The position numbers and the translations under genes are program-made. A stretch of DNA of 30,330 nucleotides, taken from the IMG/VR virus record IMGVR_UViG_3300002068_000001; one strand, given 5' to 3'. The notes below the pieces were generated by a model. The model ran no database searches, had not been told where the DNA came from, and was given only the letters and a program-made list of their open reading frames with translations. Shown here one piece after another: positions 1 through 30,330 of this stretch. This stretch comes from an uncultured virus (IMG/VR IMGVR_UViG_3300002068_000001) (Duplodnaviria; Heunggongvirae; Uroviricota; Caudoviricetes; Crassvirales). The first letter of the stretch is position 1. Every line of letters begins with the position of its first letter.

Positions 1-1439
1 TCAAAGAGAGGTAATTGTTTCTTGTTAGCACAGTATACATAAGTAGTTTTTGATTTCAAAATACCATTGGTAAAATTGTATTCAGTATCATCTTGATCTA
101 AGATAAGTCCCATTGTACCAGAGAATTGTAAATTCAAATTCTTTTCATATTTAATGAATTTCTTATCATTTGTGTCAAAATAAACTTGAGGACTGTAGCA
201 ATAAACGGTTTCTGGGAATCCATCTAAGTAATCTTCAACCTTTTTATAACCAAATTTTTCACACAATGCAACTATGATTTCAAAACATGTTTTATTGTAT
301 ACCAATACTCCATCAAAGAACCAGAAGTCTTTAACACCAGCTTTAAAAGTAGTTGGGATGTAACCATATTCAGTTAATTCATATGTACCATGTGCTTTTT
401 TACCACTAATGTAGTAGAAACCATCGATAAATATGAGTCTACCAGGGACATTATAAGAAGGTATTGCAAATGTTGAACATATAAATGTAGATGAAGCAGC
501 TCCTGAACTATAATTTGCAGGGGGATTGACTTGACGAATAGGAATCATTGGATTGGTTCTGAAATCTCTCTCATATACACTGTAGTTATAAACAGCAGGT
601 CCAGACTGATGTCTTTTAGTTCTATCCATAAATGTACGAGATTTGATTACACCAGCTTTGATATGATATAAGAAATTACATTTGACAGTTTTTACACCAC
701 CATTTATAGATTCACCATATCGCGTAGTATCCAAGAATTGTGCAATTGAAGAAAACCAAATACCTCTATCTTCAACAGAGAAGTAAAGAGGTCTTTCTTC
801 AGTAGTTTCCTTAGAGTAATGAAATTGAAGAGATTCTCCTTTAAACATATAGACATCAGGATTCTCTCTATTCTTTCTGTAATCAATCATTACAAATGCA
901 CCAGCTCCTTCATATTCAGTCAATACTTCAAATCCTTTGAAATAAATGATATAAGCCATAATTTGACTATCTGTGAATGTGTCAGGAGTATCTTTTAAAT
1001 ACTTTTTAGCTAATTCTTTATGATTTAAAAGAGTACCATTATGAATTAAAACAAATTCAGTTTCACCAGTTTCTTTGTTTCTAATTACAACAGGTTGAGC
1101 GGTAGTTACTCCTACTGCACCAACAGATGCTTTTCTACAATGACCTAAAGCTACTTTAGCTACTTTAGTTTTTTCCAATAATTCACTGGTGTCATAGAAA
1201 GCTGCAAACAATTTCTCTTTATCAACTCCATACTCTACTTCTCCATCAATGAATACACCACAAGAGTCTCCCCCTCTAACGTCATTAATGCAACCAAGTG
1301 TGTAGAAAGTCTTTTTATCAAACTTCCTTGCTATACCAACATACCCAAATAGACCACAATACAAACTGTTTGATTTGGGTTTGAGGAATAGAAAGAGAAT
1401 GGTGTGAACAAGTAAAAAACTTAAAATTATATTTAACAT
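1..1439 (-). CDS. Class II (Ntn-hydrolase) glutamine amidotransferase with long C-terminal extension; runs off the window edge
   Basis: Not in ORF track (no stop within window). Manual translation from ATG 1437-1439: MLNIILSFLLVHTILFLFLKPKSNSLY-CGLFG...RGGDSCG...LGHCRKAS...AQP...HNGTLLN...TDSQ...ERPLY, the canonical GATase-II motifs; frame stays open to base 1. Confidence 0.88.
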   Translation of the reverse strand, partial: MLNIILSFLLVHTILFLFLKPKSNSLYCGLFGYVGIARKFDKKTFYTLGCINDVRGGDSCGVFIDGEVEYGVDKEKLFAAFYDTSELLEKTKVAKVALGHCRKASVGAVGVTTAQPVVIRNKETGETEFVLIHNGTLLNHKELAKKYLKDTPDTFTDSQIMAYIIYFKGFEVLTEYEGAGAFVMIDYRKNRENPDVYMFKGESLQFHYSKETTEERPLYFSVEDRGIWFSSIAQFLDTTRYGESINGGVKTVKCNFLYHIKAGVIKSRTFMDRTKRHQSGPAVYNYSVYERDFRTNPMIPIRQVNPPANYSSGAASSTFICSTFAIPSYNVPGRLIFIDGFYYISGKKAHGTYELTEYGYIPTTFKAGVKDFWFFDGVLVYNKTCFEIIVALCEKFGYKKVEDYLDGFPETVYCYSPQVYFDTNDKKFIKYEKNLNLQFSGTMGLILDQDDTEYNFTNGILKSKTTYVYCANKKQLPLF

Positions 1440-1491
1440 TTATTTTATCTATTTTTAATTAAAAACTCAAAGAATAATTTTAAATTCTCTG

Positions 1492-2364
1492 TTATTCTCC
1501 TATGAGAGCGATTTGATACTTTTTAACAATTCTTTTTGCTGATGCTACATTACCATTGTTGATACTGTTGAATACAGTTTCTTCAGATGGTAAATAATTC
1601 TCAATTGCAAAAGGTTTTGTATTGAAATTACTCGAATACTCACGGAGACACTTGTTGTAGTAAGCAATTGCTGCTGCGGTTTGATGAAGAACCCAAGTAG
1701 TAGTGATTTCATCTTTGATGAAGTAACCAGAGAGGACTCTGTATTCAACCCCATAGTTAGTTAAGCGAAAACAACCAGCTTTACCATAGAGAGAACGTCT
1801 CCTTGTGTCAGGATCAATTAGAACTGAAGGTACACCGAGATACAAATCCAATACTTTTAGCAAAGCTAAAGAGGTCGTTAGATTGTTCTCATGGTATCCT
1901 ACATGAATGTGGACACCTGTACTCCTCAAGTTAATTTTAGCCCCTTCAGGAGCCTCATTTTGACTCAAGGTATATACATTGTAGTCGGGGTCACAACCAA
2001 ACTGTTTAGCTTCATCACTAAGTAACTGGTCATCTGGAACTAATTCAGATGCACTACACAGGATATCGTAATCAGGATTGACCTGTTTTACAAAATTCCT
2101 AATATACTCCTTCATTTGAGTAATTTGAGTTGAAAACAATTTACTTGCTCCTGAGACCAAATGAACTGGGGGAACATTAAATTCAGCCAACACATTGTCA
2201 GTTTGCAATCCAAATCCTTTTGAGAATCCTTCAGGCAAGAATGCATCGTTTTTATGTCCTGGAATAAGACCAATTGAAGATACAACTGTATTAGTTTTTG
2301 TATTTACAATAAATAATTCAGGATCTGTGCCAATTGTTACAATATCTATAATAGTATTAGCCAT
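1492..2364 (-). CDS. phiEco32-like COOH-NH2 ligase type 2 (glutamine synthetase-like fold)
   Basis: Motifs TIGTDPELF, QTDNVLAEFN, FGCDPDYN, LRSTGVHIHVGY, RRSLYGKAGCFR, GVEYRVLS. Confidence 0.88.
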   Translation of the reverse strand: MANTIIDIVTIGTDPELFIVNTKTNTVVSSIGLIPGHKNDAFLPEGFSKGFGLQTDNVLAEFNVPPVHLVSGASKLFSTQITQMKEYIRNFVKQVNPDYDILCSASELVPDDQLLSDEAKQFGCDPDYNVYTLSQNEAPEGAKINLRSTGVHIHVGYHENNLTTSLALLKVLDLYLGVPSVLIDPDTRRRSLYGKAGCFRLTNYGVEYRVLSGYFIKDEITTTWVLHQTAAAIAYYNKCLREYSSNFNTKPFAIENYLPSEETVFNSINNGNVASAKRIVKKYQIALIGE

Positions 2365-2993
2365 TATTTATTTAATTTAGAGATTATTAATGAATTAACG
2401 TAATTAACAAAAGGAGAATTGGTATCCATTATTTCAGGATGTCCTTGAATACCAAGAGAATTTGTTTCTGGGAAATAGATTACCTCTACTTCTTCAAAAA
2501 CATCATCCCAATGAATTCCTCCACCTTCGTAGTATCTAGACAATTTGGGTTCAGCAACAGCTAAAATCTCATATTTGTCTATAGGAAGATTGTATGGATA
2601 AGCCATTTGGTGATGACATGAACTTGTATAAAGAGTTTGTCCATCTGTGGTTAATACAGTGTGAGTTCTACCAGCATGATTAGTGACATCTTGAACCAAT
2701 TTGCCCCCGTTTAGAATGGTAAGCAATTGATTGCCACGGCAAATTCCAACTCGCAGAGTACCAGGTAGTTGAAGAGATTTGACATATTCCTCAATTTCAT
2801 AAGCGTCTCTTTTAGGACTACAATAAGTGGTTGGGTGAGTTCTTTCACCATAGAGATTGGGATCTACATCTTCACCTCCGGTAAATAGGATTACATCAGC
2901 TTGATTCATTTCTTCTACTAAAACAGCATCATGAATGAATCGAGCGTAGTGTCTAGATGTACCTACTACATATACTTTAATCGGTTTGTCCAT
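2364..2993 (-). CDS. Class I glutamine amidotransferase / peptidase C26 (gamma-glutamyl hydrolase-like)
   Basis: FTGGEDVDPNLY, nucleophile GICRG, HHQ, GIQGHPE catalytic His/Glu. Confidence 0.9.
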   Translation of the reverse strand: MDKPIKVYVVGTSRHYARFIHDAVLVEEMNQADVILFTGGEDVDPNLYGERTHPTTYCSPKRDAYEIEEYVKSLQLPGTLRVGICRGNQLLTILNGGKLVQDVTNHAGRTHTVLTTDGQTLYTSSCHHQMAYPYNLPIDKYEILAVAEPKLSRYYEGGGIHWDDVFEEVEVIYFPETNSLGIQGHPEIMDTNSPFVNYVNSLIISKLNK

Positions 2994-3750
2994 TAAATAA
3001 TAATTTATAATTGTGATTGTGATAATTTTCTACTCTTTCCATTATATCTTCAGTAGACATTTTTAATTGTTTTGAACTATCAAGAAAAAACTCATTTGGT
3101 GCATTTTTTTTAAAACCGATTCTAATGATCTTTGATGTATTAAATTCAAAGAAATTATTTATACAACCATAATTAGTGTCAACAAGTCTTGCTTTTAATT
3201 CTTCAAAACTTTTAATCAAAAGAGGACTAGGTATACCAGTAAAGAAACAATGACCATAATTGAGTGGAAAAGTTATCATTGATTGAACCAAATGATATGT
3301 ATAAATGATTGATAAATTTGGATAAACTTGAAGTTTAAATAGATTTATTGCTTCCTTCATACACACATTATAGGGTTGTTCATAACACAAACGAATTGCT
3401 GTTAACAATGCCTTAATTTTACCAAATAATTCATTGGTTTTAATAGCAACCTCAATTTGTTCCTTACCCATCACTAATGTGTAATCAAAATTAATCCATT
3501 GTTGAAGTTCTCTGAGATATAAATTCAGTTCTTCTTCGTCTAAGATACAGACATTTGAATTTTCACGAATAGTTGTATTACCAGGATAAAACATTGTAAC
3601 AGTTATTTCAACACCTTTTTTAGGATTGTATGAATTTACACATCCAAAAAAAGTCCTAAAACAAGCAGTATCCTCTGGAACAATTATTTCATCACTCCCA
3701 CCCAATTGAAATCTATAAATAGTATAATATCTTGATACATCAAAATTCAT
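2977..3750 (-). CDS. Hypothetical protein within amidoligase cluster
   Basis: 257-aa ORF overlapping both neighbours; no recognised motif. Confidence 0.75.
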   Translation of the reverse strand: MNFDVSRYYTIYRFQLGGSDEIIVPEDTACFRTFFGCVNSYNPKKGVEITVTMFYPGNTTIRENSNVCILDEEELNLYLRELQQWINFDYTLVMGKEQIEVAIKTNELFGKIKALLTAIRLCYEQPYNVCMKEAINLFKLQVYPNLSIIYTYHLVQSMITFPLNYGHCFFTGIPSPLLIKSFEELKARLVDTNYGCINNFFEFNTSKIIRIGFKKNAPNEFFLDSSKQLKMSTEDIMERVENYHNHNYKLLFNGQTD

Positions 3751-4507
3751 CCACTATTGCTTTTAGTTTGTCAATGTATTTAACTGCTGTCACATTCCCC
3801 ATCGAGGGGCCACTGTTGGTTTCGAGGATGATAAATCTTGCAGGATTATGATTACTGACTTTGATGTCAATTGCACTAATGTCCAATCCAACTGAAGTCA
3901 TAGCTTTTACACATTCGGCTACAATTTCATCCCAATTTGCTGGTTTAGCAAAGAGTTCATTCTCTTCAAGAATCCATACTGAATTGGTGTCATGACGATG
4001 CCAACGTTCAACTGCATCATCCTTGAGCATTTTTCTACAAGTGTAGAAGCAACCATCTTTTGTGACATGTAGACGATACTCTTTTACATAGTTGTAGAAT
4101 TTTTCAATGATGAAATCCTGTAGATTGTGATGTGCTGCAATAAATGCATCCAAATCAACTTGATTGTGAATGATAAATATACCTTCACCCTTGCTTGAAT
4201 TCTTATGCTTAATGATTGCATCAAAATGAGGCCAAGTTGCTAATTCGGGGGAATTCATTTGCAACCACTCTGCAGTAATTACTCCAGCAGCATCAAACAT
4301 TTGTTTCATGGTGATTTTATTACCACTATTGTGACAAGCTTGAACTGTGTTGATTTCAATAATTTCCTTACCAGTGCGAGCACCTACAGGAAAGATTTGA
4401 TCTGTGGGGGTATTGCTACCTAAGCGTAAGACACATCTTTTTCTAGTAACTACTTGACCTCTAAGAGAGGAAGCAGTATCATTTTTACTTCTTATTTGTA
4501 CAAACAT
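3740..4507 (-). CDS. ATP-grasp peptide/amide ligase (RimK/YheCD-like)
   Basis: NKITMK, IIKHKNSSKGEGIF, IEKF, EYRLHV, GLDISAIDI, ILETNSGP motifs. Confidence 0.85.
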   Translation of the reverse strand: MFVQIRSKNDTASSLRGQVVTRKRCVLRLGSNTPTDQIFPVGARTGKEIIEINTVQACHNSGNKITMKQMFDAAGVITAEWLQMNSPELATWPHFDAIIKHKNSSKGEGIFIIHNQVDLDAFIAAHHNLQDFIIEKFYNYVKEYRLHVTKDGCFYTCRKMLKDDAVERWHRHDTNSVWILEENELFAKPANWDEIVAECVKAMTSVGLDISAIDIKVSNHNPARFIILETNSGPSMGNVTAVKYIDKLKAIVDEF

Positions 4508-4524
4508 TTTTTCTAATTATTAAA

Positions 4525-4890
4525 TTATTCCCAATTACCAGATTCCATAGGTGTATAAAACCTTGTTTCCCTTTCTTTCATGGTATAGATTGTTACATCC
4601 ATTACTCCATGTTCAGTAGAGGATTCAATTTGAATTGTGCTTTTTTGATAAAGCGAGGGGTATCCTTCGTATCTATCCAATTGAAGCAAGATTGCATCAT
4701 CATTGACATGATACACTTCAAAAGTAATCCCATGTTCCTCTTCAGATGCAATCAATGCAGGAAAAGATCCTAAATTGAACATTTGAAATGGGATCGATAC
4801 TCTAAATGTTCCTACTAGAGGACTGTTTGCTAACATTCCATTAGCTCTTTGACCCCTTTTAAGGGTTCCATAAACTCCAATATATGCCAT
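4525..4890 (-). CDS. Gamma-glutamylcyclotransferase, AIG2-like
   Basis: Likely start ATG 4888-4890 (MAYIGVYGTLKRG); LGSFPAL, EVY, LDRYEGYP..Y motifs. Confidence 0.88.
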   Translation of the reverse strand: MAYIGVYGTLKRGQRANGMLANSPLVGTFRVSIPFQMFNLGSFPALIASEEEHGITFEVYHVNDDAILLQLDRYEGYPSLYQKSTIQIESSTEHGVMDVTIYTMKERETRFYTPMESGNWE

Positions 4891-4891
4891 T

Positions 4892-5392
4892 TTATTTGTT
4901 TTGTTCCCAACTTTGAGTGGGAAGGGTTTGTATTGCAATCAAATCTTTAAGTTTTTTACCAGCAAGTGATACAATGTCTAAAAAAGACAAAGCATCAATT
5001 CCATAAATGTCAAACATTCTATAACTCTTATCAAAGATGAGGCTACTACTTCTGTCTGTGTTTTCAAAATTACCAAATACTACTTTTTCTACATCTGTGT
5101 TGTAAAATGTACTTACTCTTGAATTACCGTAATCCTCACATAATTTGATTAGGATTTTTGCAACATCTTCTAATGTTACATTTGAGAATCTAGCTCTCGT
5201 AAGGTAATATAAGTCAAAGAAACTTCTAAAACAACCAGCATGACAATGCATTGAGCCGCCTTGAAATTTAGTGGATGGTTGACGATTAGCGAAGTAATAT
5301 TTGAGATATTTTTCAGGGGTGTCGTAGGTAGAATCTGTAGTGAACGGTCTAAGTTCTCTTAATTCTTCAAATAAATCAAGTTGTTCTTCCAT
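4892..5392 (-). CDS. Hypothetical protein
   Basis: 166-aa ORF abutting the GGCT gene. Confidence 0.7.
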   Translation of the reverse strand: MEEQLDLFEELRELRPFTTDSTYDTPEKYLKYYFANRQPSTKFQGGSMHCHAGCFRSFFDLYYLTRARFSNVTLEDVAKILIKLCEDYGNSRVSTFYNTDVEKVVFGNFENTDRSSSLIFDKSYRMFDIYGIDALSFLDIVSLAGKKLKDLIAIQTLPTQSWEQNK

Positions 5393-5412
5393 TATTAATA
5401 ATCTAAATTTAT

Positions 5413-5443
5413 AAAGGGAGTGAGGAAATTAATCCCCACACCC
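5413..5443 (-). terminator. Putative intrinsic terminator
   Basis: Minus strand GGGTGTGGGGA-loop-TCCTCACTCCC followed by TTTAT, just downstream of 5457..5696. Confidence 0.55.
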
Positions 5444-5456
5444 ATTTTTGTTTTGT

Positions 5457-5696
5457 TTAATTCAAATTGTTTTTGACAAATGAAAAGATCTTCTGTCCTA
5501 AGTCTTTTGAGGAGACTGTGGGATAGCTAGCAAAATCATTCAATGCAGCAGGATAGTCTTCACGAAGCTTCCTTACAATTGGATAGATTTCATTCATACG
5601 ATTCAAGTCACTGAAATGATTGGTAGATAGATTGTTAAATTCTGGGTATCTACGACCCAATGTGGAGAACATGCTTGTTTTAGCCATGATTGTCAA
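5457..5696 (-). CDS. Small hypothetical protein (likely start ATG ~5687, MAKTSMF)
   Basis: ORF overlapping the primase stop, followed by a terminator-like hairpin. Confidence 0.65.
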   Translation of the reverse strand: MTIMAKTSMFSTLGRRYPEFNNLSTNHFSDLNRMNEIYPIVRKLREDYPAALNDFASYPTVSSKDLGQKIFSFVKNNLN

Positions 5697-6687
5697 CGAT
5701 TTGTTTTATTACTTGATTAATTGTTTTTCTTCCATACATTTTGCATAGGTCACTAGGGTCTTTAGCCTTTAGTCCTATAGGTAAATGTAATTGTGTAAGT
5801 CCATATTTCTCTGACATCTTAGCACCAAGGTTTTCACCCCAGTTTTCTTTTTTGTCAAAGTCATTATCATATAGAATGTACACATTGTTAAACCTGTTTT
5901 TAAGCTCTTCTACAACTTGAATTTTTGGAAGTGCCGTTTCTGCCTGAAGACTACAAGCGGGTAGGCCTGTATTCTCCCAAATGCATAGAGCATCTTTTCT
6001 AGAAGAGGTAATGATAAGAGTTTCGCCAGTTTCAGGCAATTGTTGCCATAAATCCCATACAGATGAATCATGTTTATTTGTCCATTTGCGGGTCTGACTA
6101 AAAGGTTGATAAATTTTTAAAGATTCTATTTCATCCTTAAATTCTACATATACATATGCATACTTTTCAGCAGCAAACGTGTATCTTTGATTGGTATCAA
6201 GATTGTGAATGATTGTATGAGAGATGGGATACACATTACCAAATTGTAACCAAGGCAATGAGATACCAAATTCTTCCCAAAACTTTAAATCATAATCTCT
6301 CCATTCTCTTGTTTTACACTTTAGTTCAGTATTGTTGTTGTAACTAACTTTTCCCTTTGTTCTATGTGGGATTACAAATGAACCATTTTGAGTGTATCCA
6401 GGAGACATATCATTATAAATCTTCTCTAATAGATCATCAAAAGGAATCTGGAAGTACTTCATGAGTAAATCAAAAGTACCCCCAGATTCTTGAGTTGAAA
6501 AATCTTTAAAATGCAGTTTTATCCCATTGGTGGTGTTAATACCAAATGAGGGATTGTTGTCTACTCTAAGAGGAGAATTTATAAGACATGGTATTTCATT
6601 GATACCTAAATAGAAATTAAGAATATCTATTTCAGGAATAGCAAATACTTTGTCTACATTTGAGTTATTTCTCCCTTGTGCAAACAT
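5680..6687 (-). CDS. DNA primase (Toprim, crAss-like)
   Basis: N-terminal SPLRVDNNPSF...FKDFS..GG.FD region; Toprim LIITSSRKDAL, ILYDND, KDPSD. Confidence 0.85.
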   Translation of the reverse strand: MFAQGRNNSNVDKVFAIPEIDILNFYLGINEIPCLINSPLRVDNNPSFGINTTNGIKLHFKDFSTQESGGTFDLLMKYFQIPFDDLLEKIYNDMSPGYTQNGSFVIPHRTKGKVSYNNNTELKCKTREWRDYDLKFWEEFGISLPWLQFGNVYPISHTIIHNLDTNQRYTFAAEKYAYVYVEFKDEIESLKIYQPFSQTRKWTNKHDSSVWDLWQQLPETGETLIITSSRKDALCIWENTGLPACSLQAETALPKIQVVEELKNRFNNVYILYDNDFDKKENWGENLGAKMSEKYGLTQLHLPIGLKAKDPSDLCKMYGRKTINQVIKQIVDNHG

Positions 6688-6694
6688 TTATTAC

Positions 6695-7582
6695 TTACTT
6701 AAACCAATCTTCAATAGGGGTAGCAGTAGGTGCTTCTCCTGGAGTATTAGTAAATGCAGTAGCTTCTACAGTGTATTCCTTTAGAGGAGCACTAGAGAAG
6801 ACCGTTTTAGGATATGCTCCAGCAGCTTGAGATTTAACAATATCAGCATCAATAGGTGAGTTATTATTAGCATTACCACGAATAAATTTTCTAGTGTATG
6901 CATCTTGATATTCCTTACCATCATCTGTGGATTTAATCCCAAATGCTACTTTAATGGTGTTATCTTTTTTTAAAGCAATCAGATCAACTAATTCTTTAAC
7001 ATTTCCAGAGAAATATTTTTGAATATCTTCTAATTGAGCTTCTGCAGTAGCCAAATCTTCAACTACATGTTCTTTACCGTTTGCATCTGTATAAGATCTG
7101 GTAGGAATCCATAAAAACGTTTTCATAAATTGATTCAAATTGTCTTCACCATCCATACAAGGACGATAAGGACCAACAAACCATTTATTAGTTTCTGGAA
7201 GTTCACCTTTTTTGGCAAGGGATTCTTCAATCCAAGTAGATTCACCATATTTATTGATTACTTGAATGGTTCCTTTAGAGCTAAGACGGATTGCTTTCTT
7301 TAAAAAGAAACTTACTTTACTAATTGCTTCAATTCCATTGTTCTTCTCAGGAACTGTTTTGAGGATAATATCTATTCTAATTTGATCTTGACCTTCTGGA
7401 GATTTACCCAAGTATTCGGGGTCTTTTTCAGGAGCAGAACCATAAATTTGTTCTATTTGTGCTTTTGTAGGATTGACTGCAACTACGTTACAAACTCCTA
7501 CTCCGATGTATTTCTTAAATCCACCTGTCTCTACGGTAGTATCTTGGCCACTACCGAATGCCATCAACGCAACTTTACTCAT
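6695..7582 (-). CDS. Putative single-stranded DNA-binding / replication protein
   Basis: Between AAA ATPase and primase; low-complexity tail ending acidic-aromatic (PIEDWFK). Start probably ATG 7580-7582. SSB function is inference. Confidence 0.5.
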   Translation of the reverse strand: MSKVALMAFGSGQDTTVETGGFKKYIGVGVCNVVAVNPTKAQIEQIYGSAPEKDPEYLGKSPEGQDQIRIDIILKTVPEKNNGIEAISKVSFFLKKAIRLSSKGTIQVINKYGESTWIEESLAKKGELPETNKWFVGPYRPCMDGEDNLNQFMKTFLWIPTRSYTDANGKEHVVEDLATAEAQLEDIQKYFSGNVKELVDLIALKKDNTIKVAFGIKSTDDGKEYQDAYTRKFIRGNANNNSPIDADIVKSQAAGAYPKTVFSSAPLKEYTVEATAFTNTPGEAPTATPIEDWFK

Positions 7583-7598
7583 CTTTTCTTTGTTTAAA

Positions 7599-8276
7599 TT
7601 ATTCTTCATAATACGATTTCATAGCTTTAATGACTATATCCAAATCATTTGGCATTTTAGCCTCAAACATATCCTCTGGTGATTTAGCAGGTATTTCTAC
7701 CCCATCAATCAGAGTTTTTTGAGTATAAAATTGAAAGATTGGATTGTCATTCTTGTCAAATGTAGGTTTACAGTATAAGCAAATTGGGACTACTTCAATA
7801 GGATTGTAGTGATCTTCTACTAATTTACCTACTAATTTGACCTTTTTGCTAACAATGATTTTGTCATTGACTACATCATCATCATGCATCATTAGTACTA
7901 CTACGAGATCTTCTCTAGCATTCTCTGCTGATTCAATGATAGCTTGAAAGTGTTGACCAAGTTCGGTGAATTTAGCATAACCTACTTCTTTAGCTCGTTT
8001 CATAAACTCCTTCTCCATCACAAATCGTATGTCATCGATTATGACTTGTTTTATATGAGGCATACCATTTACGACTCCTATAAAATTCACTATTTTGTCC
8101 CAATCAGATATGGAGACAATGTTCTTTTTCTCTGTAGAGTATAAAGCTCTAGAACCCCTAAAGGGTAAATCCTTTTTGAGAACATTAATGATTAATGTTT
8201 CGTCAGGATTTAAATTCTTAATACTTCTACTCTTTCCAGACCCAGTAGGGCCTAACACAATTAAAATTCTACCCAT
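7599..8276 (-). CDS. AAA_24 / Sak4-like P-loop ATPase
   Basis: Walker A GPTGSGKS, Walker B VIIDD, C-terminal AKSPEDMF...PNDL. Confidence 0.8.
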   Translation of the reverse strand: MGRILIVLGPTGSGKSRSIKNLNPDETLIINVLKKDLPFRGSRALYSTEKKNIVSISDWDKIVNFIGVVNGMPHIKQVIIDDIRFVMEKEFMKRAKEVGYAKFTELGQHFQAIIESAENAREDLVVVLMMHDDDVVNDKIIVSKKVKLVGKLVEDHYNPIEVVPICLYCKPTFDKNDNPIFQFYTQKTLIDGVEIPAKSPEDMFEAKMPNDLDIVIKAMKSYYEE

Positions 8277-8564
8277 TTATTTATTTTTATGGCGATGTGC
8301 CATCATGAATATTTTACTACTTCGGACTCGTTCAGCAAACGTTAAAGATTGCTCAATTTTATCCCTTTCATTAGGAAGTGGTAATTCTCTAAAATAATTA
8401 ACTCCTCCATCAAAAAAGAGAGGACAAACTGTTCCCCCACCACCACCTCTACTTGCTATTAATTCCATGAATCTTATATTATCCTTAAATTCAGTTATGT
8501 CATATCCTAAATATTTAGGAATTTCATATCTGAATGGACTGTATAGACCAATTATGAAATTTGC
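8277..8564 (-). CDS. dnaB: Replicative DnaB-type helicase, exon 2 (95 aa)
   Basis: ANFIIGLYSPFRY...IASRGGG...LFFDG continues the DnaB H3/H4 motifs in frame with exon 1 after intron removal. Confidence 0.88.
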   Translation of the reverse strand, partial: ANFIIGLYSPFRYEIPKYLGYDITEFKDNIRFMELIASRGGGGGTVCPLFFDGGVNYFRELPLPNERDKIEQSLTFAERVRSSKIFMMAHRHKNK

Positions 8565-8799
8565 CAATTTGTTATCTTAATGGCTCTTTATCCATTAATT
8601 CTGCAATTTCTTCTATATTTGCAGTTCAGACTATATCTTCACATTTCTGTGTTGGGATTTCGTGTTAGGATTATATTCTATATTCCTATAGTTTCACCTA
8701 TTAGTCGTTCGACCTTCTATAATCATTTAAATCATAGTTTGGTACGGGATGGTCTTTTTCAAGAGTTTCCCCGTTTAACCCAATTAAGAGACACATTTA

Positions 8800-9693
8800 T
8801 TAAATTTTTGTTAAACCAATTTTGTAATACATTGTTTCATGTAAATAAGGAAAGATGATGCTTATAAATTTCTTTAAATCTTTTGTTGAAAGATATATCA
8901 CATTGTTTTTTTGAATATTAAAATGTAAATTAAATTCATGTTTCAAAAAATCAATAAAAATCTATAATTCTTCTTTTGTAAAACAATTCGTGCATATACT
9001 TATAGATGTGCTAGATTTTTGACCATCATCCATAAACATGTATGCTAATGAAACAGCAGTAAAATCTTTAAATAATAAAGGATTAATAATCTTTTTTCCA
9101 GTAGAATATAACATATCATATAGATCAAGATAATAAGGATTATTTACACTCTATATTAAATAATCTTCATAATATATTCCATTCCTTTGATCTGGAGTTA
9201 ATCTCTTTTCATACTTAAATTTCATACCTAAAGATTCTAATTCTAAAAATTTAGAATAACAGTAATCTTTCTATTTTAATCCATGTGCACATTTGAAACC
9301 AGGGTTAATACTTTCTTTTCGTAAGGAAGAATCTCCTAATAATGTACCTATTAATATTTCTCTTTGATGTTGAGTTGCTTCTACTAATTTGGAAATAGCA
9401 AAGGATGGACGAGAAATATTGTTTCTCATCCTAGCACCATAAACACCATCAGAGGAAACACGAAACTGTTTTGCAATTTCATTATCATCATATCCTTGTT
9501 CAACTAATTGTTTTAATACGTTTACATCAATTTTACGAGTATTAGAATAATCAAAATTTACAGGTAAATTATGTTTTATTCTCCATTGTCGTACTGTTTC
9601 TGTACATGCTTTTATTTCTCTTGCTATTTCAGCATCATTTTTTCTCTAATCATATAATTGAGATATGATTATTTCTCTTTCTATTTTTTCCAT
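8800..9693 (-). CDS. Intron-encoded HTH + LAGLIDADG homing endonuclease (297 aa if TAG is read as sense)
   Basis: ATG 9691-9693 to TAA 8800-8802; two HTH-like repeats (NDAEIAREI..., DDNEIAKQF...), ILIGTLLGDSSL, SLAYMFMDDG, ICTNCFT, PYLHETMYYK; in-frame TAG at 9646-48, 9271-73, 9151-53, 8962-64. Confidence 0.88.
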
Positions 9694-9716
9694 ATTTTTA
9701 ATATTTTAAATATAGG

Positions 9717-9748
9717 CAAAGGTAAGAAAACATATTGTGAATAACAAT
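9717..9748 (-). promoter_or_regulatory. Bacteroidota housekeeping-sigma promoter upstream of homing endonuclease
   Basis: Minus strand ATTG-N20-TACCTTTG matches the -33 (T)TTG / -7 TAnnTTTG consensus, 23 nt upstream of the HEG ATG. Confidence 0.65.
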
Positions 9749-9788
9749 AGGTTAATTGGTTTATTTAATTTTAATAAATTTTTTATTT

Positions 9789-10658
9789 ATCTCTTCCTGG
9801 CAGTTTCGATTCTGCCAAGCCATCGAGAGTTGGTTTGATTTTATTCAATTTGAAATTATCAATACCTTCTTGTGCAGCACTTTGTTGGTGCACTAATACA
9901 GGAATTTGATTATACCTATTCCTTAACATTATATAATACTCAGATGATAATTTGTCAATAGCCTGTTTTACATTGTTGTTGCCTTCTGGAGACAACAAAC
10001 TAGCATGATCGGTTATACAAATTACATATTCATCGGGATCATTTGGCACATAATAGTCAAAAACACTATGTTGTGTGATTTCTCCAGTATGATTATCTGT
10101 AATATTAATAAGTTTTCTCTGAGATACACCATGTGAATCTGCATAATCCTTCATGTGTTTAAAAATACCAAAAGGATTACGAATATCTTCAATTATTTCT
10201 ACTGTTTCTTCAAAAAAATCAAAATAAGTTTGATATTCTTCAGTATCCATTAATTTTAATATCTCTTCAGATAGAGGCCTCTCTTTAGATGTACTTTTTA
10301 AATCTTTAGGAGTGATTCTAATTTTTCCTTTAGAGGTTATGAATAAAAGATGGCAAATAAATTGATTATATTTTTCTTCAAAAGACATTTCTAAAGAGAA
10401 ATATTTTATTTTTATTCTTAATTCTTCCCTATGATTGAATGCATAGAAAAAAGGAGAATACATAAACATTTTATCTGTTAACTGTGTCTTACCAATTTTG
10501 CTATTTGCTGTAACAATATAATATTTACCTTGTTCAATTCCTGGAAGTTCTTCTTCAAATCTGGGAAATCCAAAAGGCACACAATTAACTAAACCACTTT
10601 CTATTCGTTCTTTTCTTACTATTAAATTATTTCTAATTCTTTTAAATGATTCTGTCAT
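9789..10658 (-). CDS. dnaB: Replicative DnaB-type helicase, exon 1 (290 aa)
   Basis: Walker A ANSKIGKT, YFSLEMS, Walker B CITDH, VLVHQQ, DGLAESKLPGRD; spliced product 385 aa. Confidence 0.9.
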
Positions 10659-10660
10659 TC

Positions 10661-11272
10661 TTATTTGAGAGTTACTGTCCAGTCACCATTGGCGGGTTTA
10701 ACCTCATCTTCACTGTAGTTTTCAATATAAGATAATAAGGCTGATTCTTGTGAACCATCTGTCTTATCCTTCCATATGAAGTACTTCAGAAGCTGCATAT
10801 AAGGGCTGTTAGAGTCTTGAAATGATTCTACATAGTTCTTAGTTGCTTCTAACATTTGTTCATTAGAAACGTCTCCATATCGCTTAAAGAAGATTTGAAG
10901 CTTCCTTATAATTTCAGGGGTATTCCCTCTCCAGTAGTAATTAGTTGTTTCTTTCTTTCCTTTTGGGAAGAGTTCTTGCATTTGTTTTGCAAGTTCTAAT
11001 AGATTATCTACTGGAGCTACAGTTTTATCTGAATCTAGTAATATATTTCTTATCATATCTGAACCCATATCCATAAGAGCAAAGCCATTTGATTCAAGTT
11101 TTTGTGTATCAAAATTGAATTTATACCTTTCTCTCAATAAACCCTTGGCTGCAAGGGCTTTCCTATCTACATTATGTGTGTCTACTTTTAAATATATTGG
11201 TAATAGTACAAGGAACTCAGCTAATGTAAGTTCATTTTGTTCTATTAAGACATCATTAATGGATAAGGTCAT
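10661..11272 (-). CDS. Hypothetical replication-module protein (possible initiator/helicase-associated)
   Basis: Likely start ATG 11270-11272 (MTLSIND) just after the upstream stop; directly upstream of dnaB. Function is positional inference. Confidence 0.6.
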   Translation of the reverse strand: MTLSINDVLIEQNELTLAEFLVLLPIYLKVDTHNVDRKALAAKGLLRERYKFNFDTQKLESNGFALMDMGSDMIRNILLDSDKTVAPVDNLLELAKQMQELFPKGKKETTNYYWRGNTPEIIRKLQIFFKRYGDVSNEQMLEATKNYVESFQDSNSPYMQLLKYFIWKDKTDGSQESALLSYIENYSEDEVKPANGDWTVTLK

Positions 11273-11273
11273 A

Positions 11274-11585
11274 TTAGTCTTTAGATATGTATTTTTCTTC
11301 AGTTTGTGGTGAGGAAAGTAATAAAAATAGTTTTGCAGCGATTTTAATTCTTTCTTTTTTGGGTCGAGTAGAAATATCTCCAATAAATTTAATCTTAGCA
11401 GGTGGAGACAATTCTTCATCGTTGAGTGCAGCAATTTGTACTACTGCTTGAAGTTTTTCTTCAGCAGAGTTAGAGTTATAACCATTTGCAATCACAGTTG
11501 CTACCTTATCTCCCAATTTTACAATTGCGTAAGGCTTAATATAATCAGTTCTTTCAACATCACCAGGATTTCTATCCATAATCAT
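11274..11585 (-). CDS. Hypothetical protein
   Basis: 103-aa ORF packed between neighbours. Confidence 0.7.
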   Translation of the reverse strand: MIMDRNPGDVERTDYIKPYAIVKLGDKVATVIANGYNSNSAEEKLQAVVQIAALNDEELSPPAKIKFIGDISTRPKKERIKIAAKLFLLLSSPQTEEKYISKD

Positions 11586-11591
11586 CAGTTT

Positions 11592-12809
11592 TTATATTGT
11601 TAATTTATCAATGTTGTCTACGGTGCGAATATGTTCTATACTTATCTCTTTTAGTACATTATCAAGATAGTCTTCGTCTCTTGTATTCTTGAAGTATAAG
11701 ATTATAATTATAGGTTCTTCTGAACGCATAATTCTACCACTTTTTTGAATAAAAGGACCAACTTGTCCATCTAATTGCACTACTACTCCAATTTCAATTT
11801 TAGTAAGATTGTTACCTTCTTGTATCATATCTACTACAAACAGATTACTAATTTCTTCTTCATTAAAGGAGTCAATTATTTCTTGACTATTCTTTACTTC
11901 TGAACAAATTAAATTCTTATCTGCTGATAAGATTCTTGCTTGTTTGATACTACCACAAAAACATACAAATCGTTTGTCTTGTAATTTAAGTAATATTTGT
12001 TGAACATAAGATGTTTTTATATCCGCTAAATATCTTTTACGCTCACTTCCAGAAAGCAACCATTTATTTTTATCCATTATATTCCTATTTACAAAATATC
12101 TATTTTTGTAATAAGAGTATTGTTGGGTTAAATATTGTTCTTTTTGAAATTGAGTGCACCTTATAACTAGGTGTAAATGAGGATATTGGGCTTTATCAGA
12201 CATATATTTGAATCTATCCTTGAATTCACAATATACTTTTGTTCGTCTCTTCTCTAATCCTCTAGTGAATTCAATATATTCAGATTGAACATTATTTAAT
12301 TCTAGTGGAATGAGGTAAAATGTGGGTTGTGGTACTACGTCATTTTCTATAGCTTCTTTTAATGGGATTTTATATTTATAAAATTCTCCTTTGATAGATT
12401 CAATCTCATAGATTTGGCTATCTTTAATTGTAGCAGATAATAGGATTAGGTTAGTGTATCTTATAGAAGATAAATAATCTAATCGTAAATCTGAAGTAAT
12501 ATGATGTCCTTCATCAAGACAAATCATATCTACTTGAGTGTTAACATACTTTTTTAAAGAGGCATAACAAAAGAATATTACATTGTTTAGTAGATACTCT
12601 TTGTTATGCTTCTTGTATTCATCAATCCAATTCTTTTTATGATTTCTTTCAGCAATTACAATGTATACACTTTTAGGTTGAAGTGCTTCTTGTATTTGAA
12701 TAAAACTGAGTGTTTTACCTGTTCCAGTTACATGTTTGAGAAGAAGATTAGGATATAACTTAGCTAATTCTACAGAGGTGTTTTGTATAATAGTTTTAGT
12801 TAATTTTAT
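11592..12809 (-). CDS. Superfamily 2 DExH helicase
   Basis: Track ORF starts at motif II (LDEGH), but the frame is open upstream and includes Walker A TGTGKT (12711-12728); LSAT, EG.N, QKSGRIMR. No ATG/GTG/TTG upstream of Walker A; start placed tentatively at ATA 12807-12809. Confidence 0.8.
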   Translation of the reverse strand: MKLTKTIIQNTSVELAKLYPNLLLKHVTGTGKTLSFIQIQEALQPKSVYIVIAERNHKKNWIDEYKKHNKEYLLNNVIFFCYASLKKYVNTQVDMICLDEGHHITSDLRLDYLSSIRYTNLILLSATIKDSQIYEIESIKGEFYKYKIPLKEAIENDVVPQPTFYLIPLELNNVQSEYIEFTRGLEKRRTKVYCEFKDRFKYMSDKAQYPHLHLVIRCTQFQKEQYLTQQYSYYKNRYFVNRNIMDKNKWLLSGSERKRYLADIKTSYVQQILLKLQDKRFVCFCGSIKQARILSADKNLICSEVKNSQEIIDSFNEEEISNLFVVDMIQEGNNLTKIEIGVVVQLDGQVGPFIQKSGRIMRSEEPIIIILYFKNTRDEDYLDNVLKEISIEHIRTVDNIDKLTI

Positions 12810-13003
12810 TTGCGGGAATTTTTGAATTGAGTTAATTGTTGCTTGAGTTTTTGTTCAAACTTTAATAAATTAATCTCATCTGTGTTTAAAACTGGTTCTG
12901 CTGCAACAGTTGACCTGATTGCTAACATAACTACTTTAGTAGNTTTAGTACTATATGATAACTTATAATGCGTTATCCGACATCTTCTTCTTCCAAGTTC
13001 CAT
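12806..13003 (-). CDS. Small hypothetical protein
   Basis: 65-aa ORF filling the gap; contains an ambiguous base (n, 12943). Confidence 0.5.
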   Translation of the reverse strand: MELGRRRCRITHYKLSYSTKXTKVVMLAIRSTVAAEPVLNTDEINLLKFEQKLKQQLTQFKNSRK

Positions 13004-13398
13004 TCATTCAATTGTTTAAGTGTGATTGTTAAACTACTTTCAGGATCAATATCATAATAATTATCTACAGCTTCAACACAACTATTGAATACGACTTCAC
13101 GTAATTCAGTAACAGTAATGTCTTTTCTGCACATATTCCAAATACCTGGTTCTAGATCTGCATCACTACTAATCATACAAGCACCTTCATCAATATTTAC
13201 ATGATAACCCACTCCTTGTAGATAGCAAATAACTACAAATAACCAATCAAAAGATTTATCAAACCTTAAAAATGGAACTTTATCTACTTCTGTATAGATA
13301 TCTTTACATATTAAGCCCTCTTGTTCAAGGACTTTAACACCTAAGAATCTACCTAGTTTAAGATTTCCTTCATCAATCTTCTTCGATGGTACATACAT
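12973..13398 (-). CDS. Hypothetical protein, paralog family B
   Basis: GNLKLGRFLG...FDKSFDWLFVVI...VFNSCVEAV; similar to 13373..13807 and 17864..18298. Confidence 0.7.
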   Translation of the reverse strand: MYVPSKKIDEGNLKLGRFLGVKVLEQEGLICKDIYTEVDKVPFLRFDKSFDWLFVVICYLQGVGYHVNIDEGACMISSDADLEPGIWNMCRKDITVTELREVVFNSCVEAVDNYYDIDPESSLTITLKQLNEWNLEEEDVG

Positions 13399-13807
13399 GT
13401 TTTAATAGATTATCATTATAATAAATAATAAATTCAGCACAGGAATTCCACATAGACTGTAGCTTAGTGGAGAACCAAAAAGTTGAAACAACGGTTTTAC
13501 CTTCTTTATAGAATTGTAATCTGTATCCTTGACGAGGCACATAAGACAATTCTGAACCGTATCCTTGTTCTTCAATAAATTCAATCATAAGAATAAGCCA
13601 AGCAATATCATAACAAAATTGCATTTCTTTTTTGTTGTAATATGCTAATTCTTCTCCTGTAGATGTTTCAATATTTCTAGCACTAATAGGAGCATAATAT
13701 GTACAATCATATGAATCTCCTGTAATACCACAAACATTTTTACCTATCCACTCAATTTGAAGGAATTCAACGAAGAGGTCAGTGGCTTTTTCTTTAGATA
13801 TATCCAT
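13373..13807 (-). CDS. Hypothetical protein, paralog family B
   Basis: FCYDIAWLILMIEFIE...MWNSCAEFIIYYN. Confidence 0.7.
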   Translation of the reverse strand: MDISKEKATDLFVEFLQIEWIGKNVCGITGDSYDCTYYAPISARNIETSTGEELAYYNKKEMQFCYDIAWLILMIEFIEEQGYGSELSYVPRQGYRLQFYKEGKTVVSTFWFSTKLQSMWNSCAEFIIYYNDNLLKHVCTIEED

Positions 13808-14733
13808 TAGCGTCTCCTTTGTGGGTTAGCACCTTCAGCAGCTTGTCTTAGTTGATTTGCTAAGAGTTGTTCACGTTCTCTATTAGCTTGGATTTGTTCT
13901 TGAATACGACGATTTACAGCGGCACGTTCTTCTGCAGTCATGACAGGTCTGGGTGCATTACGAAGTCTTGCATTCTCTCTTAGACGTTCTTCTAAATCTT
14001 CATTACCTCGTTGAAAAGGTTGAGCATGCCACATATGATCTGCTTCAAACACCAGACGATTACCAGCTATATCAAATCTAACATCTCCTACATGAGGTGC
14101 TTGAACTCGTTGATCTAATGGATCTTCTTCTTGATGTACTTCACCATCAAAAGGATTTGGTGCTCTAACAATACGTCTTCCAAGATCATCAACTTGACCA
14201 ATTTGACCAAAATGAATTTGTTCTCTCATACCAACACCATTAGCTTGAGCAATGTTATTAACATTTACTGCTTGAACTTGTTGAACTTGAGGTGGTTGAA
14301 TATGCCATTCAAAATTATTGTTATTTTGTTCCATAGCAATTCTTAACTCTTCGGCTTCTTCTTCATTCAATTCATTTGGATCTTGAGGTTCTGGTTCTCC
14401 TCTCATTTGTCTATCTAATTCAACCCAATTCATAGGCTTGTACTCGTATTTATGAGGGCTGCCATCAAGAGGTGATGCTTTACGTTTTTGAGCTAATTCA
14501 AATAATTCGGGATTAGTCCAAATAGTACCTGCAAATCCACAAGGATTATCAATAGATATGAATTTGTAGTAACCTGGTATATCTTCTTCTCCAAGATGTA
14601 AGTCTAAAGCAGTAGCTACATCTTTACAACGAAACAGTTGTTGTGTAACTAATTCACGAAGAGTGTCCCCAATTTCAAAACCAGGATACTCATATTTTTC
14701 CCAATCTACTTTGTCAAATTTAAATTCAATCAT
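13807..14733 (-). CDS. Hypothetical protein with Q/N/E/R-rich low-complexity C-terminal two thirds
   Basis: 308-aa ORF; QPPQVQQVQ, EQNNNN and a coiled-coil-like tail. Confidence 0.75.
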   Translation of the reverse strand: MIEFKFDKVDWEKYEYPGFEIGDTLRELVTQQLFRCKDVATALDLHLGEEDIPGYYKFISIDNPCGFAGTIWTNPELFELAQKRKASPLDGSPHKYEYKPMNWVELDRQMRGEPEPQDPNELNEEEAEELRIAMEQNNNNFEWHIQPPQVQQVQAVNVNNIAQANGVGMREQIHFGQIGQVDDLGRRIVRAPNPFDGEVHQEEDPLDQRVQAPHVGDVRFDIAGNRLVFEADHMWHAQPFQRGNEDLEERLRENARLRNAPRPVMTAEERAAVNRRIQEQIQANREREQLLANQLRQAAEGANPQRRR

Positions 14734-14752
14734 GTTTATTTTATAAAATGGG

Positions 14753-14775
14753 AAAGAAAGGGGGAATTAACCCCC
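14753..14775 (-). terminator. Putative intrinsic terminator
   Basis: Minus strand GGGGG-TTAATT-CCCCC-TTTCTTT right after the stop of 14781..15155. Confidence 0.6.
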
Positions 14776-14780
14776 AATCT

Positions 14781-15155
14781 TTACACTGGTTGATAAGTGG
14801 CTCTTACAGGAAGTGAATTACCCAATGCATATTGGATTCCTTCTGGTAAGAGAATGTTTAGTTTCTGATGTACTCCAAAATGAAGTGTTCCTTCAGAAAC
14901 GGCTTGTGCACAAGTGATAAAATTAGTCAATGTGACTTCTTTCAAAGGTACTTGGGCAACGAAATCACCTTTTACAAGGCGTGTGGTAGCAATATCCCTA
15001 CCGGCTTTACGAGTGAAATGGTCTTTTTTACTGCAACAGGATACTGAGAGATTCAAAACATTGTTGTCTACTGTTCCTACAACTGTAACACGTCTACTTT
15101 TAGCGTTTTCGCCTTTGGTGTGAAATACATAAGGAATGAAATCTGCTTTACTCAT
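14781..15155 (-). CDS. Hypothetical phage protein
   Basis: RRVTVVG...SCCSKKDHFTRKAGRDIA..RL pattern recalls a common small phage protein family. Confidence 0.7.
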   Translation of the reverse strand: MSKADFIPYVFHTKGENAKSRRVTVVGTVDNNVLNLSVSCCSKKDHFTRKAGRDIATTRLVKGDFVAQVPLKEVTLTNFITCAQAVSEGTLHFGVHQKLNILLPEGIQYALGNSLPVRATYQPV

Positions 15156-15180
15156 TTTGTTTAAGAGTTAAAAGGGTTAA

Positions 15181-15585
15181 TTAAAAAGGTAATTCATTGT
15201 CAAAGCCATCTGCTACAAGTGCATCATAGCCTATTTTGGGTTGAACTGAATCATAGAAGTGTTCATATCTTTGAAATATTATTTTCATAGATTCTTGACC
15301 ACGCCTATCATCAGATTGAAAAGCATATTTAGGAAGAGGTAGTGTATAGTTCATGCAATATCTTACTAAGAATCGTGCACAATCAAATCCAGTTTTATCC
15401 TCTCCTAAATCATAATCAAAGCATATGCCTTCTGGGAGTCCATTAGCAATAATGTTTTGTTCAAATTCAGCATAAGTATGAAGCCAAGTAATTATGACTC
15501 CTTGTGTACCTATAGGGCTAAATAAGCTTGCTAAATTATCTTCAAAAGGACTTAAAGCATTATCTAACCACAATAGTGATTTCAT
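15181..15585 (-). CDS. Cyclic-phosphate-processing receiver-domain-like protein (divergent)
   Basis: LWLDN..SP, TYAEF...I...GLPEGICFDYDLGEDKTGFDCARFLVRYC.....LP matches the family pattern. Confidence 0.7.
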   Translation of the reverse strand: MKSLLWLDNALSPFEDNLASLFSPIGTQGVIITWLHTYAEFEQNIIANGLPEGICFDYDLGEDKTGFDCARFLVRYCMNYTLPLPKYAFQSDDRRGQESMKIIFQRYEHFYDSVQPKIGYDALVADGFDNELPF

Positions 15586-16019
15586 TACTTACAAATGTTT
15601 TTAACATCAAGTTGAACTAATATAAGAACCATGTGTGAACCATTAGTACTTTCGTAAGGCATTTGATGAATTGCTAAGGCCCAAGGGCTAATATTCTTAA
15701 TAAATTGCTCTACTTGACCAGCATTAAGGTCAAATAAACCTTGTTTCTTCATACTAGCAGCTTCAAGGGTACTTCTAAGAATCAATCTTACTGATTCGGG
15801 GTCATCACCTGTACTGTTTAAATGGTATCCATATGCAATACAAAAGGTTTGACAATTGCCAAAAGGATTTTGATATACATCAATTGTTCCTTCTACACGA
15901 GTGTCTTCACTATCTTCATCGTCATCAATTTGTTGATTGATTTCAGGATCTGCAAATGTTAATTGTTTAACAGTAACACGCAAATTATAATCTTTTACTA
16001 TAGTTATTTCCAAAGCCAT
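15585..16019 (-). CDS. Hypothetical protein, NCQ paralog family A
   Basis: NPFGNCQTFCIA, KKQGLFDLN, PYESTNGSHM. Confidence 0.78.
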   Translation of the reverse strand: MALEITIVKDYNLRVTVKQLTFADPEINQQIDDDEDSEDTRVEGTIDVYQNPFGNCQTFCIAYGYHLNSTGDDPESVRLILRSTLEAASMKKQGLFDLNAGQVEQFIKNISPWALAIHQMPYESTNGSHMVLILVQLDVKNICK

Positions 16020-16025
16020 CTATTT

Positions 16026-16421
16026 TTATTTAATTATTTTATCTAAATCAAATTCAACCATTACTGTATTCATTTCACTTGAATTGGTACTAAGATATGG
16101 TTGATTATACACTACACGTTTAGTAAATGGAGCCAATTTTACAAGTATTCCGTTTACATGATTTCGATTAATGTCTAATAAGCATAACTTTTTCATAGTA
16201 GCAATACTAATTGCACTTGCTAAAAGAGCTTTAACTTCTTCTTCTTTAACATTAGATATTGTAAGATGATTGATAGCTCCTATTGTAAACAGTTGACAAT
16301 TGTTAAAAGGATTACTATTTACAAGTAAATATGTAAGAGGTCCTGTTGTTCCTCTATATAAATCCAATTGTTTAAAAGCTTTTTCTACAACTTTTATTTC
16401 ATAATTCTTTTCTTCAGCCAT
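16026..16421 (-). CDS. Hypothetical protein, NCQ paralog family A
   Basis: NPFNNCQLFTIG, KKLCLLDIN, PYLSTNSSEM. Confidence 0.78.
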   Translation of the reverse strand: MAEEKNYEIKVVEKAFKQLDLYRGTTGPLTYLLVNSNPFNNCQLFTIGAINHLTISNVKEEEVKALLASAISIATMKKLCLLDINRNHVNGILVKLAPFTKRVVYNQPYLSTNSSEMNTVMVEFDLDKIIK

Positions 16422-16422
16422 A

Positions 16423-16809
16423 TTATTTAAGTTTTTCTGGATCTATTTGAGACACAACAACACACATGTTAGAACTGTTACTGCTTTTATAATGACTTAC
16501 TTTGATGTATTTCATAAATGGACCGTATTGTTCTTTAAACATTTTTAAATATTGTTTATTAATATCTATTAACATCATTCTCTTTAATGTGACTTTATCT
16601 CTAATGAAATTGAGCAATTGTTTAGTATCTTCTTGAGAGTAACCAATCATTGCATTAGCAGAAGCAATTGAAAATAATTGACAATTATTAGTTGCATTCT
16701 GATCTAAATAAATAGTGCCTGTATAGGGTAAAAATACGTGTGAGTAGGTGTCTACTACAGGAAAAGTTATACAGTCCTTATTATTACTTACTGAGCGAGT
16801 TATATCCAT
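16423..16809 (-). CDS. Hypothetical protein, NCQ paralog family A
   Basis: NATNNCQLFSIA, KRMMLIDIN, HYKSSNSSNM. Confidence 0.78.
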   Translation of the reverse strand: MDITRSVSNNKDCITFPVVDTYSHVFLPYTGTIYLDQNATNNCQLFSIASANAMIGYSQEDTKQLLNFIRDKVTLKRMMLIDINKQYLKMFKEQYGPFMKYIKVSHYKSSNSSNMCVVVSQIDPEKLK

Positions 16810-16817
16810 ATTTCTTT

Positions 16818-17096
16818 TTAAATTGGGGTTCCTATAAATGGTTCTTCTTCTATCTCTTCGTTGATGATTACTGTATCATCTTCTGGATAAGTAGGTTTCT
16901 TATGAGCAACTAAAGCTGCTTTTGGTTCTAAAATGGGACTTTCGTCTTCTAAAACAGTAATAATAGGTTCGGTTGCTTTTACTAATATAGCTAGTCCTAT
17001 AAGTATAGTACCAACTATTACAAAAGAAAACCATCCTAAAAATGAACCTAATGAACTCAGAGATTGGTCCACAGGAATTGAATTGGGGTCTATCAT
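16818..17096 (-). CDS. Small single-pass membrane protein with acidic tail
   Basis: Hydrophobic FLGWFSFVIVGTILIGLAILV. Confidence 0.7.
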   Translation of the reverse strand: MIDPNSIPVDQSLSSLGSFLGWFSFVIVGTILIGLAILVKATEPIITVLEDESPILEPKAALVAHKKPTYPEDDTVIINEEIEEEPFIGTPI

Positions 17097-17111
17097 ATTA
17101 AAAGTGTATTA

Positions 17112-17136
17112 AAAAGGGGATGATTAGTCCCCTTTT
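17112..17136. terminator. Intrinsic terminator (possibly bidirectional)
   Basis: AAAAGGGGA-tgattag-TCCCCTTTT inverted repeat after the stop of 17143..17562. Confidence 0.7.
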
Positions 17137-17142
17137 AGTGAT

Positions 17143-17562
17143 TTATTTACTGTTTCTAGAGATTACTTTTTTGAGGAAGTAAATACGGGTATTCTTATCA
17201 TTGTTGTTTGGAAACCATTCACGGTGTGATTTAATGATTCGATTACGTGAATATGCAAATTCTCCAGCAATTGAAGCCAATTCAGCTTTTGAAAAACATT
17301 TAAGCCAATTATTAAGAATTCTATTTTTGAGTTTGATGAATTGTTTAGTTCCCATTAATGGAGTTTCTGCAAGAATTGCATTTTCCAAATACTCTTGTAC
17401 AGAAATAAGTGTCTTACTTCTACTGTCCTTGTATTTTTGAAGTACAATTTTAGCATATTTAACACTGAGTTCCTTAGTTTGAGCCACATAAGCAACTCTA
17501 AACATAAATGAAACAACACAAATCACTACTAAAATGATATAAATCCACATTGGTATAATCAT
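17143..17562 (-). CDS. Membrane-anchored hypothetical protein
   Basis: N-terminal hydrophobic helix, basic soluble domain. Confidence 0.7.
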   Translation of the reverse strand: MIIPMWIYIILVVICVVSFMFRVAYVAQTKELSVKYAKIVLQKYKDSRSKTLISVQEYLENAILAETPLMGTKQFIKLKNRILNNWLKCFSKAELASIAGEFAYSRNRIIKSHREWFPNNNDKNTRIYFLKKVISRNSK

Positions 17563-17568
17563 AATTAA

Positions 17569-17862
17569 TTAATCTAAATTGTTATAATAATCTTGGTTTC
17601 GTAAGTATTCTTCTACTATATATTCTTTAGGAGCCTCATCACCAACTTGGAAATAAAGCTCTTGTAAGACATTATATGGAAGAGAATTGAATACAGTATC
17701 AATCATTAACTGATGAGTCTGTAGAGAGTCTGAAAATACTTTATCAGAGGTTTGTTGTTCTATAGATTGTCCCATTGTAATGGAATTATCATAAGCGAAG
17801 TAACTACCAATGAGAATGACACAGATGATTCCTAAAGTAAGGAATAGATTGTGGTGTTTCAT
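17569..17862 (-). CDS. Membrane-anchored hypothetical protein
   Basis: Likely start ATG 17860-17862 (MKHHNLFLTLGIICVILIGSYF). Confidence 0.65.
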   Translation of the reverse strand: MKHHNLFLTLGIICVILIGSYFAYDNSITMGQSIEQQTSDKVFSDSLQTHQLMIDTVFNSLPYNVLQELYFQVGDEAPKEYIVEEYLRNQDYYNNLD

Positions 17863-17863
17863 A

Positions 17864-18298
17864 TTACTTTTGATTAAACCATTTGATGAATTCAACAACT
17901 GCTAAGTAAACTGCAGTTATAAGAGATTGTTCATCAGAATTTAAATCTTCAGATGTTTTAAAATTTCTTTTACCAACATTGTAATCGATTTGACACCAAG
18001 CAAATGAATCTGTACAACCAGTACCCCAATGAATATCTATAGAAGATAGATCTTGAGATGCTATTTTTTCAACAACTGGTATAAGCCAATTCCAATCTAA
18101 ATGATAATTGCAATGATTTGCAATACAACACCAAGCACTAGATTCGTATGTATAACCAATTACAGATTTTATTGAAATGGGTTTTTTACCATTTGCTTTA
18201 TATATTGAAAAATATTTAGCATCACTTTCCTGAATTACTTGCCATCCCATAAATTTAGCAATAGCAATATTATTTTTGCAAAGTTCTTGGGAGTTCAT
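17864..18298 (-). CDS. Hypothetical protein, paralog family B
   Basis: NNIAIAKFMGW...YHLDWNWLIPVVEKI...AVYLAVVEFIKWFN. Confidence 0.75.
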   Translation of the reverse strand: MNSQELCKNNIAIAKFMGWQVIQESDAKYFSIYKANGKKPISIKSVIGYTYESSAWCCIANHCNYHLDWNWLIPVVEKIASQDLSSIDIHWGTGCTDSFAWCQIDYNVGKRNFKTSEDLNSDEQSLITAVYLAVVEFIKWFNQK

Positions 18299-18681
18299 TA
18301 CTCTTCTACAATTTTAGTAAGTGGAGAGCCGTCTTCAAAACAAAACAATTTTCTAAATTCAATATCGATATAATTGAATCCATGTCCTGTATAAATGTTA
18401 TTACTTGTTAATGCAGTTATAATACATTTAAGATCTGTTCCTATAGCAGAAGATTTAAAAATAGTTCCCTTTTTGAAATGTTCATACAAATCTTCAATTG
18501 TAAGAGGAACTGTTTTGGATTCTGGTTTGATACGGTATCTTTCAGGATAAGGAAAAAGAAGAATACTTGCAATTGTATCAGTATCTTCCCAATTTAATAA
18601 ATTTGTTTTAAATTGGATTTTTTTACCTTTTGCAAATGCTTCAAGCAGAGGTAATACACGAGTTACATCTTGTCTGTTCAT
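18298..18681 (-). CDS. Hypothetical phage protein
   Basis: Likely start ATG 18679-18681 (MNRQDV); AFAKGKKIQ...YRIKPE pattern. Confidence 0.7.
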   Translation of the reverse strand: MNRQDVTRVLPLLEAFAKGKKIQFKTNLLNWEDTDTIASILLFPYPERYRIKPESKTVPLTIEDLYEHFKKGTIFKSSAIGTDLKCIITALTSNNIYTGHGFNYIDIEFRKLFCFEDGSPLTKIVEE

Positions 18682-18712
18682 AAAATCTAAGTTTAAGAGT
18701 TTAAAATTTGGT

Positions 18713-18898
18713 TTAAAGCATTTCTTCAAGTTCGTCTGCAACTAATTGATAGTAGTCTTTGATGTATTGATAAGGATCAGCTTTGAGTACTTCTTTTACA
18801 ACAAACATTGCACTCATTACTGCTGCATCACCATCACAATAAATTTCAAATTTGTTAATCAATTCATTCGCTTTTTCTAAAGGAGTTTGTTTTGGCAT
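18713..18898 (-). CDS. Small hypothetical phage protein
   Basis: Likely start ATG 18896-18898 (MPKQTPLEKANELINKF). Confidence 0.6.
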   Translation of the reverse strand: MPKQTPLEKANELINKFEIYCDGDAAVMSAMFVVKEVLKADPYQYIKDYYQLVADELEEML

Positions 18899-19114
18899 AA
18901 GAGTTTTATTAAGAGTTAATAAATAAACCACTAATACTACTAATCCAAATTGATTAATAGTACTAGTAGTTTCTATGTTATGGCTATTCATGCTTTTTCC
19001 AAGAGCACGAACCTATTACAAATAACTTTCCTTGGCGACAATCTAACACTTCTAAGTAATTAGTTTCTCTATACTGTGTTAGTATTTGCATTCGGTGAAT
19101 AGCCTATGAGTTTA

Positions 19115-19152
19115 AAAAGAGACTCCAACTTGTTTCACAACACGATGGAGTG
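19115..19152 (-). terminator. Putative terminator with GNRA-capped hairpin
   Basis: Minus strand ACTCCA-TCG-TGTT(GTGA)AACA-AGT-TGGAGT-CTCTTTTT downstream of 19189 stop. Confidence 0.5.
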
Positions 19153-19188
19153 TGGCGATATTAAAATCGCAGTGCAAGAAAATGTGAT

Positions 19189-19539
19189 TTATCCTACCTG
19201 AGTGTAAGAGAATGTGTGGGGGTGTGCAATACGGGCAAAATGCTGATTCAGCTTTTCATCGTCTGTGAGTGAATCCCATTGTTTGTTGTGATTCCATTTG
19301 GATTTGTACCATTCTGGAACTTGATTGGATAGCATGTAATCAACTGCCGTTTCTGAAATGGTAGTTTTCTTACTGGCAACAGAGTTAGTTCGTTGAAAAT
19401 GCTGTTTGTCGTAGTGTTTGGTGATTTTTTGACCACCTACTTCTTTTACTTCAGTAACATTGATAGTTACTTCTTCTTTCACTTGTGAAAGGACACCTTC
19501 TGCGAATACAGTCAGGAGAATTGCGCTGTTGTTTGACAT
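19189..19539 (-). CDS. Hypothetical protein
   Basis: Likely start ATG 19537-19539 (MSNNSAILL). Confidence 0.7.
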   Translation of the reverse strand: MSNNSAILLTVFAEGVLSQVKEEVTINVTEVKEVGGQKITKHYDKQHFQRTNSVASKKTTISETAVDYMLSNQVPEWYKSKWNHNKQWDSLTDDEKLNQHFARIAHPHTFSYTQVG

Positions 19540-19986
19540 ATTTAGCACCTTTCCATTACTGGTTAAGGTCAAGCTTAGCACTCATTTGTGTGGGTTGAAA
19601 GTATTACCTCGTTTGTTAAGGGTTGCTTCGACTTGCTAAAGGTCGCCACACAGACTATCTTTCAATTTAGTACCTACCCCATTTGCTGGGCCGTCATTTA
19701 TTAGAGTTGGATTAACCGCATCCTCATAAATAATTTTATCTTTACCTGTACTAACCTCTTCATAATTTTTGGAAACCCAATAATTACTTATAGAAATCAT
19801 CTTTTATTCGGGATCGATGTTCAGCCCGTTAATATATTATTCAATTTCAAACGTTTTCCCAGTCTACTTTAATTGTTAGTTCGGAATGATGCCTTGTTAA
19901 GATTCACATAAATGCTTCACTGTGAAGGAGATGACCGACGCTCGTATTTAAAGCTTGCCTATTGGATTGAATAATCGATTAATAAA

Positions 19987-20310
19987 TTATTTGTATTTAA
20001 TTTCTCGTAAGAAATTACGCAATTCAAGACTATTGATCTTTTCTTCATCGTAAGATCCAAATCTTAATCTGATTGTAGATTCAATAGCTGGTTTATCTTC
20101 AGATTTAGCAAGTACCCATTCATGATGTATACGTACTAAATCTTGTTCCATTCCTTGATTGTAACTTTTAGTTTCTTCAAAGACTTCTCTCTTTGCATTT
20201 TCTGTGCGTACTCCCCAAAATTTAATCCCAAAGATTTGGAATTCATTAATAAGAAATACTGATAATACAAGTGCGAGGATAACTAATGTGACCTTTCCAG
20301 ATGTTTTCAT
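19987..20310 (-). CDS. Membrane-anchored protein, partner of upstream lipoprotein
   Basis: N-terminal TM helix; ENAKREVFEETKSYNQG; TAATG overlap with the upstream gene. Confidence 0.75.
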   Translation of the reverse strand: MKTSGKVTLVILALVLSVFLINEFQIFGIKFWGVRTENAKREVFEETKSYNQGMEQDLVRIHHEWVLAKSEDKPAIESTIRLRFGSYDEEKINSLELRNFLREIKYK

Positions 20311-20795
20311 TACAAAGGAAATGGTGAAATAAGTACTCTGGGTTCACAATAGACTGGTTTGGGTTCACCTGTAGCAGGATTGATTAGTAAAATCCATGTA
20401 CCATCAGCAGAAGCAGGCATAAATAAGCCATTTGGATCTGCTTGAGGAAGTGTTACCGATTGATATAACTGTCGTTCAGGATTAGTAAATTGAGTGGCAT
20501 AAGGAAGTCCATAACCAATACATTTACCAAGAAATACAGGCTTACCAGTCATTTCAGGAACAATGTAGGCATAACAAATTAAGTTAGCTTTATCCCTGAG
20601 TTCTAGAATGTCTTTCATCATCTTTTTCTCAGTGAAATTGACGATGTTGGGCATACCTACTTGACGATTCAGTTCTTGAAGCGATGCTTCCTGTTGATCT
20701 GCTTGAGTTCGATCTACACTTGTTGATTCACAACTAGAACTTGATAATAGCATAAATGCTACCATAAAAACAAAAAATCCAATAAACTTTTTCAT
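20310..20795 (-). CDS. Putative lipoprotein
   Basis: MKK + hydrophobic core + SSSSC; GYGLPYATQFTNP, PQADPNGLF motifs. Confidence 0.75.
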   Translation of the reverse strand: MKKFIGFFVFMVAFMLLSSSSCESTSVDRTQADQQEASLQELNRQVGMPNIVNFTEKKMMKDILELRDKANLICYAYIVPEMTGKPVFLGKCIGYGLPYATQFTNPERQLYQSVTLPQADPNGLFMPASADGTWILLINPATGEPKPVYCEPRVLISPFPL

Positions 20796-20839
20796 AAAAA
20801 TCTAAATTAAAAGGGTTTATAAATAAAAAATTAAGAGAA

Positions 20840-21325
20840 TTATACTTTAGGAATTTCAAATTTAATTTCGGTTAGGAAAAGGGTTTGATTATACATATCA
20901 AGACCATTGTAGTGAAGAAATTTTCCACTAGGATGATATGAAATAGTACCAGCAGTTTTATTATCCATTTCTACTATGATTTTTTTGGATTCAATTGTAA
21001 GTATAGTTCCCCATCCATACAAAAAATCCCACACCTTATCACCAACTTTAACTTCAGATAAATCTGATGCTAATTTGGGTTCTTGGATGAGAAGGATTTG
21101 ATATTTACCTGTTCCTATGACTACAATATTGTCACCAATAATACGTCTAATAGTACCATCAATACTAAGACACAGATCTTTTGAATCAATTGCTTTAAAA
21201 ATGTGCATTAAAAATCTACCATGATCGTAGCATAAAACAGGGTTTTCCCCCATTCCAAATACACCCCATTTAGCACCATTTTTAATGGCTTTAAGATCAA
21301 ATGGTTTTGTTTTAATTATTCCCAT
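20840..21325 (-). CDS. Hypothetical protein
   Basis: Likely start ATG 21323-21325; KPFDLKA N-terminus and VKVGDKVWDFLYGWG SH3-like segment. Confidence 0.7.
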   Translation of the reverse strand: MGIIKTKPFDLKAIKNGAKWGVFGMGENPVLCYDHGRFLMHIFKAIDSKDLCLSIDGTIRRIIGDNIVVIGTGKYQILLIQEPKLASDLSEVKVGDKVWDFLYGWGTILTIESKKIIVEMDNKTAGTISYHPSGKFLHYNGLDMYNQTLFLTEIKFEIPKV

Positions 21326-21327
21326 AG

Positions 21328-21663
21328 TTAATTTACACATTTATTGATTTGTTTTCTTAACCATTTTAGACGTGGTTTTTCTTCACCAGCTTCCCACCAA
21401 AATATATTCATGTGGTGTCGATCTGATGTGAAATAGCCACACATAAATGTTCTCCAAGTTAATGGAATGTTTTTATGGATGTATTTAAAGAGAATATCAC
21501 GTTCTTCTGTGGTGATTTCTTCATGAGCAGCTAAATGGTGTATTTTACTACAAAGTCCTGTACAATCTATACCATGTGTAAGTATTTGATCATTTACAAG
21601 AATAAGTAATTCAATAATATATCTTGCTGGTTCAATTTTTGGGGTAGTTTGTTTCTTCATCAT
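21328..21663 (-). CDS. Hypothetical protein
   Basis: Likely start MMKKQTT; GLC...FWW...PRLKWL pattern. Confidence 0.65.
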   Translation of the reverse strand: MMKKQTTPKIEPARYIIELLILVNDQILTHGIDCTGLCSKIHHLAAHEEITTEERDILFKYIHKNIPLTWRTFMCGYFTSDRHHMNIFWWEAGEEKPRLKWLRKQINKCVN

Positions 21664-21793
21664 CTGGTTTATAATTACATTTATGACAAACGTATCCATT
21701 CCAAGTGTTTTCACATCTTGGACAAATAGGCATTACTCTCAAACTTACGAATGGAGTCTTTTTTTCTTTCGTGATTGGTTTAGACTGTTTCAT
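21632..21793 (-). CDS. Small zinc-ribbon protein
   Basis: CPRC-x8-CHKC; start ATG 21791-21793 or 21731-21733. Confidence 0.5.
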   Translation of the reverse strand: MKQSKPITKEKKTPFVSLRVMPICPRCENTWNGYVCHKCNYKPDDEETNYPKN

Positions 21794-22253
21794 GATTGAT
21801 TGGTCTAAATTTGTCCCATAAAACGGTGCGAAATGAGAAGACTTTTTTGAAGTTTTCCATGTCATTTTCACCTACACAAACAACACCAGCATCTGACGAG
21901 CAGATATAAATTCGAGTGTGCCATTCTTTATCACCAATGTTTTGTACATTCACATAAGCACCTAAAACAGGTATAAATGGAATAGGATTTGAACAAAGCA
22001 TTTTTTTGATTTGAGAGATGGTATTGATTGTAATACCATCTTTTAGACGAATGATTTCAGCATTACAAAGAATTATTCCATCCAACGCATAATACACCCT
22101 AGCATTGTATGTGCTACAATTTATAACATTACCAGTCAAATCATGTTTGTTGAAAACGCCATTGTTTACAAGAAATGCAATTGCTTTTTTGCATTCATCC
22201 ATACTGGTACACAAGATACCAATTTTTTCTAAATTTTTATTCACCGTTTTCAA
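21780..22253 (-). CDS. Hypothetical protein, tandem paralog pair C
   Basis: NKNLEKIGIL...IAFLVNNGVFNK; similar to 22237..22773. Confidence 0.7.
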   Translation of the reverse strand: MKTVNKNLEKIGILCTSMDECKKAIAFLVNNGVFNKHDLTGNVINCSTYNARVYYALDGIILCNAEIIRLKDGITINTISQIKKMLCSNPIPFIPVLGAYVNVQNIGDKEWHTRIYICSSDAGVVCVGENDMENFKKVFSFRTVLWDKFRPINHETV

Positions 22254-22773
22254 GTTTTAAATTGTTAATTTGGCATTCAAGTTCCCATTTCTGTTTAGAC
22301 ACTGCATCAAGATTGTCTTGTAGATTCTTAATCTTTTCTTGATTGATTTCTTGTTGAGTTGGAAGTTCTTTTGCATTTGACCACCAAGAAGTACTTAAAC
22401 CACTTCCAAGCATTGGATTTCTAAAAAAATCTTCATGTTTTTCATAAATGCCTAAAAACATACCATCTTTTTCCAATAAAATAATTCTTTCTCTTTCATT
22501 GTTGTTTTGATCCCAAACAATCATTTTTCTAGGAAAAGTTAATTCGGGTTTTGAATCAATTAATTCTTGAGCTTTTTTAAGAGTCAAACATTGTTGACAA
22601 TTTTCAGGATGCAATGATTGTATGATAATTAAATCTGTATCAATATAATAACCACTTGTAAGATTATTATCCTTGTGTTGCCATTTATTAATACCTCCTT
22701 GAGATTCTAAAAAAGGTATAACCAATCCTTTACCTGTACCTAAGATACAGACTTTTTCTAATTTTTTATTCAT
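22237..22773 (-). CDS. Hypothetical protein, tandem paralog pair C, with C-terminal coiled coil
   Basis: NKKLEKVCIL...IPFLESQGGINK; FPRKMIVWD. Confidence 0.72.
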   Translation of the reverse strand: MNKKLEKVCILGTGKGLVIPFLESQGGINKWQHKDNNLTSGYYIDTDLIIIQSLHPENCQQCLTLKKAQELIDSKPELTFPRKMIVWDQNNNERERIILLEKDGMFLGIYEKHEDFFRNPMLGSGLSTSWWSNAKELPTQQEINQEKIKNLQDNLDAVSKQKWELECQINNLKLENGE

Positions 22774-22919
22774 AAAATCTAAATTTTGTTTAATTAATTT
22801 AATTCAATAAGACCGACTTTAACGGTTTATATCTATATGAGTTGAACTTCTACTATATGACATAAGTTTGAATTACACTGAAACATTATGAAACAAATGA
22901 ATATACTTTCACAAGTATA

Positions 22920-23363
22920 TTATTCTATCTTACCCCAATTAATGTTGAATAGGATAATACACATTTTAGAACCATTTGTACTGGTGTATGGTGCTTCTAA
23001 AGAGATTGTTTGTTCTGTATAAGCATTCTTTTTTAGATATGGTTCAAACAATTTCTTTAGTGGTTCAACATAATCTTCTTTTACATCACACATAATCATG
23101 TTTTTGCTTAAACCTTTATCATGTAAAACTTTTAATATGTCTTTTAAATATTGAACACCATTCTCATTTTTAATGAGTGATTGAGCATTAGCAATACTCA
23201 TCAATTGACAATTTCTTGTTGGTCCATAATTCACTGTAAAAGATAACATATCACTTACACGAAAATATATAGTTCTTGCAGATGTTGATGTTTCATTTGA
23301 ATCAACCCAAGTAATTGATTGAAATTGTTTATACTGTTCTATATTCTTTAAAGGAGTATCCAT
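22920..23363 (-). CDS. Hypothetical protein, NCQ paralog family A (dispersed copy)
   Basis: GPTRNCQLMSIA, KNMIMCDVK, PYTSTNGSKM. Confidence 0.78.
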   Translation of the reverse strand: MDTPLKNIEQYKQFQSITWVDSNETSTSARTIYFRVSDMLSFTVNYGPTRNCQLMSIANAQSLIKNENGVQYLKDILKVLHDKGLSKNMIMCDVKEDYVEPLKKLFEPYLKKNAYTEQTISLEAPYTSTNGSKMCIILFNINWGKIE

Positions 23364-23366
23364 TTG

Positions 23367-23936
23367 TTATTGTTTATAAAAGTTATTATCTAAAATCCAA
23401 GATTGCATGTGAGTGTGTAAAGATTTGTACCAAAGAATTTGATTTGATATTGAATGGTTTGTAAATGTAGTTACATCTTGAGCATTATTCATATACTCAT
23501 GAATCTCTCCTGTAAGATTAACTAATAGGAGATAGAGCCACATTGGTGGAATACAAAATGCCAATTTATCAGCATAACAGAGTTTTGAATAGAGTTCATT
23601 GTTTTTATTTGCATAGTATCGAGAGTGATAGAGTGTGAAATTAAGCCATTTGTCAGGTTGAATGTCTACTTCCGTATGTCCATCAATTGATAGAATAAAA
23701 GGTGTATCATCAAAGAGAAAATGCATAATTTCAGCTCCTAAAACAGGATGAGTCTTACCATTTTCACCATCTATATCAGATTTACCCCAATATCCCCAAT
23801 CATGAACTAAGAAAGCAATCCAAATTCGTGGGTCAAATGGGAATCCATATAAGCGAGTGTAAGCAATTGCTACAAAAATGGGGTGTAGGATGAATTGATG
23901 TGCACCAAATAAGATGCTTTTAGTTCCTAGTTTCAT
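23367..23936 (-). CDS. HD-domain phosphohydrolase-like protein
   Basis: H...LVHDWG...HP..GA...YH...LCYADK arrangement of the HD superfamily. Confidence 0.72.
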   Translation of the reverse strand: MKLGTKSILFGAHQFILHPIFVAIAYTRLYGFPFDPRIWIAFLVHDWGYWGKSDIDGENGKTHPVLGAEIMHFLFDDTPFILSIDGHTEVDIQPDKWLNFTLYHSRYYANKNNELYSKLCYADKLAFCIPPMWLYLLLVNLTGEIHEYMNNAQDVTTFTNHSISNQILWYKSLHTHMQSWILDNNFYKQ

Positions 23937-23948
23937 AATTAATCTATT

Positions 23949-24632
23949 TTAAAATTCATTTGTTGAACCGTTTATTTCTCTAACGGTTGATTCAATATCT
24001 ACTTGAGCTAAATACTTCTCTTTTAGAATGAATTGATAGTAATTAACTCTTATTTCTACTTTGTCTTCATAGTGAACCCAAGTACAAGAGTATTTGCTAA
24101 TTAATTCTCTAAGACGTTCTAATTTTGAGAGGGATTTATCAGTACAATGTTCATACTTTAACCAAGATTCCCAATATGTATCGTATCGAAGTGTATCTTT
24201 ACCCACATTTGGTACAATTCCAATGAAGAGTTGTTTACCAAATAAGACAATAGAAATACATGGATTCCATTCAAATCTGTAATCATCTGCAGTCCATTTA
24301 GTTTTCCATCCTAGAGATGTGAAATGGAAATTAAAGTATTTAGCTGGTACATATCTTTGACATTTCATAGATTCATCTACTAATTCATCAAGTGAACGCT
24401 TAGATGGATAGTATTTGTGGTTTAATTTCTCATTTGCTAATTTAATAGCTGTTTCCATATTCATTTTAGCCAATTTGCGTGGTAGAAAATAGGGAGTACC
24501 TTGAGTGATTTTACCAAAATACCAAGTAAGCTTTAAAGGTTTAAACGGAGAGTTTAATACTCTTAAAAAGCCGTAGTCGTAGCGAATGTTTGATTTAAAT
24601 GATTTAAACCATTTCTTTAGTTTGTTCAGCAT
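23949..24632 (-). CDS. Hypothetical protein
   Basis: Likely start ATG 24630-24632; GTPYFLPR, LGWKTKW..YRFEWNP aromatic-rich motifs. Confidence 0.72.
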   Translation of the reverse strand: MLNKLKKWFKSFKSNIRYDYGFLRVLNSPFKPLKLTWYFGKITQGTPYFLPRKLAKMNMETAIKLANEKLNHKYYPSKRSLDELVDESMKCQRYVPAKYFNFHFTSLGWKTKWTADDYRFEWNPCISIVLFGKQLFIGIVPNVGKDTLRYDTYWESWLKYEHCTDKSLSKLERLRELISKYSCTWVHYEDKVEIRVNYYQFILKEKYLAQVDIESTVREINGSTNEF

Positions 24633-24921
24633 TATCGTTTGTATAAGGTGCAATGTCTAAGAATACATAAGGCCAATCGTGATCAATTACATATTTGGAG
24701 TAGCCGTCTTTTTTGAGTAAAGCTTTTGATTCAGTAACCCATTCCTCTAGTTGAGTATTTGTACATGGATATAATTTGAACCAATCAGGAGTTTTACAGA
24801 TTTCAGGATGAAGTAATACAACTTCTTCAATGGTTGTATTGTGATACTTTGTAAGCCATAGATTTAATAAATCATTGGCGGTAATTCTTTTCTTTTTCAT
24901 AATTATTATATAAGTTGACAA
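24604..24921 (-). CDS. Hypothetical protein
   Basis: About 100-aa ORF overlapping neighbours. Confidence 0.65.
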   Translation of the reverse strand: MSTYIIIMKKKRITANDLLNLWLTKYHNTTIEEVVLLHPEICKTPDWFKLYPCTNTQLEEWVTESKALLKKDGYSKYVIDHDWPYVFLDIAPYTNDNAEQTKEMV

Positions 24922-25151
24922 TAATAATCCGTCATGGTATCTAATAGTCCTTTTGGATATTCTTCTAATGTGCCATTACGATCAAGTCTAACTTTTTTAT
25001 CTTTAAAGATTATATAATAACCAGATAATTGTGCTTTTTTAATTTGCACTCGAATATCTAACAATTCATATTCATTAGCTGTTCCAAGTAAAACATTTTC
25101 TGGTGTATATACTTTTACTACAGGTGGTTTTATTTTGTTTATTTGTATCAT
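24906..25151 (-). CDS. Hypothetical protein
   Basis: 81-aa ORF with ATG start. Confidence 0.65.
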   Translation of the reverse strand: MIQINKIKPPVVKVYTPENVLLGTANEYELLDIRVQIKKAQLSGYYIIFKDKKVRLDRNGTLEEYPKGLLDTMTDYYCQLI

Positions 25152-25390
25152 ATTTAATAAATTTAAAAAATCAATTTCAGTCCTTGCATGAGAATTAATT
25201 TGGTATAAAGAGATACATTTCGCCAGTCATGTGAATCCATAGGAAGCCAATATACTATTCTGTAGGTTTATACTTACTTTTAAATTTAACAAACACAACC
25301 AATGCCTTGGTCTATATCTAACATTTGTTCCTTGCACGCAAGTGTCATTCTAAATATTTGTCTGCTTCAATCTGAAATTGATTTTATTAT

Positions 25391-25534
25391 TTACAAGTTT
25401 TGTTGAATGAATTCTTTAAGAAGTTTTGGTCCAAATATTTTATCAGCTTTGTACATATTACCAGCAAGTTTAAAAAGCAAGTGTTCAACTTCTTCTCTTG
25501 ACCAAGATTCTTTTACTTTTTTAACGTCAGACAT
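25391..25534 (-). CDS. Small hypothetical protein (47 aa)
   Basis: Below track cutoff; MSDVKKVKESWSREEVEHLL...FIQQNL*. Confidence 0.6.
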   Translation of the reverse strand: MSDVKKVKESWSREEVEHLLFKLAGNMYKADKIFGPKLLKEFIQQNL

Positions 25535-25556
25535 AGCTGTTTGTTTTAAGTGTTAA

Positions 25557-25742
25557 TTAACGAATATTTTTATATTTTACACGTGCATCTTTTAAAGACA
25601 TTATTTCTTTATATTTTGCTGGATAACCTTCTTCAATTAAACAACCATATGCGCTATTTAATGGATAAAATAAAGTGCCATTTGTATATGAGAATATATA
25701 TCCTAATTCTCCTTCTCCTATAGGTAAATGTTTATGTGACAT
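25557..25742 (-). CDS. Small hypothetical protein
   Basis: 61-aa ATG ORF on the coding strand. Confidence 0.5.
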   Translation of the reverse strand: MSHKHLPIGEGELGYIFSYTNGTLFYPLNSAYGCLIEEGYPAKYKEIMSLKDARVKYKNIR

Positions 25743-26172
25743 ATAATTTATTTTAAATAAGGTTGATTAATATACTACTACTCTTAAAATATTGAAGCAT
25801 ACACGATGAAGTGTATTCACCTAAAGCATCACTACATATGCCAATGCTTAACTCCATGAGCTTATATAATAATATGGTTTTAAAGGGAGTCACACAGCGT
25901 TCTCAACACACTCGACTAGCCAAATTCTTCGCTAGATATGTGACATGTTTAAAATTACTGACTGACTACAGTTTACACATTTTCATCAAAGTATGTATAA
26001 GTTGACCTTGCTCGTAGGATTTATATCTGAGGCATTTCACCTCTTTCAATCTGTAAAAGCGGAGATTGTGAATGTTCATCTAAGAACTTAGTTTAAGAAT
26101 AGGATAGTTGCTACAATTAATATAATAACAAGTGTGTAGAGTAGGATGTGAATAAGTATGTATTTCAATAAC

Positions 26173-26598
26173 TTATTCCCAGGTTTCTTTGGTTTCAACA
26201 ATAAATATACCATATAGATAATCTATAGGATGTAATGAAGAAGCATTATTAAAGCACACTAATCCAAAATGATGTACCAAATTATTTATTTGTATAGGAG
26301 TTTTACCAATACATAATTGATTGAGTATTTTCCAACTTAGTTCAAAGTAATGAATTGTTTTACTCCTATAATCATCATTATCCTTATATATTAATGATAC
26401 AGCATCTTCTTTGGGATTTTCAAACCAAGCTAATTGTAATTTTGGCATTTCTAATTGAATTCCTTCTAATTTATTACAATTATAATATGGAAATGAAGAA
26501 GTTATTTGTATTTCTACATATTCAGGAAACAATATTTTACACATTTCTAAAATTTTAGATTTGTGGGAGTCGGTTAGTTCAAGTGGTTTAATGCTCAT
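26173..26598 (-). CDS. Hypothetical protein
   Basis: KSKILEMCKILFPEY...IHYFEL...HPIDYLY pattern. Confidence 0.7.
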   Translation of the reverse strand: MSIKPLELTDSHKSKILEMCKILFPEYVEIQITSSFPYYNCNKLEGIQLEMPKLQLAWFENPKEDAVSLIYKDNDDYRSKTIHYFELSWKILNQLCIGKTPIQINNLVHHFGLVCFNNASSLHPIDYLYGIFIVETKETWE

Positions 26599-26704
26599 AA
26601 TCGTCTAGTGCTTCAAGTGCTTTACCAATTTTGTAAAGGAGATTAATAATATAACCAACTAAGGCTACTATTATTACAATGAGGGTAATTACTAAATAAA
26701 TCAT
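26588..26704 (-). CDS. Small membrane peptide (38 aa)
   Basis: MIYLVITLIVIIVALVGYIINLLYK..., overlaps the next start. Confidence 0.5.
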   Translation of the reverse strand: MIYLVITLIVIIVALVGYIINLLYKIGKALEALDDYEH

Positions 26705-26724
26705 GGGTTTTAAGTATTAATTAA

Positions 26725-26988
26725 TTATTCATAAATGTGACGTATCATTACATTGTTCTTCTCATCATATATATTCAATATATTCATGTGTTCTAAATGA
26801 GCTGCTTTAGTAGCTGCATATTTAAGATTGAATACATGCATGTTTAGTGCTTGAACAATTCCTTGTAATTCTTCTGTAGTAACCTTACGGTTGAGAGTAG
26901 CTTCAACATATTCATCAATGAATTCATTGAGTTGTGATAATTCAATTTGATCGTTAGTGAGAATATGTTTTATGAGATCTTTATTCAT
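26725..26988 (-). CDS. Hypothetical protein
   Basis: 87-aa ATG ORF. Confidence 0.65.
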   Translation of the reverse strand: MNKDLIKHILTNDQIELSQLNEFIDEYVEATLNRKVTTEELQGIVQALNMHVFNLKYAATKAAHLEHMNILNIYDEKNNVMIRHIYE

Positions 26989-27346
26989 ATTGTGTATTAT
27001 ATAATTTTAGGATAGAGTCTATAACCAGGTATTAACTTATTGGCAGTAACTTAACTCATGGGAATCCAACGATGGATCAAGTTTTGTATTGATTTATAAG
27101 CATTGTACATCACTAATTAATTCTCTCAAGGATTTTATTAGTAGCTTATGTTGATTCCAATAGGTAAATAGGATAAATATAGATACTTGTAAGACCTTTA
27201 CAGTATTGCCAACAAGTTACCATGTTAACACCTTCTTCTAATATTATCCTATTTTATGTGACCGACTATTACGGTAAATCTCTCAGAGGTAATCATTTCT
27301 AGAGAGAGATGTTTTGAATTGCACAGTAACCCTATAACAAGGTTAT

Positions 27347-27520
27347 TTATGCAGGATATTGAATACATGAAGTCATAATGAATCCATAATTCAATGGTAT
27401 TGTACCTATTACACCATTTTTAATTGTGTAAAATTTAATACAAGTTGTTTCTATTGCAAATGAATCAACTTTAATATCAAATGGAATACCTGTAGTAGGT
27501 ATAATTGTAAATGTATACAT
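27347..27520 (-). CDS. Small hypothetical protein (57 aa)
   Basis: ATG overlaps the upstream TAA (TAATG); MYTFTIIPTTGIPFDIK... Confidence 0.5.
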   Translation of the reverse strand: MYTFTIIPTTGIPFDIKVDSFAIETTCIKFYTIKNGVIGTIPLNYGFIMTSCIQYPA

Positions 27521-28002
27521 TACAGTAACGGTTTAGCAATCTCTAAGAGATCTTTGAAATTGGTGAAGAATTGGTCACGGAGAGATAAGGATTTGAATTG
27601 CATTACTCTGGGAAAATATCCAGAATCTTTATTAAGTGTATTATCTGATACACAAATAAAATGCGTAGGATCACATAATTGTCTAACCCATCCATCATTA
27701 TACACATCTCTTAATTGACAGAGTTGTGCAAGAGCAATAGATGCTTCTGCTAATTCACGAGTGGGCCAAACATCCGCTATAAATTCTAAGGATGATATAT
27801 TTTCATCTCTAACTTCACTTGTTTGTCCCGTCATAGAATCAATATAGTAACCGGTAATGGTTTTAAGATCTTCCCATCTTTTAGGTAAAATAGGAGTAAG
27901 GGATTTAAATACAATTCTTTCAAATGTTGAATTGGCTTTGTCAATTTCATATCCACTAGGGATATCAATAGTGATTGATTTTGATTTGTCTGATTGTGAC
28001 AT
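27520..28002 (-). CDS. Hypothetical phage protein
   Basis: IPSGYEIDK..STFE.IVFK, LPKRWE, ALAQLCQLRDVYNDGW pattern. Confidence 0.75.
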   Translation of the reverse strand: MSQSDKSKSITIDIPSGYEIDKANSTFERIVFKSLTPILPKRWEDLKTITGYYIDSMTGQTSEVRDENISSLEFIADVWPTRELAEASIALAQLCQLRDVYNDGWVRQLCDPTHFICVSDNTLNKDSGYFPRVMQFKSLSLRDQFFTNFKDLLEIAKPLL

Positions 28003-28196
28003 AGGATCTAATGTATTAAATAAATCTAATAGAATAAAAAGAAATAAACATTAAAGTTTTAATACCTACATAGCTTTACACTCTTGCTTCTAATATCCGT
28101 AACAGACTAGAATAAGAGATTTCTCATGCAATAATATTAAAATGTTCGTGTAGTCACATGGTTACTCGTGTTTTGCACTATTAATGATTTAAAAGA

Positions 28197-28381
28197 AATA
28201 AACATTTGATCTGACTTCTTATGTCTACCAGATTGTACAAGTTGACTGACTGAGATTACACGTAATCTATTGTAGCAAATGTTTATTAAAGGAATACAAT
28301 TTCTAATCTGACTACATACTTGATGTAATAGCTTTAACCAGATAGTACTGTTTAGTTCGCTACAGTAGTAGAAATTGTATT
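28197..28381 (-). ncRNA. Two tandem copies of a candidate three-way-junction RNA motif
   Basis: Copies 28197-28287 and 28293-28381, each closed by a different perfect 12-13 bp stem and sharing the junction C-UAC...GUA-C(A/U)-AUCUGGU...AGUCAGAU. Confidence 0.5.
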
Positions 28382-28383
28382 AT

Positions 28384-28893
28384 TTATTCTTCATAATCTT
28401 CCCAACTATCACAATAATATGTTTTATTAGGATCATGATAGTAATGTTTTAATGTAGAGAATAATATGATTAAATAAAGTATAATAAATACAATCATTGA
28501 ATTACCATTCCAATTTAAATCAATATTACTCAATCTTGTAGAAAGAATATAATTTGTGAATATGTTAATAATGTTTATACAAATATTTACAATGAATGTA
28601 ATTATATTTGGTAATATAAAAATACTCAATGCTATTATTTCACAAATTGATCTTTTTATATTAATTAATCTTTGTTTGAATGAGAATGAGAATAAGAAAG
28701 ATTGAATTAATGCCCAAAATATTATTATGTAATTGATTGTTTGAGTAGATAATAAAGTTAAAGTGCCTTTATCATTACAATTACAATAAAATGCGATTGA
28801 TTTTAAATCTATCAAATTGATGAAATATTTAAATAGAAATAAATCAATAATATACCCAATTAAGAAGTATATTAACCATTTAAGGAATTTCAT
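28384..28893 (-). CDS. Multi-pass membrane protein
   Basis: About four hydrophobic I/F/L-rich segments; very AT-rich. Confidence 0.55.
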   Translation of the reverse strand: MKFLKWLIYFLIGYIIDLFLFKYFINLIDLKSIAFYCNCNDKGTLTLLSTQTINYIIIFWALIQSFLFSFSFKQRLINIKRSICEIIALSIFILPNIITFIVNICINIINIFTNYILSTRLSNIDLNWNGNSMIVFIILYLIILFSTLKHYYHDPNKTYYCDSWEDYEE

Positions 28894-28894
28894 G

Positions 28895-29038
28895 TTAAAT
28901 TGTTTTAAGGAATTTAACAGCTTTTTGAATTAACCAAATAATAACAACTGTTTTAACAATTGTTTTAACTGGTTTTGTTTCAAGATCCGTAATGAAATTA
29001 GTAGCAATAGCTTCTAGTTTTTCAATAATTTTGTCCAT
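28895..29038 (-). CDS. Small hypothetical protein (47 aa)
   Basis: MDKIIEKLEAIATNFITDLETKPVKTIVKTVVIIWLIQK...; stop 1 nt before the next ATG. Confidence 0.55.
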   Translation of the reverse strand: MDKIIEKLEAIATNFITDLETKPVKTIVKTVVIIWLIQKAVKFLKTI

Positions 29039-29123
29039 AATAAATTTATTTAAAGGATTTAGTAAATTATGAGAGTAATACTATTAGTGTTGAAAGAAAT
29101 AGTATTATTATATATTAAAGGAT

Positions 29124-29813
29124 TTATTGACCAACATCATTATCGTCATCAAAGAATCCTTTAAAAGTACATTTAGTACATGATTTGGTACACGTGTCTG
29201 TAACTACTAAAGGACTAGAACATATAGGGCAAACATTATGTTCAACACATCTTTCTACAGCCGTATATTTATCATGTTTTTGTTGCCATGATTTTTCAAC
29301 TTGATCACATTTTTTATGAGCAATTGTTAAATCATCTGGAATAGATTCTAATGATGTGAAAGAAGTATTTCTTGTATATTTAGGATGAAATAATTTCCTT
29401 TCCCAACAACCATCAATAATTATTTCTATACCAAATGCAGTACAAACAACCATAACTACTAGTATAAATATTATTATCCATACAATAGATTTCATTGAAC
29501 CACAAGAATGTTGTTCATTATTAATTCTATTTCTTATATGATTACATCTGTTGCAATTACATGTTGTATTAATAGGAGCAGTCTCTAATTGTTTTAAACT
29601 GTCCTGTAAAACATTTATTTTATCTTGAATAGTTTGTGAAGCGGGTACATTATGTCTTTTAGAAGCAGTTGAGAAATTCTCAATTGTTTTATATGTGACA
29701 TATGTATTTAATGGATTATGATAAGCTGAATTGGTTAGATCATTGAAATCATAGAATCCAGCATTACAAAAGGATGATATTGTTAGGAGCAATATTAATA
29801 AGAGTTTTTTCAT
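29124..29813 (-). CDS. Exported/membrane protein with Cys clusters
   Basis: Signal-peptide-like start, CNCNRC, internal TM helix, C-terminal CPIC...CTKC zinc-ribbon-like motif. Confidence 0.65.
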   Translation of the reverse strand: MKKLLLILLLTISSFCNAGFYDFNDLTNSAYHNPLNTYVTYKTIENFSTASKRHNVPASQTIQDKINVLQDSLKQLETAPINTTCNCNRCNHIRNRINNEQHSCGSMKSIVWIIIFILVVMVVCTAFGIEIIIDGCWERKLFHPKYTRNTSFTSLESIPDDLTIAHKKCDQVEKSWQQKHDKYTAVERCVEHNVCPICSSPLVVTDTCTKSCTKCTFKGFFDDDNDVGQ

Positions 29814-29851
29814 ACAATCTAATTATTAATTGGTTTGTTTAGTAAATATAA

Positions 29852-30001
29852 TTACAAATTACACATCAATGGATTGCCATTAATGTCATAAATGATAGAG
29901 TTTGGAGTCAATAAACACATATTTACTATGTATTCAGCAGTCATAGATACAGCTAATCTTGCATTAGTTGTGGCATTTTTGAGAATGTAAATAGGTGTCA
30001 T
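29852..30001 (-). CDS. Small hypothetical protein (49 aa)
   Basis: MTPIYILKNATTNARLAVS...; ATG ORF on the coding strand. Confidence 0.4.
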   Translation of the reverse strand: MTPIYILKNATTNARLAVSMTAEYIVNMCLLTPNSIIYDINGNPLMCNL

Positions 30002-30330
30002 TGTGTTAAATTTAGTTGTAAGAATCCGTTTATTTGGTAAAATGATATAGTTTTAATAGGGGTAATAATGTGGGGATGTGGTGAGTATCAACCACTTAGC
30101 TATCTAATCACACCATTAAACAATCAATTAGTTGTTAAAATATACATCATTAAAAATATACATTATTAAAAGTTAACTCTCTAATTATGAACAGGTTTGC
30201 TTCATTACATTAAACCAGTAAAGCAACTGTCGAGTACAGTTGCAATACTGATATAATTGTGAGGTGATTTATCCCAAAGCAAGTTTGGTGTTGTCTGCAG
30301 GAGCGTCGTGTTTGTTGTGAAGCAATACGA

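Follow-up and report, generated by a model that had tools for sequence, protein, structure and literature searches.

The phage described here is a crAss-like gut phage (Crassvirales) that reads TAG as glutamine, and the homing endonuclease ORF inserted in its DnaB-like helicase gene is recoded, while the host gene and its neighbors are clean of TAG. It is our considered view, and a probable one, that this intron endonuclease is written in the code of the late genes and would be produced at full length only after a suppressor tRNA has accumulated. The starting material was a record of an uncultured virus (IMG/VR IMGVR_UViG_3300002068_000001), of which we analyzed a stretch of 30,330 nucleotides; this whole stretch is hereafter called the window.

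Results

An endonuclease frame broken only by TAG

The endonuclease gene and its in-frame TAG codons are located as follows in the window.

8800..9693, minus strand: homing endonuclease gene, 297 codons (ATG at 9693-9691, TAA at 8802-8800)
9646..9648, minus strand: in-frame TAG, codon 16, in the first HTH; glutamine is the commonest residue in homologs (10/23)
9271..9273, minus strand: in-frame TAG, codon 141, in the motif H-G-x-K-Q-K-[DE]-Y; homologs have glutamine in 28/28
9151..9153, minus strand: in-frame TAG, codon 181, in a variable column
8962..8964, minus strand: in-frame TAG, codon 244, in a variable column

Retranslation of positions 8800-9693 on the minus strand agrees with the initial annotation, which had described a frame of 297 codons with TAG at codons 16, 141, 181 and 244 and no other internal stop; TAA, TGA and frameshifts are all absent. 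A random frame of 297 codons on the same strand would lack TAA and TGA with a probability of about 3e-11. We conclude from this that the frame is under selection; every "break" in it is a TAG.

The product looks like a functional I-SceI-type LAGLIDADG homing endonuclease. With TAG read as glutamine, residues 111-276 score 105.7 bits with Pfam LAGLIDADG_2 (PF03161; cut-off 25, E 3.2e-30), the PHROGs match is phrog_11023, "homing endonuclease with LAGLIDADG motif" (E 2.4e-16), and a profile of the family aligns with I-SceI chains over profile positions 101-294 (E ~1e-24). The single chain has two LAGLIDADG motifs, and an acidic residue is conserved in each. The motifs LIGTLLGD and MDDG had been called intact from the letters alone, and they indeed fall in invariant columns of an alignment of 29 sequences: G116, L118, L119, G120 and D121 in motif 1 (LIGTLLGD), and M221, D222, D223 and G224 in motif 2 (MFMDDG). 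As for the HTH-HTH-LAGLIDADG architecture proposed at the same time, the LAGLIDADG part stands far above its cut-off; the two N-terminal HTH-like modules are represented by weak Pfam matches, below the cut-off, within the first 95 residues.

A replication block without TAG

The genes around the endonuclease are crAss-like replication genes (primase, Sak4-like ATPase, DnaB-like helicase, SNF2-type helicase), with Steigviridae phages cr111_1, PhiCrAssBcn14-18 and crAss001 as the nearest records. The initial annotation had found these neighbors free of TAG, and this was borne out: the 48 minus-strand ORFs nearby neither contain nor end in TAG. They comprise 8,404 codons with no in-frame TAG, and they stop at TAA in 45 cases and at TGA in two, one ORF leaving the window. 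When the minus-strand ORFs of at least 80 aa are taken (n=45), 43 end in TAA, two in TGA and none in TAG. No other credible gene of the window is opened by reading TAG as a sense codon, and no tRNA gene was found inside the window itself.

The further claim of recoding confined to one gene holds inside the window only, as the late genes of the phage, read from the contig G002 described below, are dense in TAG. The apparent confinement is an artefact of a window that covers only the TAG-free replication block.

Passages in Drobysheva et al. (bioRxiv 10.1101/2020.03.07.982082) report that in phage phi14:2 the entire replicative module belongs to the early class and is transcribed by an injected virion RNA polymerase. 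The expression and capsid modules, on the opposite strand, are there described as middle or late and as transcribed by the host RNA polymerase (bioRxiv 10.1101/2020.03.07.982082). The gene layout of phi14:2 is matched by the present phage, and by this analogy the replication block of the window would be of the early class.

Late genes crowded with TAG and a tRNA-CUA

For the remainder of the genome we used G002, a near-identical IMG/VR contig of 76,917 bp (78% complete according to CheckV), which was reached through endonuclease similarity and is not the window's own assembly. Positions 1-13021 of the window correspond to 63883-76917 of G002; the two are 99.885% identical and differ by one mismatch and one gap, and the window extends 17 kb past the end of G002. 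Another locus, L004, was considered as a diverged copy that keeps the TAG at codon 244; it represents the same phage (99.987% identity over 7,478 nt, with one gap), and so gives no independent evidence.

A comparison of coding density under the two codes, proposed in the initial annotation as a check, favors TAG as sense. Within positions 1-40000 of G002, plus-strand ORFs of at least 100 aa cover 17,085 nt under code 11 and 33,129 nt with TAG as a sense codon, and under code 11, 15 of the 30 ORFs terminate at TAG. The genes on the plus strand from about 5.6 to 51.6 kb are crowded with in-frame TAG; such codons number 48 in a giant ORF of 1965 aa, 48 in one of 2353 aa and 32 in one of 1331 aa. 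Altogether, 24 late ORFs contain 277 TAGs in 14,968 codons, which amounts to 41% of their Gln-like codons. The minus-strand block, from 51.6 kb to the end of the contig and continuing into the window, is free of TAG except for the endonuclease. Other TAGs that appeared in this block were set aside: two precede the point at which one ORF probably starts, and a further apparent exception is a C-terminus shifted by an indel.

G002 also carries two tRNA genes, and one of these has the anticodon CUA (positions 1484-1557; 50 bits with Infernal, and found by ARAGORN), so that the search for an amber-reading tRNA suggested in the initial annotation has a positive outcome. The gene heads the opposite-strand block that holds the TAG-rich structural genes. 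A phage release factor, suggested in the same place, did not turn up: family PF00472 has no match in G002 or in G003, a contig of a second recoded phage (see below), both being fragments.

TAG as a glutamine codon

The endonuclease was aligned with 28 homologs (E <=1e-10, 33-62% identity), in which the background frequency of glutamine is 2.7%. At codon 141, the initial annotation had remarked that the family usually has the Q of H-x-x-K-Q-K-[DE]-Y, and every one of the homologs has it. The column of codon 16 holds Gln in 10, Leu in 6, Lys in 4 and Glu in 3 of 23 homologs, with gaps in the other 5. At codon 181 we found Arg 9, Tyr 5, Glu 4 and Gln 1 among the 28, and at codon 244 Thr 8, Asn 5, Lys 4 and Gln 0. 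A leaning of homologs towards glutamine was thus seen at 141 and 16 and was absent at 181 and 244; these last two sites are uninformative about the residue, as their columns are variable and glutamine is rare in them. The ten positions of the protein that are encoded by CAA or CAG give the same mixture, with one invariant, some partly conserved and several unconserved. The TAG sites accordingly resemble ordinary glutamine sites.

Late proteins point the same way. Five of them from G002 were aligned with their G003 counterparts (background glutamine 2.6%). Facing 45 TAGs of G002 are Gln 12 times, TAG 11, Glu 7, Lys 5, Asn 4 and others 6 times, and facing 62 TAGs of G003 are Gln 13 times and TAG 11 times. 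In plain sequence identity, the tRNA-CUA is 64-65% identical to the tRNA-Gln of G003, a level comparable with that to other tRNAs. On these alignments TAG is read as glutamine in the present phage, which is to be seen as a recoded (code-15-like) member of the Crassvirales whose nearest records are from Steigviridae.

The density of TAG places the endonuclease with the late genes. It amounts to 13.5 per 1000 codons in the endonuclease, 18.5 in the late genes and 0 in the 48 neighboring ORFs. The endonuclease does not differ from the late genes (Fisher test, p=0.67), whereas it differs from its neighbors, with 4 TAGs in 297 codons against 0 in 8,404 (Fisher test, p=1.3e-6). Both exons of the DnaB-like helicase are free of TAG. 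Judged by codon usage, then, the endonuclease is written in the TAG dialect of the late genes, unlike the gene that hosts it and the genes around it.

A second recoded phage

Relatives of the endonuclease were found at 80 IMG/VR loci, and true recoding was seen only in the window's phage and at locus L026, which is the 71.5-kb contig G003; inspection covered a part of the loci. In-frame TAG occurs at 13 of the 80. Besides L003, seven of these were examined (L038 on behalf of L038/39/46, and L085 on behalf of L085-88), and the seven, L026 excepted, have ordinary TAG stops or upstream extensions. In-frame TGA occurs at 11 loci, and the 8 examined likewise have ordinary stops or extensions. L035, L040 and L043 gain coding sequence when TAG is taken as sense; in these cases adjacent ORFs merely fuse.

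In G003, a tRNA-CUA lies beside a tRNA-Gln(UUG), the late genes on the plus strand are TAG-dense, and the minus-strand block is free of TAG outside its endonuclease genes. This early block holds two tandem LAGLIDADG genes inside the helicase, with 7 and 9 TAGs, and an HNH endonuclease with 4 TAGs between two DNA-polymerase fragments (phrog_3118, E 8e-20); no other ORF of the block has several internal TAGs. There are two exceptions, one HNH gene without TAG and another with a single TAG seven codons before its end. Taking both phages together, the early-block genes with several internal TAGs are homing endonucleases in 4/4 cases, and 4/6 endonuclease genes are clearly recoded. Recoding of early-block endonucleases is not universal.

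An intron-like insertion in the helicase gene

The endonuclease lies in an insertion that divides the helicase gene into the following parts.

9789..10658, minus strand: helicase upstream exon (ORF 9783-10658); homology to cr111_1 stops at D290
8565..9788, minus strand: putative intron of 1,224 nt; last bases ...AGA GAT (U) in the 5' exon and ...TTG (G) in the insert
9694..9788, minus strand: 5' non-coding part of the insert, 95 nt, upstream of the endonuclease ATG
8565..8799, minus strand: 3' non-coding part of the insert, 235 nt, conserved structured RNA with 9 helices
8277..8564, minus strand: helicase downstream exon (ORF 8277-8567); homology restarts at ANFIIGLYSPF

The helicase of cr111_1 (298 aa) runs uninterrupted across the insertion site. 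Homology breaks at D290, two codons ahead of the stop of ORF 9783-10658, and joining the exons at the predicted junction yields as many residues as the uninterrupted protein of cr111_1 has. The boundaries of the insert were set by protein alignments and may be a few bases off. In a tblastn search of 81 loci with the two exon ends, 23 loci are interrupted at the identical helicase residue; at L042 and L047 the helicase is interrupted at other positions. The layout is constant over 22 inserts, with 64-100 nt (21/22) before the ORF and 144-328 nt after it. The last base of the insert is G in 21/22, and the last base of the exon is T in 17/18.

A good alignment was obtained for the 3' non-coding parts of 17 inserts. 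RNAalifold folds them into 45 pairs in 9 helices, 33 of the pairs having compensatory changes. Paired cells make up 95.5% of the observed alignment, against 73.5% when shuffled and 29-44% when partners are slid, and the covariation score is 0.574 against 0.165 in the control; on each measure, the observed value was beyond all 500 shuffles. An invariant long-range helix, GACUA/UAGUC, has other helices nested within it, and two covarying hairpins come after it. The nine helices may correspond to P3-P9 of a group I intron core; the invariant helix and the hairpins resemble its P7-P9 part, and GACUA/UAGUC would then be P7.

Rfam reports no group I intron, neither in the whole window (E <=0.1) nor in 8500-9850 (E <=10), and its matches to salivarius-1, snoR29 and PsrR1 are weak and at chance level. 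The ORF that splits the RNA may defeat the Rfam model. As Rfam reports no intron family, we call the insert group-I-like and not a confirmed group I intron. By its structure and precise placement, it would be an intron that is spliced from the helicase message.

A promoter-like motif before the endonuclease

One further element lies in the 5' non-coding part of the insert.

9717..9747, minus strand: bipartite motif TTG-N-TAnnTTTG, ending 23 nt upstream of the endonuclease ATG

In 14/18 related inserts, TTG-N(18-22)-TAnnTTTG ends 19-27 nt before the ATG (0.04 in shuffles), and the TAnnTTTG box alone occurs with the same 19-27 nt spacing in 16/18 (shuffles average 1.1). It matches the Bacteroidetes primary-sigma consensus as quoted in a passage of PMC7366714. 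Genome-wide, there are 10 copies of the strict motif where 5.2 +/- 2.0 would be expected by chance, a weak enrichment of about twofold. Four copies stand 18-25 nt before an ORF start; three of these precede plus-strand units, including the ORF directly before the tRNA-CUA, and on the 43-kb minus-strand block no copy other than the endonuclease motif is correctly placed. Given this placement and the temporal classes of phi14:2, the analogy suggests that the endonuclease is a middle/late-class unit served by the host polymerase rather than one transcribed with the early genes. Conservation of the motif could instead be due to RNA structure or to shared descent.

Discussion

Our results favor the hypothesis that stop-codon reassignment delays this endonuclease. 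Early in infection, in a host that reads the standard code, translation of the endonuclease would halt at the UAG after 15 codons. As tRNA-CUA accumulates in middle or late infection, read-through would give rise to the 297-aa enzyme, and this enzyme would be able to cleave helicase alleles that lack the intron in co-infecting relatives. The initial annotation had offered two alternatives, the first being a code-15 phage in which TAG gates the nuclease to late infection. The part of it that concerns the code is upheld by the tRNA-CUA, by the TAG-dense late genes and by the alignment of TAG with glutamine; the timing is something that we infer.

Late production of the full-length protein would follow just as well if TAG were a by-product and not a gate. 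According to this explanation TAG codons drift into any gene of a phage with a suppressor where selection does not act against them, and are purged from the early genes, whose reading has to precede the suppressor, and the endonuclease, being unneeded early, is left unpurged, without any adaptive gating and the selective benefit that gating would imply. Three observations fit it. The TAG density of the endonuclease is not above that of the late genes (13.5 vs 18.5, p=0.67), 2/6 early-block endonuclease genes are without clear recoding, and three of the four TAG sites are in variable or semi-variable columns. However, the first TAG comes very early, at codon 16, and one TAG stands at an invariant glutamine. 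Moreover, G003 has three recoded endonuclease genes, whereas about 35 other early ORFs are unrecoded, and passages in Borges et al. (bioRxiv 10.1101/2021.08.26.457843) speak of statistically preferential recoding of an endonuclease family in Agate phages. These points leave room for drift, and we regard an origin as by-product as quite possible, although we do not favor it.

An extended form of the delay hypothesis, in which two layers of control, the host-sigma-type promoter of the intron and the amber codons, together protect the essential early DnaB gene, seems to us unlikely as far as present data go. In that scheme the TAG at codon 16 would keep ribosomes off the ribozyme in the early helicase pre-mRNA, and splicing of the DnaB message would be undisturbed until replication is under way. 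If true, code switching could be a general truce between crAss phages and their many introns; such a rule would be incomplete, as 2/6 endonuclease genes escape it.

We think it improbable that the endonuclease is free-standing, and not intron-borne, between two helicase halves that are translated separately, without splicing, the downstream half starting at TTG 8567. To be sure, Rfam finds no intron in the window or in 8500-9850, the upstream ORF ends two codons past the homology break, and a TTG is found exactly where homology restarts. But a free-standing gene would leave unexplained the 235-nt stretch with its strongly covarying multi-helix structure, kept in 17 sequences, as well as the U...G rule at the junctions (exon T 17/18, insert G 21/22) and the recovery of the cr111_1 residue count.

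The second alternative of the initial annotation, a recent import of the intron from a recoded phage and its silence in the present one, is not supported, since the phage is itself recoded and encodes its own suppressor, so that silence is not required. TAG is absent from the closest homologs (57-63% identity) and from the same-site introns of the relatives examined, which would suit an import and from which we conclude that the TAGs arose or arrived within a recoded lineage; but no closer TAG-bearing donor is present among the 80 loci, the G003 copies being at most 42% identical, and we hold a recent, silent import to be very improbable. The same low probability attaches to a decaying pseudogene, in which the endonuclease is dead and the four TAGs are nonsense mutations. 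Decay after fixation is common among homing endonuclease genes, and the frame is broken four times under code 11, but the stops are TAG only, with no TAA, TGA or frameshift (P ~3e-11), the catalytic motifs are intact, a TAG occupies an invariant glutamine, the phage has a tRNA-CUA and hundreds of sense TAGs in its late genes, and the sequence is identical across three assemblies.

The preferred reading, a late-code endonuclease dependent on the suppressor tRNA, has consequences for annotation. Under code 11 the endonuclease is fragmented or overlooked, the helicase is split into two gene calls, and the intron is invisible to Rfam. In a wider sense, the phage and its relative G003 provide a clean, replicated Crassvirales example of a selfish gene in late code within an early-read gene, and this supports stop-codon reassignment as a translational timer. 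We regard the case as a real and well-supported instance of a timing logic that has already been proposed. Because the mechanism was put forward in 2021, the conceptual addition is small; what is added is a covariation-backed intron missed by Rfam, a conserved promoter-like element and a tally of exceptions.

The closest precedent is found in the TGA-recoded Agate phages. Passages in Borges et al. (bioRxiv 10.1101/2021.08.26.457843) describe preferential recoding of an endonuclease whose group I intron lies in an early gene, and argue that in-frame stops should block production of the endonuclease until late (bioRxiv 10.1101/2021.08.26.457843). As far as those passages go, the two systems agree in that the intron endonuclease of an early gene uses the reassigned stop while the standard code suffices to read the replication genes. 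They differ in that Agate phages read TGA as Trp, whereas the present phage reads TAG as Gln. Further differences from the Agate case as described there are that our phage belongs to the Crassvirales, that the host gene is DnaB, that the enzyme is of the I-SceI-type LAGLIDADG kind, that the ORF is preceded by a conserved host-type promoter-like motif, and that the related phage G003 has two non-recoded endonuclease genes. A full-text search of the literature, covering main texts, returned no description of the present combination of TAG, DnaB and LAGLIDADG.

Within the crAss-like phages, passages in Yutin et al. 2021 (PMC7886860) report that recoding of TAG as Gln or TGA as Trp is found mostly in late genes, together with suppressor tRNAs, and that group I introns with LAGLIDADG or other endonucleases are frequent in core genes (PMC7886860). 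In PolB of the Zeta group, intron ORFs and exons both carry the reassigned codon according to the same passages (PMC7886860); a contrast like the present one, with exons free of TAG and an intron ORF that is recoded, does not figure in them. The Bacteroides phages PhiCrAssBcn14-18 (OQ221549 and related records) have a 44% identical protein at the same helicase residue and with the same insert layout. Their copies have no in-frame TAG and have been annotated, with code 11, as intact hypothetical proteins of 291 aa.

Outside the phages, the natural reference is I-SceI (PDB 1r7m and related entries), which has two LAGLIDADG motifs per chain, as does the phage protein. I-SceI is mitochondrial, encoded by a group I intron and monomeric, whereas the endonuclease predicted here is phage-borne and differs from I-SceI in about 100 extra N-terminal residues that carry the two HTH-like modules.

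Discussion

In G002, the 76,917-bp IMG/VR contig that stands in for the rest of the genome, the suppressor tRNA-CUA lies within a TAG-free leader heading the + strand block, and the ORFs as far as position 5541 are without TAG. A 130-aa ORF immediately precedes the tRNA, and is itself preceded by a host-type promoter-like motif. This arrangement fits a code-switch unit that would be expressed before the TAG-bearing genes:

G002 1028-1557 (loci L006/L007), + strand: 130-aa ORF and tRNA-CUA

In G003, the contig of a second recoded crAss-like phage, several ORFs of the early block carry a TAG among their last few codons (12514-13725, 18842-19660, 32531-33088 and 33025-33738). Such near-terminal codons may end translation at the early stage, whereas late read-through would lengthen the proteins slightly at their C-termini.

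Over the 13 kb compared, the window and G002 differed only by one mismatch and one 14-nt gap (window ~1467-1500). The ligase ORF encodes 290 aa in the window versus 303 aa in G002 (65349-66260), where two TAGs lie close to its end; the indel probably shifts its C-terminus. Amidoligase-type genes are clustered in this part of the window, and the cluster looks like a peptide-modification module:

Window 3-5392: glutamine-amidotransferase-like, COOH-NH2 ligase, glutamine amidotransferase, ATP-grasp "S6 glutaminyl transferase"-like and gamma-glutamyl cyclotransferase genes

Elsewhere, approximately 1 kb of the otherwise dense block is without an ORF of at least 50 aa on the coding strand, and a weak Rfam match to salivarius-1 was found there, which at 30 bits (E 0.016) stays below the gathering score of 50:

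Window 25152-26172, - strand: ORF-poor stretch
Window 25887-25944: salivarius-1 match

Long intergenic regions in the early block of phage phi14:2 are highly transcribed, according to a passage in Drobysheva et al. (bioRxiv 10.1101/2020.03.07.982082), and by analogy the ORF-poor stretch could be a non-coding RNA region.

The early block of G003 is heavily invaded (6308-7764, 11036-13725 and 29027-32592). Its helicase gene holds two inserts with one LAGLIDADG gene in each, an HNH gene splits its DNA polymerase, and another HNH gene adjoins a thymidylate synthase fragment. In the related phages cr111_1 (L001, 8053-8682) and PhiCrAssBcn14 (L002, 1337-1975), the helicase region is occupied by a GIY-YIG endonuclease at another site, farther upstream than the insertion in the window; at that site the window is uninterrupted. 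The helicase gene appears to be a hotspot for differing mobile endonucleases.
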